Below, piece after piece: positions 1 through 64,000 of a stretch of DNA of 64,000 nucleotides. The position numbers were made by a program, and so were the translations under genes. The notes under the pieces were generated by a model. That model saw nothing but the letters and a program-made list of their open reading frames with translations, was not told where the DNA came from and searched no databases. Source of the DNA: a bacterium. GTDB lineage: Bacteria > UBA8248. Position 1 is the first letter of the stretch. The number at the start of each line of letters is the position of its first letter. The stretch is taken from the NCBI GenBank assembly GCA_965207065.1, contig OZ242260.1:4384001-4448000 (forward strand). Reading direction: 5' to 3'.

Positions 1-919
1 CGTACGGAATTTCTCCCGTGGCCGCTCCCACGGGAATCACGCCGCATCCCATCGCCTCAATCAGCACCCGGCCGAACTGCTCTCTCCAGTGCGCGGTCGT
101 TCTCGATGGAAGCGCCAGCGCATGCCACCCCCGCAAATATCCGGGGACGTCAGAGTAATCGACCCAGCCGACGAATTCCACACGTTTCTCAATTCCGAGG
201 GCTCGCGCCAGCCGCTTAAGCGTTTCACGCTCAGCCCCATCCCCCACGATCTGCGCTCTCCATTCTCCCGATAGTCCCGCAAGCGCTCTCAGGAGAACGT
301 CTACGCCTTTCGAATGAACGAGCCTCCCCAGGTACCCTACGCTGAACACATCGCCGCGCTCACTCATTTCAGGGGGACGAAAAAGATCCGGATCCAGTCC
401 AAACTGGGGTAGCGTCCGCACTTTTTCCGGCTGCGCGCCGAGGCGCAACAACCTTTCCCTGGCGGTACGGGCAAAGACCAAAAGCGCGTCCGCGCGGCGA
501 CAAACGACCTTTTCAATCTTCCGAGAGCGCCAGGGGAGAGCGATGTCGAAATTCTCCGAATTGTTGACCATGAACTTCGGACGCGCTCTAAGCATAGAGA
601 GGCAAAGCAACACCTGGGCTGCGGCGAAACTGTATGACTCCTCTTCCATGTGAACAATATCGGGTTGCGCTTCCTTAAGCGCCTTCCATAGTCCACTGCC
701 GTAGATGTGACCGCCCACCCTGCCGTTGAAAATCAGAGAACCGGTGAAAATCCTGTAGTCCTCTTCCTCGCCTTCTCGGCAAGTGAGCAACCGCACGCCT
801 TCTCTCCACTCCGCAGGTACGAGCAGAGAAACTTCTAATCTAGGCTGCCGGGCGAGCGCGGCGATCTTCGCCCGATAAACCGGTGACGCGCAGAAACGGG
901 AAATGACAATAACGCGCAT
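1..919 (-). CDS. Glycosyltransferase family 4 (GT-B); 3' end runs off the window start
   Basis: Own translation of the minus strand from ATG 919: MRVIVISRFCASPVYRAK...PDIVHMEEE..., and near the window edge the GT4 motif LPSRTT..WREQFGRVLIEAMGCG. Absent from the ORF track because no stop lies in the window. Confidence 0.85.
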   Translation of the reverse strand, partial: MRVIVISRFCASPVYRAKIAALARQPRLEVSLLVPAEWREGVRLLTCREGEEEDYRIFTGSLIFNGRVGGHIYGSGLWKALKEAQPDIVHMEEESYSFAAAQVLLCLSMLRARPKFMVNNSENFDIALPWRSRKIEKVVCRRADALLVFARTARERLLRLGAQPEKVRTLPQFGLDPDLFRPPEMSERGDVFSVGYLGRLVHSKGVDVLLRALAGLSGEWRAQIVGDGAERETLKRLARALGIEKRVEFVGWVDYSDVPGYLRGWHALALPSRTTAHWREQFGRVLIEAMGCGVIPVGAATGEIPY

Positions 920-1168
920 GATGACCAATCCATGTTGATAGCGCATGCCTCGCGTCACGCCCGCTACCTAACTGCCATATTTCGAAAACCCTGGAATTTC
1001 CTTTTGCTCTAATTTCAGAAAATTAGTGGGTCCTATGAGCGCAGATATACCAGTAAAACGGCCTCTCAAGAAAAGCGCAAGACGTATGCGGCACTTTTGA
1101 GGCAATCAAGTCTCTCGCTTAAAATCATCCAAACGCCACGCCGGTTGACTCTGCCTTTCCATCCATCC

Positions 1169-1945
1169 TCACGACAGGCGCACAAATGCGCCTTCGACGA
1201 CCCCGCTCAACCAGGAAACGGGAGGAATTCTCGATAGCAGGGCCTCCGTACCCAACCACAGGCGTGGATGCGCTCCCAGCAATTGCCTGAGTCTTTCCGG
1301 CAAAGGGGTGAAATTCTTCGGCAAGGTGTTCGAATACCATGTCCTGATTGCCCGAAACCCGAACCGGGAAAGGAGGCGACACATTATTATTATAGAATAG
1401 AGCCGGTCGTGAGCGCTCGCCTTGAAAATGTTTCTCGCGATGAACTCCGCATAGCTCCATTCGTTGGGAAGCATCATCACGACGAACAACCCCCCGGGGC
1501 GCAAAATGCGCCGTATTTCCGTGAGTGAGCCGCTCTCGTCTTCCACGTGCTCCAGAACGCCGCAGGACAAAACGACGTCGAACGTCTCATCCTCGAAAGG
1601 AAGCCGAACGGGGTCTTCACCATAAACGACATCGAGTGCATGCTCGCGTAGAAAGGAATTCCAAGGAGAGGGATATTGTGACTCGATGGTATAGGAGACG
1701 ACGTTAAAACCCCGGTTTCTCAGCAAATAAGACATTTGCCCATAGCCGCATCCCCAATCCAGCAATCTGCCGCCATCCAATTTCAGGTCACTCACGATAT
1801 CCGCTTTGCACTGGTAATTGGCGCGTCCCAGCGGCGTGGACAAGTGATTCAGACCGGCGCAGCCTTCGGCCAGCGAACGCTCGACGGCACGGGCGAGGGC
1901 CGCCATCTCTTCGGACTCAGCTCGAGAAGAGCGTTTCTTCCGCAT
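1169..1945 (-). CDS. Class I SAM-dependent methyltransferase
   Basis: LLDWGCGYG motif I; LPFEDETFDVV; VLEHV; LRPGG. Confidence 0.85.
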   Translation of the reverse strand: MRKKRSSRAESEEMAALARAVERSLAEGCAGLNHLSTPLGRANYQCKADIVSDLKLDGGRLLDWGCGYGQMSYLLRNRGFNVVSYTIESQYPSPWNSFLREHALDVVYGEDPVRLPFEDETFDVVLSCGVLEHVEDESGSLTEIRRILRPGGLFVVMMLPNEWSYAEFIARNIFKASAHDRLYSIIIMCRLLSRFGFRAIRTWYSNTLPKNFTPLPERLRQLLGAHPRLWLGTEALLSRIPPVSWLSGVVEGAFVRLS

Positions 1946-2085
1946 GGAGTGTAGATCCTGTTTTTTCGTGGAGGCAAGATTACTCTAACTCCAGGGCCAC
2001 GTGGAACACAATGCTCGCTTGACACGGGGCCGGTGGTGGGAGAACTTCCGAATAACTTGATCTCCACTTATACGAGGGAAACGCC

Positions 2086-2952
2086 ATGAACGATCGTGGT
2101 GCGCGCCTTCGGGCGCTTCTGGAAGAAAACCGACCCGTTCTCGCTCCCGCCTGCATCGACGCTTTCAGCGCGCGCATGGTGGAGCAGGCGGGGTTCGAGG
2201 TGAACTATCTGACGGGCAACGGCGCCTCGGCGGCGCTCCTCGGCAAGCCCGACGTGGGCTTCATGACGCTGCGCGAGGTGGCTGACGTCTGCCGGAACAT
2301 CGTACAAGCCACTTCCATTCCCCTCATCGCGGACGCCGACACCGGCTACGGCAACGCCGTGAACATGATCCGCACCGTCCGCGAACTCGAATCGGCGGGC
2401 GTCGCCTGCATCCAGATCGAGGATCAGATTACCCCAAAAAGGTGCGGCTTCCTGCCCGGCTCGGTACCCGTCATTTCGCTGGAAGAACAACTCGGCAAGC
2501 TCAAGGCGGCACTCGACGCGCGCGAGAGCGAGGATTTCCTCATCCTCGCCCGCACGGACGCAGCCGCCGATCACGGTCTGGATGAGGCGATCCGCCGGGC
2601 CGTCGCCTATAAGGAAGCCGGAGCCGACCTCACCTTTATCGAGGTGGAAGGCACCGAAGAGGAACTCAGAAAAATCGGAGCGGAAGTCCCCCCGCCCCAC
2701 GTCACCACGCTGGATGAATCGAGGCGCGAGGCGGCACTCAGCGTGGATGAACTCGGAGAACTCGGCTTCGGCGTCATCATCTACCCGGGCATCGTGCGCT
2801 GCACGTATCTCAAAGCGGTGAACGACGTGCTGCGCATCTTGAAAGAAGAAGGCTCTACGCGCTCGGCGCGCGACATGATGGCCACATTTCAGGAATACAA
2901 CGACGCCCTGGGCATCTCGGAAATTCAGACGTGGGAGCGCGAATACCTCTAG
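2086..2952 (+). CDS. Isocitrate lyase/PEP mutase superfamily enzyme (PrpB/dimethylmalate lyase-like)
   Basis: DADTGYG, IEDQ..PKRCG and ARTDA motifs. Confidence 0.85.
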   Translation: MNDRGARLRALLEENRPVLAPACIDAFSARMVEQAGFEVNYLTGNGASAALLGKPDVGFMTLREVADVCRNIVQATSIPLIADADTGYGNAVNMIRTVRELESAGVACIQIEDQITPKRCGFLPGSVPVISLEEQLGKLKAALDARESEDFLILARTDAAADHGLDEAIRRAVAYKEAGADLTFIEVEGTEEELRKIGAEVPPPHVTTLDESRREAALSVDELGELGFGVIIYPGIVRCTYLKAVNDVLRILKEEGSTRSARDMMATFQEYNDALGISEIQTWEREYL

Positions 2953-2983
2953 CGCCTCACCGGCGTCATGCAAGGAGCGTAAG

Positions 2984-3283
2984 ATGATCACCGTAGGGAT
3001 GTATTACGAAGTGCTGCCGGGCAAGGAAAAAGAGTTCGAAGAGAAATTCGAGGCCGTGGCCGGCGCCCTCGAAGGTCAGACCGGCCACGTGCAGAGCCTT
3101 TTGTATCAGCAGGTGAAAAACCCGAATTCCTACACCATCCTCTCGGAGTGGGGCTCCCAGGAAGACTTCATGGCCTTCATCAGGAGCGATGCCTTTCGCG
3201 CCGTCACGGACTGGGGAAAGGCGGAGATTTTAGCGGGAAGACCTCGCCACAAGCTCTATGGCCGCGAGGGCGACCTCCACTAG
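2984..3283 (+). CDS. Antibiotic biosynthesis monooxygenase (ABM) family protein
   Basis: 99 aa; YEVLPGKEKEFE...SEWGSQEDF pattern; AAGGAG RBS. Confidence 0.75.
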   Translation: MITVGMYYEVLPGKEKEFEEKFEAVAGALEGQTGHVQSLLYQQVKNPNSYTILSEWGSQEDFMAFIRSDAFRAVTDWGKAEILAGRPRHKLYGREGDLH

Positions 3284-3294
3284 AGGGAAATTGA

Positions 3295-4173
3295 ATGCCG
3301 GATATGCTCCCCTGCCCGCCACCGGACCCCCAACCCAGAGCGCCTCGTTTCAAGCTCCCCCCCGGCGCCTGGGATACCCATGGGCACATCTTCGGCCCCG
3401 AGAGCAAATACGCCTACTCCCCCAAAAGGGGCTACACGCCTCCCGACGCCCTGCTCGATGCGTACGAAACCCTCCACCGGACGCTCGGCGTAGAGGGCGG
3501 CGTTCTCACCCAGCCGAGCGTCTACGGTGTCGACAACACCGCCATGCTCGACGCCATGGCCCACTCGGGCGGGCGGCTCATGGGCGTGGCCTCCGTGGAC
3601 AAGGAGGTGAACGAGGCGGAATTGACGCGCCTCCACGACGCGGGCGTTCGCGGCTTGCGGATCAACCTGGCGGACAAGGGCGGGAATCCCTTCGACTCGT
3701 TCGCAGACGTTCAGGCGATGGGCGAGCGCATCGCGGACATGGGCTGGCACATGGAGTTTCTGATCCACGTGCATGAATTCCCAGAACTCAGGAAAACCTT
3801 CTCCTCCCTGCCCGTCCACAGCGTTTTCGGGCACATGGGATACGTACCGGCGGGCGAGGGTCTGGGCCCTCTCCAGGAATTCATGGACTTGCTCAAAGAA
3901 GGACGAACGTGGGTGAAACTCACGGGCGCCTACCGCATCACGGGCCTCGAGCGGACGCCCTATACAGACGTAGACCTCATCGCCAGCACCCTCATCGAAA
4001 CGGCGCCCGAACGCGTCATATGGGGCACGGACTGGCCGCATCCCGTCTGCAAGATACCGATGCCCAACGACGGCGACTTGCTGGATCAACTGTTCGACTG
4101 GGCGCCTGATGAAAACATCCGCAAAAAGATTCTCGTGGAAAACCCCTTGAAACTGCTCGGGCTTGAAAGATAG
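3295..4173 (+). CDS. Amidohydrolase-2 family, 2-pyrone-4,6-dicarboxylate lactonase (LigI)-like
   Basis: DTHGHIFGP, QPSVYG, GVRGLRIN, WVKLTGAYR and WGTDWPH motifs. Confidence 0.85.
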   Translation: MPDMLPCPPPDPQPRAPRFKLPPGAWDTHGHIFGPESKYAYSPKRGYTPPDALLDAYETLHRTLGVEGGVLTQPSVYGVDNTAMLDAMAHSGGRLMGVASVDKEVNEAELTRLHDAGVRGLRINLADKGGNPFDSFADVQAMGERIADMGWHMEFLIHVHEFPELRKTFSSLPVHSVFGHMGYVPAGEGLGPLQEFMDLLKEGRTWVKLTGAYRITGLERTPYTDVDLIASTLIETAPERVIWGTDWPHPVCKIPMPNDGDLLDQLFDWAPDENIRKKILVENPLKLLGLER

Positions 4174-4181
4174 GAGAGAAA

Positions 4182-5087
4182 ATGGCGCGCAAGGCAACGA
4201 AAAAAATCGCATTCCTGGGTTTGGGCCGCATGGGCGGATTAATGACGAAACACCAGGTCGATGCCGGCTTTCCCGTCACGGGCTACGACCCCGTGCCCAA
4301 AGCCGTCGCGGCGGCCAAGAAAAACGGAGCCAAAACCGCCAGAACCGTCGCAGCGGCGGTGAAGGGCGCCGATGTGGTGTGCAGTTCGCTCCCCTCTCCC
4401 GCCGTCGTCAGAAGCGTATACCTGGGACCCAAGGGCGTGATCGAGACGGCGCGCCGCGGCGCGGTCTGCTTTGAGCTTTCGACGAGCACCGTCAGCCTGG
4501 CGAAGGAGATCGCCGAGGCGGCGAAGAAAAAGGGAATCGCCTTTCTGGACGCGCCCGTGAGCGGGAGCATTCCGCACCTGGAACGCAAGGAAGTCGCCGC
4601 CATCGTGGGCGGAGACCAGGCCGCACTCAAAGAACACCGCGACGTGCTCGACGCCTTCAGCAAATCCATCACCTACATGGGAAAATCCGGAAACGGCCTG
4701 ATCATGAAACTGGTGACCAACCACATCCTGAACATCCAGCATTCCGGCATGGCCGAGGGTCTCGCTTTCGGTATGAAGGCGGGACTGACTGCCCCCAAGA
4801 TGATGAAATTTTTGCAGGGAAGCGTGATTCCCCTGCTCATCCACTACAAGGGTACTACGATGGCGGCGCGCGATTATTCCGACGTCATCGCGAACCTGGG
4901 GATAAGCTTCAAGGATTTGGGACTCAGCATCAACGAGGCGAACGATCTGGGCGCCCCCGTTCCCCTGGGCGCCGCCGCGCGCCAGCAATACACCTCCGCC
5001 ATGGCGTTAGGCCTCGAAGATGCGGATTTCAACGCCGTTTTCGAGTCGTTCCTGAACGCCATGGGCACGAAGCCGAAGAGAAAATAA
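4182..5087 (+). CDS. NAD(P)-dependent beta-hydroxyacid dehydrogenase (3-hydroxyisobutyrate/tartronate semialdehyde reductase family), copy 1
   Basis: FLGLGRMG, FLDAPVSG, MKLVTN (catalytic Lys), KDLG. Confidence 0.88.
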   Translation: MARKATKKIAFLGLGRMGGLMTKHQVDAGFPVTGYDPVPKAVAAAKKNGAKTARTVAAAVKGADVVCSSLPSPAVVRSVYLGPKGVIETARRGAVCFELSTSTVSLAKEIAEAAKKKGIAFLDAPVSGSIPHLERKEVAAIVGGDQAALKEHRDVLDAFSKSITYMGKSGNGLIMKLVTNHILNIQHSGMAEGLAFGMKAGLTAPKMMKFLQGSVIPLLIHYKGTTMAARDYSDVIANLGISFKDLGLSINEANDLGAPVPLGAAARQQYTSAMALGLEDADFNAVFESFLNAMGTKPKRK

Positions 5088-5216
5088 TTTTACAGGGGCA
5101 AGCGGAGGTAGGCGCTCGCGTCCGAAGACGCCTCATTCGATTTTTGAGAGAAGGCCCCAACGTTCTCAACCATTATCGTAGAACGATGGCGCAAGAAACT
5201 TCAGGAGTCTGAAGGT

Positions 5217-6122
5217 ATGGCGCGCAAGGCAAAGAAGAAGATCGCATTTCTCGGCCTGGGCCGCATGGGCGGACTGATGGCGAAACACCTGGTTGACGCT
5301 GGCTTCGACGTCACCGGTTACGACCCTGAACCAAAGGCCGTCGCGACGGCAAAGAGGAACGGCGCGAAAATCGCGAAAACAGTTGCGGCGACCGTCACAG
5401 GCGCGGAAGTGGTGTGCAGTTCGCTTCCCAAAACCGATATCGTGAGGAACGTCTACCTGGGCAAAGGCGGCGCGCTCAAGGCCATGCGGCGGGGCGCGGT
5501 CTGTTTCGATCTTTCGACGAGCAGCGTCGCCCTGGCGAAAGAGATCGCCGCTGAAGCCAAGAAGAAAGGAATCGCCTTCCTGGACGCTCCCGTGCTCGGA
5601 AGCGTTCCGCACCTGGAGCAAAAGGGAGTCTCTGCCATCGTGGGCGGAGACGAGTCCGCTCTCAAGGAACACCGCGACGTGCTCGACGCTTTCAGCAAGT
5701 CGGTCACCTATATGGGGAAATCCGGAAACGGCCTGCTCATGAAGCTGGTGTCGAACCACATCATCTTTATTCAGCACGCCGGCATGGCCGAAGGCCTGGC
5801 GTTCGGGGTGAAGGCGGGTCTCACGGCCCGGAAAATGATGAAATTCCTGCAAGGGAGCGTGATTCCGGACCTGATCCACTACAAAGGCCCAGAGATGGCG
5901 GCGCGCGATTATTCCAACGTCATCGGGCACCTGGGGCTGAGTTACAAGGATATGGGTATCAGCGTCAACGAGGCGAACGATTTGGGCGTCCCTGTCCCTA
6001 TTGGCGCCGCCGCGCGACAGCAACACACCTCCGCCATGGCGCTCGGTTTCGAGCACGCGGACTTGAACGCGGTTTTCGAGGCTTTCCTGAACGCCATGGG
6101 AATGAAGCCGATGAGAATATAA
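5217..6122 (+). CDS. NAD(P)-dependent beta-hydroxyacid dehydrogenase, copy 2 (close paralog of 4182-5087)
   Basis: Same length (301 aa) as copy 1, with long identical stretches. Confidence 0.88.
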   Translation: MARKAKKKIAFLGLGRMGGLMAKHLVDAGFDVTGYDPEPKAVATAKRNGAKIAKTVAATVTGAEVVCSSLPKTDIVRNVYLGKGGALKAMRRGAVCFDLSTSSVALAKEIAAEAKKKGIAFLDAPVLGSVPHLEQKGVSAIVGGDESALKEHRDVLDAFSKSVTYMGKSGNGLLMKLVSNHIIFIQHAGMAEGLAFGVKAGLTARKMMKFLQGSVIPDLIHYKGPEMAARDYSNVIGHLGLSYKDMGISVNEANDLGVPVPIGAAARQQHTSAMALGFEHADLNAVFEAFLNAMGMKPMRI

Positions 6123-6255
6123 TTTTCATAGGGGCAGTACAGGTATCCCCATACGAGGCGGGAGAAGCCCCTCCTTTTTTTTACGGGATTGGCCTGTCCA
6201 CCGATTCGCAAGCGCGGGCGTCGCGAGACGCCTTATTCAACAGGAGTGATGAGAA

Positions 6256-7134
6256 ATGGCGAAAGTGGTTGCTTTTCTGGGTCTCGGCAACATGGGTTCG
6301 GGCATGTCGGACAATCTGGTGAAGGCGGGTTTCGAAGTCCGGGGCTTCGACCCCGTCCCCGCCGCGCGCGAGCGGGCGGCCTCGGCTGGTCTCGCAGTCT
6401 TCGAGACGGCGGCGGAAGCCGCTACGGGCGCAGAGGTCATCTGCAGTTCGGTGCCCGAAGTCGAGCACGCGATAGAAGCCTATCTGGGTGAGACCGGTGC
6501 GCTCACCACTGCTGCCGATGGCGCGGTCTGCTTCGACCTGTCGACACTGACGGTCGAGGGCAGCCAGGAACTCGCCGGGGAGGCGAAAAAACTAGGCGTC
6601 CAGTTTCTCGACACCCCCGTGAGCGGGAGCGTGCCCCACGCGAGGGCGGGAACCTTGGCCATCATGGTGGGGGGCGATGAAGCTTCGCTCGAGGCCCACC
6701 GCGACGTTCTGGAGGCCTTCAGCGCCTCGATCCACTACTTCGGCGCGAACGGGGCGGGCCTCCAGATGAAGCTGGTGACGAATCACATCTTTGCGATCCA
6801 TATCTCCGCCATCGCCGAGGCGCTGACCATGGGGACGAAGGGGGGCCTGGACCCCGAGCTGATGGTCGAGTTCCTGAAGGCGAGCGTGATCCCGAAAATT
6901 CTCGAGTACAAGGCCTCACCCATGATTGCCAAGAACTACACGCCCACGTTCACGATAAACCTGATGCTCAAGGATCTGCGCATCATCGCTGCGATGGCCG
7001 ACGGCATCGGGACGCCGATCCCGCTGGGGACGATGGCGCGGCAGGTCTATATGAGCGCGGCCGCCCTGGGCCACGGGGACGCGGACCAGAACGCCATTTT
7101 AGAGTTTTTTGAAAAAGGTGCTGGGATGGATTAG
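6256..7134 (+). CDS. NAD(P)-dependent beta-hydroxyacid dehydrogenase, copy 3 (more divergent)
   Basis: FLGLGNMG, FLDTPVSG, MKLVTN, LMLKDL. Confidence 0.88.
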   Translation: MAKVVAFLGLGNMGSGMSDNLVKAGFEVRGFDPVPAARERAASAGLAVFETAAEAATGAEVICSSVPEVEHAIEAYLGETGALTTAADGAVCFDLSTLTVEGSQELAGEAKKLGVQFLDTPVSGSVPHARAGTLAIMVGGDEASLEAHRDVLEAFSASIHYFGANGAGLQMKLVTNHIFAIHISAIAEALTMGTKGGLDPELMVEFLKASVIPKILEYKASPMIAKNYTPTFTINLMLKDLRIIAAMADGIGTPIPLGTMARQVYMSAAALGHGDADQNAILEFFEKGAGMD

Positions 7135-7266
7135 CGCTTCGAGTGAGCGTTTGTCGTGCAGTCGGCTCCAGAGGCTATTGCAAGCGCAGCGCTCTCCCGG
7201 CATGGCGCTTGGGCGAATTCTTCGGGATAATGACTCGATTATCATGTTTGAAGAGATGGACTTGCT

Positions 7267-7291
7267 ATTCTTGAGTAAATTAGTTTAGTAT
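7267..7291. promoter_or_regulatory. Putative Rrf2-family (IscR type-1-like) operator upstream of moeB/moeZ
   Basis: ATTCTTGAGTAAATTAGTTTAGTAT matches 21/25 positions of the IscR type-1 consensus ATASYYGACTRWWWYAGTCRRSTAT (counted by eye), in an AT-rich promoter patch. Confidence 0.4.
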
Positions 7292-7405
7292 TCGAAAGAA
7301 TTATGGACGGGCGCTGCGCGCTCTTTCATTCCGACAACTTACGCGATACGATTCTCCAATCCATATCCCTTTTCAGCGAACGCTGGCAGCAAAGGAGATC
7401 AAGAA

Positions 7406-8605
7406 ATGTCAAAGACAGGACGGGACCTGCTCGAGGCCGCGCGGGGCGATGTTCCTGAGATCACGGCGGAAGAAGTGAAGACCGCTATCGATTCGGGCGC
7501 CGAGGTGGCGCTCATCGACGTGCGCGAACCCGACGAGTTCCGGGGCGGCTACCTGCCGGGCGCCGAGCACGTGAGCCGCGGATTCCTGGAACTCAAGATC
7601 GAACAGGTCGTTCCCGATAGGACGACGCCCATCGTCGCTTACTGCGCGGGCGGCGTGCGCTCGCTGCTCGCGGGCCAGGCGCTGCAATCCATGGGCTATC
7701 AGAACGTGAAATCCATGGCCGGCGGATACGGGAAGTGGAAAGACCTGGCCTTTCCCGTGCAAGTGGACAAGCAGATGAGCGCCGAGCAGTTAAACCGCTA
7801 CAGCCGCCACTTCCTGCTCTCCCAGATCGGGGAAAAAGGCCAGTCCAAACTCCTGGACGCCAAGGTCGTCCTGATAGGCGCGGGAGGTCTGGGCTCTCCC
7901 ACCGGTCTTTACCTGACCGCCATGGGGGTGGGCAACATCGGCATCGTGGACCTGGACGTCGTGGACATGAGCAACCTGCAGCGCCAGATCGTCCACACGA
8001 ACGACCGCGTGGGAATCTCCAAGGTCGAGAGCGCGACAGCTACCCTCACCGCGCTGAACCCGGACGTGAACGTCATCGCGCACGAAGATAGAATCAACCG
8101 CGACAACGCGCTCGACATCCTCAAAGACTACGACGTCATCGTGAACGGGGCGGACAACTTCCCGACGCGCTACCTCGTGAACGACGCGGCGGTATTTCTC
8201 GGGAAACCCATCGTCGACGCCTCCATCTTCAAGTTCGAGGGCCAGGCCACCGTCTATCATCCCGGAGAGGGCGGCCCCTGCTACCGCTGCCTCTACCCCG
8301 AACCGCCGCCACCCGGCATGGTGCCCTCCTGTCAGGACGCAGGCGTGCTCGGCGCGCTTTGCGGCACCATGGGATCCATCCAGGCGACGGAGACGGCCAA
8401 ACTCATCGTTGGCTTCGGCGAACCGCTGATCGGCAAGCTGCTGATGTACGACGCGCTCAAGTCGCAGTTCAGGACGCTCAAGATCAGGCGCGACCCCGCC
8501 TGCCCGGTGTGCGGAGACAGCCCCTCCATCACCGAGCTCATCGACTATGAGTTCTTCTGCGGCCTCACGGAAGCACCCGCCGGCGGCGCCGCCAACGGTC
8601 ATTGA
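7406..8605 (+). CDS. moeB: Rhodanese + ThiF/MoeB sulfur-carrier adenylyltransferase (MoeZ-like)
   Basis: N-terminal rhodanese (IDVREPDE, YCAGGVRS), then RYSRH, GAGGLGSP, SNLQRQ, DNFPTRY, CYRC and CPVC. Confidence 0.92.
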   Translation: MSKTGRDLLEAARGDVPEITAEEVKTAIDSGAEVALIDVREPDEFRGGYLPGAEHVSRGFLELKIEQVVPDRTTPIVAYCAGGVRSLLAGQALQSMGYQNVKSMAGGYGKWKDLAFPVQVDKQMSAEQLNRYSRHFLLSQIGEKGQSKLLDAKVVLIGAGGLGSPTGLYLTAMGVGNIGIVDLDVVDMSNLQRQIVHTNDRVGISKVESATATLTALNPDVNVIAHEDRINRDNALDILKDYDVIVNGADNFPTRYLVNDAAVFLGKPIVDASIFKFEGQATVYHPGEGGPCYRCLYPEPPPPGMVPSCQDAGVLGALCGTMGSIQATETAKLIVGFGEPLIGKLLMYDALKSQFRTLKIRRDPACPVCGDSPSITELIDYEFFCGLTEAPAGGAANGH

Positions 8606-8665
8606 TGGGAACTAAACAGGCCGTCAAGCAGATATAGGGAATCAACGAAAGCCGAACCATAATAC

Positions 8666-8697
8666 ACCCCCGGGGCGAAATGTTCCGGGGGTTTTTC
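8666..8697 (+). terminator. Rho-independent terminator after moeB
   Basis: Stem ACCCCCGGGGC/GTTCCGGGGGT followed by TTTT. Confidence 0.75.
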
Positions 8698-8728
8698 TAA
8701 GTCCTACATGAAAATCAAAAAATATTTC

Positions 8729-8757
8729 TTGCAAAACAATAATTTTTGACTTATAGT
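8729..8757 (+). promoter_or_regulatory. Sigma70-type promoter of the retron-like operon
   Basis: TTGCAA (8729-8734), 17 nt spacer, TATAGT (8752-8757); overlapped by the inverted repeat 8715-8726/8738-8749. Confidence 0.7.
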
Positions 8758-8761
8758 TAGA

Positions 8762-9200
8762 AAAGATGTGGCAGGGTGATTCGCCCTGTATGTTCTTTGA
8801 CAATCCATCTTCGGGTATGGTGTTTAGGCCTACCATCTGACGCCTCTCCAAGCGTTCGTTTTTCTGGGTGCTTGCTCTTGAAATTTAGGCAATGCCTAAA
8901 ATCCAGTGTAAAACTCCGAACACTGTGATTACCCGTTTTATGCAGCCTGAGACATATCGATGCTTCAGCCCTTTCTTGGGGAGCATCGGTTCTTTGGTCA
9001 GTAAGCATTTGAAAATGAAGTATGCATATAACGGGCGTTCGCTCTATTGATGGACATTATAGGCGGGCTAACGAATGAGGGGTCTTAAGGGAGACTCCGC
9101 CAGTTTCTAGTCGAGAACAGAGGAGGTGAACAGATGAAAATAACTTAAGCACCAATAAATTCCGCCCGCCTGATTTATCCACAGAATAGGAAAATAAAAA
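8762..9200 (+). ncRNA. Putative retron msr-msd / structured leader RNA
   Basis: No credible long ORF; dense hairpins; inverted repeats 8932-8944/9023-9035 and 9061-9068/9164-9171; directly upstream of a retron-type RT operon. Confidence 0.6.
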
Positions 9201-9201
9201 A

Positions 9202-9522
9202 ATGGATAAAAATCGAAACTCGAAGATGGGCCTTGAGAGGGCCGCAAAAGACATTATCAAAGTCGGTTACAAACTTCTTCGACAACAAAGCGACCCTCTC
9301 ATGGCGGGGACTTCAAAAGTAGTTCGTCGCCGACTCAAGCAGTTGGAACGTCAGCTACAAAATAAGCGAGTTCCACTTCCACAAAAAGAATTGGACAAAA
9401 TCGCTACAGAAGTCGCTGACACGATTAGCTGTCTTATGAAGTCCCTCATTCGTTACTTATTTTCCGCAATCCACCATTGCGAGTTATTCATAGTATGGAA
9501 ACTAAAATTGGCAACACATTAA
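9202..9522 (+). CDS. Small basic, probably helical protein; candidate retron effector
   Basis: 106-aa ORF with AGGA RBS; overlaps the HTH gene start; first gene of the RT operon; no recognisable domain. Confidence 0.6.
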   Translation: MDKNRNSKMGLERAAKDIIKVGYKLLRQQSDPLMAGTSKVVRRRLKQLERQLQNKRVPLPQKELDKIATEVADTISCLMKSLIRYLFSAIHHCELFIVWKLKLATH

Positions 9523-9800
9523 AAGTATTAAGGGTGGCTGCAGGCATAAACCAAGCGACCATGGCAAAAAGGCTAGAAATTACCCAAAATTATTTATCAC
9601 TTGTCGAAAATAACCACAAAGAACCAAGTCTCTCTTTTCTAAAAAAGTTCGCCGGCAATTTTGACATTCCCCTCGGGTATTTTTTGTGGCTCGCATTGGA
9701 TAAACAAGAAAATAACGAGGAAGAAGAGTTACGTGAAAAAATGGACTTGTTGCTAGAGCAAATATTGGTAGGCAGAAGAAAAAAAAATGCCTGGAAATAA
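9495..9800 (+). CDS. XRE/Cro-C1 helix-turn-helix protein (retron-associated)
   Basis: IGNTLKVLRVAAGINQATMAKRLEITQNYLSLVENNHKEPSLSFL; overlaps the RT start by 14 nt. Confidence 0.85.
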   Translation: METKIGNTLKVLRVAAGINQATMAKRLEITQNYLSLVENNHKEPSLSFLKKFAGNFDIPLGYFLWLALDKQENNEEEELREKMDLLLEQILVGRRKKNAWK

Positions 9801-10734
9801 AAAGGCAAAATTAAAATCATTCTGGAACATACGAACGTCGAAAGATTTGTCACGCCTGCTCGGTGTAAAAGAAGAAATCTTAAACAAGATTTCGCAATCA
9901 GCACATTTGATGTACCGATCGCGAAATGAGCCTAAGAAAACTGGAGGGACTAGGCCAATAGACAGTCCTAGTAGTCATCTAAAATGGATACAATCAAAGA
10001 TTAACAAGTGTTTATTGCAAAGAACTCGCGTCCATAAATCTGCAATGGGAGGTATCCGCGGTAAAAGATTGAAAGACAATGCGGAAAAACATGTAGGAAA
10101 AAATTTAGTTGGCAAATTCGATTTAGAAAATTACTTTACTAACATTTCTCATAAGCAAGTCTATAATCGATTTTGCTCTATGGGGTGCTCCCCAGATGTG
10201 GCTAGAATTCTCACTAAACTAACAACATATAAAGGAAGAATTCCCCAAGGAGCGCCAACAAGTACTATGCTTGCGAATTTAGTAGCTGCTTATGCAAGAG
10301 ACAATCATAGTTTCAATGCAAGGATTGATTCGCTGGCTAGAAAACGTAATGCAACCGCTACTACCTGGGTTGATGATGTCACAATCTCGGGCCCATGTTA
10401 TATCCAAAAAGAAGCCAATACTTTCGAGAAAATTGCCAGGCAAAGTGGTTTCATTCCAAACACTGATAAAAATGAATTCATAAACAGCAACCAGCAACAA
10501 TTCGTCACTGGGGCAGTTGTCAATCAAAAAGTAAGCGCCTCAAAAGACTACAGAAAAGCTATACGAGCCGAACTCCATCAACTAAAAGTCCATGGTCCAA
10601 GCAACATTTGCAAAGAACCAATCAAAAAAGTAAAGGCGAAGCTTCGGAGCAAAATTGCACATGTAGACAATCTGAACCACGAACAAGGTGAAAAACTTCT
10701 AAAAGAATTCAACGCTATCGACTGGGACTCTTAA
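9787..10734 (+). CDS. Retron-type reverse transcriptase
   Basis: PKKTGGTRPIDSP; retron region X NAEKH; FDLENYF; PQGAPTSTMLANL; catalytic WVDD; retron region Y VTG (FVTGAVVN); AT-rich. Confidence 0.9.
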   Translation: MPGNKKAKLKSFWNIRTSKDLSRLLGVKEEILNKISQSAHLMYRSRNEPKKTGGTRPIDSPSSHLKWIQSKINKCLLQRTRVHKSAMGGIRGKRLKDNAEKHVGKNLVGKFDLENYFTNISHKQVYNRFCSMGCSPDVARILTKLTTYKGRIPQGAPTSTMLANLVAAYARDNHSFNARIDSLARKRNATATTWVDDVTISGPCYIQKEANTFEKIARQSGFIPNTDKNEFINSNQQQFVTGAVVNQKVSASKDYRKAIRAELHQLKVHGPSNICKEPIKKVKAKLRSKIAHVDNLNHEQGEKLLKEFNAIDWDS

Positions 10735-10813
10735 AAGTCGCCAAACATAAGAAATATCTAAACAAAAACACTGAGAAACTTAAAAAAACTAACTCCTCCA
10801 ATCAGAAAAATCC

Positions 10814-11170
10814 CTACCCAACCTCCTCCAGCCTGGCCGCATCCATCACCGGTCTTATGGGGTATTGGCCCCGCAGGAGTTCGGCGAGAAAACCCAGGTG
10901 TTCGGCGAGGGCCGACATGTGCGCGGCGGCGTAGCGGGCGGATAGCGCACCGGCCTCTTGCGCCAGGGCTTCGCGCGCATCTGTGGCGGGAGCCTCCTGG
11001 GCGGCCAGGGCGTTAAAGGCATCAAGCAGGGCGCAGATGTCTTCATGCGCTCCCGCATATTCCGTCTTCAGCGCATAGGGGCTTCTCAGGATGAGGTGCA
11101 CGGGGTTTTGCGTGTTCGATGACTGATCGAGCATGCAGCGGCTTCGTCTCTGGTCGTAGTTTTCGGGCAT
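10814..11170 (-). CDS. Hypothetical protein
   Basis: Ala-rich ORF with host-like GC immediately downstream of the MBL hydrolase gene; start uncertain. Confidence 0.45.
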   Translation of the reverse strand: MPENYDQRRSRCMLDQSSNTQNPVHLILRSPYALKTEYAGAHEDICALLDAFNALAAQEAPATDAREALAQEAGALSARYAAAHMSALAEHLGFLAELLRGQYPIRPVMDAARLEEVG

Positions 11171-11178
11171 CGTCCTCT

Positions 11179-12093
11179 TCAACCTCCCCGCGCGTCGTGG
11201 AGCGATATCCCCTGCTCGCCACGGCCTTTGAACTCGTTGTAGAGCTTCATCACGGCCTGCTCGACGCGGTCGGGCTTCATCCACTCCGTATACCTGCCCA
11301 GAGGAATCTCGCGCGCGGCGCGCTTGGCGGGCACACCTTTTTCGAAGCGTTTTTTCGCCTCCCGGCGCACGAGCCGGAGGTAGCTTAAAGTTTTCTCGAG
11401 CGCGCGCTTATCCCCAGGCGGCCCGTGCCCCGGAACAATAGTATCGACCGAAAAAGTTTTGAGTATCTTGTCCGCGATCCGTATCCACCCGCCGATATGG
11501 GCGTCGAAGGTGGCGGGCGTAACGTAGTGAAAGCAGATATCGCCTGTGAAGAGAACACGCTCCTCAGGCAGATAGACGACTGTGTCGCCTTTAGAATGCG
11601 CGTGGCCCAGGTGGTGGAGTTCCACGACGCGCTTGCCCAGGCGAAGCGTCATACCGCCCTCGTAGGTGACGTCGGGAAAGCGTGGCTTAAGCCTTTTGAG
11701 TTCGCCTGCGTATTCGGGGTTCACGCCCCGGTAGTGCGCGAGGTCGAGCCCCGTCTCTATCATCCGCTCGCGCATGTAGCGGTGCGCGATGACGGGGATG
11801 TCCTTATCGAACCATGTAAGCCCCAGGGTGTGATCCGCATGGTGGTGGGTGCAGACGATTTTGCGCACCGGCTTTCGGGTCGCCTTTCGGATCGATTCCT
11901 GAAAAGCCTGCGTCATGGGCCGCACGTACAGAGAATCGATGACCAAGGCCTCGCTGTCCCCCACGATGAGGCCTGCGTTCGAGACGTTCAGCCCGCCCCC
12001 CTGAATGTAGGCGTAGACGCCCGGGGCCATGCGCTGAAGCCCCGTCTTCCAGCTTGCGGGTATTTTCCGGGTCTCGACCATACGTACCTCCAT
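11179..12093 (-). CDS. Metallo-beta-lactamase fold hydrolase (cyclase-like)
   Basis: THHHADH, AHSKGD, LFTGD and VPGHG motifs. Confidence 0.88.
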   Translation of the reverse strand: MEVRMVETRKIPASWKTGLQRMAPGVYAYIQGGGLNVSNAGLIVGDSEALVIDSLYVRPMTQAFQESIRKATRKPVRKIVCTHHHADHTLGLTWFDKDIPVIAHRYMRERMIETGLDLAHYRGVNPEYAGELKRLKPRFPDVTYEGGMTLRLGKRVVELHHLGHAHSKGDTVVYLPEERVLFTGDICFHYVTPATFDAHIGGWIRIADKILKTFSVDTIVPGHGPPGDKRALEKTLSYLRLVRREAKKRFEKGVPAKRAAREIPLGRYTEWMKPDRVEQAVMKLYNEFKGRGEQGISLHDARGG

Positions 12094-12205
12094 TTCGGGT
12101 AATCCATTCTACACGATGGGAGCAATTGACCACACGCCCCCGAACGGGCGACATTAGCGCGAATTCAAAGCTTAAGTTTCAGCCGTTCACGCAAAGGGGG
12201 AGCAA

Positions 12206-12616
12206 ATGCAATTATCGTTCGATCATGTGCACATCATCTGCAAGGATTTGGGAAAGATGGTTGCCTTCTTTGAAGACATCTTCGGCGGCGAGGTCATTTA
12301 CCAGGAAGATAATTTCCATGGCGCGCCCAACGCCGTCGTCCGCGTCGGCGAGGCAAGGCTTTTCCTGAGAGGCGTGCGGCCGGGTGAGCGCATCGGGGAA
12401 AACCACCAAGAAGCCGTGATGGGGCTCGACCATTTCTCATTCGCCGTGGACGACATCCACGGACTCGCCGCGCAGATGAAAGAAGCGGGCGCGGACTTTA
12501 TCCGCGACCCTTCTCCTTCGGGCATGGGGGGCAGGACGACGGCCTACATCCGGGGACCCGAGGACGTGCGGATAGAGCTTTCAGAACGCGCGGGAGAGAC
12601 CTACGGAGACGGTTGA
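12206..12616 (+). CDS. VOC/glyoxalase family protein
   Basis: FDHVHI, GLDHFSFAVDDI, GPEDVRIELSE. Confidence 0.85.
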   Translation: MQLSFDHVHIICKDLGKMVAFFEDIFGGEVIYQEDNFHGAPNAVVRVGEARLFLRGVRPGERIGENHQEAVMGLDHFSFAVDDIHGLAAQMKEAGADFIRDPSPSGMGGRTTAYIRGPEDVRIELSERAGETYGDG

Positions 12617-12642
12617 AGCGCCCTCCCCCTTCCGGGCCAAAC

Positions 12643-12672
12643 AAAAACCCCCGGGCGTCAAACCCGGGGGTG
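12643..12672. terminator. Terminator between the convergent VOC and ino1 genes
   Basis: AAAAA-CCCCCGGG...CCCGGGGG stem; the U-tract is on the minus strand. Confidence 0.7.
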
Positions 12673-12693
12673 TAATGTTCCGAAGTGTAGTCG

Positions 12694-13839
12694 TTATTTG
12701 TGGTCGTAGCGCGCGGGCAGGCCGTTGCCGTTGAACTCGGCATGGTCGCTCGCGCGCAGGTCGCCCGCGATGAACTCGTCGATCATGATCCGCGAGACGG
12801 AATCGGGCACCTGCACCGGGGGGTGTTTCATCAGATAGGCGCTCACCGGGTAGAGCGGGCCCGCCTCGCCCCTGTCGCGGGCGATGCGCGCGAGGCGAAT
12901 CGCGTCGATGACGACGCCGCCCGAGTTTGGAGAATCCTCCACCGAGAGGCGCGCCTCGATCTCGAGCGGCACGCCGCCGAAGCCCTCCGCCTCGATTCTC
13001 AGGAAACAAATCTTGTTGTCGTCCTGCCAGGGCACGTAGTCAGACGGGCCGATGTGGATGTTGTCCGAATCCAGGGGTTCGGGAAGCTGACTCTGCACGG
13101 CGTCCGTTTTCGATATTTTCTTTGATTTGAGACGTGAACGCTCCAGCATGTTCAGAAAATCGGTGTTTCCCCCCGTGTTCAACTGGTAGGTGCGCTTCAG
13201 CTTCACGCCCCTGTCCGCGCACAGCCTGGCGAGCGTGCGGTGGAGTATTGTGGCGCCGAGCTGGGCCTTCACGTCGTCTCCCACTACCGGTATGCCCGCA
13301 TCGGTGAAACGGCCCGCCCATTCGGGGTCAGACACGATGAAGACCGGCATGCAGTTAATGAAGGAAACGCCCGCCGCAAGGGACGCTTCCGCGTAATGGC
13401 GCGCCGCCTGCTCCGAGCCCACCGGCATGAAGTTCAATAAAATTTCCGCGCCGCTCTCTCGAAGCTCCGCCGCCACGTCGCAGGGTTCGGCCTCAGCGGG
13501 GAGAAAAGAGCGATCGGAAGCGTATTCCGCCATGTGGGACGCCACGCCGTCCAGGATGGGCCCCATCAGCACGTTCACGCCGTAGTCGGGCAGGTTCTCC
13601 CAGATGGTTTTCGTGCAGTTGGGCTTGGCGAAGGCCGCTACATGAAGCGGCTGCCCCACCTTGCGGACGTCGATGTCGAAAGCCGCCACAACCTCGATGT
13701 CCTCCGGCTCGTAGCCGCCCAGTTCCCGGTGCATGAGACCCAATTCCTCTTCGGGATGGTGGCGGTAATACTCGATGCCCTGGAGCAGGGAACTTGCGCA
13801 GTTCCCCACGCCGGCGATGGCGATGCGAATCGGCGACAT
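12694..13839 (-). CDS. ino1: Myo-inositol-1-phosphate synthase
   Basis: GVGNCASSL, GDDVKAQLGAT, YQLNTGGNTDFLNM, SKKISKT, EDSPNSGG. Confidence 0.93.
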   Translation of the reverse strand: MSPIRIAIAGVGNCASSLLQGIEYYRHHPEEELGLMHRELGGYEPEDIEVVAAFDIDVRKVGQPLHVAAFAKPNCTKTIWENLPDYGVNVLMGPILDGVASHMAEYASDRSFLPAEAEPCDVAAELRESGAEILLNFMPVGSEQAARHYAEASLAAGVSFINCMPVFIVSDPEWAGRFTDAGIPVVGDDVKAQLGATILHRTLARLCADRGVKLKRTYQLNTGGNTDFLNMLERSRLKSKKISKTDAVQSQLPEPLDSDNIHIGPSDYVPWQDDNKICFLRIEAEGFGGVPLEIEARLSVEDSPNSGGVVIDAIRLARIARDRGEAGPLYPVSAYLMKHPPVQVPDSVSRIMIDEFIAGDLRASDHAEFNGNGLPARYDHK

Positions 13840-14074
13840 ATATGCGTTTCCTTTCCTGCCTTTGCAGTGGCTGCGGCCTCAAGAGGCGGAACCGAAGTCA
13901 GGTCCACCGGTCGGATTTCTCGCCGCAGGCCACGCATGTGCGGATTTAATTTCAGGTCAATCGGTGCGAACGCTTACGTCCACAGAAAGGCGACTATATC
14001 CCAAAATTCACATTTTCTCCAAGAGAGGAGGAGAGAAAATGATTCCGGGCGGCCTCAGGGCGGGAAAGCCGGCT

Positions 14075-15073
<999 letters not shown>

Positions 15074-15181
15074 GGATAACCTCCGGATTGCGGGCTAAGC
15101 CTCAAAGAGCAAAGTAGAAGATAGGCGATTATAAGGACTCGCAAATCAGGTTGTCCAGTCGACCGCGGAAATCCCCGGAAA

Positions 15182-15823
15182 TTATCCGCCCGAAAGTGAT
15201 TCGCGCCCATGCGGGCAGCCTTTCAGGATCGTGCAATCCGCGCAAAGGGGCTTTCTCGCCGAACAGCAGTTTCTCCCGTGATGGATCAGGAGAAGCGTGA
15301 CGCGGCCCCACCATTTCTTCGGCACGGCGTCCAGAAGCTGAAACTCGGCCTTCACCGGGTCTCGCGTCGATATCCAGCCCAGCCGGTTGGCGGTGCGAAG
15401 AACGTGCGTATCCACTGCGATGGCGGGCTCCCCGTATACCTCGTTCAAGACGACGTTCGCCGTCTTGCGCCCCACACCGGGGAGACTCACCAAATGCTCC
15501 ATCTCGGCGGGCACCTCGCCGCTGAATTCATCGGCGAGGCGGCGGCAGCACGCGCGGATGGACTTCGCCTTCTGGCGGTAGAAGCCGCACGAATGGATTA
15601 ACTTCTCGAGTTCGGCAGGCTCGGCCTCCGCAAACGAGGCGGCGTCGGGGTAACGTGCGAAAAGAGCGGGGGTCACCATGTTCACCCGCTCATCGGTGCA
15701 CTGGGCGGAGAGCATCGTCGCCACGAGCAGTTCGAGGGAGTTTCGGTAGTTGAGCGCACAACGCGCATCGGGGTAGGTCTGCTCCAGTATGCGTAGCAGA
15801 CGCCCGGGCGAGGATGTGGGCAT
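15182..15823 (-). CDS. nth: Endonuclease III
   Basis: LSAQCTD, HhH motif LPGVGRKTAN, AVDTHV, C-terminal 4Fe-4S Cys motif. Confidence 0.93.
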   Translation of the reverse strand: MPTSSPGRLLRILEQTYPDARCALNYRNSLELLVATMLSAQCTDERVNMVTPALFARYPDAASFAEAEPAELEKLIHSCGFYRQKAKSIRACCRRLADEFSGEVPAEMEHLVSLPGVGRKTANVVLNEVYGEPAIAVDTHVLRTANRLGWISTRDPVKAEFQLLDAVPKKWWGRVTLLLIHHGRNCCSARKPLCADCTILKGCPHGRESLSGG

Positions 15824-15983
15824 CGGGTCTCCGTTTCATTCAAGAACAGGCGTTTCGCCCGCTCCCGCAGGACGCGGCGGCCATGCGGGACATCGTTCTT
15901 TTCATGGGCGGTGATTCGGACTAGAATAGCGAACCTGATTCATATCGCCTACCGCATCGAGACAGACAAAGGAGAACGAACCG

Positions 15984-16223
15984 ATGGCCGACCCAAAAGT
16001 GGCCCAGAAAGCGCCCTATATCTATAAACCGGAAAAAGACGAGAAAGTCGCCTGGTGCGCCTGCGGCCTGAGCAAATCGCAGCCTTTCTGCGACGGCTCG
16101 CACAAGGGATCGGAGTTCCGCCCCATCGTTCTCGACGTGCAGGCGGGGAAACCTTGCGCCTTTTGCGGCTGCAAGCAGACGGGCAACGCGCCCATGTGCG
16201 ACGGCACGCACTCCATGCTATAG
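15984..16223 (+). CDS. CDGSH iron-sulfur domain protein (two motifs, MiNT/CISD3-like)
   Basis: WCACGLSKSQPFCDGSH and FCGCKQT..PMCDGTH. Confidence 0.92.
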   Translation: MADPKVAQKAPYIYKPEKDEKVAWCACGLSKSQPFCDGSHKGSEFRPIVLDVQAGKPCAFCGCKQTGNAPMCDGTHSML

Positions 16224-16253
16224 GTGTTAGGCTCATAAGCGGTTGATGAATAT

Positions 16254-16329
16254 GCGCGTGTAGCTCAGAGGATAGAGCGCCTGCCTCCGGAGCAGGAAGT
16301 CGCAGGTTCGACTCCTGCCACGCGCACCA
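16254..16329 (+). tRNA. tRNA-Arg(CCG)
   Basis: Acceptor GCGCGTG/CACGCGC; anticodon arm CCTGC-CTCCGGA-GCAGG; GTTCGA T-loop; encoded CCA. Confidence 0.96.
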
Positions 16330-16569
16330 AGTTTACTATTCCCTCTCACCACTCCTAAATGCATTAATAATCAATTTATTCAATAGGTTAGACTGCATAT
16401 TGCAAGCCCTATAGCATTGAGGATTTCCTTCCTTCTCCCTTTTCGACAGATGCAGTTCGCCGATGCAGAAAACCACCAAACCGGCATCTGTTCCCCGAAC
16501 GATTTTTTTTTGCCTGAGCGGGCGGCGGTGCTAGAATATGGGGTCGGTTTTGTTCGAGGAGGAATGAAA

Positions 16570-17154
16570 ATGAAGAATGCCGAGCTTGTCGAATCGAACG
16601 GGACTGCCGCCGCCCGGACGCCGGAGGGAAAAGCGATCTTCTGGGATCGGAAATTCCAGGCGTCGTACAAATCTACGATTGAAGCCGCCTGGAGGTGTGG
16701 ACGCGCACTGCTGGAAGTGAGAAAGAAACAAGCGCACGGACAATGGATGAACTGGCTCCAAAACGTCGGAATCAGCTACACGAGGGCGAGCCGGTGCATG
16801 GCCCTGGCAGGTGTTGAACTGTCGCGCGTACTCAATTTTCCCACGATGACCCAGGCGCTTGCTGCCGTTTCATCCGTACCGAGATTCACAGACTTCCAAT
16901 CCCCGGAGAAAGAAAAAGCGCGCATCAAGAAGGCTCCCACTCCACTCAAGAAGCCGAAAGTTCCCACTCGCGAGGAATTCGAGCAACTCCGGGCGCGGGT
17001 GAACGAACTCGAATCCAGTGAGAAAAACCTGCGCGGCGAACTGAAGCGATCGAAACTGGCCGTCAACCGGTACAAGAAAGCTCTGGACGAGAAGAACAGG
17101 CGCATCGAAGAGCTGGAAGCGAATCTTGCGCATACAAATGGCCACTTCGAGTAG
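16570..17154 (+). CDS. DUF3102-like protein with C-terminal coiled coil (phage-type)
   Basis: CGRALLEVRKKQAHGQWMNWLQNVGISYTRASRCMALA; GAGGAGG RBS; heptad-rich C-terminus. Confidence 0.6.
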   Translation: MKNAELVESNGTAAARTPEGKAIFWDRKFQASYKSTIEAAWRCGRALLEVRKKQAHGQWMNWLQNVGISYTRASRCMALAGVELSRVLNFPTMTQALAAVSSVPRFTDFQSPEKEKARIKKAPTPLKKPKVPTREEFEQLRARVNELESSEKNLRGELKRSKLAVNRYKKALDEKNRRIEELEANLAHTNGHFE

Positions 17155-17308
17155 GCACGCAAGGCGGCTTCCCGCGCCCAGGCGAACCGACCGCTGGAGC
17201 GAGCAAAGTCTTCTCCTACATTCCGCCCGATGGACAATTCCCCCTTGACCGCCGGGGGCCATGCGGATAGGTTGACCCCCAAAGCATCCAACCAGCGGAG
17301 AGGGTCCG

Positions 17309-18202
17309 GTGTTCGGCGAATACATCGACAGCCACAACCACATGCACGCCCTGAACTGGGACGAGTGGGAACTGCTCGGCACGACGGGCATGCGCGCGGC
17401 GGTGCTCTCCTGCGGCAACCCCCACCTCTACCGAGAGGTGTGGGAGGAAGCGCCGGGTTACGACGACATCATGCGCTTCTGGGAAGGCCCCCTCGATATG
17501 GTCCGGGCGCTCGAGGCGCAGCACTTCATCCAAATCAGTTGCGCGGTCGGCATCAGCTCGATGACACGGGTGACCGACTGGGAAAAGCTGCTCGAGGAGA
17601 TGCCCGGTTTTCTCGAAGACGAAAGCATTGTCGCCCTGGGCGAAATCGGCCTGGACCCCACGCAGTATTTCTCTCTCACCTGGCCGATGGAAGAACAAGC
17701 CGCGTGTCTCGAAGCGCAGGCGGAGCTTGCGAAAAAATACGATAAACCCATCATCCTACATACGCCGACGCCCAAGAAGAGCAAGGATTTTCTTGGCGAC
17801 GTCGCCGTGCAGGCGGACGTGCCGCCCGAGCAGATCCGGCTCCACTACATGCAACAAGACCTGGAAATCATCTGCAAGACCGGCTTCGATGAAGCCCGAG
17901 TGGCCGTCGACCACACCGACGCCACGACGGTCGAATACATCCACGAGCACACGCGCGCGATGTGCGCCATCAGCATCGGCAGCGCACTCAGGCCCTTACA
18001 GCCCGCCCAGGTCATCGAGTGGGTGGAGAGGTTCGGGCCGGACCGGATCATGATCAACTCTGACCACCTGGGCTACCGGCCCATCGACATCCTCTCGGTT
18101 CCCAAGACGCTGCGCGCCATGCGGAACGCAGGGTTATCGGAGGAGGCGATCCGCAAGGTATCGTTCGAGAACGCGAGAAAGTTCTATAATCTCACCCTGT
18201 AA
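17309..18202 (+). CDS. TatD-related metal-dependent hydrolase
   Basis: IDSHNH, ALGEIGLD, IILHTP, VDH, INSD. Confidence 0.82.
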   Translation: MFGEYIDSHNHMHALNWDEWELLGTTGMRAAVLSCGNPHLYREVWEEAPGYDDIMRFWEGPLDMVRALEAQHFIQISCAVGISSMTRVTDWEKLLEEMPGFLEDESIVALGEIGLDPTQYFSLTWPMEEQAACLEAQAELAKKYDKPIILHTPTPKKSKDFLGDVAVQADVPPEQIRLHYMQQDLEIICKTGFDEARVAVDHTDATTVEYIHEHTRAMCAISIGSALRPLQPAQVIEWVERFGPDRIMINSDHLGYRPIDILSVPKTLRAMRNAGLSEEAIRKVSFENARKFYNLTL

Positions 18203-18211
18203 GGACACACG

Positions 18212-19243
18212 ATGAACGAAACGCAAGACCCATTCGAGTATTTCTTCGAGATGCCCTGGTCAGACGGACTGCCCGTGGTGACGCCCACGCCCGAACGCCT
18301 CGCCTGGATGCTGGGCGGCACGAGCAGAGACGCAGGCAATGTATTAGGAGACATCCCCCCCGCGCTGAACACGGCGACGGTGGAGAGCGTCGCCCTACAC
18401 GCGCTGATGGCGGGGTGCAAACCCGACTATCTGCCCGTGGTGCTCGGAGCGGTTGAGGCCATGCTTATCGAGCGCTTCAACCTCGTGGGTATTCAGGCCA
18501 CCATGTTCACCGGCGGGCCTTTGCTGATACTGAACGGCCCCTATGCCCGGGAGATCGGCGTCCATGGGGGTTCGGGATGCTTCGGCCCCGGTTTTCGGGC
18601 GAACGCCGCCATCGGCCGCGCAATCAGGCTCATCATGATGAACCTGGGCGGGGGAATCCCCGGCGTCTCTGACATGAGCACCTTCGGCAGTCCATCCAAA
18701 TTCACCTACTGCGTGCGTGAGAACGAGGAACAAAGCCCCTGGGAGCCGATGCCGGGTGATTTCGGCTTCGGCCCGGATGCGGACGTACTCACCGTCTGCA
18801 ACGCCGAGGCGCCTCGCATGGCGATGGACGACGTGAGCGCCAAGCCCGAGGGTGTTCTCACCACGCTCTCGAACACCATGTGCGCGATGGGCGCCACGAC
18901 GGCCTACACGCAGACGAACTGGGTGATCGTCGTCGCCCCCGATCACGCCGACATCCTCGCGAGAGGGGGCCTGAGCCGCGCGGACGTGAAAGGAGAACTC
19001 TTCGAGCGGGCGAGAATGCCCGTGGGCGTCCTCAAAAAAGGCGGGCGCTACCGGGGACCCGAACTCTCGCGCTGGCCGGACTGGGTGGATCACGAAGACG
19101 ACGATTCTCTCGCCCCCATGGTGCACGAACCGGAAGACATACTCCTGATCGTCGCGGGCGGCATCCCCGGCCCGTCTTGCCTCGTTATTCCCGGCTGGAA
19201 CACCTCGAGCCAGGCCATCACGCAAGCCTATCGAACGGATTGA
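18212..19243 (+). CDS. Conserved hypothetical protein (WSDGLPVVTPT family); paralog of 45992-47020
   Basis: WSDGLPVVTPT, MAGCKPDYLPVV, GPGFRANAAIGRA, ENEEQSPW. Confidence 0.8.
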   Translation: MNETQDPFEYFFEMPWSDGLPVVTPTPERLAWMLGGTSRDAGNVLGDIPPALNTATVESVALHALMAGCKPDYLPVVLGAVEAMLIERFNLVGIQATMFTGGPLLILNGPYAREIGVHGGSGCFGPGFRANAAIGRAIRLIMMNLGGGIPGVSDMSTFGSPSKFTYCVRENEEQSPWEPMPGDFGFGPDADVLTVCNAEAPRMAMDDVSAKPEGVLTTLSNTMCAMGATTAYTQTNWVIVVAPDHADILARGGLSRADVKGELFERARMPVGVLKKGGRYRGPELSRWPDWVDHEDDDSLAPMVHEPEDILLIVAGGIPGPSCLVIPGWNTSSQAITQAYRTD

Positions 19244-19319
19244 AGACCGTTTTTTCTTCTCGAAAAAGAACGGCCACCAACACGATACCGGTGTCAATTC
19301 CGACTGATGCAGGAGAGCT

Positions 19320-20642
19320 ATGATGGGTGGCGCAGACTCCTCTGGTGGAGACGTGCACCTGGAATCAGACTTCACGTGGCGACGGATGTTCGCCGTTTTC
19401 TGGCGCATCGGGATACTGTCCTTCGGCGGCCCGGCGGCGCAGATAGCGGTCATGCACCGAATCCTGGTCGAGGAGGAAGAGTTGCTCGACGAGGAAAGGT
19501 TCCTGGGCGCGCTCAGTTTCTGCATGCTGCTGCCCGGCCCCGAGGCCATGCAACTCGCCACCTACGCGGGGTGGCGGCTTCGCGGTGTGCCCGGCGGTTT
19601 GCTGGCGGGCCTCTTGTTCGTGGTTCCGGGCGCGTTGGTGGTGCTCGGGCTGGCGATGCTGTACATGGCCGTGGGCCACCTGCCGATAATGGCCGCGCTG
19701 TTTCTGGGGATCAAGGGCGCGGTCCTGATCATCGTGATGGAGGCTTTGCTGAGGGTGGCGAAGAGGGCGCTGCATTCAGCCGTGCACTGGATTATCGCCG
19801 GACTGGCCTTCGTGGCCATCTTCTTTCTCTCGGTCCCGTTCCCTATCCTTATCCTGATATCCGCCCTGGCCGGGTTTTTCCTGCTGGGCGGCCAGAACAC
19901 TGAAAATAGTGAACCCGGGCGGGGTGGCGGGTCGACCTCCGGCACGGTGAGAACGGTTGCCTTGTGGATGGTTGTCTGGTGGACGCCTGTGTTTGTGTTG
20001 ATGGCTGTGGGCGGATACGAGGTTCTGGTGCAGATCGGCAATTTCTTCTCCCGTCTCGCGGTGGTCACGTTCGGCGGCGCCTACGCGGTGCTCGCCTACC
20101 TGGCGCAGGACGTGGTGACCCATAAGGGCTGGATGAGCGCAGGTGAAATGATGGACGGCCTGGGGCTGGCGGAAACCACCCCGGGGCCGCTGATACTGGT
20201 CACGGAGTTCGTCGGCTATGTCGCAGGATACCGGGCGGGCGGCGTGAGCATGGGAATCGCCGGCGCGCTGGTCACGCTCTGGGTCACGTTCGCGCCCTGT
20301 TTCCTGTGGATATTCGCAGGCGCGCCCTATATCGAGCAGCTCACGGCCCAGCCTCGGCTGAAGGGCGCCCTGGAGGCGATTACAGCGGCGGTAGTGGGCG
20401 TCATTCTCAACCTCTCCATCTGGTTCAGTCTGCACGTCCTGTTCGCCGAACTGCCTTCCTTGCAAGTCGGCCCGGTGAAACTCCTGACGCCGGTATGGCA
20501 CTCCCTGGACTGGCGGGTCCTGCTCATCGGCGGCGTAAGCGCGATCATGCTTCTGTGGCGGCACCAGTCTCTCATGAGAACCCTGGGCGTTGCAGCGCTG
20601 ATGGGCGTCGGATTCGCTGCGATGGAGCACTTCTCCGGATAA
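19320..20642 (+). CDS. chrA: Chromate efflux transporter
   Basis: SFGGPAAQIA, LPGPEAMQ, TFGGAYAVL, AETTPGP; multiple TM segments. Confidence 0.92.
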   Translation: MMGGADSSGGDVHLESDFTWRRMFAVFWRIGILSFGGPAAQIAVMHRILVEEEELLDEERFLGALSFCMLLPGPEAMQLATYAGWRLRGVPGGLLAGLLFVVPGALVVLGLAMLYMAVGHLPIMAALFLGIKGAVLIIVMEALLRVAKRALHSAVHWIIAGLAFVAIFFLSVPFPILILISALAGFFLLGGQNTENSEPGRGGGSTSGTVRTVALWMVVWWTPVFVLMAVGGYEVLVQIGNFFSRLAVVTFGGAYAVLAYLAQDVVTHKGWMSAGEMMDGLGLAETTPGPLILVTEFVGYVAGYRAGGVSMGIAGALVTLWVTFAPCFLWIFAGAPYIEQLTAQPRLKGALEAITAAVVGVILNLSIWFSLHVLFAELPSLQVGPVKLLTPVWHSLDWRVLLIGGVSAIMLLWRHQSLMRTLGVAALMGVGFAAMEHFSG

Positions 20643-20857
20643 CGGAACAGGGAGATGACGCTGCCGCATGACGACCCGATAATGTGGCGCGCGTGAAGAG
20701 GCCATAGATCATCGAGAAAACAACCTCCCTATCTGGATCATGAGGCGCAAGGCGGCTATAATCGCCGCGTTCACCGATACGACAATCAAAATTTTCAGGG
20801 TGGTCGCTCGCGCCGCCTGCACTCAAACATCTTTGATGAGCCGAGGAGAAAGACCGA

Positions 20858-22612
20858 ATGAGCGATTACAAAACCGAAGACAGAGACGGAATGCGCATCG
20901 ACTGGGACGTGCCCATCCCCATGGAAGACGGCGTCGTCCTGCGGTGCGACGTCTACCGGCCCCAGGACGATGAAGGGAAATACCCCGTCATCCTGACGTA
21001 CGGCCCGTATGGAAAGTATCTGCATTTCGAAGACTTGTATGAGACATGCTGGACGCGCATGGTCGAGCAACACCCCGACGTGCCCGCAGGCTCCACCAAC
21101 AAATACCAGAACTGGGAGGTGGTGGACCCCGAAAAATGGGTGCCGGACGGCTACATCTGCATCCGCGTGGATTCGCGCGGCGCCGGCCGCTCGCCTGGCG
21201 TCATCGACATCTGGTCGGCGCGCGAGGCGCAGGATTTGTACGAGTGCATCGAATGGGCGGCGGTGCAACCCTGGAGTACTGGCAAGATCGGGCTGAACGG
21301 CATCTCTTATTACGGCATGAACCAGTGGCAGGTGGGCTCGCTCCAGCCTCCGCATCTGAGCGCCATGTGCGTCTGGGAGGGAGCCGCCGATTATTACCGC
21401 GAGATGGCCCACCACGGCGGCATCTTCTGCAACGGCTTCGCGCGCAACTGGTCCGAGATGCAGGTCTACACCGTCCAGCACGGCCTCGGCGAGCGCGGCT
21501 TCAAGAGCCGCTTCACGGGCGACTGGGTCTCCGGCCCCATCACCCTCACCGAGGAGGAACTCGGTGCGAACCGCAACGATTTCGGCGAGGATTGCTTTTC
21601 CCACAAGCTCGACACCGACGAATACTGGCAGTCGCGTATGCCCGATTTCAGCAAAATCCAGGTGCCGCTCCTCTCCTCGGCCAACTGGGGCGGGCAGGGC
21701 CTGCACCCGCGCGGGAACTTCGAGGGCTTTCTCGAGACAGGCTGCGAGGAAAAATGGCTCGAAGTCCACGGCATCGAGCACTGGACGGAGTTTTACACCG
21801 ACTACGGCGTCAACATGCAGAAGAAATTCTTCGGCCATTACCTGAAGGGCGAGGACACCGGCTGGCCGGACCAGCCACGTGTGCTGCTCCAGGTGCGTCA
21901 CCCCGGCGAGCGCTTCGTCGAGCGGCACGAGAGCGAATGGCCGCTGGCGCGCACGCAGTGGACGAAATACTACCTGAACGCAAAGACCCACTCGCTCGAA
22001 GATGCGCCCGTAGCAGAGGCGGCGACCACCACCTATGCCGGCTTCAGCGAGGGCGTCACCTTCGTCACGCCGCCCATATCGGAAGATACGGAAGTCACCG
22101 GCCCCATCGCAGCCAAGCTTTTCGTCTCATCCGAAACGAAGGATGCGGACATGTTCCTGATCGTGCGCGTGTTCACGCCGGACATGGAAGAAGTCGTCTT
22201 CCAGGGCGCGCTCGACCCGCACACGCCCATCGCGCAGGGCTGGCTGCGAGCCTCGCACAGAAAACTGGATCCGGAAAAGACCCTGCCCTACAGGCCCTAC
22301 CACACCCACGATGAAGAACAGCCTCTGACGCCGGGCGATATCTATGAACTCGACATCGAGGTATGGCCGACCTGCATCGTGATTCCCGAGGGCTACCGGG
22401 TTGCCTTCACGGTGCGCGGAAAGGACTACGTGTACCCCGGCGGTTCTGGCGGCGGTCTTTCGAACATGAAAAACGAGTTCACCGGCTGCGGATGCTTCAT
22501 TCACAACGATCCCAAGGACAGGCCCCCCGATGTGTTCGGCAAGAACGTGACGCTCCACTGCGGCGGGGCGCACGAGGCCTACGTGATGCTGCCGGTGATC
22601 CCCGAGAAATAG
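20858..22612 (+). CDS. CocE/NonD family serine hydrolase, copy 1
   Basis: DGVVLRCDVYRP, DSRGAGRSPG, nucleophile GISYYG, GWLRASHR. Confidence 0.9.
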   Translation: MSDYKTEDRDGMRIDWDVPIPMEDGVVLRCDVYRPQDDEGKYPVILTYGPYGKYLHFEDLYETCWTRMVEQHPDVPAGSTNKYQNWEVVDPEKWVPDGYICIRVDSRGAGRSPGVIDIWSAREAQDLYECIEWAAVQPWSTGKIGLNGISYYGMNQWQVGSLQPPHLSAMCVWEGAADYYREMAHHGGIFCNGFARNWSEMQVYTVQHGLGERGFKSRFTGDWVSGPITLTEEELGANRNDFGEDCFSHKLDTDEYWQSRMPDFSKIQVPLLSSANWGGQGLHPRGNFEGFLETGCEEKWLEVHGIEHWTEFYTDYGVNMQKKFFGHYLKGEDTGWPDQPRVLLQVRHPGERFVERHESEWPLARTQWTKYYLNAKTHSLEDAPVAEAATTTYAGFSEGVTFVTPPISEDTEVTGPIAAKLFVSSETKDADMFLIVRVFTPDMEEVVFQGALDPHTPIAQGWLRASHRKLDPEKTLPYRPYHTHDEEQPLTPGDIYELDIEVWPTCIVIPEGYRVAFTVRGKDYVYPGGSGGGLSNMKNEFTGCGCFIHNDPKDRPPDVFGKNVTLHCGGAHEAYVMLPVIPEK

Positions 22613-22652
22613 AGCGGAAGATGACACTTCCCACTGACGAGATGAGGTGAAC

Positions 22653-24422
22653 ATGAGCGACATCGACCTGAGCACGGACCCTCAATACCGAACTGAAAAA
22701 ATGCACGGCTTTATCATCGAATGGGACGTTCCCATCCGGATGGAAGACGGCCTGGTGCTGCGGGCGAACGTCTACCGCCCCGATGACGACGGCGAATACC
22801 CGGTCATCCTGAGCTACGGCCCCTATGCGAAGGACCTGGCATGGCAGGACGGCTACGAGACGGCGTGGGAGCTTTTCGCCACCGCGCACCCCGACGCCAT
22901 CGCGGGCTCTTCGAACATCCACCAGAGCTGGGAGGTCGTGGACCCGGAAAAATGGGTGCCGGACGGCTACATCTGCGTGCGCGTGGATTCGCGCGGCGCC
23001 GGCCGCTCGCCGGGCTACATCGACCATTTCTCCCCGCGCGAAACGAAGGATTTCGCCATCTGCATCGAGTGGGCGGGCGAGCAGCCCTGGTGCAACGGCA
23101 AGGTGGGCCTCACGGGCATATCGTATTACGCCATCAACCAGTGGCACGTGGCGGGTCTGCAGCCCAAGTACCTGGAAGCCATGTGCGTCTGGGAGGGCGC
23201 GGCGGACTTCTACCGCGACATGAGCCACCAGGGCGGCATTCTCACGACGTTCCTCGCGAACTGGTACGACATGCAGGTCAAAAGCGTGCAGTACGGCCTC
23301 GGGGAGAACGGCCCGAAAAGCCGCGTCCACGGCGGTCTGGCCTGCGGCCCCGAGACCCTGAGCGAGGAGGAGATGGCGAAAAACCGCTCGGACTACGGGG
23401 GCGACATTCTCGAGCGTCCGCTGGACGGGGAGTGGTATCAGGATCGCTCCGCCCACTGGGAGAAGATAAAGACGCCCTTCATCTCGGCGGCGAGCTGGGG
23501 CGGGCAGGGACTGCACCCGAGGGGGAATTACGAGGGCTTCATGCGCGCGGCCTCCACGGAGAAATGGCTGGAAGTCCACGGCTTCGAGCACTGGACAGAG
23601 TTCTACACCCCCTACGGGGAGAAGCTCCAGAAGCAGTTCTTCGGCCACTACCTGAAGGGCGAGGACACCGGCTGGATGGAGAAGCCGCCCGTCATGCTCA
23701 AGGTGCGCCACGTCGGGGAAAAGTTCGTCGAACGCGGCGAGAACGAGTGGCCCCTCGCGCGCACGAAGTGGACGAAGTTCTACTTGAACCCCGAATACAT
23801 GAGCCTCGATTCCGCACCTATCGTTCGCAATCAGAACATCACCTACGGGGGATTCAGCGACGGCGTGACGTTCATGCTGCCGCCATTCGAGAAAGAGACG
23901 GAGATTACCGGGCCCATTGCGTCCAAACTTTTCGTCTCATCCGAAACCCAGGATGCGGACCTGTTCCTCGTACTGCGCCTGTTCACGCCCGACATGAAGG
24001 AGATCACCTTCCAGGGCACACTCGACCCGAACACGCCCATCGCGCAAGGCTGGCTCCGGGCTTCGCACCGAAAGCTCGTGCCCGAACTATCGACGGAGTG
24101 GAAACCCTACCAGGCGCATGACGAGAAGCAATACCTGACGCCTAGCGTGATATACGAGCTCGACATCGAGGTCTGGCCCACCTGCATCGTGGTGCCGCCC
24201 GGTTACAGGCTGGCGCTCAGCGTGCGCGGCAAGGACTATGAATACAGCTGCGTCACTACGCACAAGCTCTCGAACATGAAGAACGTGTTCCGGGGCTGCG
24301 GGCCGTTTTTGCACGACGACCCGGTGGACAGGCCCGAGGAGATTTTCGGCAAGAACGTGACGCTACACTGCGGACCCGAGAATGCGTCCTACATCATGCT
24401 ACCCGTGGTGCCGGGGAAGTAA
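22653..24422 (+). CDS. CocE/NonD family serine hydrolase, copy 2
   Basis: Same motifs as copy 1 (GISYYA); long identical stretches. Confidence 0.9.
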   Translation: MSDIDLSTDPQYRTEKMHGFIIEWDVPIRMEDGLVLRANVYRPDDDGEYPVILSYGPYAKDLAWQDGYETAWELFATAHPDAIAGSSNIHQSWEVVDPEKWVPDGYICVRVDSRGAGRSPGYIDHFSPRETKDFAICIEWAGEQPWCNGKVGLTGISYYAINQWHVAGLQPKYLEAMCVWEGAADFYRDMSHQGGILTTFLANWYDMQVKSVQYGLGENGPKSRVHGGLACGPETLSEEEMAKNRSDYGGDILERPLDGEWYQDRSAHWEKIKTPFISAASWGGQGLHPRGNYEGFMRAASTEKWLEVHGFEHWTEFYTPYGEKLQKQFFGHYLKGEDTGWMEKPPVMLKVRHVGEKFVERGENEWPLARTKWTKFYLNPEYMSLDSAPIVRNQNITYGGFSDGVTFMLPPFEKETEITGPIASKLFVSSETQDADLFLVLRLFTPDMKEITFQGTLDPNTPIAQGWLRASHRKLVPELSTEWKPYQAHDEKQYLTPSVIYELDIEVWPTCIVVPPGYRLALSVRGKDYEYSCVTTHKLSNMKNVFRGCGPFLHDDPVDRPEEIFGKNVTLHCGPENASYIMLPVVPGK

Positions 24423-24477
24423 GCGGTCTCTTCTGAGGAGGGGAAGCCGCGAGGTGTTCGTAATGGAAGAGCGCTCT

Positions 24478-24507
24478 TGTAGGGGCGGACACAGGTCTGC
24501 CCCTACA
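24478..24507. repeat. REP-like GTAG palindrome
   Basis: TGTAGGGGCGGAC-ACAG-GTCTGCCCCTACA. Confidence 0.65.
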
Positions 24508-24671
24508 AACGCCGTTGCTCTCAGGTTGAAAATCACACCAGAATGACGATGACCTCCGGCAGAAGCTAAAATTTCATTAAATGATAAGCAGCGAGCCTGC
24601 CCTGCTTCGTAGAAATTTTGTAATAATATCCTGACTGCACTTCCGAGGCGTCTGCATCCGATTTAAACTTC

Positions 24672-25247
24672 TTAACGAAAAATTCTTATCCACCAAGGTC
24701 TTTTTCTCTTCTTCTTTTTAGATGCTGCCTCAATAACGGCGTGCAAATCTTCTTGCAAAAACGGCTGAGTTGCAGCGTAAGCGTTCTCAAAGATTGTGAA
24801 ACGGCTTCCCGTTTTCTCCTTCTGGATCAGTTCTGTTGGTTTCTTTTTCTCTTCCTCCTTTTGGGTCTGTTTAGTTGGTTTCTCTTCCTTCGAATTTATC
24901 TGTTGGTCTTTTATGCTTTCTTTTCCAAATGTAAAAGATACAAAAACCGCAGGGGCGATCATCCCGAATTGTAAAGCACGCTTACGATCATACTCGGGCA
25001 TATTGACAAAAGCCCATATTCCTCCAAGGAACGCACCTATTATTGCACTGCCCACGAAATCAAATAGGTCTGTAAAACTTAGTTCTGATAATTCTAGAAC
25101 AACAATACCAGGGTGCGCGATTAGATTTGCAATAATTCCACCTATTGCACCCAACAAGATAACTTCATGAGTGTTCAGAAACTTTACTTTTGGGTGATCA
25201 TGCGCCGATGCATTCGGATTTCTAGGGGTGGAGTCGATATCACTCAT
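24672..25247 (-). CDS. Hypothetical membrane protein (AT-rich)
   Basis: About three hydrophobic segments then a Lys/Glu-rich tail; GGAGGT RBS. Confidence 0.65.
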   Translation of the reverse strand: MSDIDSTPRNPNASAHDHPKVKFLNTHEVILLGAIGGIIANLIAHPGIVVLELSELSFTDLFDFVGSAIIGAFLGGIWAFVNMPEYDRKRALQFGMIAPAVFVSFTFGKESIKDQQINSKEEKPTKQTQKEEEKKKPTELIQKEKTGSRFTIFENAYAATQPFLQEDLHAVIEAASKKKKRKRPWWIRIFR

Positions 25248-25296
25248 TACAGTTACCTCCTATATTCTAATTGTTGACCCTAATGTGGAATCCCAA

Positions 25297-25770
25297 CTAA
25301 ACATGATGCTCAAGTCTCCTGCTGACCCATGATGACCAGTTGTTTTCTTTGTGGCGCAAAGTCAAAATCATGCACTTTTTAGCCACATAGGCTTCCAACT
25401 TGGTCACACAGTTTTTAGGAGTCGAAGATTTCGAGTTCTCCATCCAATACTCATCAACTGGCCATTTGTAACGCGCTCCTGGATTGAGTTTCATCACCCG
25501 CCAAAAACTAGTAAAATCCGCACTTCGTCCTTCGCATAATTCTCCCCACAACCACTCTTCAGGCTCTTCCCATTGCTTCTTATTCTCATCAGGGATTTCA
25601 CATTTCCTTTCCAGCACGGTCATGCCGGACTCGGACTTTTCAGGTGCTTCCGCCGTCTGGGTGCGTGGGAAAGGGGCGCTACCGAACAAGATGCCTATCG
25701 AAATGAAGAGTGTAGATGCGCACATCACGAACTTCGCCGTTCGGATATTTTTTAAGAATCGATTACGCAT
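25297..25770 (-). CDS. Hypothetical exported protein, possibly truncated (AT-rich)
   Basis: N-terminal hydrophobic segment; Trp-rich WEEPEEWLWGEL. Confidence 0.45.
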   Translation of the reverse strand: MRNRFLKNIRTAKFVMCASTLFISIGILFGSAPFPRTQTAEAPEKSESGMTVLERKCEIPDENKKQWEEPEEWLWGELCEGRSADFTSFWRVMKLNPGARYKWPVDEYWMENSKSSTPKNCVTKLEAYVAKKCMILTLRHKENNWSSWVSRRLEHHV

Positions 25771-26049
25771 ACCCGGAGGTTCTCCCTAGAAGGGTTCCAT
25801 AATGGCCGAGTAGTCACGCGTGCGTAATGCCGAATTTCTTGTGCTCCAGTTGACATTCAATAGAATTATATGACATCTAATGACATTTTACAAACTCCAT
25901 AAGAATTATCAAGCATGATATCGGCTTGGGGCATTCATTCTCATCACGGCCTTATGGCTAGAGTATCGTCGGTAGAATCCCAACTCGATATCGGATGTTT
26001 CTTAGCGTATTCACTCAGAAAATAAAGAGATGACCAAATGGAGGACCCA

Positions 26050-27453
26050 ATGTCTGAACGCCCGATTGTCATCCTGCACGGATGGAGCGATACGTCTGAG
26101 AGCTTCGAGCCACTCGCAAGGCTATTGCAGGAGAAGCTGCAAGGACAAAACGTCTCGATTTTCTCGCTGGCCGACTACATCAGCATGGAAGACGAGGTCC
26201 GCTTCGATGATGTTGCATCAGCCATGGAAACAGCCTGGGACATCCACAACCTGCCGAAGGATAAGGGCAGCGTAGACGCTATCGTGCACAGCACCGGTGG
26301 CCTCGTGATTCGAGACTGGCTTCAGCGCTACTACGAACCCGGAAACACTCCCATCAAGCATCTGCTCATGCTCGCACCGGCGAATTTCGGCTCCCCGCTT
26401 GCCCACAAGGGACGATCGTTTCTCGGCCGCGTCTGGAAAGGCTACTTCACAAAGCAGCCGGAAGGCGAAGCCTTCGAGACCGGAACCCAAATTCTCAAGG
26501 GGTTGGAACTCGCGAGTCCATATACCTGGCGGTTGGCAGAACGCGACCGCTTCGGCGAGGGCGGCGAGATGTATCAGCCAGGCAACGTGCTGTGCACGGT
26601 GCTGGTCGGCAACACCGGTTATCGCGGGATCAGCGCCATCGCCAACGAAGACGGGTCGGACGGCACGGTGCGGATTTCAACGGCCAACATGGAATGCGTG
26701 CGCATACATGCGGAATTCCCGGCCAACCCCGACGAGGCAGGACACGACGTCAACTACCTTATAGACCCTTCATCTGGAACAACGGCGTTCGGCGTGATGG
26801 ACGGCCATGATCACAGCTCGGTCAAGCTGTTCCACCGCAGTTCCAGTTCCCTGCGACAGGTCGAGAGAACCAAGCGTGACGGCGGTTTGTTTGCAGATAT
26901 CGTCAAAGCGTTGACCATCGAAGACGATGAGTTCGGCGCGTGGTGCGATTCACTTGCAAAACGCAACGATGCGCTGTCGCCCAAGACCGTAACGAGCAAC
27001 AGCAAGAAACACGGCTTTCAGAACACCGTCGTTCGTGTTGTGGACCAGTACGGGGTCGGCGTCGATGACTACCTCCTCGAGTTCTACGAAAAAGATGACG
27101 ACGTGGAGGATGCCGTTGCCGAAACGTTCCACACCTCGGCCATCCGAGGCGTCCACAAATATTCGGACGACGCATCCTATCGAAGCGTCAACGTCGACTG
27201 TACGCGGCTGCGCGAGACCATCGACAAGGTCGATGAGCACCTAAGTGTAAGCGTCACCGCCTATCCCGAGATGAGCGAGCGAACGCCAGCTGGTTTCAAG
27301 ACTCTCGGAAGCGACGGAATCGGCGGCATCCGCATCAATCATGACGACATCAAGGATTTCTTTGTTCCTCATCGTACGGCGTTTGTCACCTTGCAGCTCA
27401 CGCGACAGCAGTTGGATAGAACTTTCCGCTTCCAGGACCATTCAAATTCATAG
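26050..27453 (+). CDS. Alpha/beta hydrolase (lipase/esterase-like)
   Basis: VILHGW oxyanion motif, VHSTGG nucleophile, LAPANFGSPLA, SDGTV. Confidence 0.82.
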   Translation: MSERPIVILHGWSDTSESFEPLARLLQEKLQGQNVSIFSLADYISMEDEVRFDDVASAMETAWDIHNLPKDKGSVDAIVHSTGGLVIRDWLQRYYEPGNTPIKHLLMLAPANFGSPLAHKGRSFLGRVWKGYFTKQPEGEAFETGTQILKGLELASPYTWRLAERDRFGEGGEMYQPGNVLCTVLVGNTGYRGISAIANEDGSDGTVRISTANMECVRIHAEFPANPDEAGHDVNYLIDPSSGTTAFGVMDGHDHSSVKLFHRSSSSLRQVERTKRDGGLFADIVKALTIEDDEFGAWCDSLAKRNDALSPKTVTSNSKKHGFQNTVVRVVDQYGVGVDDYLLEFYEKDDDVEDAVAETFHTSAIRGVHKYSDDASYRSVNVDCTRLRETIDKVDEHLSVSVTAYPEMSERTPAGFKTLGSDGIGGIRINHDDIKDFFVPHRTAFVTLQLTRQQLDRTFRFQDHSNS

Positions 27454-27576
27454 GTTCATCCTCATGTATGGATGCCCGCCCCGCTCTTGTCATGAAACTT
27501 CGTTTTGACTAAAATTCCGCGTTTGTTATTCTCGTTTTCATACGTCATCGTTTTGTAAAAGGATACGCCCGTAACC

Positions 27577-28299
27577 ATGTCCGTCTGCATCGGCGTCGTT
27601 CATGCGACGCGCGTCGCGGTTTCGCCCATCGAAGCCGCGTTCGAAAACCATTGGCCGGAAGCCGAGGTCGTCCAACTCATCGATGAGTCCCTGGCCCGCG
27701 ACCTGGAAGCGGTCGGGCACCTCACGCCTGCGCTTTTCGAGCGCGTGGACAGTCTTGCCGAGTTCGCGCATCGGGGCGGTGCAGAGGCGATCCTCTTCTC
27801 ATGCTCGGCCTTCGGCCCGGCGATTGAGGCCGTCCAGTCGAGGCTCCCGATACCCGTATTCAAGCCGAACCAGGCGATGCTCGATGAGGCGCTACGGCTC
27901 GGGACGCGTATCCAGGTCCTCTCGACGTTCCGGCCCTCTGGCCCCTCGATACGAAAAGAGCTGGAAGCCCTGGCGGCGCAGAAAAAGATTGCGCTTAAAA
28001 TCGAGGTATCTTACGTCGCAGACGCTTTAGAAGCGCTTCAGGCGGGTGATCCACAGACGCACGACGCGCTCATCGAGGAAGCCGCCGCAAACGCGCCCCA
28101 CGCCGATGTCGTCCTCCTCGCGCAGTTCTCCATGGCGCGGGCGCTGGATGCGGTATCCCGCCGCGTCGATGCGAGCGTGCTCAGCAGCCCCGAGAACGCG
28201 GTCCTGACGCTCAAGCGGATGATGCGCGCGCCTGCGAACGGCCACGCCCCTGCGGCGAACGGAGCGGCAAGAATCATTTCCGAGCAACACATCGTGTAG
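27577..28299 (+). CDS. Asp/Glu/hydantoin racemase-like family protein
   Basis: ILFSCSAFG, PVFKPNQAM, VLLAQFSMARA. Confidence 0.75.
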   Translation: MSVCIGVVHATRVAVSPIEAAFENHWPEAEVVQLIDESLARDLEAVGHLTPALFERVDSLAEFAHRGGAEAILFSCSAFGPAIEAVQSRLPIPVFKPNQAMLDEALRLGTRIQVLSTFRPSGPSIRKELEALAAQKKIALKIEVSYVADALEALQAGDPQTHDALIEEAAANAPHADVVLLAQFSMARALDAVSRRVDASVLSSPENAVLTLKRMMRAPANGHAPAANGAARIISEQHIV

Positions 28300-28317
28300 C
28301 CTCTCGGCCTTTTTCTA

Positions 28318-28345
28318 GTAGGGACAGGTCGCGACCTGTCCCTAC
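28318..28345. repeat. REP-like perfect 28-bp palindrome
   Basis: GTAGGGACAGGTCGCGACCTGTCCCTAC; related copies near 33106, 47196 and 47544. Confidence 0.75.
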
Positions 28346-28466
28346 GGCCGGAACATTCCTCTCATCCGTTGGGCATCACTCCCCTCCCCGCTCGAAACCG
28401 CCCCCGCCTTGCCGTCTCTTCTCCGCGGGTGGATAATGGCGTTTTCTCTTGCCCTGAGTTTTACGC

Positions 28467-29351
28467 TTGCTCGAATCCTTTCATCCCAACGTGATGGCGC
28501 TTCTCTCGGCGTTTTTCATCTCCGTCGCCAGGACGCTCTACCGGGGCGCGCTCATGAGCCTGAGCCCGCTCGTGACGACGGTGATCGCGACGATCATCAC
28601 CACCATTCTGGCGCTCGGCCTCTATGCGATGGGCGAGGGACTCGACCACTGGCCGCTCTACGGGGTCCTGTGGTTCGTCCTCGTGGGAACCGTCGGCGGA
28701 CTCGGCGGTCGCTACATGGGGATGATATCCATCAAGCTGATAGGTTTGGCCCGCACGCCCATACTGACGCAGACGGGCCTCATCTGGTCCTCGGGCCTTG
28801 CGGTGATTCTTTTGGGCGAGACGCTCACTCCGCTGGTGACGGTGGGTACGCTGGGCATCATGGCGGGAGGCATCCTGCTCCTGTACGACAAGAAAGCCAC
28901 CCAGAGGCGGGTTCCCCTCACCTATTACCTCATACCGGTGGCGGGTGCGGCGTTTGCGAGCATCTCCCACATCGTGCGCAAATACGGCTTCGTCCACATC
29001 CCCTCGGTCACGCTGGGGATGGGCGTCTCGAACATGACGACGCTCACGCTCCTGCTCGCCAGCGCCTTTTTCTTCCCGACACTCCAGATGAAAAGCAGCC
29101 CTTTCACGCGACACTCGCTCCTCATCACGTCGCTGGGCGCGGCGTGCAACTTCCTGGCCGCGTTCTTCTTCTGGTGGGCAATCAAGGACGGCGAGGTAAT
29201 CCAGGTGGTTCCCATCAACCGGCTCTCGATCCTGATCGTCATCTTCTTCTCCTGGCTTTTTTTCAGGAAACAGGAGCGCGTGAGCGCGCAGGTCATCATC
29301 GGCGGGGCGTGCTCGGTCCTCGGCGCCTGGGCCGTCGTGTGGGGCAAGTGA
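28467..29351 (+). CDS. DMT/EamA family transporter
   Basis: About 10 TM segments in two repeats; LLGETLT motif. Confidence 0.85.
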   Translation: MLESFHPNVMALLSAFFISVARTLYRGALMSLSPLVTTVIATIITTILALGLYAMGEGLDHWPLYGVLWFVLVGTVGGLGGRYMGMISIKLIGLARTPILTQTGLIWSSGLAVILLGETLTPLVTVGTLGIMAGGILLLYDKKATQRRVPLTYYLIPVAGAAFASISHIVRKYGFVHIPSVTLGMGVSNMTTLTLLLASAFFFPTLQMKSSPFTRHSLLITSLGAACNFLAAFFFWWAIKDGEVIQVVPINRLSILIVIFFSWLFFRKQERVSAQVIIGGACSVLGAWAVVWGK

Positions 29352-29398
29352 ATTTTCAGGTTCCTGCAGATGAGGCGAATTATTCTCGGTCGACCATT

Positions 29399-30415
29399 TC
29401 AGGGCGATTCCACGCACGTCCATCCTCCCGTCTTCGATGATTCGAGCATGGCCGAGAGCAGCGCGACGAGGGAGGCTCCCTCGCGCCCGTCGGTGAACGG
29501 GGGCGCATCGCCGCGCACGCTCTTCGCGAAAGAAGCCATGTGGCTGGTGATCATGTCGGTATTCTCGACCGTAACGATCTCCGGCTCCACTTCGCCCTTT
29601 CGGTGGATGACGAGTCCAGGCGCGGCGGGCGTTCCCCCTCCCGGATCCGCGTTCACGTAGAGATTCGCCTCGGTTCCGAACAGAGAAAGCTGGTAGCGGC
29701 GCTGCGTCACGAAGCTCGAACTCACCTGGGCGGTCACGCCCGAGGCGAACCGGAGCGCGCCCGAGGCGGTATCCGGAATGCGCCCCGCCGCCATCTTCCG
29801 CTCCAGCACGACGAAGGCCTCCTCCACCGGACCCAGGAGGTAATTCAGGATGTCGAGCAGGTGAAATCCCGGCCCGGTGAACGGGCCGAGAGGCGATTCT
29901 GCGGGGTCGTCGCGCCAGATTTCCCTGCCGTAGTTCTGCGCCCGCGCGTTGCCGAAGTGCCCCGCCGCCTGCGTCACCTCCCCGAGGGCGCCTGCACCTA
30001 TCAGCGCCTTCGCCTTCTGGACCGAGGCCACCCAGCGCCAGCAATGCCCCACCATCAGGACGACGCCCGCTCGCTCACACGCTTCCACGCAGGTGCGGGC
30101 GTCAGCCAAGGTGACGGCAATCGGCTTTTCGACGAACACGTGCTTGCCCGCCCGGGCCGCCGCGCAGACCTGATCCTTATGCGCGCTGTGAGGCGTTGTG
30201 AGGATCACGGCGTCGATGCGCGGATCTTCCAATATGGCCGCATAGTCAGGGTAAGGCTTGCAACCGTATTTTCGCGCGAAATCTTCTTTCCGCTCGTCCG
30301 ACCGCGTATGGCAGGCGGTGATCTGAAGTCCCGGCGTTTTCCGGACCCCCTCCGCCAGCACGCCGGCCCAGCGGCCCAGCCCGACGCAAGCTGCGCGAAT
30401 GTTTTCTCCACTCAT
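29399..30415 (-). CDS. Gfo/Idh/MocA family oxidoreductase
   Basis: VGLGRWA, TTPHSAH, GKHVFVEKP, HLLD; start set at MSGENI. Confidence 0.88.
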   Translation of the reverse strand: MSGENIRAACVGLGRWAGVLAEGVRKTPGLQITACHTRSDERKEDFARKYGCKPYPDYAAILEDPRIDAVILTTPHSAHKDQVCAAARAGKHVFVEKPIAVTLADARTCVEACERAGVVLMVGHCWRWVASVQKAKALIGAGALGEVTQAAGHFGNARAQNYGREIWRDDPAESPLGPFTGPGFHLLDILNYLLGPVEEAFVVLERKMAAGRIPDTASGALRFASGVTAQVSSSFVTQRRYQLSLFGTEANLYVNADPGGGTPAAPGLVIHRKGEVEPEIVTVENTDMITSHMASFAKSVRGDAPPFTDGREGASLVALLSAMLESSKTGGWTCVESP

Positions 30416-30496
30416 GGCGGGCAATATACCACCACGATCCTGAAACGATAAAATTCCCTGCCGCGACTGCCCATCTCGCGGCGCATGAATTAGGAT

Positions 30497-31264
30497 GTGC
30501 CTTTCACATTCCCGGGGGGCGCGGCGTTGTCGCCAGAAAGTATTCATGGAAAGACCTGCATCGTCACTGGCGCGAGCCGGGGCATCGGGCGCGGATGCGC
30601 GGTGGCGCTGGGGAGCGAAGGCTGCCGCGTGGCTGTGAACTACCGCGAGCGCGCGGACGAGGCGGAGGAGACCCGCCGCGAGATAGAAGAGGCGGGCGGG
30701 GAGGCCTTCACCATCCAGGCGGACGTATCGGTCGCCGGCGACGTGCGCCGCCTCGTGCACGAGACGAGGGAGCGCTTCGGCCCCGTCTCGATACTCGTCA
30801 ACAACGCAGGTATCGCCATCATGAAACCATTTGACGACCTCACCGAAGCCGATTGGAACGCCACGCTCGACGTGAACCTCAAATCCGCGTTCCTGCTCTC
30901 GCAGGCCGTGTTGCCCGACATGCGGGAGGCGCGGTGGGGCAGGATCGTGAACGTCTCATCGAACGCCGCCTTCACGGGCGGGCGCGTCGGGCCGCACTAC
31001 GCGGCGTCCAAGGCGGGCATGCACGGACTTACTCACGGTTACGCCGCGGCCCTGGTGAAAGAAGGCGTCACGGTGAACAGCGTGGCGCCCGCCCTCATCG
31101 ACACCGACATGACGACGCAGGACCTGCGCACCTCCACGCCGAACACGCCGATGGAGCGCTTCGGGACGGTGGAGGAGACGGTCGACGCCGTCATGATGAT
31201 GATCCGAAACGCCTTCATCACGGGCCAGACCCTCCTGGTGAACGGCGGCAATTACTTCCACTAA
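30497..31264 (+). CDS. SDR family oxidoreductase (FabG-like)
   Basis: TGASRGIG, NNAG, YAASK. Confidence 0.92.
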   Translation: MPFTFPGGAALSPESIHGKTCIVTGASRGIGRGCAVALGSEGCRVAVNYRERADEAEETRREIEEAGGEAFTIQADVSVAGDVRRLVHETRERFGPVSILVNNAGIAIMKPFDDLTEADWNATLDVNLKSAFLLSQAVLPDMREARWGRIVNVSSNAAFTGGRVGPHYAASKAGMHGLTHGYAAALVKEGVTVNSVAPALIDTDMTTQDLRTSTPNTPMERFGTVEETVDAVMMMIRNAFITGQTLLVNGGNYFH

Positions 31265-31301
31265 CTCATATCTTATCCACCAATACCCAGAGGCCAGATA
31301 G

Positions 31302-32996
31302 ATGAGAAACGCAAACGGCGCATGCTTGCTGCTCGAAACCCTGCTCGACGAGGGAGTCACGCACCTGTTCGGGAACCCGGGCACGACGGAGCTTCCCCTG
31401 ATGGACGCGCTGGTGAACGAGGAGCGGCTCGAGTTCATCCTAACGCTGCACGAGGGCGTGGCCATATCGGCGGCTGAAGGATACGGCCTGAGCACGGGGA
31501 GACCGGCGGCCATCAACCTCCATGTGGCGCCCGGCCTCGGCAACGCGATGGGCCTTCTCTACAACGCCAAGCGCTCGGGCGCGCCCATGCTCGTCACCGC
31601 CGGGAACCAGCCCCAGAGCGGACATTTTCAGGAAATCATCCTCTACGACGACCTCGCGCGCATGGCGGAGCCCCTCGTGAAGTGGTCGTACGAGGTGCGC
31701 CGCGTCGAGGACCTGGAACAGGCCGTGCGGCGCGCCGTCAAGGTGTCCATGACGCCGCCGACGGGGCCGGTCTTCCTCTCCCTGCCCGGAGACGTCATGC
31801 TGGCCGCAGCCTCAGAATTGCAGGAAAAGCCCACGCGCATCCACACGCGCTTCGCCGCGTCGGCGGAGTCCATCGAGGCGGCGGCCGCGCTCATCGCAAA
31901 AGCCGAGCGGCCCTGCATCGTCGCGGGTTCCGGCGTCGCGCACTCGGGTGCGCTGGAGGAAGCGGCGCGCTTCGCCGAGCAAATCGGCGCCAAAGCGTAT
32001 GAGGAGAACTTCGCCAACGTGATCTCTTATCCCATGGCGCACCCGCTCTACGGCGGGAAACTCCCCATTCTCGCCAGGCCCTTGAGGGAGCGCCTCTCGG
32101 AATCAGACCTGGTGTTCCTGGTCGGCACGGAGGTATTCCTGTTCTCATACCCCGCCGACGTGCGTCCGCTGCCCGAAAGCTGCCGGGTCGTGCATCTGGA
32201 CCTGAACGCATGGGAGATGGGCAAGAACTTCGGGCTGGACGCCTCGCTGTACGGGGACCCGAAAACCACCCTGCCCGTCCTGACAGAAGCCGTGGCGCGC
32301 GCGCAGACGGCGGATGAGGCAGCAAGAGCGAAAGCGCGCGCGGAGCGGATTGCGAATGAGAACCGAAGCGCGCGCGAGGCCGCATCGCCTCCGGCAGAGC
32401 AAAGTGATTATTCGGAAGGCATGCCGCTGCCCGTCTTTCACCGGGCGCTCGGCGCGGGCGCGCCCGATGGCGCCGTGTGGGTGGATGAGGCGCTCACTTC
32501 CGCAGGCCCCGGTTTCCGCCGCGCGGTGGGGCGAACAGCCTCCCAGATTTTCGGACGTAAGGGCGGCGGCATCGGGAACGGCCTGCCCATGGCGCTGGGC
32601 GCCAAGATAGCGACGCCGGATCGCCCCGTCATCTGCCTCTCGGGAGACGGCTCGGCCATGTACTCCAACCAGACGCTGTGGACGGCGGCGAAATACAATG
32701 TGGGCGTCGTTTTCCTTATCGCGAACAACGGGGCCTACCACATCCTGAAAGGGCGCGTGCTTGCGCTGGACGGAAAGGCGAAGGAGTTTCACCGCTTCGT
32801 CGGCATGGACCTGACGGAACCGGACCTCGACTTCATCAAGCTGGCCGAATCGATGGGCGTGGACGCCGCGCGCGTCCATGCGCCGGATGAACTGGAAGCG
32901 TGTCTTGCCGAGGCCGCCCGGGGCGACAAGCCCTTCCTCATCGACGCGGTCGTGAAGCCCACCCCTCTGGGCGGCGCGCCACCCCAGGAGCTTTGA
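31302..32996 (+). CDS. Thiamine pyrophosphate-dependent enzyme (benzoylformate decarboxylase-like)
   Basis: FGNPGTTELP, LHEG, GLGNAMG, GDGSAMY...NNGAY. Confidence 0.9.
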   Translation: MRNANGACLLLETLLDEGVTHLFGNPGTTELPLMDALVNEERLEFILTLHEGVAISAAEGYGLSTGRPAAINLHVAPGLGNAMGLLYNAKRSGAPMLVTAGNQPQSGHFQEIILYDDLARMAEPLVKWSYEVRRVEDLEQAVRRAVKVSMTPPTGPVFLSLPGDVMLAAASELQEKPTRIHTRFAASAESIEAAAALIAKAERPCIVAGSGVAHSGALEEAARFAEQIGAKAYEENFANVISYPMAHPLYGGKLPILARPLRERLSESDLVFLVGTEVFLFSYPADVRPLPESCRVVHLDLNAWEMGKNFGLDASLYGDPKTTLPVLTEAVARAQTADEAARAKARAERIANENRSAREAASPPAEQSDYSEGMPLPVFHRALGAGAPDGAVWVDEALTSAGPGFRRAVGRTASQIFGRKGGGIGNGLPMALGAKIATPDRPVICLSGDGSAMYSNQTLWTAAKYNVGVVFLIANNGAYHILKGRVLALDGKAKEFHRFVGMDLTEPDLDFIKLAESMGVDAARVHAPDELEACLAEAARGDKPFLIDAVVKPTPLGGAPPQEL

Positions 32997-33056
32997 GGGG
33001 AACAAATAACAACCCCCTCATCCCGAGTGGTTGTCCTTCGCCGGGCAGCGCGACAG

Positions 33057-33335
33057 TACAGGCACAGAGGCCTGCCCCTATGGAGTCATCCCGATTCACG
33101 GGGCTGTAGGGACAGGTCGCGACCTATCCAAATTCGTTCACGAATCAACGCAAGTGTAGGGGTCGCATATATGCGACCCGTGGTTTGACGGCGAAAAAGC
33201 AGGGCCGCATATATGCGGCCCCTACACATCTCCTCGAATGGCGACCGTCGGGGCGGTTCGCGAACCGCCCCTACAAATCCATCGTTCCCCCATCGTTTCA
33301 GAGGGCTTTTTCAACAACCCCCTCAAGGGGGAGTG
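33057..33335. repeat. Cluster of REP-like palindromes plus an orphan MITE end
   Basis: GTAGGGGTCGCATATATGCGACCC, GGGCCGCATATATGCGGCCCCTAC and GGGGCGGTTCGCGAACCGCCCCTAC, then TTTTTCAACAACCCC. Confidence 0.7.
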
Positions 33336-33337
33336 AC

Positions 33338-34114
33338 TCAGGCCGGTTTCTGGCCCAGGATGGTCAGGCGTTTTCTGACAATGGAGAATTGCTCTCCTTC
33401 GCCACTTTCCTCATACCAGCTTCCGCCCTGATCGCGCAGCGACTCGAAGGCGGCTCTCAGCTTCGGGAACTCGTCCGGCGAGGTCTTGGCGATGTCCATC
33501 CACTCATCGAACGGCGTGTCGGTCCTGTCGACGACCGTCTCCTCGATACGGATTCCCTCTGCCCGGAACAAGTCTTCCATCTCCTTTCCGGACAGGTGCC
33601 GCGTGATGGTCGGCTCCCGCACACGGTCGAGCTCTTCTATCTTCTCGCGCTCTTCTTCCTCGTCGGGGTAGTGATAGTCGATCAGGAAAACGTGGCCGCC
33701 AGGACGGACGGCGCGCGCCATCTCCCCAAAAACTTTTTTGGGGTCATCGAGATGATGAAACGTGTGGCGACAGATGGCGGCGTCGGCGGCCCCCGCCGCG
33801 AGGGGCGCATCGTGCGCGTTCGCCATGACGTAGCGGGCGTTCGCCTCGAGCCCCCATTCGCGCAGGCGCTGGCGTCCGCTTATTGCCATTGCGGGGGTGA
33901 GGTCCAGCCCCACGACGTTCCCGCCCTTCATGAGAAAAGGCCGCGCGGAAGTGCCCGTGCCCATCCCGAAATCGACCAGCCAGGAGCCTTCGCCGAAGCC
34001 GACCCGCTCGGCCATCGCGCCCAGGCGCGCCTGTTCCGCGTCGCTGTAATAGCCGCCGTAGGTCTCGGCCATGCGCGTGAAGGTCTCGATGTTCCGCTGC
34101 TTCGCCGAATCCAT
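33338..34114 (-). CDS. Class I SAM-dependent methyltransferase (UbiE-like)
   Basis: VDFGMGTG, GLDLTPAM, TFHHL, VRPGG. Confidence 0.85.
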   Translation of the reverse strand: MDSAKQRNIETFTRMAETYGGYYSDAEQARLGAMAERVGFGEGSWLVDFGMGTGTSARPFLMKGGNVVGLDLTPAMAISGRQRLREWGLEANARYVMANAHDAPLAAGAADAAICRHTFHHLDDPKKVFGEMARAVRPGGHVFLIDYHYPDEEEEREKIEELDRVREPTITRHLSGKEMEDLFRAEGIRIEETVVDRTDTPFDEWMDIAKTSPDEFPKLRAAFESLRDQGGSWYEESGEGEQFSIVRKRLTILGQKPA

Positions 34115-34282
34115 CTAAAGCCCCCTTCAGGGAGTTCGCCGTGCATGCGCATCAAATGAGGTATCTGAGAATCATACACCGAAACCGGGAAAAGCACGCT
34201 CCCCTCTCAATCGTTTTACAAAATACGCGGGCTGCCGTTAGAATGAGGAAAATCAACCTCTCAATAACAAGGAGAGCGCACA

Positions 34283-34786
34283 ATGGGTGAAATACTCGAC
34301 AAATTCGCAGCCGAATGCCACGACATCCTGAAAGCCGATTCGAGCAAGGCGGGTCTCCAGAAGGTGAGCGACGCCCTGGAGAAAGTCCTGGTGCAAGAGG
34401 AGTTCGTGCAGGAACACCTGGGGCCGGACAACGACTCCCCCCGCAAGATCCTCTACAAGGACCCCGAGCTCGGCTTCTGCATCTTCGCTCACGTTCACAA
34501 GGGTGTTACCGGAAGCTCCCCGCACGACCACGGCCAGTCGTGGGCCATCTACGGTCAGGCGGTCGGCACCACAACGATGACGGATTACGATCTCGTCGAA
34601 CGGCCCAACGGCGCAGCGCCCGGCAAGGTGCGCGCCGTGCGCAGCTACGACCTCACGCCGGGCTTGTCCAAGGCCTATGACGTTGGGGAGTTCCACTCGC
34701 CCAAGCGCGAGGGAGAGACGCGCCTCGTGCGCATTGAAGGCATCGACCTGGACACCATCACGCGCGACAAGTACGAAGCGGTTTAA
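34283..34786 (+). CDS. Cupin/cysteine-dioxygenase-like metal-binding protein
   Basis: SSPHDHGQSWAIYG, EFHSP. Confidence 0.7.
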   Translation: MGEILDKFAAECHDILKADSSKAGLQKVSDALEKVLVQEEFVQEHLGPDNDSPRKILYKDPELGFCIFAHVHKGVTGSSPHDHGQSWAIYGQAVGTTTMTDYDLVERPNGAAPGKVRAVRSYDLTPGLSKAYDVGEFHSPKREGETRLVRIEGIDLDTITRDKYEAV

Positions 34787-34845
34787 TACCGCCCCGATTC
34801 GTATGTAGCGCGCTAATTGATCGAGTAGTATCGTTTTTCCGACCT

Positions 34846-35007
34846 GTCGCAGGTGGGCTTTCTGAGTGAAAGCCCGGGAAGCCGGTGAGAATCCGGCGCG
34901 GACCCGCCACTGTGACCGGGGACGAAAGCGGCCATTACCACTGGCGGATGCCGCCGGGAAGGGGCCGTGAGTAGGATGATCCGGAAGCCAGGAGACCGAC
35001 CTGCGGC
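34846..35007 (+). promoter_or_regulatory. Cobalamin riboswitch 1
   Basis: GGGAAGCCGGTGAGAATCCGGCGCGGACCCGCCACTGTG ... CCACTGG ... GGGAAGG ... AGCCAGGAGACC; P1 GTCGCAGGT/ACCTGCGGC. Confidence 0.92.
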
Positions 35008-35139
35008 AACCTTTTGACCCGTCACGTCCTCGCGGAACGGGAGGTGGGTGGTATCTTGCGCATCATCACACCCCAAGACGAGAGAATCATCGCACGCGCG
35101 GGCATTGCGCACACGCGGCGATAAAGTTTCGCCATAAGC

Positions 35140-35360
35140 GGGGATTGTTGAAAAGCCCCCTTTTTAGGGGGTAGAGGGGACGCCCCTCGCAACTGGAAAA
35201 ACAACCCCCCTACCCCCCCTTCTCAGGGGGGTAAGAAAAAAAGCCTCCCTTGGCAGGGTGGTAAAAAGCGATGCCTTCCGGCAAGGGGGGCAAGAAAAAA
35301 AGCCCCCCTGACAAGGGGGGTTGGGGGGTTCCTCCCTTGCCAAAGGCCTTTTCAACAGCC
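35140..35360. mobile_element. MITE-like element A
   Basis: Ends GGGGATTGTTGAAAAG...CTTTTCAACAGCC; internal CCCCCCTACCCCCCTT-type repeats. Confidence 0.55.
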
Positions 35361-35393
35361 AAAAGCGCGGCGGACGCATCCGCCGCTGAAACA

Positions 35394-35536
35394 GCCGTCA
35401 GGTGTTCGGGAATCCGGTGTAAGACCGGAGCTGCCCAGCAGCTGTGAGCGACGCGCCTTTCATGCAACCACTGGGATTTTCCCGGGAAGGAATGAAAGGC
35501 GGCCATCGGCGCGAGCCAGAAGACCGGCCTGCCGGC
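35394..35536 (+). promoter_or_regulatory. Cobalamin riboswitch 2
   Basis: GGGAATCCGGTGTAAGACCGGAGCTGCCCAGCAGCTGTG ... CCACTGGG ... GGGAAGG ... AGCCAGAAGACC; P1 GCCGTCAGGT/GCCTGCCGGC. Confidence 0.88.
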
Positions 35537-35602
35537 ATCTCCCATGCGACCCCACGAGGGGTCCGTTTCGAGCGCTTGGGCCGCTCAAGGAGGCGTCACA
35601 TC

Positions 35603-37654
35603 ATGCAAGGCATTTTGAGAAAACCCACCCGATCATCCATCCGCATCAAAGGGGGCCTGTTCGCTGTGTGGCTCGCCGCACTCATCCTGTTGGGCGGGGC
35701 GGGGATTGCCCACGCGCAAAGCGCCGAGGAGGAACTCTACCTCGACCCCATCACCGTTACGGCCACACGAACGCCCGAGCGGTTGAGCGACGTGGCCGAT
35801 TCGGTGGAGGTCTTCGGTCCCGATCGGATCGAGAGCCTCCTGCCGGGCGACGCGCTCGATTTCCTCACTGAGGGGGCGGGCGTCATCCTCCCGCAGACGA
35901 GCGGCAGGGGCGGGCAGGCGAGCCTTTTCCTGAGGGGAAGCGAGAGCAACTTCACCAGCGTGATGATCGACGGCTTCAAGCTCACCTTTCCGGACGGGAG
36001 CGCGTATGACTTCGGGCATCTATCACCCGAGTGGGTGGGCGCAGCCGAAATTCTCAAGGGTCCGCAAAGCCCGCTGTACGGCTCGGACGCGGCTTCGGGC
36101 GTGATGAATTTTCTGCCCGAGGTCGGCAAGCCGGGAGAAGCGCCCTCTTTCACCGTCCGCGCGAGGGGCGGCAGCGACGACACGTTCGAGGAGGCCTTCA
36201 AGCTCAAGGGCGGAACGGCCAAGAGCGGATACGCCGCCACCCTGAGCCGCCTCGATACGGAGGGACACCTGCCGAACGACGGATACTACCGCACCGTGGG
36301 GACGGTGGCGCTGGATCATTTCTTCTCAGACAAGGCGAAATTGCGCTTTCTCTACCACGCCAACCAGAACCGCTACGACATCCCCGGGCCGGCTCATGCG
36401 GGCTACAGAGAACCGAACAAGTACGGGCGAAACACCGAGCAACTCATCGGCGCGCGCGCTCATCTCAAGCCTTTCTCCTGGCTCGAGTACGTCCCGCGCG
36501 TTTCCATGTACCTGCGAGACACGCTGTTCGAGAACATGCCGGATGCGCACAACCCCGGCTCCGACAAAACGGATACGAGCGGGACGAGACTTCATTTCGA
36601 CAACCAGGTAAACGTGAGGCTCTCAGGGGAGCAAATCGGCTTGCGCGCGCTTCGCCGCTCCACCTCCACGCTGGGCATCGAATGGGAGACGGAGGACATC
36701 TCGGTCGAGAGCGCTTATGAGAACGACTTCGGCGCCGGGGAAAACGAATACGACAGCGACAGGCGGGCGACTTCTTTTTACGCGCAGCAGCAGTTCCAGT
36801 TCGAGGGAGGCCTCACCCTCGCAGTCGGGGCGCGTGCCGATAATTTCGACGTCGGCGAGGACGAGACGACCGGAAAGCTCTCCGCCTCCTACAAAATTCC
36901 CGGAACCGGCGCGCGGTTTCGCGGCGCGGTGGGCGAGGGAATCAAGCGGCCCTCTTTCGCCGAGTTGCTCGACGTCTACGGCCCCGGCAACCCGAACCTA
37001 AAGAGCGAGAGGCAACGAAGCTGGGAGGCGGGCTTCGATCAGTTTTTCGCCGGAAAAAAGCTCAAATTCAGCGCCACGTATTACGTGAACGATGTCGACG
37101 ACCTGATCGCCTATTCCTTTACCCCGTTCGACAACGGGACAAACTACGAGAACATCCAGAAGGTGCGGGTCAAGGGCGCGGAAGTATCCTTATCGCTACT
37201 TGATTTCCACGACTTCACGGCCCACGCGAGTCTCAACACCATGGATACGGTCGCGCTCGAAACCGAAGGCCTCGGCGCGCCGAACTACGTGGAGGGAGAA
37301 CCGCTCCTGAGACGCCCGGACTGGTGGTGGAGCGCCTCGATCAGCTATCACCCGGATCGGCTCAGAGCCGCTTTAAGAGTGAACACGGTGAGCGACAGGT
37401 GGGACATCGACGACTCGGCGCCCTGGCCCTACCCGAGGGTGGTGAACCCAGGCTTCACACGGGTGGATCTGGCGCTCTCGCTCGACGTCGTGAAGGAGCG
37501 AATCTCGATGTTCGACAAGACGAGGAAATCCAGGCTCAAGGAATTGACGTTGGAACTCAAGGTGAACAACGCGCTCGATGAGGAATACGACGCCATCTAC
37601 GGCTTCGGCGCGCCAGGGGTCCAGTGGTTCGCGGGCGTCAGGGCGGTCTTCTAA
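35603..37654 (+). CDS. btuB: TonB-dependent receptor, cobalamin (BtuB-like)
   Basis: Signal peptide, ITVTATRT, plug domain (LRG..SN, KGPQSPLYGSDA), C-terminal Phe; downstream of B12 riboswitches; AAGGAGG RBS. Confidence 0.85.
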   Translation: MQGILRKPTRSSIRIKGGLFAVWLAALILLGGAGIAHAQSAEEELYLDPITVTATRTPERLSDVADSVEVFGPDRIESLLPGDALDFLTEGAGVILPQTSGRGGQASLFLRGSESNFTSVMIDGFKLTFPDGSAYDFGHLSPEWVGAAEILKGPQSPLYGSDAASGVMNFLPEVGKPGEAPSFTVRARGGSDDTFEEAFKLKGGTAKSGYAATLSRLDTEGHLPNDGYYRTVGTVALDHFFSDKAKLRFLYHANQNRYDIPGPAHAGYREPNKYGRNTEQLIGARAHLKPFSWLEYVPRVSMYLRDTLFENMPDAHNPGSDKTDTSGTRLHFDNQVNVRLSGEQIGLRALRRSTSTLGIEWETEDISVESAYENDFGAGENEYDSDRRATSFYAQQQFQFEGGLTLAVGARADNFDVGEDETTGKLSASYKIPGTGARFRGAVGEGIKRPSFAELLDVYGPGNPNLKSERQRSWEAGFDQFFAGKKLKFSATYYVNDVDDLIAYSFTPFDNGTNYENIQKVRVKGAEVSLSLLDFHDFTAHASLNTMDTVALETEGLGAPNYVEGEPLLRRPDWWWSASISYHPDRLRAALRVNTVSDRWDIDDSAPWPYPRVVNPGFTRVDLALSLDVVKERISMFDKTRKSRLKELTLELKVNNALDEEYDAIYGFGAPGVQWFAGVRAVF

Positions 37655-37671
37655 AGCGGCCCTTACTACAG

Positions 37672-37901
37672 GGGGTTGTTGAAAAAGTCCCCTGAAAGGG
37701 TAAAGGCAACCCCCTTGAGAGGGAAACCCATAAAGGCAACCCCCCCTACCCCCCCTTGTCAGGGGGGTATAAAAAGGCGATATCCCCCGCCGGGTGGGTA
37801 GAAGGGCTTTGCTTTTTCTTGCCCCCCTGACAAGGGGGGGTAGGGGGGGTTGGTTTTCAAGGCAGGGGGAGGACGAGCGGGGCGGGTTTTTCAACAACCC
37901 C
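37672..37901. mobile_element. MITE-like element B
   Basis: TIRs GGGGTTGTTGAAAAA/TTTTTCAACAACCCC; flanks TACAG and TATAG. Confidence 0.65.
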
Positions 37902-37914
37902 TATAGGAGGGGCT

Positions 37915-38799
37915 TTGCGCAAAGGGTGGCAGATGCGATTATGCGGTAAGCTCAAAATTTTCTTCCTGGCGGCGGCTCTATTATGGGCTGCGGTCTCCTC
38001 GTTCCCGGAGGGGCCCTCACCCGCCCGCGCCGCCAGGAAGCCCGAACGCCTGATCGCCATGACGCTCGCCACCGCCGAGATGCTCCTCGCTTTGGCGCCC
38101 AGAGAAAGAATCGTCGGCCTGCACAAACTGGCCGGACATCGGGGTTATTCCAACGTCGCCGGTAAGGTGGGGGAAATTCCCCTCATCGGCAGCGCGCCCG
38201 AGCACATCATCTCTTTCAGGCCGGATATGGTGTTCGTCGCCTCATACTCCAGCGCTGCGTTCCTGAACCATCTGCGCGCAGCCGGGGCGCCCGTCTCGAA
38301 ATTTTCCGCTTTCAGCGGTATGGAGGATGTCTTCGCGAGCATCGAGAAGATGGGCCGCCTGATCGGAGAAGAAGACAAGGCGCAAAAACTCATCAAAGAC
38401 ACGAAAGAGAGAATCCACGCCATACGCTCGCGCATCCCGAAAAACGCCAAGCCCCCACGCATTCTCACGCTCGTGCGTGGCGGATGGGTAACGGGCGGCG
38501 GCACCTCGCACGACGCGCTCATCCGCCTCGCGGGCGGAGAGAACGTGGCCGCCGAACACGGCATTCGAGGGGCGCGCAGGGTATCGGCGGAACAGGTCAT
38601 CGCCTGGAACCCCGACGTTATCCTGGTGGGGGCAAATCCCGAATCGGGCGCGAGCATGAAGAACGCCATCCGCGCGAACGGGGTCTACGCACCTCTGCGG
38701 GAGAAAAAAATCGTCGAGATCCCCTACCCGCGTTTTTCGAGCGTGTCGCAATACATCGTCGATGGACTCGATGATCTGGTGCGAGGGCTTTACCGATGA
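37915..38799 (+). CDS. Cobalamin/Fe-siderophore ABC substrate-binding protein (BtuF-like)
   Basis: Signal peptide; PERLIAM, PEHIISFRPD, EQVIAWNPDVI. Confidence 0.85.
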   Translation: MRKGWQMRLCGKLKIFFLAAALLWAAVSSFPEGPSPARAARKPERLIAMTLATAEMLLALAPRERIVGLHKLAGHRGYSNVAGKVGEIPLIGSAPEHIISFRPDMVFVASYSSAAFLNHLRAAGAPVSKFSAFSGMEDVFASIEKMGRLIGEEDKAQKLIKDTKERIHAIRSRIPKNAKPPRILTLVRGGWVTGGGTSHDALIRLAGGENVAAEHGIRGARRVSAEQVIAWNPDVILVGANPESGASMKNAIRANGVYAPLREKKIVEIPYPRFSSVSQYIVDGLDDLVRGLYR

Positions 38800-39830
38800 G
38801 GAAATACGCCCTCATGGCAGGGCTTTTCGCCGCCGCCTTGCTCCTCGCCGCACTCAGCGTCCGCCTGGGCGTGGCGGATATCGATTCCGGAAAAATCCTG
38901 AAGGTCATCCTGAGTGAACTGGGACTCATCTCAACCGAGGGGATGGGCGTCTCCGCGCATGAGCGCGCCATCGTCTGGCACATCCGGCTCCCCCGCACGC
39001 TCACGGGCGCTTTCGTCGGCGCCTCGCTCGCGCTCTCGGGCGTGATGCTCCAGGGTCTTTTCCGAAACCCGATGGCGAGCCCCGCCGTGGTCGGGGTCAG
39101 CACGGGCGGCGCGCTGGGCGCTACGAGCGCCATCGCGTTGGGTCTCGGCGCCGCCTCGATCTGGGCCGTTCCCATGAGCGCCTTCGCCGGCGCGCTGGTG
39201 ACGGTGCTTCTCGTCTCCCTCGTAGCCTCCCACAAGGGACACACGCCCCTGGGCGCGCTCATCCTCTGCGGGATGGCGATGAACGCCATCGCGGGCGCGC
39301 TGACGACGCTCGTACTCAGCTACAGCGTGAGCGATTTCGAGATCGCGCGCCAGATTCTCTTCTGGCTGATGGGGAGCCTCACGAACCGGACCTGGGAGCA
39401 CGTGATCCTCATCGCGCCCTTTTTCGCCGCCTCCGGGATTGCCGCCGCGTTTTTCGGGCGCGAGCTGAACCTCATGATGTCGGGTGAGGAAGCCGCCATG
39501 GCGCTCGGCGTGAACACGGCGCGCACGAAAGCGTGGGTTCTCGTCATCGCGGCGGCGGCGGCGGGAGCGGCGGTCGCCGTAGCGGGCGTGGTCAGCTTCG
39601 TGGGACTGCTCGTCCCCCACATCGTGCGGATGCTGGCCGGGCCGGACCACCGCAGGCTCCTGCCCATGAGTATGACGGCGGGCGCGGTCTTCGTGATGGG
39701 GATGGACCTGCTCGCGCGCGTGCTCTCGCCCGCCGGGGAGGTCCGCCTGGGCGTCCTCTCGGCGAGCATCGGCGGGCCGTTCTTTCTGTATCTCATCGTC
39801 CAGAATCGCGCGCGTGCGGAGTCCTTCTGA
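38796..39830 (+). CDS. FecCD/BtuC family permease
   Basis: IRLPR, FRNPMASP, FWLMGSL, GEEAAMALGV, FVGLLVPH. Confidence 0.92.
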   Translation: MRKYALMAGLFAAALLLAALSVRLGVADIDSGKILKVILSELGLISTEGMGVSAHERAIVWHIRLPRTLTGAFVGASLALSGVMLQGLFRNPMASPAVVGVSTGGALGATSAIALGLGAASIWAVPMSAFAGALVTVLLVSLVASHKGHTPLGALILCGMAMNAIAGALTTLVLSYSVSDFEIARQILFWLMGSLTNRTWEHVILIAPFFAASGIAAAFFGRELNLMMSGEEAAMALGVNTARTKAWVLVIAAAAAGAAVAVAGVVSFVGLLVPHIVRMLAGPDHRRLLPMSMTAGAVFVMGMDLLARVLSPAGEVRLGVLSASIGGPFFLYLIVQNRARAESF

Positions 39831-40615
39831 TGCGGCTCGAGGCGGAGAACGCACAGGTCGAACTCGGCGAGCGCGACGCCCTCAAGGGCGTGTCGGCCGA
39901 TTTCCGTCCCGGCGCGCTCACGGGCGTCATCGGCGCGAACGGCGCGGGCAAGACGACGCTCCTGCGCGCGCTCGCGGGTCTTGCGCCCTTGAAGGGGGGG
40001 AGAATCATGCTGGACGGCGAACCCATCGACGCTTTCGACAGGCGAGAGACCGCCCGCCGGGTGGGCTATCTCGCCCAGAAACAAGAACCCGCGTTCCCCT
40101 TCCGCGCCGACGAGACGGTGATGATGGGGAGATACCCGCACCAGGGCAGGCTCGCGCCCGAGACGGAGGCGGACCGCGAGGCGGTGGCTGCCGCGCTTCG
40201 CGACGTGGACGCCGAAGACCTCGCGGGCCGCGCGATCAACGAACTCTCGGGCGGGGAGCTTCAGCGCGTGCTGATCGCGAGAACGCTCGCCGCGCAAACG
40301 CCCGTCCTGCTGCTCGATGAGCCTTTTGCGAATCTCGACGTCAGGCACTGCCTCGACATCCTGGCTATCCTGCGGGCGCAGGCTTCGGGGGGCCGGACCG
40401 TGGTCGTCTCCGCGCATGATCTGAACCTCGCGCACCGCTTCTGTGACGAACTGCTCCTGCTCCATGAGGGAGAAGTCCTCGTCTCCGGAAACCCGCGCAG
40501 CGTCCTGAGGCCCGAATTCATTGAAAAGGCTTTTGGGGTGCGCGCGCATATCCTGCCGGTGAACGGCGGGGAGGAGCGGCACTTCATCCTGCGCGCGCCG
40601 GAGGAGGAAGAATGA
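39830..40615 (+). CDS. ABC ATP-binding protein (BtuD/FecE-like)
   Basis: GANGAGKT, LSGGELQR, LLDEP; the ATG overlaps the permease stop. Confidence 0.9.
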   Translation: MRLEAENAQVELGERDALKGVSADFRPGALTGVIGANGAGKTTLLRALAGLAPLKGGRIMLDGEPIDAFDRRETARRVGYLAQKQEPAFPFRADETVMMGRYPHQGRLAPETEADREAVAAALRDVDAEDLAGRAINELSGGELQRVLIARTLAAQTPVLLLDEPFANLDVRHCLDILAILRAQASGGRTVVVSAHDLNLAHRFCDELLLLHEGEVLVSGNPRSVLRPEFIEKAFGVRAHILPVNGGEERHFILRAPEEEE

Positions 40616-41043
40616 AAATCGGCGACAGAGCCATCACCTGCGCAATCGCGTTCCTCCTCTTTCTTCCCGCGACGCCTGCGCCGCTCGCGCAGGAGATAAA
40701 AACGTCCGTGGACGCGCCGCCCGGTGCGCCCTCTTTCACCTTCCGGAAACGCCGCGTGCGGGATGATGCGGACGCGCGCCTTCAGGCCATCCTCCAGCGC
40801 ATCAGGCGCCACCAGCGCTACCCGGGAGTCGCGCGCGAATCGGGGGCGGAGGGCGAGGCCTCCGTCAGCTTCCGGGTTCTGCCGGACGGGCGGCTCGAGG
40901 ACTTAAGAATCAAGAAGACCTCGGGCAACGCCCATCTGGACGACGCCACGCTTGAGGCGGTGCGGAAAGCGGCACCGCTCCCCTATCTGGGTAAGACACT
41001 CGTGCTGACCATACGCTATACTCTTACGCGAGCGACCGATTAA
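40612..41043 (+). CDS. Energy transducer TonB C-terminal domain protein
   Basis: RYPGVARESGAEG, SGNAHLDDA. Confidence 0.82.
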   Translation: MKIGDRAITCAIAFLLFLPATPAPLAQEIKTSVDAPPGAPSFTFRKRRVRDDADARLQAILQRIRRHQRYPGVARESGAEGEASVSFRVLPDGRLEDLRIKKTSGNAHLDDATLEAVRKAAPLPYLGKTLVLTIRYTLTRATD

Positions 41044-41106
41044 GTTTCATTACATCACTCGTGTTTGACTGACGCGTGCGACACAATTCGCAAACGGGGT
41101 AGCAGC

Positions 41107-41682
41107 ATGAAAGTGGATGTTCTGCATCGACAGGAAACCGGGGTCGACGGGAGCCGGCAGTGCGTCTGGGAGTTCCGGCCCGGACGTGAATTCCTGGAAA
41201 CCCTGCTGCGCGATCTGTTCGAGAACCATTACGGATCGCTCACGTTCGGCCCCTGCATCCAGGGGGCCGTGTTCGAGTGCCGCGTGAAATCCCCTCCCCG
41301 CAAGATCAGCTATCTGGACGGCTACCTGACCGTCGACCTGGGCGATTGGCACTTCCACCTGTGCATCGGCGAACACCAGGGCGACGCGCAAAACCCCTGC
41401 CCGCCCGAACTGGCGCAGTGGCGAAGGTGCGCGCGGGCGATGCTCCTGCGCATTTACCAGAATCCCCCCGTCGCGGGCCACGCGCCGGTGAGCTATTCGC
41501 TGGCGCTGCTGAACGGGCGCGACGAGCAGATGGTGACCTTCTATCTCCCCAACCCGTTCTTCGACGAGTACTACCGGGTGCTCGAAACGCCCGACTGGGG
41601 AAAGCTCGCCCTGTGGAACCACATACGCACGGACTACCTCGGGCTGGAGGCGGACCCGGGGCCGTTTGAAGACCTCGCGTGA
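41107..41682 (+). CDS. Conserved hypothetical protein, possibly metal/tetrapyrrole-binding
   Basis: WHFHLCIGEH, FYLPNPF; follows the B12 uptake genes. Confidence 0.7.
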   Translation: MKVDVLHRQETGVDGSRQCVWEFRPGREFLETLLRDLFENHYGSLTFGPCIQGAVFECRVKSPPRKISYLDGYLTVDLGDWHFHLCIGEHQGDAQNPCPPELAQWRRCARAMLLRIYQNPPVAGHAPVSYSLALLNGRDEQMVTFYLPNPFFDEYYRVLETPDWGKLALWNHIRTDYLGLEADPGPFEDLA

Positions 41683-41716
41683 GCGGAAACATCTCTCGGA
41701 AAGGCAGGAGAACACG

Positions 41717-42646
41717 GTGAAAGCGGTATTGATGCGCGGCTACGGCGGCCCGGAAGTGCTCGAATACGCGGATACCCGCGACCCCCAAGCGGAGCCGGGG
41801 GAAATCGTCGTCGACGTCCACGCGGTGAGCCTGAACCCCGCCGACTGGAAGGTGCGCGAGGGACTCCGCAAAGGGGACGTGAAGGCGCGTTTCCCGCACA
41901 TCCCGGGGCGGGATTTCTCGGGCGTCGTCCGCGATACGGGGGCGGGCGTTTCCGACTTTCAGCCCGGAGACCCCGTGTTCGCAGTCAACGAGCAAGGCTG
42001 CGAGGGAGGATACGCGGAGGCTGTCGCCATACCCGCGGCGCTCGCTGCCCCGAAGCCGGACTTCCTCTCGCACACGGAAGCCTCGGCGCTCGCCATGACG
42101 GGCCTCACGAGCTTAAGAGCCCTGGAGGACGAGGCGAAGCTGCAAGCCGGCGAGACGATTCTCATCCACGCGGGCGCGGGCGGCGTGGGCGGATTCGCCG
42201 TGCAGTACGCAAAACACGTGGGCGCTGTGGTCTACACGACGGCGAGCGCGGCGAACCACGAATACGTGAAAAGTCTGGGCGCACACCACGCCATCGACTA
42301 CGGACAAGAGGATTTCGCCGAGGCCGCCCCTCCTTGCGACGTGGTGTTCGACACCATCGGCGGGGAGGTGCACGCGCGCAGCTTCGCCGTTCTCAAGCCG
42401 GGCGGACGGCTGGTTCACATCGCGGCGGGGCCGCCCGGGTTCACGCCGCCGAGAGAGGACGTGCGCGTCATCCGCCCGGACGTGCGGCGGGACCGCGCGC
42501 ATCTGGGGAGAATCGTCGAACTCGCAGCCTCAGGCGCGGTGCGCCCTCCTTATATAAAGGAGATGCCGCTCGCGGACGCCGCGGCGGCGCAGGAGATCAG
42601 CAAGGCCGGCCACGTGCGCGGGAAGATTATCCTGCGGGTGCGGTAG
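41717..42646 (+). CDS. NADP-dependent quinone oxidoreductase (MDR family)
   Basis: YGGPEVL, LNPADWK, GRDFSG, HAGAGGVG, RGKIIL. Confidence 0.9.
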   Translation: MKAVLMRGYGGPEVLEYADTRDPQAEPGEIVVDVHAVSLNPADWKVREGLRKGDVKARFPHIPGRDFSGVVRDTGAGVSDFQPGDPVFAVNEQGCEGGYAEAVAIPAALAAPKPDFLSHTEASALAMTGLTSLRALEDEAKLQAGETILIHAGAGGVGGFAVQYAKHVGAVVYTTASAANHEYVKSLGAHHAIDYGQEDFAEAAPPCDVVFDTIGGEVHARSFAVLKPGGRLVHIAAGPPGFTPPREDVRVIRPDVRRDRAHLGRIVELAASGAVRPPYIKEMPLADAAAAQEISKAGHVRGKIILRVR

Positions 42647-42647
42647 G

Positions 42648-44354
42648 CTACACCCCCTCCGCGATGGCGCTGGCGGCGCCCAAGCCTGCGATGATTCTGT
42701 TCTTCTCGCGTAAAACCCGCGTGTAGATGACGCGGCCTGAGTCGCTCTCGGGGCCGCGCTCCACGAAATGCCCGATGCACTGAAGCCCCGGAAGCCGGAA
42801 CGCGCCGCTCGCCGGATCGTGGTCGAACGGCCCCGCCATGGTGTAGAGCACGGGGTTGACCGCGTGGCTCATATCGAGGAGCGCGCGGTTGGCGGCCGCG
42901 GTGTCGAGGCTTTCGATCTTCGCGTTCAACGCCTCGCACGCGCGGGCGAAGCGGGCGCCCGCCTCGCGCAGGTCGCCCAGGTCCACCGCGCCACCAGAGA
43001 GCGATTCCAGCCTGCCTATCTCCTCGTTCACGACGGCCGCCGTCGTCGCGGGATTCAGGGGCGCCCGCTCGAGCGTGCAGAGTTCGTGGAGCGCGCCCGC
43101 GTAGACGCTCGTGTGCTCGGCGAGGAGCGCCTCGTCCATCTTGTCGAGCGTGTCGGCGGGGTGATGCCAGTACTCGGGAAAGCCGTCCGCGGGGTGATCC
43201 TTCCGAAGCTCCGGGTGGCCGGGCGGGAGCACGGGCAGGAAGGAGAACGAGGGGACGCCCACTCCCCACATTGACTGGTCGGCCATCTTGCGGGGGTGGT
43301 CGGGCTGCGTACTCTGGCCGCCGATGCGCGAGACGGCGTCCTGCACCCAGTCGCGGACCTCCGCCGTGCAGAAGGGCCGGTAGAGCGTCGCGCCACGGCA
43401 GCCGGGCTGATCGATGTTGAGATAGGCGACGCAGTTCCGGCGCAGCTCTTGGAACATGTGATCCGCATACCAGGTGGAGCCCGAGAAGCGCCCGTGCGAG
43501 TGCCCGTTCCACCAGGCCACCTTGAGGCCGCGCGTAAGCTCCCCCCTCGTCTCGTGCGCGACGCGCGCGAGCTCCATCAGGGTGGCGTCGCCCGCCGCGT
43601 TGTCGTTCGCGCCGATGTGCCAGGAGTCGATGTGCCCGCCGACGAGGACGTACTCCTCGCTGCCGCTGCCGGGCGTGATGGTGGCCACGGGCATGAGCGT
43701 CTCGCGCCAGGCGGTGTCCGTCTTCGCATGGATGAGGAGTTCGACCTCCTCCCTTCTCTCAAGGCGCTCCAGCAGCGCGGCGCCCTGCTCGCGCGAGAGG
43801 GTGACGACGGGCGTCTCAGGCATCCGCGCGATGCTCTCGGGCGTCGGCGCGCCCCAGATGGTCGAGACGGTCAGTTCGTGCGCGTTTCCCTTGTTGACGT
43901 AGACCTGAGCGATAGCGCCCCTTCGCTCGAAGTAATAAAAGCGCGCGGGGCTCAGCATCCCCTCGGCCACGACCACCCTGCCCGCCACGGGCGTCTCCGC
44001 CGATGCGCCCGTATATAAAGGATCGCCGAACGGCGTATCCGGCGGGCCGGCCTCGCCGACATGGACCGCCTGGCCCCTCACGCCACTCTCTCCGGTGGAG
44101 GCGCCGAAGACGGCCGTGATGGCGGAAATCGTCTCGCCGCCTTCCCCGAGCACCTCCAGCGTCGTCCCGCCCGGAATGCTGATGAGCGAGCTGAACCGGT
44201 GCACCTGTACGTCGATTCCCAGCGCGGTGAGCTCAGCCTCGACGTAGCGCACGGCCGCGTTCTCGCCCTCCGTGCCGGTGTAGCGCTCCCAGCGGCAGAT
44301 GTCCTCGAGATTTCTCCACAGGGAATCGGCGTCTACTTTTTGCTGAACGGACAT
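42648..44354 (-). CDS. M28 family metallopeptidase with PA-like domain
   Basis: GGHIDSW, GANDNAAG, LNIDQPG, YWHHPADT; start set at MSVQQK. Confidence 0.85.
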   Translation of the reverse strand: MSVQQKVDADSLWRNLEDICRWERYTGTEGENAAVRYVEAELTALGIDVQVHRFSSLISIPGGTTLEVLGEGGETISAITAVFGASTGESGVRGQAVHVGEAGPPDTPFGDPLYTGASAETPVAGRVVVAEGMLSPARFYYFERRGAIAQVYVNKGNAHELTVSTIWGAPTPESIARMPETPVVTLSREQGAALLERLERREEVELLIHAKTDTAWRETLMPVATITPGSGSEEYVLVGGHIDSWHIGANDNAAGDATLMELARVAHETRGELTRGLKVAWWNGHSHGRFSGSTWYADHMFQELRRNCVAYLNIDQPGCRGATLYRPFCTAEVRDWVQDAVSRIGGQSTQPDHPRKMADQSMWGVGVPSFSFLPVLPPGHPELRKDHPADGFPEYWHHPADTLDKMDEALLAEHTSVYAGALHELCTLERAPLNPATTAAVVNEEIGRLESLSGGAVDLGDLREAGARFARACEALNAKIESLDTAAANRALLDMSHAVNPVLYTMAGPFDHDPASGAFRLPGLQCIGHFVERGPESDSGRVIYTRVLREKNRIIAGLGAASAIAEGV

Positions 44355-44543
44355 GGCGGCTCCACATAAGAGGTATATAAAGAGGTGGCGTCCGCGCATT
44401 CTAGTACACCGCACGCCCGATGCCGAGTACGGCCAAGCGTTGCGGGCGAGGCCGCTTCGGGGGAGAATCGGCGGGACACGCACCGGGGAGTGAGGGTTCA
44501 CGGCGAGGGCATCACTCGCCCCGCTCTCCCTTTGCATGAAAAG

Positions 44544-44574
44544 CAACCCCCCCTACCCCCCCTTGTCAGGGGGG
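44544..44574. repeat. CCCCCCTACCCCCCTTGTCAGGGGG repeat unit
   Basis: Related units at ~35203, 35303, 37737, 37822, 47224, 47285 and 47406 (both orientations). Confidence 0.7.
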
Positions 44575-44657
44575 TAAGAAAAACAAAGCCCTCCCGGGAA
44601 GGGAGGGTTCATGTTCAGCAGGGTTAGGGGTGAACCCAAACCAGGGGAACGACGTTC

Positions 44658-45047
44658 ATGTGGGCAAAGTTATCCAGGCCATTCTACCTGACGCTGGGCT
44701 GCCTCTGCCTGGGGCTGGGCTTCATCGGCCTGCTGCTGCCCGTCCTGCCGACGACGCCGTTCATCCTCGTGGCGGCGTTCGCGTTCTCCAAGAGTTCGGA
44801 GAGGCTGCACGCCTGGCTGCTCGGCCATAAACTCTACGGGCCGCTCATCACGAACTGGCAGCGTCACGGCGTCATCCGGCCCCGGGCGAAGTGGACATCC
44901 GTCTCGCTCATCGCCGTGCTGGCTGCGCCCTCGATATATCTCGTAAGCGCGCCGGTATACGCGAAGGTTCTGCTCGCGGCGATATGCGCGTGCGTGGTGT
45001 GCTTCATCGTGACAAGGCCGGGGACGATTCCAGGGGACGGGGAGTAG
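44658..45047 (+). CDS. YbaN/DUF454 family membrane protein
   Basis: LPVLPTTPFILVAA, SSERLHAWL. Confidence 0.88.
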   Translation: MWAKLSRPFYLTLGCLCLGLGFIGLLLPVLPTTPFILVAAFAFSKSSERLHAWLLGHKLYGPLITNWQRHGVIRPRAKWTSVSLIAVLAAPSIYLVSAPVYAKVLLAAICACVVCFIVTRPGTIPGDGE

Positions 45048-45229
45048 GGTTTGTTTTCTTGTAGGTAGCGCTCTCTTCTTGGGAGCGCTACATATATGCG
45101 ACCCTCATGCCACGAATCGGACGGGCCGCATATATGCGGCCCCTACAAGATCGGTGAGCAAACGCGAAAATCGGACAGGCACAGGGGCCTGTCCCTACAA
45201 TTCATCCGCCTTATATAAAGGAGAAACGC

Positions 45230-45619
45230 ATGAACGAGGAACGATACGAGCGCGGTCTGGACATCCGGAAAAAACTCGGCATCTACGGGGAGGACGGCCT
45301 CGCGGGCACGTTCACCGAGATGAACGAACTCACGCCGACGCACACGCGCGCCATCGTGGAGTACGTCTTCGGCACCTGCTGGAGCCAGCCCCTGCTCGAC
45401 AACAAGACGCGCGAGATGCTCATCGTCGCCGCCGCCGCCGCGCAGGACCTCTACGGCGAGGTGGAGATCCACTCGCGCGGGGTGCTGAACCAGGGGCTCA
45501 ATCCGGAGGAACTCATCGAGGCCATCGTCTCGCTCGCGCCATACATCGGCTTCCCCAAGACGAACCACGCCCTCGCGGCGGCGAAGAGCGCGATTGAGAA
45601 GAACGCGTCGGAGGGGTGA
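45230..45619 (+). CDS. Carboxymuconolactone decarboxylase family protein
   Basis: RYERGL, FGTCWS..LDNKTREM, YIGFP. Confidence 0.82.
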   Translation: MNEERYERGLDIRKKLGIYGEDGLAGTFTEMNELTPTHTRAIVEYVFGTCWSQPLLDNKTREMLIVAAAAAQDLYGEVEIHSRGVLNQGLNPEELIEAIVSLAPYIGFPKTNHALAAAKSAIEKNASEG

Positions 45620-45709
45620 ATCGTCCCGTCACACGCGAAACATACAATTCACTCCCCACTTGAGGGGTCGGGCATCCGATGAGGGTTGAAAAATCACTCC
45701 CCCCTTGAG

Positions 45710-45879
45710 GGGGCTGTTGAAAAAGCCCTTATGAACGAGGATTCGACTCGACCGGGAAGGGACGATTATTGTAGGGGCCGCATATTATGCGGCCCGCGTG
45801 CCCCTAACGGGGAGGGTCGCATAATATGCGACCCCTACAAACGAACAAATTTTCCCTCTCCAACTTTTTCAACAACCCC
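45710..45879. mobile_element. MITE-like element C
   Basis: TIRs GGGGCTGTTGAAAAA/TTTTTCAACAACCCC flanked by direct repeat TTGAG; encloses GTAG-type REP hairpins. Confidence 0.65.
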
Positions 45880-45991
45880 TTGAGGGTCGGTCTCCCTCGG
45901 GGAAGACCGACAACGAGACAAGGGCGAAGCCCGCAGGCGAGTTGGTGGGAGGAGCCTTTTCCGTGGCATGTCCCCCCGCTCGCGTTTCAAC

Positions 45992-47020
45992 TCACACCGC
46001 CTCGTACGCCCGGTGCACGGCGCGGCTGGCCCCGTTCCAGCCGGGCATCACCGCGCCGAGCGGCCCGTTACCGCCCGCGACGATGAGGTGCAGGTCTTCG
46101 GGCTCGTTCACGACGCGGATGAAGAAATCATCGTTATCTCTCTCCACCGGATATTCCCACCGCCCGTTCGGCTTGTCTTCGCGCCAGGGGCCGCCGCGCT
46201 TGAGCTCGCCCACCGTGCGGCCCGCGTTTTCCGTGACGTAAGCGTGCACGTCCGCCCGCGAGAAGCCCGCCCGCGCGCACAGCCTCGCGTGTTCGGGGGA
46301 GAGGACGAGCACGGTGTCCGACCGCACCCAGATGGGCCACGAACCCATCGCCGCCATGTTGTCCATGTGGGAGACGAGCAGGCGCTTCGGGTCCCGGTCC
46401 ACGTCGTTGAAGATGATGTGGGGGTTCTCCACCATCACGGCGGTGATGACGTCCTCCTCCGCGCCGTAGCCCCGCGATACGGCGAGCGACTCCCAGGGGC
46501 TCTCCTCCTCGTTCTCCGCCACGCAGAACGTGAACCGCGACGGCTGGCTGTAGATGCTCATGCACGCGACGCGCGCGACCCCGCCGCCCAGGTTGAGCAG
46601 CAGGAGCCGCACCGCGCGGCCGATGGTGGCGTTCGCCCGGAAGCCGGGGCCGAAGCAGCCCTGCCCGCCCGTGACGCCGATTCTTTTCGCGTAGGGGCCG
46701 TTCAGGATAAGCAGCGGCGCCACGCTGTGCATCGTCGCCTGCACCCCGCTCAGGTTGAGCGGCTCCTCCACGATGAGTTCGAGCGCGGCGATCACGACGG
46801 GGAGATACTCGGGCCGACAGCCGGCCATCACCGCGTGGGCCGCGACGTCGCGCACCGTGGCCGTCTCGTCGAGCGGCGGGACGGGGGTCACGACCTCATC
46901 GGGCGACCGGGACGTTCCCGCGAGCATGCGCTCTATGCGTTCTTCCGTGGGCGTGACAACGGGCAGGCCGTCCGACCAGGGTTTCTCCAGAAAGAATTCG
47001 AATTCATCCATCTCGTTCAT
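45992..47020 (-). CDS. Conserved hypothetical protein; paralog of 18212-19243
   Basis: WSDGLPVVTPT, MAGCRPEYLPVV, GPGFRANATIGRA, ENEEESPW. Confidence 0.8.
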   Translation of the reverse strand: MNEMDEFEFFLEKPWSDGLPVVTPTEERIERMLAGTSRSPDEVVTPVPPLDETATVRDVAAHAVMAGCRPEYLPVVIAALELIVEEPLNLSGVQATMHSVAPLLILNGPYAKRIGVTGGQGCFGPGFRANATIGRAVRLLLLNLGGGVARVACMSIYSQPSRFTFCVAENEEESPWESLAVSRGYGAEEDVITAVMVENPHIIFNDVDRDPKRLLVSHMDNMAAMGSWPIWVRSDTVLVLSPEHARLCARAGFSRADVHAYVTENAGRTVGELKRGGPWREDKPNGRWEYPVERDNDDFFIRVVNEPEDLHLIVAGGNGPLGAVMPGWNGASRAVHRAYEAV

Positions 47021-47103
47021 GGGAGGCTCTCCGGTGAGTGTTTTCGGTGGTTTGCGTTTTCCCGAGCCTATCACGCCGGGCGTTGCCGATCATGGGGGGT
47101 GCG

Positions 47104-47570
47104 TGTAGGGACAGGCACAGGGGCCGGACAGGCACAGGGGCCTGTCCCTACGGGATCCTTGTGGAGAATCACACACGCCCGTCATTCCGGTCTCGGACAG
47201 GTCGCGACCTGTCCCTACAAAATCAACCCCCCCTACCCCCCTTGACAGGGGGGCATGAAAAGGCAACCCCCGCGACAGGAAAAGCAACCCCCCCTACCCC
47301 CCCTTGACAGGGGGGCATGAAAAAACAAAGCCCCTGATAAAAAACCTTCCCGGCAGGGGGGTATGAAAAAACAAAGCTCCCCCGACAGGGGGAATAATTG
47401 AAAGACCCCCCTGACAAGGGGGGGTAGGGGGGGTTGCTTCTGACGAGGAGAGTCGGGGGTTCGTGCGGAAGCGGCCTTCCCGCAAAAGGCAATGCCCCCG
47501 GCAAGGGGAGTTGCGGATCGGACGCGACCGATGCGGAGACCCCGGACAGGTCACGACCTGTCCGCTACGC
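47104..47570. repeat. Composite repeat region (REP-like palindromes and CCCCCCTACCCCCCTT units)
   Basis: Multiple copies of both families visible. Confidence 0.7.
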
Positions 47571-47653
47571 ACCCCCCTCACCTGCCGGTTTCTCCTTTTT
47601 CCGCCGAAAAGATTCCTTGACAATTATGAAAATTATCGCGCAATATGGATGCG

Positions 47654-48188
47654 TGCGACACAATCCGCGGGGTGGAGAGGCTTCGGCTGCTCGCCGTCCA
47701 CGAGGCGACCTTCCGACGGAAGGTCGAAATAGGCGAGAAATCACCTTGACAAAACGGAAAAGGCTGTAGCAATATCAAGTCTGCGACACGTTCCATGAGG
47801 TGCAGTCGACTTCGGGCTGCCCGCTGAATACAAGACGACCCTCTTCCGGAGGGCCGGAATAGGCGGGAACCCACCTCAAGTACCTATACCTCGTGGATTG
47901 TGTCGCAACCAGCCCGGACTGCGACGCATCCTTATCGTCGCACCCCCCGCGCTGTTTGAATCGATCACAAGCGGCATGAAAACTGCCCGTTTATATACGC
48001 GAGATGAAGGAGGCTCATCGGAGGAAGCTGTAACTGCGTTGATACACCTTTTTTGAATCTAAGTTTGCGACACGTTTCACGAGGCGCGGTCATCTTCAGG
48101 ATGACGGCAAAAAGGCGGCCTTCACCCTTGATGGCCGAAGGGATAATGGGAACCCACCTGAACCACCAACCCTCCTGAAACGTGTCCC
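47654..48188 (+). ncRNA. Three homologous structured non-coding units of unknown family
   Basis: Units start TGCGACAC at 47654, 47782 and 48066; shared hairpins with compensatory changes; TTGACA-18-CAATAT precedes units 1 and 2. Confidence 0.55.
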
Positions 48189-48498
48189 GGGAAATCCGGA
48201 ACGCGGGCCGCAAGGCAGGCGCTCTCCGGTTGACGAGACAACATGAACCCAGGATTGAAGGCCCAAAAATATGAGGAAAGGAGGTTAATCGGAGAAAGCC
48301 GGCATATACACGTAAAATTTCTCCCCTCGCCAGTCACCCCACCGAACGCGCTCTGATACGATAAACAACTGATTTAATTCACCTTTAATTCAATCGGCAT
48401 ATATTCCTGCGCTTGCAACCTCGTCAGGCGTGTGCTCCAATACGCTCCTGTTTGATGCCGCGTGTTTGCGATTTGATTACGGTTTCAGGGGAGGATCC

Positions 48499-49680
48499 AT
48501 GCCGAAAAGAAGCGGGAGCAGGCTCACGAAGCGCGCCGTCGACGCGCTCTGTGTCGAGGGGAAGGACGCGGTCTTCTGGGACAGGGAACTGGCCGGTTTC
48601 GGGGTGCGCGTCTACCCCACGGGGCGGAAGGTCTACGTGGTGCAATCGAGGGGGCCGCGCGGGCCGAAGCGCAAGGCGCTGGGCCGTCACGGGGATATAT
48701 CGTGCGACGAGGCGCGCAAGCTTGCCGCCGCCCTCATCGACCGCATCAAGCGGGGGGAGAACCCCGCACCCGGTGCGAAACTCACCGTGGCGGGGCTGGC
48801 GGAACGCTTCATGCGCGTCCACGTGTCGGCGCACTGCAAACCGCTCACCGCCGTTTCCTACGGCAGCACGCTGGAGAAGCACGTCCTGCCGTCATTTGGC
48901 GAGATGGGGGTCGGCGAGGTCACGGGAGGCGACGTCATGGCCATGCACCACCGCATGCGTGAGACGCCCAAGGCGGCCGACATAGCGGTCGACGTGCTCT
49001 CGAGAATGTATGTGCTGGCCGAGGCGTGGGAACTCATACCGCCCGGGAGCAATCCTTGCTCGGCAGTGCGCCGCTACCGGAGGCGCCCCCGCGAGCGGTT
49101 CCTGACGCCCGAGGAGTTCCGCCGCCTGGGCCGCGCGCTGCGCGAAGCGGAGGCGGAGGGCTCGGCCCGGCCGTCCACGATTGCGGCGCTCCGCCTCGTG
49201 ATGCTGACCGGGTGCAGGAAGTGCGAGATTCTGGAACTCAACTGGGACGACGTGGATCTCACGGCGGGGGAGCTCAGGCTCAGGGACGCGAAGTCGGGGC
49301 CGCGCATGGTCCACCTGACGGCGCCCGCGCTCGTGGTGCTCGGTCAAGTCCCGCGCACGCCGGGGGAGGCCCGCGTGTTCCCCGGGCGGGAAGGGAGGAG
49401 CCACAAGCCCTACTTCGACCTGGTCTGGCGGCGGGTGCGGGCTCGCGCGGGACTCGAAGACGTAAGGGTCCACGACCTGAGACACTCCTACGCCAGCCGG
49501 GCGCTCGCGCTGGGCGAGGGGCTGCCCATGATAGCGAAGCTGCTCGGACACGCGGGGATATCGACGACGGCGCGCTACGCGCACCTGATGCGCGAGGCGG
49601 AGAAGACGGCGGCCGCCCGGGTTGGGGAGAGTATCGGGGTCCATCTGGAGCCTCGGGCCACGGAAGCCCGGGCGGAATAA
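48499..49680 (+). CDS. Tyrosine recombinase/integrase with N-terminal arm-binding domain, copy 1
   Basis: WDRELAGFGVRV arm domain; TGCR, HDLRH, LLGH and TTARYAH catalytic motifs. Confidence 0.92.
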   Translation: MPKRSGSRLTKRAVDALCVEGKDAVFWDRELAGFGVRVYPTGRKVYVVQSRGPRGPKRKALGRHGDISCDEARKLAAALIDRIKRGENPAPGAKLTVAGLAERFMRVHVSAHCKPLTAVSYGSTLEKHVLPSFGEMGVGEVTGGDVMAMHHRMRETPKAADIAVDVLSRMYVLAEAWELIPPGSNPCSAVRRYRRRPRERFLTPEEFRRLGRALREAEAEGSARPSTIAALRLVMLTGCRKCEILELNWDDVDLTAGELRLRDAKSGPRMVHLTAPALVVLGQVPRTPGEARVFPGREGRSHKPYFDLVWRRVRARAGLEDVRVHDLRHSYASRALALGEGLPMIAKLLGHAGISTTARYAHLMREAEKTAAARVGESIGVHLEPRATEARAE

Positions 49681-49696
49681 CGGGGAGGCGCCGGAG

Positions 49697-50902
49697 ATGG
49701 CGAAGCTGCAGGGCGGGACGCTCTCGAACCGCATGGTGGAGAAGCTTGCCGCCGAAAAAGACTCGGTTTTCTGGGATCGCGACCTCACGGGCTTCGGCGT
49801 GCGTGTCTACCCCACGGGGAGCAAGGTCTACGTCGCCCAGGTCCGGGGGCCGAAGGGTCCCAGGCGCGTGACGGTGGGCCGGCACGGTGTGATCAACGCG
49901 GATGAGGCGAGGAAGCGCGCGGCCTCGGTCATCGCGCGGGTGAAGGCGGGCGAGGAAGTAGCGTCCGGACCGGCGAAGCCCGCGGGAGGCCCCACGGTGG
50001 CCGATCTCGCGCGGCGCTACATGGAAGAGCACGTGGCGGTCCGGTGCAAGCCGAGCACCGGGGACCTCGCCCGCGCGGTGGTATGCAAGCACATCCTGCC
50101 GGCCCTGGGCAGGGCGCCGCTTGCGGCGCTCGAGCGCGCGCAGGTGGCGGAGTTGCACCAGCGGCTGGGCAGGACGCCCTACATGGCGAACATGGTGGTC
50201 CGCACCCTGAAGCTGATGTACAGGCTGGGCGAGGGCTGGGGCATGGTCCCCAAGGGATGCAACCCGTGCCGCGCCATCGTGAAGTATCCCGACCGCAAGC
50301 GCGAACGCTTCCTGACCGATAAGGAGTACACCCGCCTGGGGCGCGTCCTGGAGGAGGCCCGAAACAGGCGCGGTTCGGCGGGAGCGGTGGCGGCCATCCG
50401 CCTTTTGATGCTGACCGGGTGCCGGAAGAATGAGATACTCTCGCTCCGCTGGGAGAACGTCTCGCTCGAGGCGCGTGAATTCAGGCTGCCCGGCGCCAAG
50501 ACGGGCGCGCGGGTGGTGTCCTTATCGCCGCCGGCGCTCAAGCTCCTCTCCGCCCTGCCCCGGGCGCCCGGGAGCCCGTGGGTGTTTCCCGCCAGGAACC
50601 CCGGCGAGCACGTCCGCTCCGTCCACCATGTCTGGAAGAGCGTCTGCTCGCGCGCCGGTATCGAGAACGTGCGGGTCCACGACCTCAGGCACTCCTACGC
50701 CTCGCGCGCCCTGGCCCTGGGCGAGAGTCTCACGATGATCGGAAAACTCCTGGGGCACAGCCAGATCAAGACCACGGCGCGCTACGCGCACCTCGCGCGC
50801 GAGTCGGTGCGCGAGTCCGCCGAGCGCGTCGCAACCAGTATTGCCGACGACGTATTGGAGGAGGACTGGAGGCGGGCTCTCGGTTCAGAACACGTCCCGT
50901 AG
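49697..50902 (+). CDS. Tyrosine recombinase/integrase, copy 2
   Basis: Same arm domain and catalytic motifs; GGAGG RBS. Confidence 0.92.
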   Translation: MAKLQGGTLSNRMVEKLAAEKDSVFWDRDLTGFGVRVYPTGSKVYVAQVRGPKGPRRVTVGRHGVINADEARKRAASVIARVKAGEEVASGPAKPAGGPTVADLARRYMEEHVAVRCKPSTGDLARAVVCKHILPALGRAPLAALERAQVAELHQRLGRTPYMANMVVRTLKLMYRLGEGWGMVPKGCNPCRAIVKYPDRKRERFLTDKEYTRLGRVLEEARNRRGSAGAVAAIRLLMLTGCRKNEILSLRWENVSLEAREFRLPGAKTGARVVSLSPPALKLLSALPRAPGSPWVFPARNPGEHVRSVHHVWKSVCSRAGIENVRVHDLRHSYASRALALGESLTMIGKLLGHSQIKTTARYAHLARESVRESAERVATSIADDVLEEDWRRALGSEHVP

Positions 50903-51042
50903 CGGCGCGAGCCGCGACAGGCCGTGTAGTCCGTGCGCCGGCGCAGGTCTCATCGTAACGGCGCGCAACCATATGCGCTTGCGCTTTATCCGGGCCTTGC
51001 TCTCTGCCGACGGCCGGCGACGAACAGTGCCCCGCGTCGGCG

Positions 51043-51369
51043 TCAATCGCTGGCGTCGTGCCCGGCGATGCCCGCGAGCTCGACCGGAGGGCGGTCGGGG
51101 AAGCGGGCGACGAGCGAGAGGCTTCCGCCCATCGCCTCGACCGTCCGGCGCAGCGTGGACAGCAGCAGGTCGCTGCGCTGCTCGAGCCGAGAAACCGCGT
51201 CCTGGCCGATGCCGAGCTCGCGCGCAACGCTCACCTGGGTTAGCCTGCGGGCCTCGCGCAACTCGCGCAGCGTCATCTCCTCGGCGATCAGTTCCGCCGC
51301 CCGCTCCTCGATCCTGCGCCGCCGCTCGGGGGCGAGACTTGCGATTACCTCTTCCACGTCGAGCGCCAT
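51043..51369 (-). CDS. XRE-HTH antitoxin, copy 1
   Basis: LRELREARRLTQVSVARELGIGQDAVSRLEQRSDLLLSTL. Confidence 0.85.
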   Translation of the reverse strand: MALDVEEVIASLAPERRRRIEERAAELIAEEMTLRELREARRLTQVSVARELGIGQDAVSRLEQRSDLLLSTLRRTVEAMGGSLSLVARFPDRPPVELAGIAGHDASD

Positions 51370-51686
51370 TACGATTCTCCTCTTCTTTCCTCGGCGAGCC
51401 GGGCGAGGTGCCGGTCGTATCGTTCGTCGGCCTTGCGGGTAAGCGCGCGGTAGAACCGCCGCCGGCTCCTGCCCGTCTTCTCGCCCGCAACCAGCACAAC
51501 GGCCTGACGTGCGGGATTGAACGCGAAGGCGACCCGCCATGCTCCGTCCACTGCGCTGAACCGCATCTCCTTCATGTTCGCATGCCGCGATCCGTGCAGC
51601 GTATCCACCTGCGGCCTTCCCAGTTGCGGCCCGAACTGCTCGAGCAAGCGACCGATTGCGTAGACCTCATCCTGAACCTGGCCGGG
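51369..51686 (-). pseudogene. RelE/ParE-like toxin, copy 1, native N-terminus replaced
   Basis: GPQLGRPQVDTLHGSRHANMKEMRF; similarity to copy 2 stops near 51686, so the MKWQVAFH start is missing. Confidence 0.6.
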
Positions 51687-51983
51687 CGGGAAGGAGGCGA
51701 CGACAGGCGTCCGGGAGAAGCGGCACTTTCCTTCGCGGTCAGGGCCGACAACCGCCATCGTCCATCCCTTCCAAGGAAGCACGCGATCCGGCGCAGGAGG
51801 CGGACGACTGCTCGGAGATGCGGCGAAAAAATATTTTCCGCGGCGCGTCACACCCGGCACGGAACGCCGCAGGACCCGGGCGGTCGTTCATCACGCACGT
51901 CTCTTAAATCGCGCCTCGCACCGACGAGGTGCCGGGCCGGGAAGGGATCCGTCCTTCCCGATCGTGGCTCACTTCGCCCGCCC

Positions 51984-53012
51984 TCACGCCTTCCCGGAAT
52001 GATCCGCCAGTCCGCGCAGCAGGGTTTTCCAGGAGACGGCGCCGACGACGGCTCCTGCCTCGTCCACCACCCGCAGCGGCGCATCGCTATCGATACACTT
52101 GAGCAGCATGTCCTGAAGCACGGTGTCGCGCGATACGGTTGGCCCGTTCGCGTCGCCTTTCGGCGGCGTCATGATGGAGGCCGCCGTCACCACGCGGCCC
52201 CGCTTCACGTCGCGCACGAACTCGCGCACGTATTCGGTGGCCGGGTTGAGCAGAATCTCCTCCGGCCCTCCTATCTGGTCGATCACGCCGTCCTTCAGGA
52301 TGGCGACGTCATCGCCCAGCTTGAGCGCTTCGTCCAGATCATGAGTGATGAAGACGATGGTCTTCTTGAGGTCGCGCTGGAGCGCGATGAGGTGTTCCTG
52401 CATCTGCTTGCGGATCAGCGGATCCAGGGCGCTGAATGGCTCGTCCATGAGGAGAATCTCGGGGTCCGTGCACAGCGCGCGCGACAGACCCACGCGCTGC
52501 TGCATGCCGCCCGATAGCTGGGCCGGGTAGGCGTTTTCATAGCCGATGAGGCCCACGTCCTCTATCCACCGCATCGCGCGCCGGCGCCGCTCGGCAGGTT
52601 CCACCCCCTGGACTTCCAGGCCGTAGCCCACGTTCTCAATGACCGTCAAGTGCGGAAAGAGCGCGAAACGCTGAAAGACCATGCTCACGGCGCCCCGCCG
52701 GAAGGCGAGCAACTCCTCGGTCGAGAATTCGAGAACGTCCCGCCCGTCGACGAGTATCTGGCCCGTCGTCGGGTCGATCAGCCGGTTGATGTGGCGGATC
52801 AGGGTAGATTTTCCCGAACCCGAAAGGCCCATGACCACGAATATCTCGCCGCGCTCGACGGAGAGGCTCACGTCCTTTAAGCCCAGGGTGCAGCCGGTCT
52901 CGACCAGCACGTCGTTCTTCTCGACTCCCGTTTGGGCCATTTCGAGCGCCGTGTCCAGCGCGCGTCCCGTTCCGAATATCTTGTAGACGTTTCGCACCTC
53001 GATCAGCGCCAT
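51984..53012 (-). CDS. proV: Glycine betaine/proline ABC ATP-binding protein
   Basis: MGLSGSGKST, LSGGMQQRVGL, DEPFSALDPLIR. Confidence 0.9.
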   Translation of the reverse strand: MALIEVRNVYKIFGTGRALDTALEMAQTGVEKNDVLVETGCTLGLKDVSLSVERGEIFVVMGLSGSGKSTLIRHINRLIDPTTGQILVDGRDVLEFSTEELLAFRRGAVSMVFQRFALFPHLTVIENVGYGLEVQGVEPAERRRRAMRWIEDVGLIGYENAYPAQLSGGMQQRVGLSRALCTDPEILLMDEPFSALDPLIRKQMQEHLIALQRDLKKTIVFITHDLDEALKLGDDVAILKDGVIDQIGGPEEILLNPATEYVREFVRDVKRGRVVTAASIMTPPKGDANGPTVSRDTVLQDMLLKCIDSDAPLRVVDEAGAVVGAVSWKTLLRGLADHSGKA

Positions 53013-53016
53013 CGGC

Positions 53017-53925
53017 TCAGCCCCTCCCGTCCATGCGGATGAAGCGCCCGCCGTAGGCCTGTGTGACGCGGTCCATGACGATGGCGAGCAGCACGATGGC
53101 CACGCCGGCCTCGAGCGCGCGGCCGACGTTGAGCTGCTGGAGGCCGATGAGCACCTCGGTGCCAAGCCCCCGCGTTCCGATCATTGAGGCGATCACCACC
53201 ATCGCGAGCGCCATCATCGTCGTCTGGTTGACCCCCTGCATGATGTTGGGCAGCGCCATCGGTATCTGCACGCGAAGGAGCTTCTGCCTCTTGCTCGCGC
53301 CCATGGCGTCGGAAGCTTCGACGATGTCCTCATCCACCAGGCGGATGCCCAGGTCGGTCAGGCGTATCACCGGCGGGATGGCGTAGATCACCGTGGCGAA
53401 GACGGCGGGCACCGCGCCCAGGCCGAAGAGCATGATCGCCGGAATGAGATAGACGAAGCTCGGCATGGTCTGCATCAGGTCGAGTGCGGGCAGCACCATG
53501 TCGCGCATCCGGTCGTTTCTCGATATCGCGATGCCGACCGGAACGCCAACTCCGATGCAGATGAGGGTGGAGACAAGCATCACCGAAAGGGTCATCATCG
53601 ACAAGTCCCAGAGCCTGGGATCGGTGAGACCGATGAAGAACATGCAGGCGGCCACGAGCGCGGTCAGGCCCCATTTGCGCCCGCTGGAGAAGAAGGTGAG
53701 CGCGCCCACGCCGAGGAACACGACAACCCACGGGAGGTCGCGCAGGAAGCGCTCCAGGCCCACCAGCACCACGAGTATGGCGTCCGAGGCGGTCTCGAAG
53801 ATGACCCCGTACTCGGTGACCAGCCACTCCACGAAATCGTTGGTCCACTTGTTGAGCGGCAGGTTGAGATTCTTTGGCCACTCGACCGCCCACTCCGGGA
53901 ACAGTCCGCGGATTAAGTTCATCAT
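53017..53925 (-). CDS. proW: Glycine betaine/proline ABC permease
   Basis: LDLMQTMPSFVYLIP, IRLTDLGIR, GVNQTTMMAL. Confidence 0.9.
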   Translation of the reverse strand: MMNLIRGLFPEWAVEWPKNLNLPLNKWTNDFVEWLVTEYGVIFETASDAILVVLVGLERFLRDLPWVVVFLGVGALTFFSSGRKWGLTALVAACMFFIGLTDPRLWDLSMMTLSVMLVSTLICIGVGVPVGIAISRNDRMRDMVLPALDLMQTMPSFVYLIPAIMLFGLGAVPAVFATVIYAIPPVIRLTDLGIRLVDEDIVEASDAMGASKRQKLLRVQIPMALPNIMQGVNQTTMMALAMVVIASMIGTRGLGTEVLIGLQQLNVGRALEAGVAIVLLAIVMDRVTQAYGGRFIRMDGRG

Positions 53926-53986
53926 GGGCGGACCTCCCCGGGATTTAACGCTGCTTCACGAGTGAAAAGCATCGCGCGGGCGCGGC

Positions 53987-55024
53987 TTACGCAGATTTGA
54001 GCGCCTCCTCGATCTTTTTCGCGACGTCGGCCGGAACCCACTTCTTCCAGACCTTGTTGGTCTTCAGGAAATGGATAGCGGTGGTTTTGGCGTCGCCGCC
54101 GGCCTTGGTCTCGAGATAGGCCAGCATCTTTGAGACCTCTTTCGACGGGAGCGTGTATTTCTCGATGAAGGCGACGATCTCGGGATGCTTGGCCGCGAAC
54201 TTTGTCGTGACCGATTTCGGCAGTTCCGCCGTCCGGTAGGCTGTCGCTTTCTTCGGGTTCCCCAAAGCCTCCATTCCGCCCTTCTTGAGCGCGTCCATGT
54301 GTTTCACTACAACGTTCCAGTCGGCCTCGTTCCATGCAGGCTCTTCGAGCTGGACGAGATCGAGTTGTCCCAGGAGCGGCGTCGGCGCCCAGTAATAGGC
54401 GAGTACGGGTTTTTTCTTGAGATACGCGCCCTTGATGGCCGCCGCGAGCGCGCCGCCCGAGCCGGGCCGGAAATTGGTGAAGTGTTTTTCCAGCCCGTAG
54501 GCGCGCAGCTTCACCGTGTTGATGACCTCGCAGGACCAGCCTGGGATGCAGTTCACGAACCGGCCTTTGGAGGGTTCTTCGGGGTCCTTGAAGAGATGCT
54601 TGTATTTGGGCAGGTCGAAGACCGACTTGAGACCCGGATTCGCCTTCTGGACGAAGCGCGGGATGAACCAGCCCTGTATGCTGTCGGGCGTGTTGACCCC
54701 TACTTGTTTGACCTTGCCGCTCTTCATGGCGGGGTCATACTGCGCCTTCACGTTGTCGTACCAAAGCTCCATGACAATGTCGTTCTTGCCCTCGTAGTGG
54801 GCCGTCATGATCGGCAGCGTGCCGCCGTAGATGAGCCGCACCCGGCAGCCGTAGCCGTGCTCCAGGATGAACGCGGTCACCTGATCGTGAAAGTTGGCGC
54901 TGTCCCAGTTCAGGTCGCCGATGCGGACACTGCAGGCGGCATCGGCCTTGCCGGGGAGGGATACGAGCGCTGACGCCCCGATAGCGAGAGTCAAAACGAA
55001 GATAAGCAATACTCTGGATTTCAT
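53987..55024 (-). CDS. proX: Glycine betaine/proline ABC substrate-binding protein
   Basis: Signal peptide; LNWDSA, CIPGWSC, YYWAPT. Confidence 0.85.
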   Translation of the reverse strand: MKSRVLLIFVLTLAIGASALVSLPGKADAACSVRIGDLNWDSANFHDQVTAFILEHGYGCRVRLIYGGTLPIMTAHYEGKNDIVMELWYDNVKAQYDPAMKSGKVKQVGVNTPDSIQGWFIPRFVQKANPGLKSVFDLPKYKHLFKDPEEPSKGRFVNCIPGWSCEVINTVKLRAYGLEKHFTNFRPGSGGALAAAIKGAYLKKKPVLAYYWAPTPLLGQLDLVQLEEPAWNEADWNVVVKHMDALKKGGMEALGNPKKATAYRTAELPKSVTTKFAAKHPEIVAFIEKYTLPSKEVSKMLAYLETKAGGDAKTTAIHFLKTNKVWKKWVPADVAKKIEEALKSA

Positions 55025-55393
55025 GGTTGGCCCCCTGTTCTCGTTGTGTAAGCCGGTCGATTCGAAGAAAAAATGGAGCCTTCGCGCAAGAGAAAGTCCA
55101 ACCCCTCTCCCAAGGCCCCTGCGAGTTCGCTGCGGACTGAACATGCGGCGACTCTCAAGCCGCCGTGTCTGGTTTTTGTGCCGCATGAAATTCCAGGGCG
55201 AACCGACGGGAAATCGCAAACCCAAATCCCTCCCGGACATTCGCGGGCGCGTTCCTCACCATGACGGGAGATGCGTGGATTCACCGAAAGCAACTCTCCC
55301 GGACGGGAGACGACCACGCTGCCGTCGCACGCAGTGATGATAGCAAGCAACCGGGGATGCCGGTAGCGGCAGCCCACAAGCCATATAAAAAAA

Positions 55394-56710
55394 CTAGAAG
55401 CTGTACTGCAGCCCCAACTGCAGGCGCGCCGCGTCACCCTCTCTGCCGTCGTTCGTCTCGCGTCGGCCATGGATGAATTCCACGCCTACCCTCGTCTTGG
55501 GCGCAGGTGACCACCAGACGTTGGCGTGCACCGTCTGGAGCGATTGGCTGAGGTCCGGGAACGCCGCCCTGGCCGGGTCCTCATAATCGTTCTCCACCCA
55601 GCCGTAATATAAACTCGAACTCACCGAACCGCTCCAGTTGTGCGTGATGCCCACGAACCCGCCCGTCGAATCCAGCGCCTCCAGTTCGTTATTCGCACCC
55701 AGGACGGCGGCGGCGGGTACTCCGAGCATGTAGTTCCCCAAACCGCCCTGGCCCACGTTGAACGTGCCCCACAGGCGGGTGTCCCTGCCCAGACCGACGT
55801 TTGCGCCGAGGTGAAGTGCGGAGATGGTCAGGCTCTCCTCAACCGCCCCTTCTTCGTAGAGTACCTGTCCGATGAGGCCCGATACGTTAACGGCGCCCCA
55901 GGCCGTCTTCAGGCGCAGGGCCGCAAGCAGGTTCGGCATCCGGTCCTCGGACGAGGCATTGCCGCCTGCTTTCAGAATGGTCGGGCTGCCGGGGTCATCG
56001 AGCGCAACCTGGGCGGTGAGGTTCTTTCCCATGGCCTGGGTGTAGCGCAACTGGGCCAGGCGGCTCGTAACGACGCCGACAGGACCTTCGAAGTCCACCG
56101 TGTCGGCATAGGTATTCTCGTCCTGCAGGATCGTCCAGGTCTGGCCGGCGAGCACCCCGCCCAAAGTGGCGTAGGCGTGGCGAAGTCTCAAAGGTGCGCC
56201 GGAATTGTAATAAAAATCTGTTTCGATCCTGGTCTTGAGCCCGCCCATCTTCGTCGGCGTCAGGCTGTCGAAGCGAAGGCGCGTCTGCCGGGCGTGCAGG
56301 GAGGTTTTTTGTCGTCTGGCATCGCCATCCAGAGGAATGCCGCTCGCACCGCCCCCGTAATCATAGCCGAAAAAGGAATCGCCCAGATCCTTGTCGAAAT
56401 CATAGATCGCATCGAGCTTCACGTAGCCGCTGAACGAAACGGAAGTGTTCGACCCCGGCATCTTCCACGAACCCGGAAAATCGCCCGTGGCCACGGCTTT
56501 TTTCCGGACGGCCTCCTGTGCGGTCTTCATATCGGCCTTCATCTTCTTCTCTCGGGCTTCCAGGGCTTCGAGCCGTTCCATGAGCGCCTTGATCTGCGTC
56601 TTGAGGTCGTCCATCTCTCCACCGGCGGCAGGCGCGGCGAACAACGCCAAAGCCATGACGAACCCAAGTACCCCTGTTCCCAGTCGGTATTTCCGCTCTC
56701 TGTTCATCAT
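55394..56710 (-). CDS. DcaP-family outer membrane porin with N-terminal coiled coil
   Basis: GYVKLDAIYD, HARQTRL, IETDF, LRLRHAY, LAGQTW, C-terminal YSF. Confidence 0.82.
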   Translation of the reverse strand: MMNRERKYRLGTGVLGFVMALALFAAPAAGGEMDDLKTQIKALMERLEALEAREKKMKADMKTAQEAVRKKAVATGDFPGSWKMPGSNTSVSFSGYVKLDAIYDFDKDLGDSFFGYDYGGGASGIPLDGDARRQKTSLHARQTRLRFDSLTPTKMGGLKTRIETDFYYNSGAPLRLRHAYATLGGVLAGQTWTILQDENTYADTVDFEGPVGVVTSRLAQLRYTQAMGKNLTAQVALDDPGSPTILKAGGNASSEDRMPNLLAALRLKTAWGAVNVSGLIGQVLYEEGAVEESLTISALHLGANVGLGRDTRLWGTFNVGQGGLGNYMLGVPAAAVLGANNELEALDSTGGFVGITHNWSGSVSSSLYYGWVENDYEDPARAAFPDLSQSLQTVHANVWWSPAPKTRVGVEFIHGRRETNDGREGDAARLQLGLQYSF

Positions 56711-57023
56711 TATCTTCTCCCGGAAAGTTAGGCAGGGCGTGTAAGCGATACGTGGATGCCTGTGCCTTAAGTCAACAGAATATGCACATATTATATGCCC
56801 AAGATCGCTTTGTCTCGCACGTCAAACAACTTTGCGAACGGTTCGTGAACCCAGGGGGTTTTCCCTCGCTTTCCTGGTGGAAGGTTCTCCCCCACGGCCC
56901 GTAATCTCTTGTGTGATGCCGGTATTGCGCTCGCACACGGATCCATGGATACAACCTGCACCCCGAAACCCCCTGACAAGGCGGAGGGATGCGAAGCTTT
57001 TTCTCTCGACCCGGGGAGCCCCG

Positions 57024-58205
57024 TCAAGTCTTTCGGTATCCGTCGAATCGTTCCAGCAGTTCCCCCAGCGCGCTCAACGGGATCGCCTCCCCGTCCCGGC
57101 GGGATTGCCGCACCGCTCCTCCATAGACGACGGCCCGGCCTGTGATCCGGGGCAGCGCCTTCTCCACCCGGCGAAAAGCATCGAACCACCCCGAAGCGAG
57201 CGTCGCGCCCGACTTTATCTCGATGGCGCCCACTCCGTCGCCGTTCTCGTAGAGAAGGTCGCACTCGAGCCCCCGGACGTCGCGGAAAAAAGACAGGTTC
57301 GAGCGGCGGCCACGGTTGAAGCGGTGCTTGAGTACCTCCGCCACGACGGCGTTCTCGAACAGCGCCCCTCGAAGTGGATGGGTGCCCAGTTGTCCGGCGT
57401 GTTCGACCCCGATGAGGTGGCTCGCCAGTCCGACGTCGTGGAAGTAGAGCTTGGGCGATTTCACCAGCCGCTTGCGGACATTCGCGAAAAATGGCGGAAG
57501 CAGGAACACGATATAGCTCGCCTCCAGGATCGTCAGCCAGTGGCGCGCCGTCGTGTGGGAGACGCCGGCATCAGCGCCCAGTGTCGAGAGATTGACAAGC
57601 CCCCCCACGCGCCCGGCGCACAGGCGGACGAACCGGCGGAAGCTCGAGAGGTTGCGAATCTCGCCGATTCGGCGCACGTCTCGCTCCACGTAGGTTTCGA
57701 AATAATCGCCGAGCGCCTGGCGGGGTTCGAGGCCCTGGTCGTGAATCCGGGGATAGAAACCCGAGTAGAGGATATCGTCGACCTCTCCGCCCACGTCCGC
57801 ACGGCTCCTTTCCGCGAGCGAGAACGGCAGGAGGCGGAGCAGAGCCGTTCGACCGGCTAGAGACTGGCCGACGGCGCCCGTGAGTTGGAACTGCCCACTG
57901 CCCGTCAATACGAACAGACCGTTCCTCCCCGCCTCGTCGGCCAGCACCTGGAGATAGGACAGGAGCGCGGGGACGCGCTGGACCTCGTCCAGGACGGCGC
58001 CATCGCCCAGACGGGCCAGAAACCCCCTGGGGTCGGTCTCGGCGAATTCACGCTCATCCGGAGCCTCGAGATTGACGTATGCAAGGTGCGGAAATGCCGC
58101 GCGGCAAAGCGTGGTCTTGCCGGACTGCCTTGGTCCCGTTACCGTGACGAACGGGTATTGTTCAAACAATTCCTTCAGGCAGGCAGTGATCTCGCGCTCG
58201 ATCAT
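57024..58205 (-). CDS. AAA+ ATPase with DUF4143-type C-terminal domain
   Basis: GPRQSGKTT, LDEVQR, LTGS, KSPKLYFHDVG, ECDLL..IEIK. Confidence 0.88.
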   Translation of the reverse strand: MIEREITACLKELFEQYPFVTVTGPRQSGKTTLCRAAFPHLAYVNLEAPDEREFAETDPRGFLARLGDGAVLDEVQRVPALLSYLQVLADEAGRNGLFVLTGSGQFQLTGAVGQSLAGRTALLRLLPFSLAERSRADVGGEVDDILYSGFYPRIHDQGLEPRQALGDYFETYVERDVRRIGEIRNLSSFRRFVRLCAGRVGGLVNLSTLGADAGVSHTTARHWLTILEASYIVFLLPPFFANVRKRLVKSPKLYFHDVGLASHLIGVEHAGQLGTHPLRGALFENAVVAEVLKHRFNRGRRSNLSFFRDVRGLECDLLYENGDGVGAIEIKSGATLASGWFDAFRRVEKALPRITGRAVVYGGAVRQSRRDGEAIPLSALGELLERFDGYRKT

Positions 58206-58526
58206 ACGAACAGGATATCAAGCAGGTGTATTATTGCAAGTTGTACTTTCAGAATTGCAATTCAGCGTACGCCCTCAACGTCTGACGAGCAGGCATCGGG
58301 TGATACCGACCGAGATCACGAAAGGAAGGCTCTGAAATCTTCACGAATCAGTTCGTCGACCCACTGCTCAATCCGCAGCATAGCTTCAGGTTATGTAGCC
58401 GGCGCGGGCGTTGTTCACCAAGACTTCTCGCGCCCACTCGATCCCCGGAGAATCGACGCCGGCTCTCATATCCGCATGATGCGCGACCGGGGTCCGTAAA
58501 ACCATCCACTCCCGCGCTTCCGCAGG

Positions 58527-58832
58527 CTATGCGGGGTGATAACGCTTCACGTTTATCTCGCCCGCCCGCACCCGCATGCGCGAGGCGTCGCACCAGGCCT
58601 GCATCCGCAACAACATGTCCATTCTTACGCCGAAAGCCTGCTCGATACGCAGCGCCATCTCCGGCGACAGCGACGCGTTGCCGTTCAGCAGGGCCGAAAG
58701 CGTCGCCCGGCGAACGCCGAGAATCTCAGCGCTCCTCGTCACGCTCAAGCCCAGTGTTTCGAGCACCTCCGTGCGTATGAACCTCCCGGGATGCGACGGG
58801 GTCATGCGCACCTCGATACCGTCTCTCGCCAT
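58527..58832 (-). CDS. higA: HigA family antitoxin
   Basis: PSHPG..I, LSPEMALRI, LLRMQ. Confidence 0.88.
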   Translation of the reverse strand: MARDGIEVRMTPSHPGRFIRTEVLETLGLSVTRSAEILGVRRATLSALLNGNASLSPEMALRIEQAFGVRMDMLLRMQAWCDASRMRVRAGEINVKRYHPA

Positions 58833-59122
58833 CAGTGGTAATCCTCCAGATTGAGATGGTCCATGCGGCCGTCTTCTTCGGAAAAGGTGATTCGCCAGTT
58901 GCCGGACACCGCAACGCTCCACACGCCCCGACGCGCTCCCCCAAGCCGGTGGATGCGCCAGCCGGGAGGCGCTTCGGCGATGAAACCCTCCATGTCTTCG
59001 GCAAGAATCAGCGCCGTCATGATGTTTCGCGCCCTGTCCACCAAGTCCTGACGCAGGAATCGAGAAGAATCATTTTCAAGCAGGCGACGCAGTCCCCGAT
59101 GACGAACAGAGCGAATGATCAT
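58832..59122 (-). CDS. higB: HigB (plasmid-killer/RelE-like) toxin
   Basis: IRSVRHRGL, PPGWRIHRL, WSVAVSGNWRITF, LEDYH; toxin-first order overlapping higA. Confidence 0.88.
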   Translation of the reverse strand: MIIRSVRHRGLRRLLENDSSRFLRQDLVDRARNIMTALILAEDMEGFIAEAPPGWRIHRLGGARRGVWSVAVSGNWRITFSEEDGRMDHLNLEDYH

Positions 59123-59313
59123 GTATCCATATGTACGGCAACGCCGTTCGGATTGCAACCGGGATGCCCGGTTTCCGCATCTTCCCCTTCCTCCCGAATG
59201 AAGGCGCCTGAACTCCAGACGCCGCCCCGCTCGGGAGCGGCCACCGCCATCGTCCGGACCTTGCCGGGAAGCGATGAGGGAGCATCGGCGCCCTCCGACC
59301 GGGGAATCGCTCT

Positions 59314-59502
59314 TTATTCCGCCATGCGCCTGAGCCCCGTGAGCGGCCGGATCCGGACCGTCCGCGAGGCGGGCTTCGCGGGCACGCCGATCTCCTCGCC
59401 GCTGAAGGGCAGGATCATCCGGCGCGCCTTTCTCGCCGGCTTTCGCGCGACTTCGATCTTCAAAAGGCCCGGAAGCGTGAAGAAGCCCACGGCGCGTCTT
59501 TT
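59314..59502 (-). pseudogene. 3' half of an HU-like gene (duplicate of 60614-60802)
   Basis: Near-identical DNA to 60614-60802, abutting a copy of the integrase-2 3' end. Confidence 0.75.
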
Positions 59503-59638
59503 AGTATCGCCGACGACATATTGGAGGATGGCTGGAGGCGGGCTCTCGGCTCAGAACACGCCCCGTAGCGGCGCGGGCCGTAAGCAGGTCTTATCGTGAC
59601 GACGCGCGACCGAACACACCGGCGCCTTCGGCCCCCGT

Positions 59639-59968
59639 TCAATCGCGGTCGTCATGCCCGGCGATGCCCGCGAGCTCGACCGGAGGGCGGTCGGGGAAGC
59701 GGGCGACGAGCGAGAGGCTTCCGCCCATCGCCTCGACCGTCCGGCGCAGCGTGGACAGCAGCAGGTCGCTGCGCTGCTCGAGCCGCGAAACCGCGTCCTG
59801 GCCGATGCCGAGCTCGCGCGCGACGCTCACCTGGGTGAGCCTGCGGGCCTCGCGCAACTCGCGCAGCGTCATCTCCTCGGCGATCAGTTCCGCCGCCCGC
59901 TCCTCGATCCTGCGCCGCCGCTCGGGGTCGAGTTCCGCCATCATGTCGTCAAGGCTCACGCTCATCAC
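59639..59968 (-). CDS. XRE-HTH antitoxin, copy 2
   Basis: Nearly identical to 51043-51369 except at the termini. Confidence 0.85.
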   Translation of the reverse strand: MMSVSLDDMMAELDPERRRRIEERAAELIAEEMTLRELREARRLTQVSVARELGIGQDAVSRLEQRSDLLLSTLRRTVEAMGGSLSLVARFPDRPPVELAGIAGHDDRD

Positions 59969-60330
59969 GATCCTCCTTCATCGGCGAGTCTGGCAAGGTG
60001 CCGGTCGAATCGTTCGTCGGCCTTGCGGATAAGCGCGCGGTAGAACCGCCGCCGGCTCCTGCCCGACTTCTCGCCCGCAACCAGCACGACGGCCTGCCTC
60101 GCGGTATCGAACGCGAAGGCGACCCGCCATGCGCCGTCCACTGCGCCGAACCGCATCTCCTTCATGTTCGCATGCCGCGATCCGTTCAGCGTATCCACCT
60201 GCGGCCTGCCCATTTGCGGCCCGAACTACTCGAGCAAGCGACCGATTGCGTAGACCTCATCCTGCACCTCGCCGGGCAGACTGCGAAACTCCGGCACGAA
60301 CTCCTCATGGAATGCGACCTGCCATTTCAT
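59965..60330 (-). pseudogene. RelE/ParE-like toxin, copy 2, with in-frame TAG
   Basis: MKWQVAFHEEF...RLLE*FGPQ; TAG at 60226-60228 where copy 1 has CAG. Confidence 0.75.
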
Positions 60331-60613
60331 GGTGATAGAATGGCGCTACCGGGATATGAAGTCAAGGACATATCCTCTCCTCGCTCCAAGTCGGCCCGCC
60401 GGGTTCGGTGAGAGACGCTGCCGAGCGCGTCGACCGCGCTTCGCGCCTGCGACGCGGGCCGGGATACCCGGTTTCCGAATCTTCCCCTTCCTCCCGAATG
60501 AAGGCGCCTGAACCCCGGGCGCCGCCCCGCACGGGAGCGGCCACCGCCATCGTCCGGACCTTGCCGGGAAGCGATGAGGGAGTACCGCCGCCCTCCGGCC
60601 GGGGATTCGCTCT

Positions 60614-60955
60614 CTATTCCGCCATGCGCCTGAGCCCCGTGAGCGGCCGGATCCGGACCGTCCGCGAGGCGGGCTTCGCGGGCACGCCGATCTCCTCGCC
60701 GCTGAAGGGCAGGATCATCCGGCGCGCCTTTCTCGCCGGCTTGCGCGTGACTTCGATCTTCAAAAGGCCCGGTAGCGTGAAGAAGCCCACAGCGCGTCTT
60801 TTGAGGTGACGCGCGATGAGAGTTCCGAGTTCATCGAGCACCAGGGCCACGTCTTTTTTGTGAAGCCCCGTCGAATCGGACAGCGCACCCACCAGTTCGG
60901 ATTTTTTCATCGCCGCCCGTAGCGCCGTTTCCTTTCGTTTCGCCTGTTTCGCCAT
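60614..60955 (-). CDS. HU/IHF-like DNA-binding protein
   Basis: MKKSELVGALSDSTGL.KKDV, FTLPGLLKI, PFSGEEI..PAKPA. Confidence 0.85.
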   Translation of the reverse strand: MAKQAKRKETALRAAMKKSELVGALSDSTGLHKKDVALVLDELGTLIARHLKRRAVGFFTLPGLLKIEVTRKPARKARRMILPFSGEEIGVPAKPASRTVRIRPLTGLRRMAE

Positions 60956-61286
60956 CCCGCGTCTCCTCTCGATGTTTTCGCCGGCTTCTCCCCGGAGGGT
61001 TCGTATCACGCGCCTACGAGCCGCGCCGCCGGACCCGTTGAATTTCTTTTTTTCGGTGAACGGATTCCACCGATCATACCCGGTTCCCCGGCGCCGGACA
61101 ACGCCGCCCGCGCCGGTCGAAACCGCCGAAACCTCCCCGATGAGGCCGTGCCGAGTCGCCGTTATCCCGCCGCCCGCCGGCGAGAGGTGGAGGCCGGGGA
61201 GAGAAGCCCGGGGCCGAGGGTGCGGGAGCGAGAGAGAGTCCGCCGCGCCCCTCCGCCATCGACCCACGACCCGGGAGGAAACACAC

Positions 61287-61625
61287 ATGAAGAATCGAAA
61301 ACCATCCGCTGCGGCGCACTTGATCGTCCTCGCAGGCCCCGCTCTCGCGCTGCTCTTCACCCTTATCGCCATAAGCGGCGGGAGGGGCGTCCGCTTCATC
61401 TCCGGCGCCTGGCTCCTCGCCGCGCTCTGGGTGTTCCTCACAGCGCTCTCGGGCGCCCTGTGGCAGGCATACCGCAGCGACCGGTCCGCCTACACCCTTC
61501 CCGAGAGGAACGAAGAGCAATTCGACTGGGAAACCCGGACGGGGCGTTACTCCTGGCGAAGGGATTACGAGGAAGGCGGGCTGTACGACGACGATTATCC
61601 CTTCGGTCACGGCCCCATCGCCTGA
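61287..61625 (+). CDS. Small hypothetical membrane protein
   Basis: GGAGGA RBS; two hydrophobic segments; acidic tail. Confidence 0.55.
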   Translation: MKNRKPSAAAHLIVLAGPALALLFTLIAISGGRGVRFISGAWLLAALWVFLTALSGALWQAYRSDRSAYTLPERNEEQFDWETRTGRYSWRRDYEEGGLYDDDYPFGHGPIA

Positions 61626-62012
61626 GTGCCGGGAGGCTTCGCTCTCTCCCGCTCACGCGGGCATGTGATCCATATTCCGGTGTCTCCCCCCAATTTTTCG
61701 TCGCGGCGTCCGGTCCTCTTCACGGACGCCCATATTACCCGAAATCAATCCGCGTGCAAGGAAATTTTGTAGCGGATTTCCTGCGCCTTGCCGCCGTACG
61801 CGCTCACGACCACCATCCCCCGCGCCGGGGTTTGACAAAAAAATACGCTAAGACAGGCGGCATCCCTCTTTTCCTCCACAGGCGCGCCCCGCCCCGCCGA
61901 GAGACAGAGCCGGGCCGGGAGGGGGCGGCGGAAGGGGTCCGGGAGGGAGGCTCTCCCTCTCCGGTCAGTACCGGTCGCCGCCATCATCCACCCATTCCAA
62001 GGAGGCCGCGCG

Positions 62013-62315
62013 ATGCGGAAACCAAAACCACCGGCAAACACCTTCCTCACCCATCTCCTGGGCCCTGGCCTGGCCGACGAGCGATACGAAGTAAAACGCT
62101 ATAAAGCCACGGGAGAGGGCGACATCAGGCCCGCGCCCTCTCCTGAGAGCGGGAAGCGCGGAAGAAAACGCGTGACGGCCTCGCGCCGTGTTGTAAGGGA
62201 GATGCGTCCCGCCCGGGACGAGCTCATCATTTGTACGGGGATCAAAATCCCCGGCAGCGGCCTGCAGCTGTGGGGCGAGCACCTCGTCTGGGGACGGATG
62301 ATGAGCCGGGGATGA
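62013..62315 (+). CDS. Hypothetical protein
   Basis: AAGGAGG RBS before the ATG; no recognisable domain. Confidence 0.35.
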   Translation: MRKPKPPANTFLTHLLGPGLADERYEVKRYKATGEGDIRPAPSPESGKRGRKRVTASRRVVREMRPARDELIICTGIKIPGSGLQLWGEHLVWGRMMSRG

Positions 62316-62350
62316 GCCCGCAAGACGTCTGGCCGTATGTGGACGACCCC

Positions 62351-62598
62351 GTAAATGCAAGCATGTCAGTTGAACGATTCGGGGTCCGTGGTCAGGCGCA
62401 GTCGTATGTCCGACCTCTTGGTGCGGCATATAACTTGCCGCGGGTCTGTATGGAGATGCGCGGATCGGGTCCTAATCGGCCCATCGAGCTCAAGAGCTCT
62501 CGGCCAGACCCTGGTTTTCCGATCCTGTCTCATTGACCATTTTCCCTTACCCGTCCTCCGACCTGCTCACATTCCCGGATAATCCAATTGTCCGCCGC
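62351..62598 (-). ncRNA. Putative bridge/seekRNA of the IS1111-type element
   Basis: Segments at 62501-62509 and 62477-62483 match the two flanks of the insertion site and bracket a hairpin. Confidence 0.7.
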
Positions 62599-63624
62599 TC
62601 AGGCGACCGGCGCCGGTTCCTGGTAGACTTCTTTCTTCGTCATCAGCGCCCAGGCGATGCGCGCCATTCGATTCGCCAGCGCCACCGCGACCAGCATCCG
62701 TGGCTTGCGCGCCAGCATCCGGGCCAGCCATGAACCCGCCGGCGCACCGCGCCGGACCGCGCTGCGCACCACCGCCATGGCCCCTATGATCAACAGCCGT
62801 CTGATGTCGCGCTGTCCCATCTTCGACACTTTGCCCAGTCGGGACTTGCCTCCGCTCGAGTGCTGTCTGGGCACGAGGCCGAGCCAGGCGGAGAAGTCCC
62901 GTCCGCGCTTGAAGCTTTCCAAAGGCGGCGCGAAGGCCAGTATCGCCGACGCGGTGATCGGGCCGATTCCCGGGATGCTCATCAGACGCCTCGCCTCCGC
63001 ATCCGCGTAAGCGCCCGCGTGGAGTTGCCTCTCCAACTCCCTGATCTTCTCGTTGAGTTCGGCAATTTGATCGAGCAGAACCCCGCCCAACTCGCGGACC
63101 ACCGCCGGCAACTCCGTAACCGGGTCTCCAAGAGCCGCCGCCAGGCGAGAGATATTCACCAGTCCCTGCGGAGCGATGACCCCGAACTCCGCGAAGTGAC
63201 CGCGCAACGCATTGGCAGTCTGCGTGCGCTGGCGAACCAGGAGATCGCGCGTGCGGAACATCATCCCCTGGGCCTGCTGCGCTTCGCTCTTCACCGCCAC
63301 GAAGCGCATGGTCGGGCGCGAGGCGGCCTCGCAGATCGCCTCCGCGTCCGCCGCGTCGTTCTTCTGACGCTTGAGGTAAGGCTTCACGTAGACCGGTGGC
63401 ATGAGCTTCACCTCGTGGCCGATCTTGCCGATCTCGCGGCCCCAGTAGTGCGCGCTCGCGCACGCCTCCATCGCAATCAGGCAACGCGGCTGCGAAGACA
63501 GAAAACCCGGTACTTTCCCCCGGCTCAGTTTCTTGCGAAACGCGACCGAACCGTCCGGACGCGCGCCATGGAGCTGAAAACCATGTTTCGCCAGGTCGAT
63601 GCCGATGATGTGAACCTGTTCCAT
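62599..63624 (-). CDS. IS110 family transposase/recombinase
   Basis: IGIDLAK, MEAC, KNDAADAEAI (DEDD RuvC-like), SIPGIGP, AWLGLVPRQHSSGG, VALANRMAR. Confidence 0.95.
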   Translation of the reverse strand: MEQVHIIGIDLAKHGFQLHGARPDGSVAFRKKLSRGKVPGFLSSQPRCLIAMEACASAHYWGREIGKIGHEVKLMPPVYVKPYLKRQKNDAADAEAICEAASRPTMRFVAVKSEAQQAQGMMFRTRDLLVRQRTQTANALRGHFAEFGVIAPQGLVNISRLAAALGDPVTELPAVVRELGGVLLDQIAELNEKIRELERQLHAGAYADAEARRLMSIPGIGPITASAILAFAPPLESFKRGRDFSAWLGLVPRQHSSGGKSRLGKVSKMGQRDIRRLLIIGAMAVVRSAVRRGAPAGSWLARMLARKPRMLVAVALANRMARIAWALMTKKEVYQEPAPVA

Positions 63625-63750
63625 GGGATACTCCTTCCAGGCGATTTAGAGACGCTACCTCGCCACAGTGTGATACCTGCCAGGAGGGGTCGTCCACCCC
63701 ATCGGCCCACTGCCGGCCGTACGACTTCACCGACACATGAGGAAAATCCC

Positions 63751-64000
63751 ATGCCTCACAAGGATCCGGAAACCAAGCGCAAGTACGAGCGCGAACACCA
63801 CAGGCGGAGGACGGCCGAACGCCGCGCGCGGGGGGCTTGTGTAAAGTGCGGTGAACATCCTCCTGCGCCCGAGAGAACTCTCTGCGAATCCTGCCTCGGA
63901 AAAGCCCGGGACGCCGAACGCGCCAGATACGCCAAAGCCCGGGAAGAGGGTTTCCCATATGGCGGGAGAGACCCCGAAAGCCGCCGCCGCATGGCGCGGG
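63751..64000 (+). CDS. Arg-rich hypothetical protein with two CxxC motifs (runs off the window end)
   Basis: Own translation: MPHKDPETKRKYEREHHRRRTAERRARGACVKCGEHPPAPERTLCESCLGK...; GAGG RBS. Confidence 0.6.
   Translation, partial: MPHKDPETKRKYEREHHRRRTAERRARGACVKCGEHPPAPERTLCESCLGKARDAERARYAKAREEGFPYGGRDPESRRRMAR

What the first reader, a model, noticed from the sequence alone, without database searches (positions are those of the whole stretch)
8700..10813. AT-rich retron-like island: structured RNA, small ORF, XRE-HTH, RT
Seen: a sharp AT-rich insert between moeB's terminator and a convergent host gene. It has its own sigma70 promoter, ~440 nt of structured non-coding sequence and three overlapping ORFs (106-aa unknown, HTH, 315-aa RT). 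The RT has the retron-diagnostic NAxxH (10078-10092) and VTG (10504-10512) motifs and no fused effector. Established: retrons are RT-ncRNA-effector anti-phage systems, and small protein + HTH + RT is the layout described for type VI retrons. Inference: a divergent type VI-like defence retron whose 106-aa protein is the toxic effector. The long leader and odd catalytic motif suggest an undescribed variant.
Basis: partly seen in the sequence, partly recalled or inferred. Interest (0 to 1): 0.86.

Follow-up and report, generated by a model that had tools for sequence, protein, structure and literature searches.

The report
Type VI retron in AT-rich island
A 2.1-kb AT-rich insert behind moeB is a complete type VI retron, a known kind of bacterial anti-phage system, from a little-studied branch with a larger small protein and an RNA that folds back onto that protein's own coding sequence.

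Summary
Window 8700-10823 is a 40% GC insert in a 62% GC genome, and 7 of 8 island-free loci from the same genus show the empty site. It carries a conserved promoter, a structured leader and three coupled genes: SP 9202-9522, XRE-HTH 9495-9800 and RT 9787-10734.

The HTH matches PADLOC HTH_VI over its full length (4.8e-25). The RT is retron-type, with NAEKH and VTG, but PADLOC's RT_VI model beats RT_III-A by only 0.8 bits.

All 13 related loci that hold enough upstream sequence share the SP-HTH-RT layout. A 14-locus alignment supports ten helices: 91% of cells are paired against 36-49% in slid controls. Three of these helices tie the leader to the SP coding sequence. This matches the "hybrid RNA" described for Retron-Vpa2 and Retron-Sen3.

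The WVDD box is a clade trait, not a one-off. The SP family is rare: 28 hits among 1.84 billion representatives. SP is predicted to bind the HTH (score 0.65, best control 0.01).

Verdict: a new member of a known kind, in an uncharacterised sub-lineage. This scan has met type VI retrons on other DNA before. No function was tested.

The parts
8700..10823 (+). Inserted AT-rich cassette, about 2,124 bp, holding the whole retron
   Evidence: The GC profile drops across it. In 7 of 8 island-free loci from the same genus, window 8699 lies about 7 nt from window 10824. No integrase gene and no clear target-site duplication.
8729..8757 (+). Promoter: TTGCAA, 17-nt spacer, TATAGT
   Evidence: Found by the consensus scan. 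TATAGT is present in all 9 alignment rows that reach this position, mostly with TTGACA 17 nt upstream. L101 has the same arrangement.
8712..8752 (.). Inverted repeat across the -35 box and spacer; a possible HTH operator (inference)
   Evidence: Repeat pairs I5 and I13. L010 and L101 have GTCAAT-N4-ATTGAC in the same spacer. Binding was not tested.
8762..9525 (+). Predicted hybrid RNA: structured leader plus the SP coding sequence
   Evidence: Fold z -8.2. Of 67 tested pairs in 10 helices, 91.1% of cells are paired against 36-49% in slid controls, and 36 pairs changed on both sides against 9-14. The transcript ends were not mapped.
8771..8789 (+). 5' stem-loop: 8-bp stem, 3-nt loop
   Evidence: 98.8% of cells paired; 3 of 8 pairs changed on both sides (GC to AU at columns 112:122). 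It sits 15 nt upstream of the 5' arm of helix A. [quoted passage not shown]
8805..8815 (+). Helix A, 5' arm; pairs with 9219-9229
   Evidence: 11 pairs, 9 changed on both sides, 92.4% of cells paired.
9219..9229 (+). Helix A, 3' arm, inside SP codons 6-10
   Evidence: Same evidence as the 5' arm. The helix encloses the SP ribosome-binding site and start codon.
8932..9035 (+). Long hairpin with a variable interior; candidate reverse-transcription template (msd) (inference)
   Evidence: Inverted repeat I8 is 13 nt and 92% complementary. It is the least conserved stretch of the alignment and varies in length from 118 to 238 nt. By my reading of the folds, a closing stem forms in 12 of 14. No cDNA data.
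9069..9080 (+). Helix B, 5' arm; pairs with 9444-9455
   Evidence: A 13-nt perfect inverted repeat 361 nt apart. 12 pairs, 95.8% of cells paired. Column 595:1049 reads CG in 6 rows, UA in 4 and GC in 2.
9444..9455 (+). Helix B, 3' arm, in the SP codons for S-L-I-R-Y
   Evidence: The third base of the Leu codon covaries with the leader. In L101 the protein motif is FLVSY and a shifted 12-bp pairing is kept.
9079..9098 (+). Local hairpin P, which overlaps the arms of helices B and C
   Evidence: Predicted in the minimum-energy fold. Column 602:615 reads UA in 9 rows and CG in 4. It shares 4 nt with helix C, so the two may be alternative folds (inference).
9094..9101 (+). Helix C, 5' arm; pairs with 9303-9310 in SP codons 34-37
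   Evidence: 8 pairs, 91.9% of cells paired, but only 1 pair changed on both sides. Inverted repeat I20.
9121..9130 (+). Invariant Shine-Dalgarno-like AAGGAGGTGA block in the leader ('SD1')
   Evidence: AGGAGGTGA is identical in 14 of 14 loci. It is repeated as the SP ribosome-binding site in most loci. In minimum-energy folds it pairs with a 5' CACCUCC-like block in 9 of 12. There is no covariation, because one strand never varies.
9202..9522 (+). SP, the 106-aa small protein and presumed toxic effector
   Evidence: No Pfam, PADLOC or NCBIfam hit. Homologous ORFs stand at the same position in 13 of 13 related loci with upstream sequence, and in L101. AlphaFold2 predicts three helices with pLDDT 81. 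Toxicity was not tested.
9495..9800 (+). XRE/Cro-type HTH protein, 101 aa from ATG 9495
   Evidence: Pfam HTH_3 4.8e-11. PADLOC HTH_VI 4.8e-25. 30 invariant columns across 14 loci. It overlaps SP by 28 nt and RT by 14 nt.
9787..10734 (+). Retron-type reverse transcriptase, 315 aa
   Evidence: Pfam RVT_1 1e-14. 48 PADLOC models matched (the 25 shown are retron RT models); best are RT_VI at 224.8 bits and RT_III-A at 224.0. NCBIfam retron St85 scores 155.8, below its cut-off of 235.
10078..10092 (+). NAEKH, the retron NAxxH motif
   Evidence: Seen in the sequence. H102 is invariant and N98 is at least 90% conserved in 33 homologues.
10366..10377 (+). WVDD catalytic box, with W where most RTs have Y
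   Evidence: W194, D196 and D197 are invariant in 33 of 33 aligned homologues. The Yersinia phage type VI RT has YVDD, and Sen3 is reported as YVDD.
10504..10512 (+). VTG triplet of retron region Y
   Evidence: Seen in the sequence. T241 is invariant; G is R in some relatives.

Best explanation
This is a self-contained type VI-family retron, most likely an anti-phage abortive-infection module.

One promoter drives a hybrid RNA. Its 5' part is the retron non-coding RNA, made up of a 5' stem-loop, a basal long-range helix and a long variable hairpin that is the likely template for the RT. Its 3' part is the mRNA of a small three-helix protein (SP). HTH and RT are translated from overlapping downstream frames.

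By analogy with Retron-Sen3 and Retron-Vpa2, SP is the toxic effector. I propose that SP is held in check in two ways:
- The HTH protein clamps SP helices 1 and 3 with its C-terminal helix.
- The RNA locks SP codons 6-10, 34-37 and 81-85 into helices with the leader, so translating SP and keeping the retron RNA fold exclude one another.

A phage cue acting on the RT-HTH-RNA complex or on its cDNA would then free SP and stop the infected cell.

Shown here: the parts, their conservation, the RNA pairings, and the family of the HTH. Inferred: toxicity, cDNA synthesis, the trigger and defence itself.

The confidence of 0.8 is for the identity as a type VI-family retron. The two-level restraint of SP I hold at about 0.45.
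For: Insert: the GC drop and the empty sites in 7 of 8 island-free loci of the genus.

Family of the proteins:
- The HTH matches HTH_VI at 4.8e-25 over the full profile; the next family scores 1.2e-7.
- HTHs of two relatives, and of four other HTH-linked loci, also have HTH_VI as best hit at 66-84 bits.
- The RT matches 48 PADLOC models (the 25 shown are retron RT models) and carries NAEKH and VTG.

Layout: SP-HTH-RT is found in 13 of 13 related loci that hold upstream sequence, and in L101.

RNA: 67 pairs, 91.1% of cells paired against 36-49% in slid controls. 36 pairs changed on both sides against 9-14 in slid controls. 0 of 500 shuffles reach this on four of the five measures. Helix A has 9 of 11 compensatory pairs. 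A Leu third-codon base in helix B covaries with the leader.

RT tree: the clade is monophyletic (99/94) and lies outside the clade labelled III-A/XIII, which has no HTH neighbour (92/95). An AU test does not reject grouping it with all HTH-linked RTs, including the canonical type VI RT of a Yersinia phage (p 0.188).

SP-HTH complex model: score 0.65, best of 3 controls 0.01. That mark was reached by 58 of 80 solved complexes and by 2 of 110 mismatched pairs; these counts hold only roughly because I supplied my own alignments. The runs agree in at least 85% of contacts, and the partner's pLDDT is at least 71. The interface is HTH 57-97 against SP 10-28 and 61-86. This is the same topology as the AlphaFold3 model reported for Sen3, where HTH helix 6 meets SP helices 1 and 3.

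Published mechanism for the kind.
Against: - The RT is not a clear member of PADLOC's RT_VI model. The window's RT scores 224.8 for VI against 224.0 for III-A. Three clade relatives score best with III-A or 'other' (L010 218 against 199; L008 204 against 187; L018 263 against 209). The canonical Yersinia phage RT scores 346 against 137.
- The backbone of the RT tree is unresolved, so common descent with canonical type VI RTs is allowed but not shown.
- NCBIfam retron models match below their curated cut-offs.
- SP shows no detectable similarity to the Yersinia phage SP (hhalign probability 0.8%), and no family library names it.
- Helix C and the anti-SD:SD1 pairing have little or no covariation.
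- No cDNA, toxicity or defence data exist for this clade.
- No Rfam family matches.
Confidence: 0.8

Rival explanations
1. It belongs to the same family, but control is purely of the Retron-Vpa2 kind. SP is not made at all until cDNA accumulates. The HTH only represses the RT and is not an antitoxin. This is a rival for the mechanism only and sits inside the same family assignment.
For: Helices A, B and C lock the SP coding sequence to the leader and covary. Most clade members have a strong SP ribosome-binding site plus a second, invariant copy of the same sequence and a complementary 5' block, which looks like a riboregulator. Vpa2 shows conserved direct repeats and msDNA-dependent translation of its SP.
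Against: The predicted SP-HTH complex passes its controls and resembles the Sen3 toxin-antitoxin model. In the window, the SP ribosome-binding site is degenerate and predicted unpaired. The 5' block pairs with the SP ribosome-binding site in only 2 of 12 minimum-energy folds.
Confidence: 0.25
2. It is in essence an HTH-SP toxin-antitoxin addiction module that keeps the island in the genome. The RT and RNA are accessory, and the system gives no phage defence.
For: SP-HTH binding is predicted. In Sen3, the HTH-SP pair works without the RT or the ncRNA. The island has no mobility genes and is kept at one site in two species.
Against: The RT motifs NAxxH, DD and T of VTG are invariant or nearly so across 33 homologues. 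The RNA helices also covary. Both point to selection on reverse transcription. Both studied type VI retrons need the RT for defence.
Confidence: 0.08
3. It is a retron of another type (III-A or unclassified) that happens to sit next to an XRE gene.
For: RT_III-A scores within 0.8 bits of RT_VI for the window. III-A or 'other' is the best model for three clade relatives.
Against: The insert holds no other ORF that could be a type III effector. The HTH is specifically HTH_VI. RTs that score 350-408 bits with III-A models form a separate clade (92/95). The HTH and SP are syntenic in every clade locus that could be checked.
Confidence: 0.04
4. It is a non-retron RT: a group II intron, a DRT/Abi-type RT or a diversity-generating element.
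For: There are weak NCBIfam hits to the group II intron RT (34.9 bits) and to Drt2 (20.6 bits).
Against: Both hits are far below their cut-offs of 300 and 390. Rfam finds no intron RNA. NAxxH and VTG are present. All strong PADLOC hits are retron RTs.
Confidence: 0.01

Closest known systems
Retron-Sen3 (type VI, Salmonella enterica; bioRxiv 10.64898/2026.04.27.721009; read: abstract and sections 25, 27, 28, 29, 31, 33, 34)
   Same: - SP-HTH-RT order.
[quoted passage not shown]
- A long internal hairpin with a non-conserved centre.
- Long-range pairing between the ncRNA and the SP region.
- A helical SP.
- A predicted interface in which the C-terminal helix of the HTH meets SP helices 1 and 3 (here).
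   Different: - SP is 79 aa there and 106 aa here (98-135 aa across the clade).
[quoted passage not shown] Here it lies inside the coding sequence, and there are three such helices.
- The ncRNA lies within about 280 nt of the SP start there. Here the leader is about 440 nt.
- The RT box is YVDD there and WVDD here.
- The hosts differ.
- Function has been shown there and not here.
Retron-Vpa2 (type VI, Vibrio parahaemolyticus; bioRxiv 10.1101/2025.10.22.683967; read: abstract and sections 7, 8, 9, 10, 25)
   Same: A hybrid RNA holds both the template and the SP coding sequence. Inverted repeats link the arms. There are conserved direct repeats. HTH, RT and RNA act as one unit.
   Different: - SP is 55 aa there.
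- The hybrid RNA is about 470 nt there and about 760 nt here.
- The RT box is YADD there.
- The direct repeat here is the Shine-Dalgarno-like AAGGAGGTGA itself.
- I had no Vpa2 sequence to align, so RNA homology was not tested.
Type VI retron of Yersinia phage vB_YenM_56.17 (OM046627.1, a P2-like phage; locus L098)
   Same: Small ORF, 105-aa HTH and 310-aa RT in the same order and overlapping. Its HTH is 37% identical to the window's over 63 residues. Both HTHs hit HTH_VI.
   Different: - Its RT is a clear RT_VI member (346 bits against 137), with YVDD, NARKH and ITG.
- The two RTs are only 28% identical.
- The two SPs show no detectable similarity.
- It is carried by a phage, not by a bare chromosomal insert.
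Type III-A retron RTs (PADLOC RT_III-A models)
   Same: The bit scores are about equal to those for RT_VI.
   Different: True III-A RTs in my sample score 320-408 bits, have no HTH_VI neighbour and form a separate clade. The island holds no effector gene of type III.

Membership tests
Retron reverse transcriptases (Mestre et al. 2020, PMC7736814; passages read) | NAxxH motif between RT domains 2 and 3 | tested here: met
   NAEKH lies at 10078-10092. H is invariant in 33 homologues.
Retron reverse transcriptases (Mestre et al. 2020, PMC7736814; passages read) | VTG triplet in RT domain 7 | tested here: met
   VTG lies at 10504-10512. T is invariant; G is R in some relatives.
Retron reverse transcriptases (Mestre et al. 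2020, PMC7736814; passages read) | Profile match to curated retron RT models | tested here: inconclusive
   PADLOC retron RT models score up to 224.8 bits. NCBIfam retron St85 scores 155.8, below its cut-off of 235, and Ec67 scores 148.6, below 450.
Retron reverse transcriptases (Mestre et al. 2020, PMC7736814; passages read) | Makes msDNA from an adjacent structured RNA | not testable with these tools
   The structured RNA is present and covaries. There are no cDNA data.
Type VI retron | [quoted passage not shown] | tested here: met
   HTH_VI at 4.8e-25 over the full profile. 101-107 aa, with a 14-nt overlap with the RT.
Type VI retron | RT belongs to the type VI lineage of RT clade 3 | tested here: inconclusive
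   RT_VI is the best model by 0.8 bits for the window and is not the best for 3 relatives. The clade is monophyletic, but the backbone of the tree is unresolved. The AU test does not reject one clade with the other HTH-linked RTs (p 0.188). No type IV or V references were in hand.
Type VI retron | A small helical accessory protein (SP) upstream of the HTH | tested here: met
   Its position is conserved, and the model has three helices. Which published SP cluster it belongs to could not be tested, because the supplements are closed. Published SP sizes are 55-79 aa, against 106 aa here.
Type VI retron | A structured ncRNA contiguous with the SP coding sequence (hybrid RNA) and paired to it at long range | tested here: met
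   Helices A, B and C are supported by covariation. That it is one continuous transcript was not tested.
Type VI retron | SP is toxic, HTH neutralises it, and the RT is needed for phage defence | not testable with these tools
   The only relevant result is a predicted SP-HTH complex: score 0.65, best control 0.01.
Type III-A retron | An associated effector gene next to the RT | tested here: not met
   The 2.1-kb insert holds only SP, HTH and RT.
Group II intron | Intron RNA domains and a maturase-type RT | tested here: not met
   TIGR04416 scores 34.9 bits against a cut-off of 300. Rfam finds no intron RNA.

The most novel reading that the evidence does not exclude
This clade may be a distinct sub-lineage of type VI retrons in which the toxin mRNA is itself a structural part of the retron RNA.

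Three covarying helices tie SP codons to the leader. An invariant Shine-Dalgarno-like block, duplicated at the SP start, works with a complementary 5' block as a switch. Ribosome entry on SP and the RT-competent fold would then be mutually exclusive states, read out by a W-for-Y reverse transcriptase.

That would make translation status part of the sensing logic. Neither Vpa2 nor Sen3 has been described in this way.
Probability: 0.2. Interest if true: 0.6.

Novelty: new member of a known kind. Interest (0 to 1): 0.36.

Why it matters
Type VI retrons are the least understood retron type. The only two that have been studied appear to work differently: one controls the toxin at translation, the other after translation.

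This locus adds a third, well-separated lineage of at least 15 loci, mostly from metagenomes. It has:
- a larger SP;
- a tryptophan in the catalytic box;
- unusually clear covariation between the leader and the toxin's coding sequence, including a synonymous codon position that covaries with the leader.

That gives ready-made compensatory-mutation experiments to decide whether RNA structure, the HTH protein, or both restrain the toxin. It also shows that current PADLOC RT models do not decisively classify this lineage's RTs, so relatives may be missed or mis-typed in defence-system censuses.

It does not open a new class of system.

Tried and rejected
- Rfam, permissive search: only a chance microRNA match (E 6.4).
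- Scan of genome contigs with the RT: one locus only.
- Phage and plasmid collections: nothing above 33% identity.
- Word-based search for SP homologues found only 5 close relatives. The relatives came from loci and from the profile search instead.
- ESM Atlas for SP: recognition was low and no hit was relevant.
- Foldseek of the SP model against the PDB: no match at E up to 0.001, only generic three-helix bundles.
- Branching G and a true a1/a2 pair: I could not assign them. The base after the 5' arm of helix A is G in 9 of 12 rows but T in the window.
- Anti-SD:SD1 helix: predicted in 9 of 12 folds, but one strand never varies and several rows have a C·A mismatch. It is not counted as supported.
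- A mini-ORF after SD1 (MKIT*, from about 9134) occurs only in the window and in L001. Rejected as a conserved feature.
- Target-site duplication: none convincing. Only CTA stands at both junctions.
- Public runs: short contigs from two metatranscriptome libraries lie on 8807-8949, 9856-10096 and 10361-10833. DNA carry-over cannot be excluded and contigs cannot show transcript ends, so I draw no conclusion on expression.
- How common WxDD is among other HTH-linked RTs: not usable, because one of the two scan patterns required W[IV]DD.
- Literature: a search for 'retron' with 'WVDD' found 0 papers, and the Sen3 paper does not contain the term.
- I did not build a covariance model to test RNA homology with canonical type VI loci.
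- I did not try to name the host organism.
Full report
1. THE INSERT

GC content drops from about 0.62 to 0.36-0.45 between about 8600 and 10800. The upstream gene (7406-8605) has ThiF and rhodanese domains. It ends in a terminator hairpin at 8666-8692.

I searched the genus with the right flank of the insert and compared the flanks by blastn. In 7 of 8 island-free loci, window 8699 lies about 7 nt from window 10824. The insert is therefore 8700-10823, about 2,124 bp.

The last 10 bases of the insert replace the final two codons and the stop of the convergent gene. I found no integrase gene and no convincing target-site duplication.

The RT occurs once in its own genome. Among 61 genomes searched, 5 have an RT match. 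Only one other species (G011, the same place as L001) has this RT, at 84% identity and at the same site. The SP profile finds 3 of the 51 genomes held for the phylum.

2. THE GENES

- SP (106 aa) has no Pfam, PADLOC or NCBIfam match.
- The second protein is an HTH_3 protein. It matches PADLOC HTH_VI at 4.8e-25 over 86 of 92 profile positions. The next family scores 1.2e-7. Its conserved start is ATG 9495.
- The RT matches RVT_1 and 48 PADLOC models (the 25 shown are retron RT models). RT_VI (224.8 bits) is first by only 0.8 bits over RT_III-A. NCBIfam retron models match below their cut-offs.

NAEKH, VTG and a WVDD box are present.

3. LITERATURE

A full-text search for 'type VI retron' lists 4 papers.

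- Mestre et al. 2020 (passages read) defines type VI by a Cro/C1 HTH of 91-110 aa next to the RT. Small helical proteins of 75-79 aa accompany part of them.
- The Vpa2 preprint (sections 7-10 and 25 read) describes a hybrid RNA of about 470 nt that holds both the template and a translationally repressed 55-aa toxin. The HTH represses the RT, and msDNA derepresses translation of the toxin.
- The Sen3 preprint (sections 25, 27-29, 31, 33 and 34 read) describes a 79-aa SP that is made constitutively and neutralised by the HTH. [quoted passage not shown] A long-range repeat flanks the SP gene, and the RT lineages track SP clusters.

The layout in the window is therefore a known one.

4. RELATIVES

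The RT has close relatives at 81-88% identity and a wider set at 44-56%. All 33 aligned sequences have W[VI]DD.

A metagenome scan returned 80 loci. One of its two search patterns required W[IV]DD, so it says nothing about how common that box is.

Of the loci at 43-49% RT identity, all 13 that hold enough upstream sequence have a homologous SP (98-135 aa) and HTH in the same order. None of the 12 more distant loci with an adjacent HTH has this SP. A further system lies in another genus of the same family (L101).

A profile of 18 SPs finds only 28 proteins among 1.84 billion representatives. Of these, 26 score at E up to 1e-10.

5. THE RNA

The leader, and the leader plus SP, fold far better than shuffled sequence (z -4.05 and -8.2).

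A 14-locus alignment (A4) shows a conserved promoter and a set of helices. I tested a structure of 67 pairs in 10 helices:
- 91.1% of cells are paired, against 36-49% when partners are slid by 1-3 columns.
- 36 pairs changed on both sides, against 9-14 in the slid controls.
- 0 of 500 shuffles reach the observed value on four of the five measures (6 of 500 on the fifth).

The caveat is that the structure was partly derived from these same sequences, which favours it over the slid versions.

The individual helices:
- Helix A (8805-8815 with 9219-9229) has 9 of 11 compensatory pairs. It encloses the SP ribosome-binding site and start codon.
- Helix B (9069-9080 with 9444-9455) is a 13-nt perfect repeat in the window. 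Its 3' arm is the S-L-I-R-Y codons. The third base of the Leu codon covaries with the leader (CG in 6 rows, UA in 4, GC in 2).
- In L101 the protein motif has changed to FLVSY, and a shifted 12-bp pairing is kept.
- Helix C (9094-9101 with 9303-9310) is conserved but has only one compensatory pair. It overlaps a local hairpin, P, that itself has a compensatory pair.
- Helix A crosses helices B and C. They therefore form either a pseudoknot or alternative folds.

The least conserved stretch of the alignment is a long hairpin (8932-9035 in the window; 118-238 nt elsewhere). It is the best candidate for the reverse-transcription template. This is inference.

An invariant AAGGAGGTGA block (9121-9130) repeats the SP ribosome-binding site found in most loci. 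It is predicted to pair with a 5' CACCUCC-like block in 9 of 12 folds. Covariation cannot test that pairing, because one strand never varies.

6. CLASSIFYING THE RT

In a quick tree of 73 RTs, all 24 HTH-linked rows fall on one side of a split with SH-aLRT 87.

In a careful tree of 50 rows (24 near-duplicates left out, a Yersinia phage RT added):
- this clade is monophyletic (99/94);
- the 22 RTs with no HTH neighbour, labelled III-A or XIII by PADLOC, form one group (92/95);
- the backbone among the HTH-linked lineages is unresolved.

Holding all HTH-linked RTs together costs 7.8 log-likelihood units, and the AU test does not reject it (p 0.188).

PADLOC labels show the same picture. True members score 240-540 bits with their own model. 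The RT of Yersinia phage vB_YenM_56.17 scores 346 for VI against 137 for the next model. This clade's RTs score about 190-260 bits with several models and have no clear best.

Membership of the type VI RT lineage is therefore allowed but not shown. By contrast, the HTH is a clear HTH_VI member.

7. THE PROTEINS

AlphaFold2 gives SP three helices (3-27, 32-53, 61-105) with pLDDT 81.3 and pTM 0.64. There is no significant PDB match.

The SP-HTH complex model supports binding:
- The score is 0.65, and the best of 3 controls is 0.01.
- That mark was reached by 58 of 80 solved complexes and by 2 of 110 mismatched pairs. The counts hold only roughly here, because I supplied my own alignments.
- The runs agree in at least 85% of contacts, and the partner's pLDDT is at least 71.

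The interface (HTH 57-97 with SP 10-28 and 61-86) has the same topology as the AlphaFold3 model reported for Sen3. The two SPs have no detectable sequence similarity to each other's relatives as far as I could test.

8. VERDICT

The system is a type VI-family retron from a separate, uncharacterised sub-lineage. All functional statements (toxicity, cDNA synthesis, trigger, defence) are inferences from two preprints on other lineages.

This scan has already met type VI retrons on other DNA several times. I therefore file it as a new member of a known kind, of moderate interest. Its main value is the unusually clear evidence that the toxin's coding sequence is built into the retron RNA.

Noticed in passing
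window 10814-10823 and 8692-8699: In island-free relatives, the stop codon of the convergent gene sits inside the T-tract of the moeB terminator (…TTTTTCTA). In the window and in L001, the right end of the insert supplies new final codons and a new stop, so the protein ends …EEVG instead of …EEIS.
   Followed up: partly
window 8712-8752; L010 and L101 promoter spacers: An inverted repeat lies between the -35 and -10 boxes (GTCAAT-N4-ATTGAC in L010 and L101; a 15-nt imperfect repeat in the window). It could be an operator for the HTH protein.
   Followed up: no
window 9122-9148: The invariant AGGAGGTGA block is followed 5 nt later by a 4-codon ORF: ATG AAA ATA ACT TAA in the window and MKKI* in L001. 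It is absent from the more distant loci.
   Followed up: partly
G001 (L004), G006 (L005), G017 (L006/L007): Three other species of the genus carry a different RT, 30-31% identical to this one, elsewhere in the genome. The G017 copy has a TAG inside the match.
   Followed up: no
window 8807: A 156-nt contig from a size-fractionated metatranscriptome library lies on 8807-8949 and carries adapter-like letters directly before 8807. That is two bases into the 5' arm of helix A. One contig at low depth; no conclusion drawn.
   Followed up: no
window 10814-11284 and 11179-12093, minus strand: The 156-aa ORF with no Pfam match overlaps the upstream metallo-beta-lactamase-fold gene by about 100 nt as listed. 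Its true start is probably further downstream.
   Followed up: no
L098 (Yersinia phage vB_YenM_56.17, record 19407-20827): A canonical type VI retron (small ORF, HTH, RT) sits between the tail-completion and baseplate genes of a P2-like phage. Its small ORF is annotated only as hypothetical.
   Followed up: partly

What the first reader, a model, noticed from the sequence alone, without database searches (positions are those of the whole stretch)
8834..9214. Hidden 4-codon mini-ORF with a perfect RBS, and stems masking translation starts in the retron leader
Seen: AGGAGGTG (9121-9128) followed by ATG AAA ATA ACT TAA (9134-9148, MKIT). This is the strongest Shine-Dalgarno in the island, yet it serves only four codons. 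CATCTG-A-CGCCTCT (8834-8847) is complementary to that SD and ATG (9122-9136, 13 pairs including 2 G-U). Separately, TTTATCCA (9174-9181) pairs with TGGATAAA (9203-9210), covering the start codon of the 106-aa ORF. Inference: the RNA is both RT template and a translationally locked mRNA; reverse transcription or ribosome loading on the mini-ORF could unlock effector synthesis. Translational repression of the effector by its own RNA has been reported for type VI retrons; a uORF relay would, as far as I know, be new.
Basis: partly seen in the sequence, partly recalled or inferred. Interest (0 to 1): 0.72.

Follow-up and report, generated by a model that had tools for sequence, protein, structure and literature searches.

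The report
Masked ribosome site in retron leader
The "perfect" ribosome-binding site and its four-codon reading frame sit in the closing stem of the folded leader RNA of a type VI retron, a known anti-phage system. The ribosome-binding site is conserved in relatives, but the tiny reading frame is not, so it is probably a by-product and not a new control switch.

Summary
The locus is a type VI retron: promoter, about 440 nt of structured leader, a 106-aa small-protein (SP) toxin ORF, HTH_VI and RT.

Independent folds of the window and its 3 DNA homologs give the same nested long-range helices.
- Two long-range helices show compensatory changes: 6 of 10 columns and 5 of 13 columns.
- The AGGAGGTG is the 3' arm of the basal (a1/a2-like) stem. 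Its GGAGGTGA core is invariant in 4 of 4 loci, binds the 16S tail very strongly (-17 to -20 kcal/mol) and is masked by a 16S-like 5' arm.
- The 4-codon ORF occurs only in the window's own sub-lineage: the window, a same-genus syntenic locus and two run contigs. It is absent from the 2 distant homologs.
- Its ATG and TAA lie inside helices and its variable middle lies in an interior loop, so RNA structure alone explains the pattern.
- Blocking the mini-ORF in silico does not open the SP start.

A translationally locked toxin mRNA that is also the RT template is already published for Retron-Vpa2 and Retron-Sen3. So this is a new member of a known kind, and the uORF relay is unsupported but not excluded. 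This scan has noted type VI retron leaders on other genomes before.

The parts
8729..8757 (+). Sigma-70-like promoter TTGCAA-17-TATAGT; transcript start inferred near 8764-8766
   Evidence: The same TTGAC..TATAGTTA element stands before the leaders of L001, L004 and L008.
8771..8789 (+). Conserved 5' hairpin, followed by the invariant TCTTTGA motif (8794-8800)
   Evidence: Found in the folds of all 4 loci. There is one compensatory column, CAGGG/CCCTG to CAGAG/CTCTG in L008. [quoted passage not shown]
8804..8816 (+). Helix ii, 5' arm; pairs with SP codons 6-10 (9218-9230)
   Evidence: Pair probabilities 0.82-1.0. 3 of 500 shuffles reach its duplex energy. 10 columns pair in all 4 loci and 6 of them carry compensatory changes.
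8818..8828 (+). Helix iii, 5' arm; pairs with 9144-9154, which covers the last sense codon and the TAA of the mini-ORF
   Evidence: A helix stands at the same nested place in L004 and L008 with unrelated sequence.
8834..8847 (+). Helix iv (basal, a1/a2-like), 5' arm. Its core CGCCTCT resembles the 16S rRNA tail (an anti-SD mimic).
   Evidence: The arm reads C[GA]CCT[CT][TC] in all 4 loci.
8848..9120 (+). Interior of the ncRNA (presumed msr-msd, the RT template); variable in sequence and length among homologs
   Evidence: The msr/msd boundaries and the priming G were not determined.
9069..9083 (+). Helix v, msd-side arm; complementary to SP codons K-S-L-I-R-Y (9441-9455)
   Evidence: Inverted repeat I5, 13 nt and 100% complementary. 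The longest interior-to-CDS helix falls at the homologous place in all 4 loci. 13 columns pair in all 4 loci and 5 are compensatory. It is not part of the MFE folds.
9121..9128 (+). SD1: AGGAGGTG, 3' arm of helix iv. The core GGAGGTGA (9122-9129) is invariant in 4 of 4 loci.
   Evidence: Binding to the 16S tail is -17.2 to -19.8 kcal/mol in all 4 loci. Unpaired probability is 0.19 or less over 9122-9128.
9134..9148 (+). 4-codon mini-ORF ATG AAA ATA ACT TAA. ATG is paired in helix iv, TAA is paired in helix iii, and the inner 7 nt form an interior loop.
   Evidence: L001 reads ATG AAG AAA ATT TAA. Run contigs X4 and X9 carry ATA>AAA. Absent in L004 and L008.
9171..9214 (+). SP-start hairpin (core 9174-9181 / 9203-9210), with the weak SD2 (AGGA, 9188-9191) in its loop
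   Evidence: Kept in L001 with a loop 5 nt shorter. L004 and L008 have non-homologous local hairpins that occlude a strong SD2 instead.
9202..9522 (+). SP, the presumed toxin: 106 aa, no Pfam family, modelled as three helices
   Evidence: One search finds no family. One search finds 5 relatives at 78-96% identity, all starting M-D/E-K. One search aligns L004 at 33% identity. One search gives a model with pLDDT 82.3.
9441..9455 (+). Helix v, SP-side arm (codons KSLIRY)
9495..9800 (+). HTH_VI gene; overlaps the SP end by 28 nt
   Evidence: PADLOC HTH_VI 4.1e-25; Pfam HTH_3 4e-11.
9787..10734 (+). Retron reverse transcriptase; catalytic box reads WVDD
   Evidence: PADLOC RT_VI 3.2e-67, with RT_III-A close behind at 6.5e-67. 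Pfam RVT_1 1e-14. Translation.

Best explanation
The flagged stretch is the closing part of the hybrid RNA of a type VI retron, with gene order SP toxin, HTH, RT.

Resting fold. The transcript folds into nested long-range helices:
- helix ii pairs 8804-8816 with SP codons 6-10;
- helix iii pairs 8818-8828 with 9144-9154;
- helix iv, the basal helix, pairs 8834-8847 with 9122-9136;
- a small hairpin covers the SP start;
- helix v pairs the msd segment 9069-9083 with SP codons KSLIRY.

What the AGGAGGTG is. It is a selected, very strong Shine-Dalgarno element (SD1) forming the 3' arm of the basal, priming-type stem. A 5' arm that mimics the 16S tail keeps it masked. This is the design published for Retron-Sen3, except that here the SP start codon lies 59-80 nt further downstream.

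What the mini-ORF is. The four-codon ORF is not part of the conserved design. It arose in the window's own sub-lineage, because an ATG that belongs to an extension of helix iv happens to lie 7 nt after SD1 and the UAA belongs to helix iii.

Inferred steps (none shown here):
1. On triggering, reverse transcription through the msd and RNase H removal of the template dissolve helix v and sever the msr part from the 3' arm.
2. Helices ii-iv then become intermolecular and fall apart.
3. The released SP mRNA begins at or near SD1, which captures 30S subunits as a loading or standby site for the SP start.
4. In this sub-lineage ribosomes would first run through the mini-ORF.
For: Identity:
- HTH_VI 4.1e-25 and RT_VI 3.2e-67.
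- Gene order and promoter.
- The SP model is all-helical, as described for SP toxins (paper passages).

Architecture:
- Independent MFE folds of 4 loci give the same nesting.
- Helix ii has 10 columns paired in all 4 loci, 6 of them compensatory.
- Helix v has 13 such columns, 5 of them compensatory.
- The 5' hairpin has 1 compensatory column.

SD1 is under sequence selection:
- In helix iv, 7 columns pair in all 4 loci.
- The SD side is invariant and all 3 changes are one-sided, on the 5' arm, switching Watson-Crick and wobble pairs.
- Helices ii and iii changed on both sides over the same divergence.
- SD1 binds the 16S tail at -17.2 to -19.8 kcal/mol in all 4 loci.
- The host has the canonical tail.

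The mini-ORF is not conserved:
- 2 of 4 loci carry it.
- Its peptide varies: MKIT in the window, MKKI in L001, and ATA>AAA in the X4 and X9 contigs.
- Paired start and stop with a looped interior explain the pattern.
- Tiny ORFs follow 44 of 442 AGGAGG+ATG sites genome-wide.

Published parallels:
- The Sen3 SP RBS lies in the basal stem. Sen3 also has a conserved 5' stem-loop and an IR1-IR2 pairing.
- Vpa2 has its RBS and AUG in stem-loops, and msDNA derepresses translation.
Against: - Only 4 full-length DNA homologs could be obtained, representing 3 independent lineages. Covariation counts rest on my own anchor-based alignment, because MAFFT misaligned L004 and L008.
- No experiment or read-level RNA data show transcript ends, ribosome binding or msDNA.
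- SD1 has no usable start codon behind it in L008, so its 'loading site' role is pure inference. Invariance of SD1 could equally reflect recognition by the RT or HTH.
- Helix v is absent from the MFE folds. Gapless helices of its length occur in 3 to 56 of 200 shuffles per locus. Its support is the homologous placement and covariation, not its length.
- The mini-ORF goes with a weak SP-proximal SD, which is what a functional relay would predict.
- In Vpa2, msDNA supplied in trans suffices for derepression, which the cis-severing step I infer does not require or explain.
Confidence: 0.55

Rival explanations
1. Once helices iii and iv open, ribosomes load on SD1 and translate the four codons. 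This is required to deliver ribosomes to the weakly equipped SP start 53 nt downstream, by termination-reinitiation or scanning, or by remodelling the RNA.
For: - SD1 to ATG spacing is optimal (7 nt) and kept in the window, L001 and run contigs X4 and X9.
- The lineages with the mini-ORF have the weakest SP-proximal SD: -4.2 and -7.3 kcal/mol, against -12.1 and -13.0.
- It is the only AGGAGGTG+ATG site in the genome with an ORF of 10 codons or fewer.
Against: - Absent in 2 of 4 homologs, which keep SD1.
- The two loci that carry it are syntenic sisters, so they count as one evolutionary event.
- Conservation of ATG and TAA is explained by helices iv and iii.
- With 9119-9161 blocked, helix ii stays at P = 1.0 and the SP-start hairpin at 0.76.
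- The gap between stop and SP start is 53 nt (47 nt in L001) and holds a hairpin. From recall, that is long for bacterial coupling.
Confidence: 0.15
2. Structure only. The GGAGGTGA/CACCTC pair is just the a1/a2 priming stem, possibly a vestige of an ancestral SP ribosome site as in Sen3. It is held constant by RT or HTH recognition, never meets a ribosome, and the mini-ORF is noise.
For: - It sits exactly where retron a1/a2 repeats sit, closing the msr-msd interior.
- L008 has no start codon behind it.
- In L004 a GTG 12 nt downstream is in frame with the SP, as expected of a decaying ancestral start.
- RT, HTH and hybrid RNA form a complex in Vpa2.
Against: - A purely structural stem should covary as helices ii, iii and v do. 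Here the SD side is invariant and only the partner side drifts.
- The invariant 8-mer is the exact complement of the 16S tail.
- As far as I recall, retron RTs read msr stem-loops and not the a1/a2 sequence. This was not tested here.
Confidence: 0.25
3. Minigene or decoy. The unmasked strong-SD four-codon ORF acts on its own, either as a ribosome trap that limits SP synthesis or as a toxic minigene causing peptidyl-tRNA drop-off, as in the bar minigenes of phage lambda (recalled).
For: Very strong SD, optimal spacing and a 4-codon length. Nothing else supports it.
Against: Restricted to one sub-lineage. The SP is the known effector of this retron type. The peptide and its last sense codon vary.
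Confidence: 0.03

Closest known systems
Retron-Sen3 and the cl2075 type VI retrons (Garcia-Rodriguez et al., bioRxiv 10.64898/2026.04.27.721009; abstract and sections 25, 27, 28, 29 read, plus passages found by term search)
   Same: - SP-HTH-RT order.
- ncRNA closed by 5'/3' inverted repeats whose basal stem sequesters an SD.
- Conserved small stem-loop just upstream of the 5' repeat.
- A further long-range repeat that ties the presumed msd to the SP region.
- SP coding sequence under RNA-structure constraint.
   Different: - In Sen3 the basal-stem SD is the SP's own RBS. Here the SP start lies 59-80 nt downstream of it.
- 2 of 4 loci have a second strong SD directly before the SP, and 2 of 4 have a 4-codon ORF instead.
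- The long-range partner lies inside the SP coding sequence (KSLIRY codons), not after the stop codon.
- The SP is 100-107 aa, against 79 aa.
- The SP cluster could not be assigned because the supplementary data are closed.
Retron-Vpa2 hybrid RNA (Zhang et al., bioRxiv 10.1101/2025.10.22.683967; abstract and sections 7-10 read)
   Same: - One transcript holds the msr-msd and a translationally repressed SP.
- The RBS and AUG lie in local stem-loops on an arm beside the msr-msd arm.
- Inverted repeats join the arms at a central node.
   Different: - No conserved 7-nt direct repeat between msd and riboregulator was found in these 4 loci.
- The SP is twice as long (55 aa in Vpa2).
- An additional masked SD stands in the basal stem.
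- No functional data exist here.
hok/mok/Sok type I toxin-antitoxin (recalled; PMC9841398 seen only in a search listing)
   Same: A toxin mRNA locked by long-range fold-back pairing.
   Different: - mok overlaps hok and is a long frame, whereas here there are 4 codons and a 53-nt gap.
- Control there is by antisense RNA and 3' processing, not by reverse transcription.
tisB/IstR-1 ribosome standby site (recalled; not checked in a paper here)
   Same: A toxin start buried in structure is served by an upstream ribosome-loading site that becomes available only after the 5' region is remodelled.
   Different: The tisB standby site is unstructured and not SD-like. SD1 here is a perfect SD masked by an anti-SD mimic, and a standby function is only inferred.

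Membership tests
Type VI retron | RT belongs to the type VI retron RT clade | tested here: inconclusive
   The best PADLOC model is RT_VI (3.2e-67, 224.8 bits), but RT_III-A scores almost the same (6.5e-67, 224.0 bits). No tree was built.
Type VI retron | Cro/C1-type HTH (cl2_1 / HTH_VI) upstream of, or overlapping, the RT | tested here: met
   HTH_VI 4.1e-25, covering model positions 1-86 of 92. The next family scores 2.8e-07. The gene overlaps the RT start by 14 nt.
Type VI retron | Small accessory protein (SP) in SP-HTH-RT order, helical with a hydrophobic C-terminal helix | tested here: met
   ORF 9202-9522 precedes the HTH. It is conserved in 5 database proteins and in L004 and L008. The model has three helices with a long C-terminal helix 61-105, pLDDT 82.3. 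Toxicity was not tested.
Type VI retron | Structured ncRNA upstream of the SP with terminal inverted repeats and a conserved 5' stem-loop | tested here: met
   No Rfam family matches.
Type VI retron | RT-dependent msDNA, and SP/HTH acting as toxin and antitoxin | not testable with these tools
   Needs expression and nucleic-acid analysis.
Hybrid RNA with translationally masked SP (Vpa2/Sen3 design) | SP ribosome site and/or start codon sequestered in conserved RNA structure | tested here: met
   In silico only. U and G of the SP AUG are unpaired at 0.18 and 0.07 in the window. SD2 is paired in L004 and L008. Helix ii covers SP codons 6-10 in all 4 loci.
uORF / leader-peptide translational control | The short ORF is conserved in presence and position among homologs | tested here: not met
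   Present in 2 of 4 loci, both from one sub-lineage. Two further close-relative contigs keep it.
uORF / leader-peptide translational control | A ribosome on the short ORF changes the structure that masks the downstream start | tested here: not met
   Constraint folding gives helix ii P = 1.0 and the SP-start hairpin 0.76 against 0.88 without the constraint. This is a thermodynamic model only.
uORF / leader-peptide translational control | The short ORF is translated | not testable with these tools
   Needs Ribo-seq or toeprinting. The single RNA contig (X9) shows presence in an RNA library only.
Translational coupling of the hok/mok type | The leader frame overlaps or abuts the toxin start | tested here: not met
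   The stop codon ends at 9148 and the SP start is at 9202, a 53-nt gap in a different frame.

The most novel reading that the evidence does not exclude
In this retron lineage the invariant, 16S-masked SD1 is the real ribosome entry point of the toxin mRNA. It is exposed only after reverse transcription severs or remodels the leader. In the sub-lineage that lost a good SP-proximal SD, the four-codon ORF has become an obligatory start-stop relay that hands ribosomes on to the toxin start. That would be a reverse-transcription-gated uORF switch, which to my knowledge is not in print for any retron. Two literature searches and term searches in both type VI papers found none.
Probability: 0.15. 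Interest if true: 0.6.

Novelty: new member of a known kind. Interest (0 to 1): 0.35.

Why it matters
How msDNA unlocks toxin translation in type VI retrons is still open; both preprints leave it as a model. This lineage offers a clean natural comparison:
- all four loci keep an ultra-strong SD masked by a mimic of the 16S tail;
- two have a second SD at the toxin start;
- two have a four-codon ORF instead.

Testing these side by side would show whether the basal-stem SD is a ribosome-loading site, a vestige or a protein-binding site. If the mini-ORF proved necessary, it would add a leader-ORF relay to retron biology. If not, the locus is an ordinary, divergent type VI retron on a low-GC island of an uncultured bacterium.

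Tried and rejected
More homolog DNA:
- SP patterns in genome contigs gave 1 locus.
- SP patterns in metagenome contigs gave none. HTH patterns there gave 2 loci, and only L008 reaches the leader.
- Viral contigs gave 1 partial HTH match, which I did not follow up. A leader motif pattern found nothing there.
- tblastn of the HTH against plasmids and phages found nothing at 1e-10.
- The genome search found the system in 3 of 44 genomes (order), 3 of 51 genomes with a strong match at E 1e-50 or better (phylum; 3 more genomes had only weak HTH hits) and 3 of 401 genomes (relatives), always the same 3 including the window's own.

Other searches and alignments:
- Rfam found no family over 8000-12000.
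- MAFFT of the four leaders misaligned L004 and L008, so the count of structure pairs and a covariance model were not used. The leader also exceeds the 400-column limit. I made anchor-based tables in Python instead. The first table used a wrong anchor for helices ii and v and was redone.
- A conserved msd/riboregulator direct repeat of the Vpa2 kind was not found. There were only locus-specific 6-7-mers at about chance level, for example TGAAAAT at 9010 and 9135 and TCCGCC at 9096 and 9161.
- The SP frame is closed upstream of 9202 by a TAG at 9187 (read), so the mini-ORF is not a split SP start.

Sequencing runs:
- Only short contigs were laid.
- Uncovered parts of the stretch and small word shares say nothing.
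Full report
**Observation**

- The 13-pair helix between 8834-8847 and 9122-9136 is part of the minimum-free-energy fold of 8760-9230 (z = -5.18, 0 of 100 shuffles fold as well).
- 11 of its 13 pairs have a probability of 0.96 or more.
- The 16-nt SD+ATG segment alone finds an equally good partner in 12 of 500 shuffled leaders. The whole 3' strand 9121-9154 does so in 0 of 500.
- The SP-start hairpin forms with probability 0.74-0.88 but is weak on its own, at -5.1 kcal/mol.

**What the locus is**

- Positions about 8650-10800 form a 40% G+C island in a roughly 60% G+C genome.
- It carries a promoter-like site at 8729-8757 and about 440 nt without a long ORF.
- A 106-aa ORF with no Pfam family follows (9202-9522).
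- Next come an HTH gene (9495-9800; PADLOC HTH_VI 4.1e-25) and a reverse transcriptase (9787-10734; RT_VI 3.2e-67, with RT_III-A nearly tied at 6.5e-67).
- This is the SP-HTH-RT layout of type VI retrons.
- The SP is modelled as three helices with a long C-terminal helix, as described for SP toxins (passages).

**What is known**

- For Retron-Vpa2, one 'hybrid RNA' holds the msr-msd and a translationally repressed SP. The RBS and AUG sit in stem-loops, and msDNA is needed to derepress translation (sections read).
- For Retron-Sen3 and its lineage, the SP RBS lies in the basal stem formed by the 5' and 3' inverted repeats of the ncRNA. A small conserved stem-loop precedes the 5' repeat. A further long-range repeat links the presumed msd to the SP region.
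- Neither text mentions a uORF, leader peptide or minigene (term searches).
- Two library searches for retron with uORF or leader peptide gave no retron paper.

**Relatives**

- The SP has only 5 relatives (78-96% identity) in the large protein collection, all starting M-D/E-K.
- DNA was obtained for three homologous loci:
  - L001 is same genus, has 77% SP identity and sits at the same insertion site behind the ThiF-rhodanese gene.
  - L004 is same family, with 33% SP identity in the alignment.
  - L008 is a metagenome contig with 57% HTH identity.
- Wider searches found nothing more.
- Four sequencing runs gave short contigs of close relatives.

**Architecture**

Independent folds of the four leaders give the same nesting, and it persists when the whole SP is included:

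- a 5' hairpin followed by an invariant TCTTTGA;
- helix ii, between the leader (8804-8816) and SP codons 6-10 (9218-9230);
- helix iii (8818-8828 with 9144-9154);
- helix iv (8834-8847 with 9122-9136), which closes the variable interior presumed to be the msr-msd;
- between helix iii and the 3' strand of helix ii, a short arm with a local hairpin at the SP start.

In anchor-based tables:

| Element | Columns paired in all 4 loci | Compensatory |
|---|---|---|
| Helix ii | 10 | 6 |
| 5' hairpin | 5 | 1 |
| Helix v (9069-9083 with SP codons KSLIRY, 9441-9455) | 13 | 5 |

- Helix iii keeps its place with unrelated sequence in L004 and L008.
- Helix v is inverted repeat I5. Its compensatory changes include a synonymous CTC>CTG matched by G>C in the msd of L008.
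- Helix v is not in the MFE folds, and its length alone is not rare in shuffles. Its support is the homologous position and the covariation.

**SD1 against the mini-ORF**

- In helix iv, 7 columns pair in all four loci. The SD side (GGAGGTG, and the following A) is invariant.
- All three changes lie on the 5' arm and only switch Watson-Crick and wobble pairs.
- The 8-mer is the exact complement of the host's 16S tail. It binds at -17.2 to -19.8 kcal/mol in all four loci, against -3 to -9 for the neighbouring genes.
- So the SD-like element is selected as a sequence, not only as a pairing partner.

The four-codon ORF is different:

- It exists in the window and L001, with 3 of 9 inner bases differing, and in contigs X4 and X9 (9141 T>A, ATA>AAA).
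- L004 has only a GTG 12 nt after GGAGG, in frame with the SP. L008 has no start codon within 4-12 nt.
- In the fold, the ATG is paired in an extension of helix iv, the TAA is paired in helix iii, and the 7 variable inner bases are an interior loop with unpaired probability 0.95-1.0.
- 'Start and stop kept, inside free' is therefore what RNA structure alone predicts.
- Genome-wide, tiny ORFs follow 44 of 442 AGGAGG+ATG sites.
- With 9119-9161 held single-stranded, helix ii stays at 1.0 and the SP-start hairpin at 0.76. A ribosome on the mini-ORF would not by itself open the SP start.

The SP-proximal SD is weak exactly where the mini-ORF exists (-4.2 and -7.3 kcal/mol) and strong where it does not (-12.1 and -13.0). 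There are two lineages on each side.

**SP-start hairpin**

- It is kept in L001 with a loop 5 nt shorter.
- In contig X4, 9207 T>G breaks one inner pair while 9182 C>T adds a pair over the A of the AUG.
- L004 and L008 have non-homologous hairpins that cover their strong SD2 instead.
- This is the 'riboregulator arm' idea of Vpa2, realised differently in each lineage.

**Mechanism**

Shown here: the identity of the genes, the nested fold, its covariation, and the invariance and strength of SD1.

Inferred:
- At rest, SD1, the mini-ORF and the SP start are occluded.
- Reverse transcription through the msd and RNase H removal of the template dissolve helix v and sever the 3' arm from the msr side. 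Helices ii-iv then come apart.
- The released SP mRNA starts at or near SD1, which captures ribosomes for the SP start 80 nt downstream. In this sub-lineage they would pass through the mini-ORF.

**Comparison and novelty**

- The locus meets the tested features of a type VI retron, except that the RT model score is nearly tied with type III-A.
- It works like Sen3 and Vpa2.
- It differs in that the basal-stem SD is uncoupled from the SP start by 59-80 nt, and the long-range partners lie inside the SP coding sequence.
- It is a new member of a known kind.
- The uORF relay failed both tests that could be run, conservation and in-silico remodelling. It is not excluded.
- This scan has noted type VI retron leaders on other genomes. 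Those notes were not tested here and did not change my reading.

**Limits**

- There are four loci representing three lineages.
- The alignment was made by hand with anchors.
- All folding is thermodynamic prediction.
- There are no read-level RNA data.
- The supplementary material of both preprints is closed.

Noticed in passing
window 9069-9083 and 9441-9455: A 13-nt perfect (15 bp with G-U) complement joins the presumed msd to the SP codons K-S-L-I-R-Y. It is kept at the homologous place in all 4 loci, with 5 compensatory columns. It looks like the counterpart of Sen3 IR1-IR2, but the 3' partner lies inside the coding sequence.
   Followed up: partly
window 8804-8816 and 9218-9230: The leader pairs with SP codons 6-10 (13 bp). 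6 of the 10 columns shared by all 4 loci are compensatory, although the 3' arm is coding.
   Followed up: yes
window 8983-9154 (run X9): A contig from a metatranscriptome library covers 8983-9154. It then runs into Illumina adapter letters, which suggests many molecules end at about 9153-9154, the 3' edge of helix iii. The strand is unknown and DNA carry-over is not excluded.
   Followed up: no
window 9787-10734; L001 3083-4036; L008 1992-2939: The RT catalytic box reads W-V/I-D-D (WVDD, WVDD, WIDD). The two papers report YADD for Vpa2 and YVDD for Sen3.
   Followed up: no
window 9465-9522: The HTH start (9495) lies 28 nt inside the SP frame. It has almost no SD (-3.2 kcal/mol) and follows a G+C hairpin at 9465-9481. 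HTH synthesis may be coupled to, or structurally controlled with, the SP.
   Followed up: no
window 8606-8700 and L001 1905-2000: The retron island sits directly behind the terminator of the same ThiF-rhodanese gene in the window and in the same-genus genome. So this is one old insertion, or a shared integration site.
   Followed up: partly
L008 922-933 with 1664-1677; L004 (reverse strand) 1079-1086 with 1782-1792: In full-length folds, the invariant CTCTTTGA motif after the 5' hairpin pairs with the region of the HTH ribosome site. Sen3 is reported to do the same. The window's own fold does not show it.
   Followed up: no
window 9010-9016 and 9135-9141: The 7-nt direct repeat TGAAAAT occurs in the presumed msd and inside the mini-ORF. 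It recalls the Vpa2 msd/riboregulator repeat, but it is at chance level (about 1.5 expected) and is not kept in the other loci.
   Followed up: partly

Follow-up and report, generated by a model that had tools for sequence, protein, structure and literature searches.

What are the three related units that lie just upstream of two tandem integrase genes in this bacterial DNA? A preliminary description of the window (by which we mean the whole 64,000 nt stretch that was analysed) took them to be either an undescribed small RNA or riboswitch-like family under structural selection, or single-stranded DNA hairpins or guides tied to the adjacent integrases. The positions it gave for the unit starts, for the promoters of units 1 and 2 and for the 129 bp period between those two promoters are correct. 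The same sequence, TGCGACAC, opens all three units (at 47654, 47782 and 48066), and the array is organised as follows in window coordinates, where the match scores refer to a covariance model, R1, that was built from seven copies of the element:

47617..47646, + strand: unit 1 promoter, with TTGACA at 47617-47622, an 18 nt spacer and CAATAT at 47641-47646
47654..47745, + strand: unit 1, a degenerate, 3'-truncated partial family member
47746..47775, + strand: unit 2 promoter, with TTGACA at 47746-47751 and CAATAT at 47770-47775
47782..47918, + strand: unit 2, a canonical full member (R1 161.7 bits, E 1.3e-40)
47782-47800/47889-47907, + strand: closing stem P1 of unit 2
47802-47820, + strand: hairpin P2 of unit 2
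47820-47824/47863-47867, + strand: P3 of unit 2
47825-47835, + strand: junction UGAAUACAAGA of unit 2
47836-47856, + strand: P4 of unit 2
47868-47875, + strand: AACCCACC of unit 2
47910-47918 with 47811-47819, + strand: pseudoknot of unit 2, tail CAGCCCGGA with UUCGGGCUG
47921..48055, + strand: 3' extension of unit 2, with a hairpin at 47921-47941, an RBS-like AAGGAGG at 48007-48013 and a U-run at 48049-48054
48066..48201, + strand: unit 3, a full but variant member (R1 98.5 bits, E 1.9e-23)
48069-48084/48171-48186, 48088-48106 and 48192-48201, + strand: P1, P2 and tail of unit 3
48223..48302, + strand: distal leader, with a second RBS-like AAGGAGG at 48278-48284 and the integration core AAAGCCGG at 48295-48302

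Neither of the TTGACA-18-CAATAT promoters is listed by a simple promoter scan because CAATAT agrees with TATAAT at only 3 of 6 positions. Both are taken as real because TTGACA, 17-18 nt and yAnnAT, ending a few bases ahead of P1, are conserved ahead of nearly all copies of the element; the -35/-10 arrangement of unit 1 is kept in 12 orthologous loci, and four other copies in the same genome have a promoter 89% identical to that of unit 2.

The RNA of unit 2 has a predicted folding energy of -60.2 kcal/mol (z -5.37, with 0 of 200 shuffles equally stable) and that of unit 3 one of -49.9 kcal/mol (z -4.55, 1 of 200), and both are closed by stems of 16-19 bp that carry compensatory changes, as had been described. 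Unit 1 alone folds unremarkably (z -0.75, 44 of 200 shuffles equally stable), and what looked like a local triplication is part of a multi-copy family. Since the reverse strands of units 2 and 3 fold about equally well (z -4.85 and -4.80), the strand is set by the conserved promoters and by the G-U pairs, which would become A-C mismatches on the opposite strand and thus favour the + strand. Units 2 and 3 share GGGAACCCACC (47865-47875 and 48148-48158), as reported before; in unit 3 an A-rich junction replaces GAAUACAA, and orthologous second units are present in 8 relatives. Unit 1 contains the P1 5' strand, a P2-like hairpin and P3/P4, whereas the GAAUACAA junction, the tail and the 3' strand of P1 are missing; it matches R1 partially (model positions 34-112, E 0.0024) and is conserved in orthologs, in which changes preserve its G-U pairs.

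The 5' end of unit 1 (47654-47673) can pair over about 20 bp with the 3' strand of unit 2 (47888-47907), an observation of the preliminary description that stands: the pairing is present in the minimum-energy fold of 47653-48056, which agrees with an RNA that spans both units, and the complementarity is kept in 12 orthologous arrays, in two of them through G-U changes. Two other proposed helices fared differently. The switch-like TGAGGTG/CACCTCA pairing is 60.7% paired as against a shuffle mean of 61.2%, and the further stem at 48223-48295 is no stabler than shuffles in any of four orthologous leaders (z +0.07 to +1.96).

The units are members of a previously uncatalogued structured RNA family. 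No Rfam family was recognised in the preliminary description, and cmscan was likewise negative for units 1-3 and for other copies. Run over the whole window against Rfam 15 at gathering thresholds, it found two cobalamin riboswitches and one tRNA, all elsewhere; the two cobalamin aptamers are on the same strand, about 550 nt apart (34834-35018 and 35383-35546; 121 and 87 bits). With the threshold relaxed to E<=10, the region 47200-48500 gave 11 weak matches, every one of them to the left of 47587, where poly-C/poly-G hairpin repeats form a block. This block (47220-47510; one example is CCCCCCTTGACAGGGGGG, whose inverted arms of 34 nt lie at 47282-47315 and 47406-47439) resembles well over 100 other stretches of the genome. 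It is a true dispersed repeat of the REP-like kind and not part of the RNA family. Seven other family copies gave no Rfam match, and the stand-alone copy discussed below gave just two chance lncRNA matches (E 0.6 and 1.7). An rRNA-operon leader was ruled out as the identity of four near-identical two-promoter copies (no rRNA or other Rfam match in those loci). Neither the family nor the hairpin element behind its stand-alone copy is SRP or 6S RNA, both of which sit elsewhere in the genome. At the level of literature listings and abstracts, work on Nitrospinota or Nitrospina riboswitches and on riboswitches of sponge-symbiont surface lipoproteins leaves the family undescribed.

BLAST located the element at seven further places in the 4.48-Mb genome. 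In the same genome R1 gave 13 matches at E<=1 (11 full-length, the unit 1 partial match and one antisense echo) and a broader model, R2, gave 14 at E<=0.01, so that covariance models place the copy number at 11-14; a relaxed regular expression for extra copies returned only 3, all already known. Among 61 genomes sampled as relatives 24 carry matches, and of the 51 genomes that represented the phylum 24 do, with 1-15 copies in each. Within the genus 20 of 22 other genomes carry the RNA; outside it three further genera have a single carrier genome each, which makes 4 of 15 genera, and R2 again found no match in five genomes that R1 had left without one. A strict core pattern applied to one genome per species (185,579 species) matched 29 stretches, all in MAG records, of which 7 are titled Nitrospinota or Nitrospinaceae, 22 only 'bacterium' and none another phylum. 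By the covariance model, nine of 15 matches of a looser pattern in metagenome contigs are true members and six are chance, and the sequencing runs that contain the stretch include sponge metagenome libraries. The RNA family is restricted to one uncultured, sponge-associated Nitrospinota lineage.

What fold do these copies share? The element is about 140-160 nt long and consists of a closing stem P1 (15-19 bp), a three-way junction, a variable hairpin P4 and a pseudoknot formed with the 3' tail. Its covariation was measured on two separate alignments made with the model, A3 (42 matches) and A4 (45 other matches). In A3, P1 is 93% paired with changes on both sides at all 15 of its pairs, and P3 is 93.5% paired. 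The pseudoknot joins CGGGYYG, just 5' of P3, to the tail RACCRGCCCGR, just 3' of P1; although this helix is absent from the covariance model used for alignment, it is 92.8% paired in A3 with 3 pairs changed on both sides. None of 500 shuffles reaches the values observed in A3, and sliding the partner by 1-3 columns reduces pairing to 32-46%. In the replicate, A4, overall pairing is 85.3%; in the pseudoknot core it is 81.7%, and 4 of the 5 pairs there are changed on both sides. P2 covaries as well (83.3% paired in A3 and 73.3% in A4), and the P2 hairpin and the pseudoknot use the same 3' nucleotides; therefore two mutually exclusive helices are both conserved. The idea of switching helices thus survives for P2 and the tail pseudoknot, a different pair from the one first proposed. 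P4 varies in length and sequence while, by inspection, remaining a hairpin, and the most conserved letters are the unpaired GAAUACAAGAC, GRAAYA and GGGAACCCAC. Behind the tail, copies with short leaders have a segment of complementary sequence (for example CCGGCC...GGCCGG), and after another 20-30 nt comes a ribosome-binding site. Covariance-model homologs that covary in two separate alignments bear out the claim of an undescribed family under structural selection, and the combination of a structured, covarying aptamer-like domain with conserved unpaired nucleotides is that generically seen in riboswitches.

The copies have a consistent position relative to genes. A same-strand ORF starts within 330 nt of 76 of the 87 distinct copies, and within 70 nt of 36; the other 11 have no ORF within 330 nt. 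The element therefore lies as a riboswitch generally does, in the 5' UTR on the strand of the downstream gene, and the riboswitch-like role first proposed fits this position. Downstream ORFs are enriched in signal-peptide-like N-termini (44/76, as against 270/1059 background ORFs of the same genome) and lipobox-like motifs (17/76 against 28/1059), figures that are rough because signal peptides were called by a crude hydropathy rule and ORFs were chosen automatically, and that are not independent counts because the copies are related. Pfam families among the downstream proteins include TbpB_B_D lipoprotein barrels, OMP_b-brl, CsgG, Sel1, DUF4875, 17-kDa surface antigen, Glyco_transf_25, Bac_transf and GH113; many others belong to no Pfam family and have an N-terminal part ...LAGCGGGGG. 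There are cytoplasmic exceptions, namely an HAD hydrolase, an SNase, an FAD enzyme and a hybrid histidine kinase.

One set of lipoprotein paralogs of about 550-610 aa (MMFREKSISK...LAGCGGGGG), which has no Pfam family and a near-identical ribosome-binding region, is found at genome positions 43786, 61715, 96682, 108353, 121746, 3991535 and 4461238, clustered within about 130 kb of the sequence origin. At 3991500-3992240 (- strand), behind the family member at 3992240-3992385, the lipoprotein leader contains 3-4 tandem repeats of about 130 nt, in each of which the ribosome-binding region of the gene recurs. The two RBS-like AAGGAGGYTMATCGGAG boxes of the window (48007 and 48278) may be related to this repeat.

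The best-conserved member of the family (genome positions 1626187-1626335) stands alone. Most genomes of the genus contain a single ortholog of it. A promoter of its own precedes it and a conserved stretch of about 100 nt with a terminal U-run extends it; there is no same-strand gene close behind, and it looks like a free RNA of about 250 nt. Its neighbours (a glyoxalase-family gene, a transporter and an aspartyl protease) gave no functional lead by synteny. Downstream of it is a second conserved hairpin-shaped element of about 125 nt, GGGGGTTACTCATT...AATGAGTAACCCCC (genome ~1626600-1626760), which also occurs about 290-420 nt behind two other copies of the RNA and has no Rfam match.

Are the units found in RNA? 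Three sponge metatranscriptome runs of one study contain contigs over 47667-47911, 47668-47890 and 47703-47896 with word depths of 88, 52 and 119, while separate contigs over 47914-48286 have depths of 4-9 (one of them, 47941-48286, depth 9.3, crosses the U-run at 48049-48054), so units 1-2 are about 10 times deeper than unit 3 in contigs that can give neither ends, strand nor level and do not prove transcription, as DNA may contaminate such libraries. The same runs have no contig left of 47624, and a run of a second study covers 47717-47961 in pieces; stretches of the region free of RNA contigs (47300-47623 and 48326-48487) should not be taken as silent. The steep local peak in depth is consistent with an abundant, stable RNA across units 1 and 2.

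We consider the element best read as a riboswitch-like cis-regulatory 5' leader of envelope genes, and put the chances of this at somewhat better than even, because it has a pseudoknotted core with invariant junction letters, begins at the predicted transcription start, lies in 5' UTRs and has two to three competing helices around its tail. Units 1-3 would then be the tandem 5' leader of a surface-lipoprotein gene, with each copy transcribed from its own sigma-70-type promoter from a start a few nt ahead of P1. The CGGGYYG stretch would form either the pseudoknot with the tail or, alternatively, the P2 hairpin, and the tail could instead pair with a short downstream segment. A trigger, either a small molecule or a factor, would toggle the RNA between these states, and the toggling would set the translation or the stability of the downstream mRNAs, mostly those for lipoproteins, outer-membrane and secreted proteins and envelope glycosyltransferases. 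In the window, an island inserted at AAAGCCGG has cut the array off from its gene.

How such toggling might reach the ribosome was approached with a simple thermodynamic test, in which the accessibility of the Shine-Dalgarno sequence was compared with the tail sequestered and free. In the 19 of 25 leaders that were scored (in the remaining 6 the motifs were not located by regular expressions) the means are 0.46 and 0.44, with 3 up and 2 down and no consistent shift, and a canonical terminator is absent behind the short leaders. Helices that exclude one another are present, namely P2, the pseudoknot and the tail/downstream hairpin. Other observations count against parts of the riboswitch-like leader reading: a regulon defined by exported proteins points to no metabolite, which speaks against a riboswitch, and the stand-alone nature of the best-conserved copy together with the ORF-less 11/87 copies speaks against a leader.

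The main rival takes the RNA for a protein-binding leader, recognised by a dedicated RNA-binding protein or by another macromolecule, and the abundant stand-alone copies and units 1-2 for decoys that titrate this factor away from the mRNA leaders in the manner of CsrB/RsmZ and CsrA. In those systems the same module occurs in CsrA-bound mRNA leaders and in separate abundant RNAs, and the new module is likewise found in many mRNA leaders and in separately transcribed abundant RNAs. The decoy explanation would account for a best-conserved copy with its own promoter and no adjacent same-strand gene, for the roughly tenfold greater depth of units 1-2 over unit 3 in the RNA-library contigs, for a regulon as broad as that of a global post-transcriptional regulator and for the failure to find a platform that occludes the Shine-Dalgarno sequence. 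However, the new RNA has one large fold per copy rather than the repeated GGA hairpin loops of CsrB/RsmZ, no candidate partner protein is linked to it by gene neighbourhood, mutually exclusive helices and a pseudoknotted core are equally typical of riboswitches, and stand-alone riboswitch RNAs also exist. We judge this explanation unlikely, at perhaps one chance in five.

A third possibility is that the element senses nothing and is a constitutive 5' module, like the ompA leader, whose paired 5' end and compact fold protect long-lived envelope mRNAs from decay that depends on their 5' ends. Several features would be expected of a stabiliser: in nearly every copy P1 begins only a few nt from the predicted start site, the proteins encoded downstream are abundant ones of the envelope, and no clear expression platform was found. 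A 5' hairpin would suffice for that purpose, though, and the invariant junction, the pseudoknot, the two covarying alternative helices and the stand-alone copies would be left unexplained, so we regard protection alone as distinctly improbable. Still less probable is that the copies are independent small RNAs, which base-pair with targets in trans and stand ahead of genes only incidentally: each has its own promoter, U-runs follow the long forms and the contigs in the RNA libraries are short and abundant, but in 36 of 87 copies a same-strand ORF begins within 70 nt and no terminator intervenes, and no conserved single-stranded seed complementary to a target was seen.

There remains the proposal that the units act as DNA and belong to the integrases. 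The relevant features of the window, all outside the RNA element, are:

48303..52517, + strand: left end of the island
48499-49680 and 49622-50902, + strand: two P4-type tyrosine integrases, each with Pfam Arm-DNA-bind_3 and Phage_integrase
50841-52517, + strand: an ORF of 558 aa that belongs to no known family

Two P4-type integrases and an ORF without a family rule out a RIT (recombinase-in-trio) element. Copies of the integrase pair with 97-98.6% identity are inserted at the same core behind two further RNA arrays. Seven more distant copies, about 70% identical, lie elsewhere and none of them has an RNA unit upstream, so that 7 of the 10 pairs in this genome are without an RNA unit nearby; conversely, most family members are far from any integrase. 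Four near-identical RNA arrays in the genome comprise two occupied and two empty sites. The empty sites read ...GGAGAAAGCCGG|AAATTCGC... and continue into a lipoprotein gene, the occupied ones read ...GGAGAAAGCCGG|CATATACACG..., and five junctions of another kind, ...CTAAAAAGCCGG|AAATTCGC..., are scattered over the genome. One of these, beyond the window and 44 kb downstream of the left junction in it, we infer to be the right end of the window's island. Comparison of the empty, occupied and other-kind junctions gives AAAGCCGG as the crossover core, 8 bp at 48295-48302, about 95 nt behind unit 3 and outside all units. In seven relatives the unit 2-unit 3 array lies directly ahead of the lipoprotein gene without integrases, and an eighth has the island at the same insertion point. 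Judged from these comparisons, the island is evidently inserted between the RNA array and its lipoprotein gene and has severed leader from gene; no lipoprotein leader was found farther downstream within the window. The integrases are unrelated bystanders to the RNA family.

Copies of the island family are at genome positions 13816, 70121, 3128156, 1557703, 1925689, 898173, 1131180, 2371261 and 323860, in addition to the copy in the window, and three islands are inserted at the AAAGCCGG core in lipoprotein-gene leaders. The attR-type junctions are at 108353, 121746 and 4476745 (+ strand) and at 61715 and 43786 (- strand), and the inverted orientation of some of them suggests rearrangements between islands. 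A perfect (100%) inverted duplication of at least 9.4 kb flanks the sequence origin (~4391-13826 and 4461249-4470684), and one of its sides ends exactly at the island insertion point.

P4-type integrase islands are known that insert at a fixed short core beside a small RNA gene. The islands described here have the same Arm-DNA-bind_3 tyrosine integrases and the same 8-bp core, occupied or empty among genomes and repeated at attR-type junctions; they differ in having two tandem integrases and in that the target is the leader of a lipoprotein family, not the 3' end of a tRNA, so that leader is severed from gene.

A DNA-level element, either a MITE-like repeat or ssDNA hairpins or guides for the integrases, is the least probable of the explanations and hardly credible. 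In its favour are inverted termini of 19 bp that look like terminal inverted repeats, the existence of many copies and the integrase island directly behind three arrays. Against it, copies differ in their stem by compensatory and G-U changes and agree in their interior, the opposite of what a MITE would show; they keep one orientation with respect to promoters and the genes downstream; the G-U pairs favour the + strand; the crossover core is outside the units; 7/10 integrase pairs are unit-free; and relatives have the array without integrases. An attC-like ssDNA-hairpin substrate is contradicted by the same crossover position and unit-free pairs and by the P4 type of the integrases, and the tie to the integrases that was suggested at first is not supported. 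Nor are the units just another dispersed genomic repeat, since a comparison with MITE- or Correia-like repeats, which conserve terminal-repeat sequence and lie in random orientation, showed instead compensation at 15/15 P1 pairs and a fixed promoter-ORF orientation.

If the riboswitch-like reading is right, what might the RNA sense? The c-di-GMP-I riboswitch (GEMM, RF01051) was recognised from its gene association before its ligand was known, and the new RNA resembles it in being multi-copy, sometimes tandem, and located in the 5' UTRs of membrane, surface and secreted-protein genes. It is built differently from GEMM, however, with its long P1, its three-way junction and a pseudoknot formed by the tail. 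No match to that family came from cmscan with the full Rfam; a whole-genome search with RF01051 gave none, a result that is uninformative by itself because the control matched in no genome either. Although c-di-GMP would suit the regulon, it is unlikely to be the trigger because of the distribution of GGDEF proteins: the RNA-carrying genus keeps one divergent protein (~55 bits), while 4-11 canonical ones are present in sister genera that lack the RNA. One small-genome genus of the phylum has zero GGDEF proteins.

Orphan riboswitch candidates and structured leaders from comparative genomics (reviewed in PMC7266159) share with the new family a pseudoknotted fold with covariation, conserved junction nucleotides, a 5' UTR location, a variable downstream region and the lack of a known ligand; the new family differs from them in being limited to one Nitrospinota lineage, in a regulon set by export and the envelope and not by a pathway, and in having one stand-alone member. 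A tentative extension, which we think somewhat doubtful, is that the family is a new riboswitch class for an unrecognised signal (a host-derived or envelope-stress metabolite, or a nucleotide messenger) that took over control of the surface proteome after the loss of canonical c-di-GMP signalling, with stand-alone and tandem copies adding trans-acting and digital layers.

One fold ahead of dozens of envelope genes marks a co-regulated surface regulon in an uncultured sponge symbiont and provides a handle on how these bacteria tune the surface that they show to their host. If the RNA binds a small molecule, it would be a new riboswitch class and would point to a signal for which no link to gene control had been made before; should it bind a protein, it would define a new global post-transcriptional circuit. 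The locus also presents a mobile island whose site-specific insertion repeatedly separates a gene from its regulatory leader.

Follow-up and report, generated by a model that had tools for sequence, protein, structure and literature searches.

The element described here, which we call copy A, occupies positions 62336-63702 of the window (the whole 64,000-nucleotide stretch of DNA that was analysed); it is 1,367 bp long, belongs to the IS1111 group, and has its transposase sense on the minus strand. A CG dinucleotide lies on either side of it, at 62334-62335 and 63703-63704. The ends were set from sibling copies with other flanks and from an uninterrupted paralogous empty site. Subterminal inverted repeats of 12 bp are found 3 and 5 nt inside the element ends; the arm at the 3' end (transposase sense) spans 62339-62350 and is 100% complementary to the arm at the 5' end, 63686-63697, and the length is within the 7-17 bp given for the IS1111 group in PMC11208160. 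The gene between them, 62599-63624 on the minus strand, encodes an intact transposase, or bridge recombinase, of 341 aa, and is followed by 263 nt of non-coding DNA while only 78 nt precede it; the longer region is thus downstream, as in the IS1111 group.

The protein matches both Pfam domains of the family above their cut-offs, DEDD_Tnp_IS110 (PF01548; E 2.9e-13, 50.3 bits) and Transposase_20 (PF02371; E 7.6e-25, 87.5 bits), and scores 322 bits, with a cut-off of 140, against the NCBIfam equivalog NF033542, 'IS110 family RNA-guided transposase'. Among PDB entries, the ISCro4 and IS621 transposases align with its C-terminal domain, and a HMMER alignment to ISCro4 places IGIDLAK, AMEA, NDAADAEA and GLVPRQHSSG of copy A in register; we take the residues in these aligned IS110 motifs to have the catalytic roles assigned in the IS621 literature. 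The last stretch corresponds to the GL-P----S(t)G motif described as a feature of IS1111 transposases, and 341 aa falls within their range of 330-350 aa (PMC11187229). Because of the Pfam and NCBIfam matches, the 12-bp subterminal repeats and the 263 vs 78 nt of non-coding region, copy A belongs to the IS1111 group of the IS110 family, as the earlier sequence-only reading of this locus had proposed.

The flank adjoining the 3' end of the element carries a target half-site and the CG core, GTCTGGCCG, at 62327-62335 on the plus strand, while the flank adjoining the 5' end carries the core and the other half-site, CGGCCCA, at 63703-63709. Joining the two over one CG gives GTCTGGC-CG-GCCCA, which sits inside an ICE-like repeat. 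This restored target, put forward in the sequence-only reading, is more than a reconstruction, because a paralogue at genome positions 1549939-1550531 has GACGTCTGGCCGGCCCACTGCC uninterrupted, with a single CG and no element.

Downstream of the transposase gene lies a conserved 162-nt RNA module with a target arm and a donor arm (62390-62551, minus strand), defined by alignment A1 and its consensus fold; its size is in the range of 145-170 nt published for long seekRNAs (PMC11187229). The covariance model R1 gives it 169.5 bits, detects the module in 71 of 73 related sources, and was used to align 74 rows. The base stem of the target arm is formed by 62519-62526 and by CCGAUCC at 62462-62468 (columns 30-37/89-96); in 4 of its pairs, both partners have changed among the relatives. 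Within the target loop there is an inner hairpin of the GAGCUC type (62484-62500; helix columns 58-61/68-71), in which pair 59/70 is kept despite two-sided changes in 15 of 29 sequences. The donor arm (62412-62446) consists of the helix GACCC/GAGGUC and the hairpin GCGGC/GCCGC (columns 112-116/146-151 and 118-122/134-138); at pair 113/150, 24 sequences have G-C, and copy A and two others have A-U. Over the whole consensus fold, built from the same alignment in which its pairs were counted, there are 32 pairs, 98.6% of cells are paired and 7 pairs have changes on both sides; none of 500 shuffles reached the observed values, and slid controls gave 25-41% paired. For a helix closing the donor arm (columns 97-101 with 163-167), several registers were tried by eye and none was kept across the relatives. 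RNAalifold instead closes the entire module with pairs 1-7/167-173, which are invariant, covariation speaking neither for nor against them. An Rfam scan of 61800-64000 gave no bridge-RNA family, only two sub-threshold chance matches (mir-650 and sR28). Four public runs were examined as contigs; in one of them (X16), RNA-library contigs of a relative, 93% alike, cover 62364-62611, which may reflect DNA carry-over.

On the 5' side of the target loop, guide 1 (GUCUGGCCG, 62501-62509, minus strand) matches the left flank and CG at 9 of 9 positions and has its complement on the top strand (transposase sense), in the downstream flank and core. Guide 2 (UGGGCCG, 62477-62483, minus strand), on the 3' side of the loop, is the reverse complement of 63703-63709 over 7 of 7 positions and reads the same as the upstream flank and core on the top strand. 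The top-strand match is thus 5' of the bottom-strand match, the order published for IS1111 seekRNAs (PMC11187229). That the non-coding end of the element holds two guides that fit the site where it is inserted, around a CG core, was the central claim of the sequence-only reading, and its string positions were all confirmed in the window apart from one, discussed below, that is off by a base.

This claim is strengthened by the other copies in the genome, whose flanks the earlier reading had proposed to compare. In four independent insertions, guide 1 equals the copy's own flank plus core at 9 of 9 positions: GTCTGGCCG in A, GTACCGCCG in C, GTATGGCCG in D and GTACATTCG in F. For guide 2, the reverse complement of the copy's own core and flank is matched at 7 of 7 positions in A (TGGGCCG), C (CCCGCCG) and D (CAGGACG), the copies that keep the other end; copy E gives no guide test, because its RNA module is missing. 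Substitutions are concentrated in the guides: between A and C they fall on 6 of 16 guide positions vs 54 of 1351 elsewhere (Fisher p=3e-5), between A and D on 4 of 16 vs 46 of 1023 (p=0.006), and between A and F on 7 of 16 vs 164 of 841 (p=0.025). A single scaffold, in copies of 80-96% DNA identity, thus carries four guide sets in one genome. Insertions at other targets had been named beforehand as a sign against guidance; C, D and F do sit at other targets, yet their guides differ correspondingly, so that this expectation was wrongly framed and the differing targets support RNA guidance.

The same relation holds among relatives from other genomes. A regex extraction over 72 records yielded 41 with all parts and 40 unique guide/flank sets, the other 31 having diverged anchors, short contigs or an insert in the tail. 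Guide 1 shares at least 7 nt with its own flank in 20 of the 40, vs 2 of 1534 mismatched pairings, and guide 2 shares at least 6 nt in 27 of the 40, vs 13 of 1534. In the other 20, guide 1 shares fewer than 7 nt, owing in part to alignment register and in part to genuine mismatches. In an unbiased scan, column by position, precisely the three guide segments emerge, two for the target and one for the donor: the columns at 62478-62483 agree with the 5' flank in 54-61 of 64 relatives, and guide 1 is complementary to the 3' flank throughout the clade. In public run X4, a G>C change at flank position 62331 is accompanied by C>G at guide position 62505. Guide 2 is changed as well in this run, where the right flank is outside the coverage.

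The sequence-only reading had also pointed to a donor guide matching the predicted circle junction, CACATA-CG-ATGGG. The string ACATACGA at 62402-62409 (minus strand) contains it: ACAUACG (62403-62409), which lies on the donor arm's 3' side and repeats the final 5 nt of the element followed by the CG core. This exact 7-nt identity to the 3' end and core recurs in 40 of 43 records, in seven sequence types with the cores CG, TG and AG, and the unbiased scan picks 62404, 62406 and 62408. We therefore regard this first donor guide as supported by covariation with the 3' end and core. A second donor guide, tentatively read as ATCGT, did not hold up: the string is present, at 62374-62378 (minus strand) rather than about 62375-62379, and its homologous columns in the tails of 28 aligned relatives are unconserved and do not follow the core. 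Another candidate, CUCCAU (62450-62455, minus strand), is complementary by eye to the 5' end of the element (AUGGGG/AUGGAG) and showed no covariation with that end among the aligned relatives; nor did the column-by-position scan find an RNA segment that covaries with it. Column 62408 is weakly associated with position 5 of the 5' end (44 of 64, vs 30 shuffled).

A -35-like box, TTGCAT, lies at 62355-62360 (minus strand), and its CTTGC is kept in 28 of 28 aligned tails. In a model of the circle, it is placed 17 nt from a -10-like TACGAT that spans the junction (TA-CG-AT). Among 27 junction models, 26 combine a -35-like TTGNNN with a -10-like hexamer that begins 2 nt short of the junction, with a spacing of 17 nt in 25 and 16 nt in 1. 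We consider this a candidate junction promoter, as read from the sequence alone. Among the contigs of the four public runs, no circle junction was seen. A contig of run X4 (side 21) contains a joint 62336>63844, which is unlike the one expected of precise excision.

Could the guide matches be a by-product of a GC-rich, partly palindromic site (GGCCGGCC), or plain chance, with the site chosen by protein-DNA recognition alone? The 9-mer by itself does occur 3 times in the 64 kb window against 0.99 expected, a count reached in 4 of 100 shuffles, and the single-sequence minimum-free-energy fold pairs guide 1 with guide 2, as expected for a partly palindromic target; the latter also makes that fold uninformative on the target loop. 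Against this, the composite pattern of guide 1, 10-25 nt and guide 2 occurs once in the window and in 0 of 100 shuffles, and guides and flanks change together in C, D, F, the relatives and run X4. Since the siblings' guides fit their own flanks, the empty site exists, the relatives covary and the fold has compensatory changes, we conclude from these sequence comparisons that the matches are not chance, and we see very little room for that explanation. Still less probable is that the boundaries are misplaced, the 'flanks' being part of the element and the guide-flank identity an internal repeat. The ends of IS110/IS1111 elements in ISfinder are indeed often misplaced (PMC11187229), but here the paralogue has both flanks joined over one CG without the element, and the unrelated flanks of C, D and F begin exactly at the same element ends.

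A third alternative concerns the activity of copy A, not the identity of the element: copy A may be a passive or impaired passenger, derived from copy B by homologous recombination or gene conversion and bearing a deletion in its RNA stem, in a family that is largely inactive here. Several observations are in its favour. A and B share a 100% identical tract, consisting of the element, 141 bp of left flank and about 75 bp of right flank, inside paralogous DNA that is 64-92% identical; within the tract, both copies differ from their sister paralogues, and in the sister paralogue of A the target is imperfect and 3 nt shorter. The most likely account is that A and B go back to a single insertion, which gene conversion between paralogous ICE-like repeats duplicated together with about 220 bp of flanking DNA; they are probably not independent insertions. 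In its target-arm base stem, copy A is one G short of B, C, D and F. Only A and B have an intact transposase in this genome; in C the reading frame meets a stop at codon 17, a serine-recombinase element interrupts D, E (82% identical) keeps the 5' end and lacks the RNA module, and F is without its 5' half. The perfect empty target at the paralogue described above is unoccupied although the transposases of A and B are intact. On the other hand, these two open reading frames are not only intact but identical, and the one-base difference still leaves a 7-bp stem. Contigs in public runs X1, X2 and X4 have the extra base, after 62518, and in X2 they make up about half of the depth there (43.6 of 87.7), so both stem forms may exist. 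We hold the passenger account to be a serious possibility, somewhat short of an even chance. Accordingly, where the sequence-only reading spoke of a complete RNA-guided recombinase, its parts can indeed be read from the DNA, while completeness is uncertain for copy A itself, given the missing stem G and the probable gene conversion.

Taken as a whole, the observations are best explained if copy A is an IS1111-group insertion sequence that chooses its insertion site via its own non-coding RNA, a reading to which we would give a probability of roughly 92%. What we say of function derives from sequence and from published relatives, and for the circle, promoter, RNA-binding and strand-exchange steps we follow the published work on ISEc11/ISPa11/ISKpn4 and IS621. 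By analogy, the element would excise as a circle with its ends joined over one CG, and the junction would form the promoter TTGCAT-17-TACGAT, driving both transposase and RNA. The conserved two-armed RNA, which the 263-nt non-coding region encodes, would be bound by the DEDD/serine recombinase. The 5' side of the target loop is predicted to pair with one strand of the downstream flank and CG, and the 3' side with the opposite strand of the upstream flank and core, while the donor arm would read the last five bases of the element and the core; the RNA would in this way pair with both target strands and the donor junction. Strand exchange would then take place at the CG core, and insertion would leave a CG on each side.

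The family of copy A is a natural, internally controlled demonstration of guide reprogramming, with four guide sets, known sites and an empty site, and the analysis leaves a 70-locus comparative set and a covariance model for this IS1111 clade, both of use as starting material for engineered IS1111-type recombinases. The data also speak to the question whether the donor ends of IS1111 elements are read by RNA; the donor-arm covariation says yes for the 3' end. A bolder reading has three parts and is, taken jointly, rather improbable. In it, the long RNA of this IS1111 clade would be a true two-armed bridge RNA, whose donor arm reads the 3' end and a variable core CG/TG/AG. The target-loop cassette would turn over about 10 times faster than the rest of the element, which would account for four natural guide sets on a single scaffold in one genome. 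Lastly, in some relatives (L016 and L038/L039) the guides would be directed at conserved stretches of the bridge-RNA gene of a sister element; if true, an element would here disable the guide RNA of a competitor by RNA-guided insertion.

For IS110/IS1111 elements, RNA-guided recombination has been an established finding since 2024, and 'IS110 family RNA-guided transposase' is the name that annotation pipelines now give to the protein; the concept is unchanged by copy A. Close relatives, or an identical layout of the donor arm, may already appear in the figures and supplements of PMC11208160 and PMC11187229. Among solved structures, the best match is the ISCro4 transposase (PDB 9t56, E 1.4e-14), to which the N-terminal IGID, ME and DA-DA and the C-terminal G-L-x-P-R-x-x-x-S-G stretches align; the match is weak overall, with 10 bits in the N-terminal domain, making ISCro4 a structural reference but not a close relative.

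The likeness to the IS621 bridge RNA (Durrant et al. 2024, PMC11208160) lies in the two arms with target and donor loops around a 2-nt core, in the reading of 9 nt and 7 nt of target with the core included, and in the DEDD/serine recombinase; the publication also agrees with a donor arm that has no closing helix. In contrast to IS621, where the RNA lies 5' of the gene, that of copy A lies 3'; its two target guides come in the opposite order, CG takes the place of CT as the core (with TG or AG in relatives), the subterminal repeats are long, and for the other half of the donor no guide can be made out in the RNA. The proteins are distant, with PDB 8wt6 aligning over the C-terminal domain only (E 7e-12).

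Copy A also resembles ISEc11, ISPa11, ISKpn4 and ISPst6 (Siddiquee et al. 2024, PMC11187229), which have a transposase of about 340 aa with GL-P----SG, subterminal inverted repeats and a long non-coding region 3' of the gene. Further parallels are two short target matches in the seekRNA with the top-strand one 5', natural reprogramming between relatives (ISEc11/ISXne4), and perhaps a promoter formed at the circle junction, for which copy A has the candidate described above. Copy A differs from this group in its target GTCTGGC-CG-GCCCA and host lineage, and in being known from sequence alone. For ISEc11, a short target-only seekRNA sufficed for transposition, so the donor arm may be non-essential, whereas here the donor-side guide is supported by covariation; and, unlike in the ISEc11 group, four guide sets are found on one scaffold in a single genome. 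Copy A is thus a well-documented new example of a known mechanism, and not a new kind of system.

Copy A, the IS1111-group element of the window, spans 62336-63702 (1,367 bp) and carries a gene for a 341-aa transposase (62599-63624, minus strand) with the Pfam domains DEDD_Tnp_IS110 and Transposase_20. The protein scores 322 bits (cut-off 140) against NF033542, the NCBIfam equivalog named 'IS110 family RNA-guided transposase'; its nearest solved structures are the ISCro4 (9t56) and IS621 (8wt6) transposases, the alignment covering mainly the C-terminal domain, and the IGID, ME, DA-DA and G-L-x-P-x4-S-G stretches line up. Perfect 12-bp subterminal inverted repeats lie at 62339-62350 and 63686-63697, and the non-coding DNA amounts to 263 nt 3' of the gene vs 78 nt 5' of it. 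Subterminal repeats, a long 3' non-coding region and a transposase of this kind are given as hallmarks of the IS1111 group (PMC11187229, section 6; PMC11208160). Rfam has no matching family for the copy A region. In the membership features that its sequence allows to be tested, copy A behaves like an IS1111-group member that has a seekRNA/bridge RNA.

The sequence-only reading had proposed that the non-coding end carries guides for the element's own insertion site, and every string that it gave was located on direct reading at agreeing positions, with ATCGT alone one base off. GTCTGGCCG is present at 62327-62335 (plus strand) and again, read on the minus strand, at 62501-62509 (guide 1); CGGCCCA at 63703-63709 has its reverse complement, TGGGCCG (guide 2), at 62477-62483 (minus); CG, the core, stands on both sides of the element; and ACATACGA is found at 62402-62409 (minus). 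By itself the 9-mer GTCTGGCCG is not rare in the GC-rich window (3 matches vs 0.99 expected); the two guides spaced 10-25 nt apart, taken as a single pattern, occur once in the window and in 0 of 100 shuffles.

The genome, one 4.48 Mb contig, was searched for further copies. Copies B (100% identity to A) and C (96%; genome C1:354645-356012) are full length, D is in two pieces (95% and 91%) parted by a 2.57-kb insert, F (80%) retains only the 3' half, and E (82%) lacks the RNA region. Within this genome, a covariance model (R1) of the conserved 162-nt RNA module (62390-62551, minus), which has a target arm and a donor arm, finds the module in A, B, C, D and F and in one weak remnant. The transposase genes of A and B are identical and intact. 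That of C has a premature stop at codon 17 (CAG to TAA), its guides still being perfectly matched; judged from its sequence, C could only be moved by transposase supplied in trans from A or B. The gene of D is split at genome C1:1512469-1515040 (about 1470-4040 of locus L095) by the insert, which encodes a 691-aa large serine recombinase with Resolvase, Recombinase, Zn_ribbon_recom and C-terminal HTH_17 domains.

In A (GTCTGGCCG), C (GTACCGCCG), D (GTATGGCCG) and F (GTACATTCG), all nine positions of guide 1 agree with the copy's own flank plus CG; in A (TGGGCCG), C (CCCGCCG) and D (CAGGACG), all seven positions of guide 2 agree with CG and the opposite flank read as the reverse complement. F is without the end needed for the latter comparison. 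The expectation that other insertions would share the target of A did not hold; instead, the guides of C, D and F are altered together with their sites, which is the signature of RNA guidance. Relative to A, substitutions affect 6/16 guide positions and 54/1351 positions elsewhere in C (Fisher p=3e-5), 4/16 and 46/1023 in D (p=0.006), and 7/16 and 164/841 in F (p=0.025). The copies also vary in the hairpin loop and in the linker 3' of guide 2, so the entire target cassette is hypervariable. Parts of the stretch are present in 20 public sequencing runs, four of which were compared, all as contigs. In run X4, a change in flank base 62331 (G>C) is accompanied by one in guide base 62505 (C>G), so that both segments read GTCTCGCCG; taken from these sequences, the two bases being on separate overlapping contigs, the pair adds another independent instance of covariation. 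Guide 2 is altered as well in X4, whose contigs leave the right flank uncovered.

A and B are not independent of each other, because their flanks are identical: the 100% identical tract covers the IS and extends beyond it by 141 bp to the left and about 75 bp to the right, and the paralogous DNA around it is 64-92% identical. The repeat that holds the IS is found in at least seven places, with paralogues at genome 18994, 75103, 356611, 908730, 1191116, 1549939 and 1932848, and copy C occupies a different position within this repeat family. The sister paralogue of B (1549939-1550531; 98% to B's flanks) contains the uninterrupted target GACGTCTGGCCGGCCCACTGCC, which proves the element boundaries and the single CG of the empty site that the sequence-only reading had reconstructed. 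In the sister of A (genome C1:18994-19587; 95%), GTCTGGC runs directly into CCCACT, exactly 3 nt (CGG) of the intact target being absent; this may be natural variation or a scar. Inside the identical tract both copies diverge from either sister. Two separate transpositions into these paralogues are less likely; from an identical tract that lies in diverged DNA and departs from both sisters, we infer that the IS and its immediate flanks were passed between paralogues by gene conversion. Copy A lacks one G in the target-arm base stem that is kept in B, C, D and F; contigs of runs X1, X2 and X4 have the extra stem base, in X2 at only about half the depth.

The IS occupies conserved intergenic DNA (about 61976-64000 of the window and beyond; locus L094), just upstream of a 269-aa ORF (63751 onward) with weak, sub-threshold double-zinc-ribbon Pfam matches. 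Genes in the repeat neighbourhood encode a TrwC relaxase (973 aa), a YspA/SLOG protein, an HU-like protein and an AAA_14/DUF4143 ATPase; with the relaxase and the other ICE-type neighbours, the multi-copy repeat looks like an ICE/IME-like element.

In a scan of genome_contigs, transposases with 60-82% identity turned up at 80 loci from Alphaproteobacteria, Vicinamibacterales, Longimicrobiales and others; the 3' regions of these loci have a strongly conserved scaffold in common. Regex anchors recovered all parts in 41 of 72 records, yielding 40 unique guide/flank sets. Guide 1 shares at least 7 nt with its own flank in 20 sets (vs 2 of 1534 mismatched pairings), guide 2 at least 6 nt in 27 (vs 13 of 1534), and both do so in 12 (vs 0 of 1534). 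The consensus RNA fold from a 29-sequence alignment comprises 32 pairs; 98.6% of cells are paired and seven pairs are changed on both sides, which 0 of 500 shuffles reach (slid controls 25-41%), these statistics being computed on the same alignment that yielded the structure. Four compensatory pairs fall in the target-arm base stem, and one pair of the inner hairpin shows 15 double changes; the remaining helices are two in the donor arm and an invariant outer closure. Built from this alignment, the covariance model detects the two-armed module in 71 of 73 sources, the misses being a contig that stops at the gene and a truncated gene.

We also ran an unbiased scan of all RNA columns against all flank and end positions, using a model-based alignment of 74 rows (73 unique). 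It found 62478-62483 identical to the 5' flank (54-61 of 64), 62404, 62406 and 62408 identical to the core and the variable IS 3'-end positions (58-59 of 62), and 62502-62509 complementary to the 3' flank (27-39 of 62; 0 of 200 shuffles reach this), where one-base alignment shifts blur the register. Three RNA segments covary, two with the target halves and one with the IS 3' end and core.

On the donor side, ACAUACG, the proposed first donor guide, equals the element's last five bases plus the core. Seven types of this motif occur (ACACACG, ACAGATG, ACATACG, ACACATG, ATAGACG, ATAAATG and ACAAAAG, with cores CG, TG and AG) and match the IS 3' end and core exactly in 40 of 43 records; this agreement across seven types supports the first donor guide. 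The three misses are one nested-insertion artefact of the regex and two records with CA at the 3' junction. ATCGT, which had been suggested as the second donor guide, is present at 62374-62378 (minus), one base from its approximate site, and is rejected because it is unconserved and independent of the core (tails aactgt, agccgt, agacgt and others among 28 aligned). A candidate guide for the IS 5' end, CUCCAU (62450-62455), is the complement of the six bases that open the element (AUGGAG, or AUGGGG if one G-U pair is allowed), but the two do not covary among relatives. Their fold lacks a conserved closing helix of the donor arm. In 44 of 64 relatives (30 expected; 0 of 200 shuffles reach this), the C/U that varies in the donor guide at 62408 (minus) also complements the G/A that varies at position 5 of the IS 5' end, an association that could reflect shared ancestry or a second pairing role.

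Some relatives depart from this layout. Seven Vicinamibacterales loci (L019, L023, L024, L027, L028, L044, L060) have about 200-360 nt between module and IS 3' end, vs about 70, and TG at the 5' junction but CG in guide 2 and the donor guide. At L041 (2783-3919), nine tandem partial modules (donor arm to IS end, 131-nt period) directly follow a complete element, which could be a real end amplification or an assembly artefact. Three elements, at L016 (about 1390-2950), L038 (about 2599-2770) and L039 (about 1257-2800), are inserted in another member's bridge-RNA module. The L039 guides, GTATGTCCG and GAGGCCG, match AGAGGC-CG-GACATAC, the donor-guide segment of a module of the L037 type; the L038 module is broken at the same site in a different genome; and the guides of L016 fit GGGCAAA-CG-GTCAAT, a site within the module's conserved 5' part. 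In these insertions, an RNA-guided element may have disrupted the guide RNA of a rival.

On sequence reading, ends joined across a single CG would give TTGCAT, 17 nt and TACGAT, the -10-like hexamer lying across TA|CG|AT. All 28 aligned tails contain CTTGC, and 26 of 27 junction models have TTGNNN together with a -10-like hexamer that begins 2 nt ahead of the junction (spacing 17 nt in 25, 16 nt in one). A junction promoter has been described for IS1111 elements (PMC11187229, sections 8 and 14), and this predicted one is in line with it. Over 62364-62611, an RNA library (X16) has contigs about 93% similar, which hint weakly at best that a relative is transcribed. By analogy with ISEc11, ISPa11 and ISKpn4 (PMC11187229) and IS621 (PMC11208160), we suggest that the element would excise as a circle, whose junction promoter would drive a transcript processed to a short (target-arm) and a long form; the recombinase would bind this RNA, which would pair with both strands of target and donor DNA, and strands would be exchanged at the core.

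The guide order in copy A is the published IS1111 order, and the opposite of that in IS621. Bridge RNAs have been predicted for 93% of the ISfinder IS1111 elements (PMC11208160) and natural reprogramming has been published (PMC11187229, section 10); given these reports and its IS1111-group features, the element belongs to a known kind. It differs from characterised IS1111 members in its own target, its host, its CG core and four natural guide variants in a single genome, and its chief added value lies in this internally controlled guide series and in the covariation evidence for a donor guide in an IS1111 clade.
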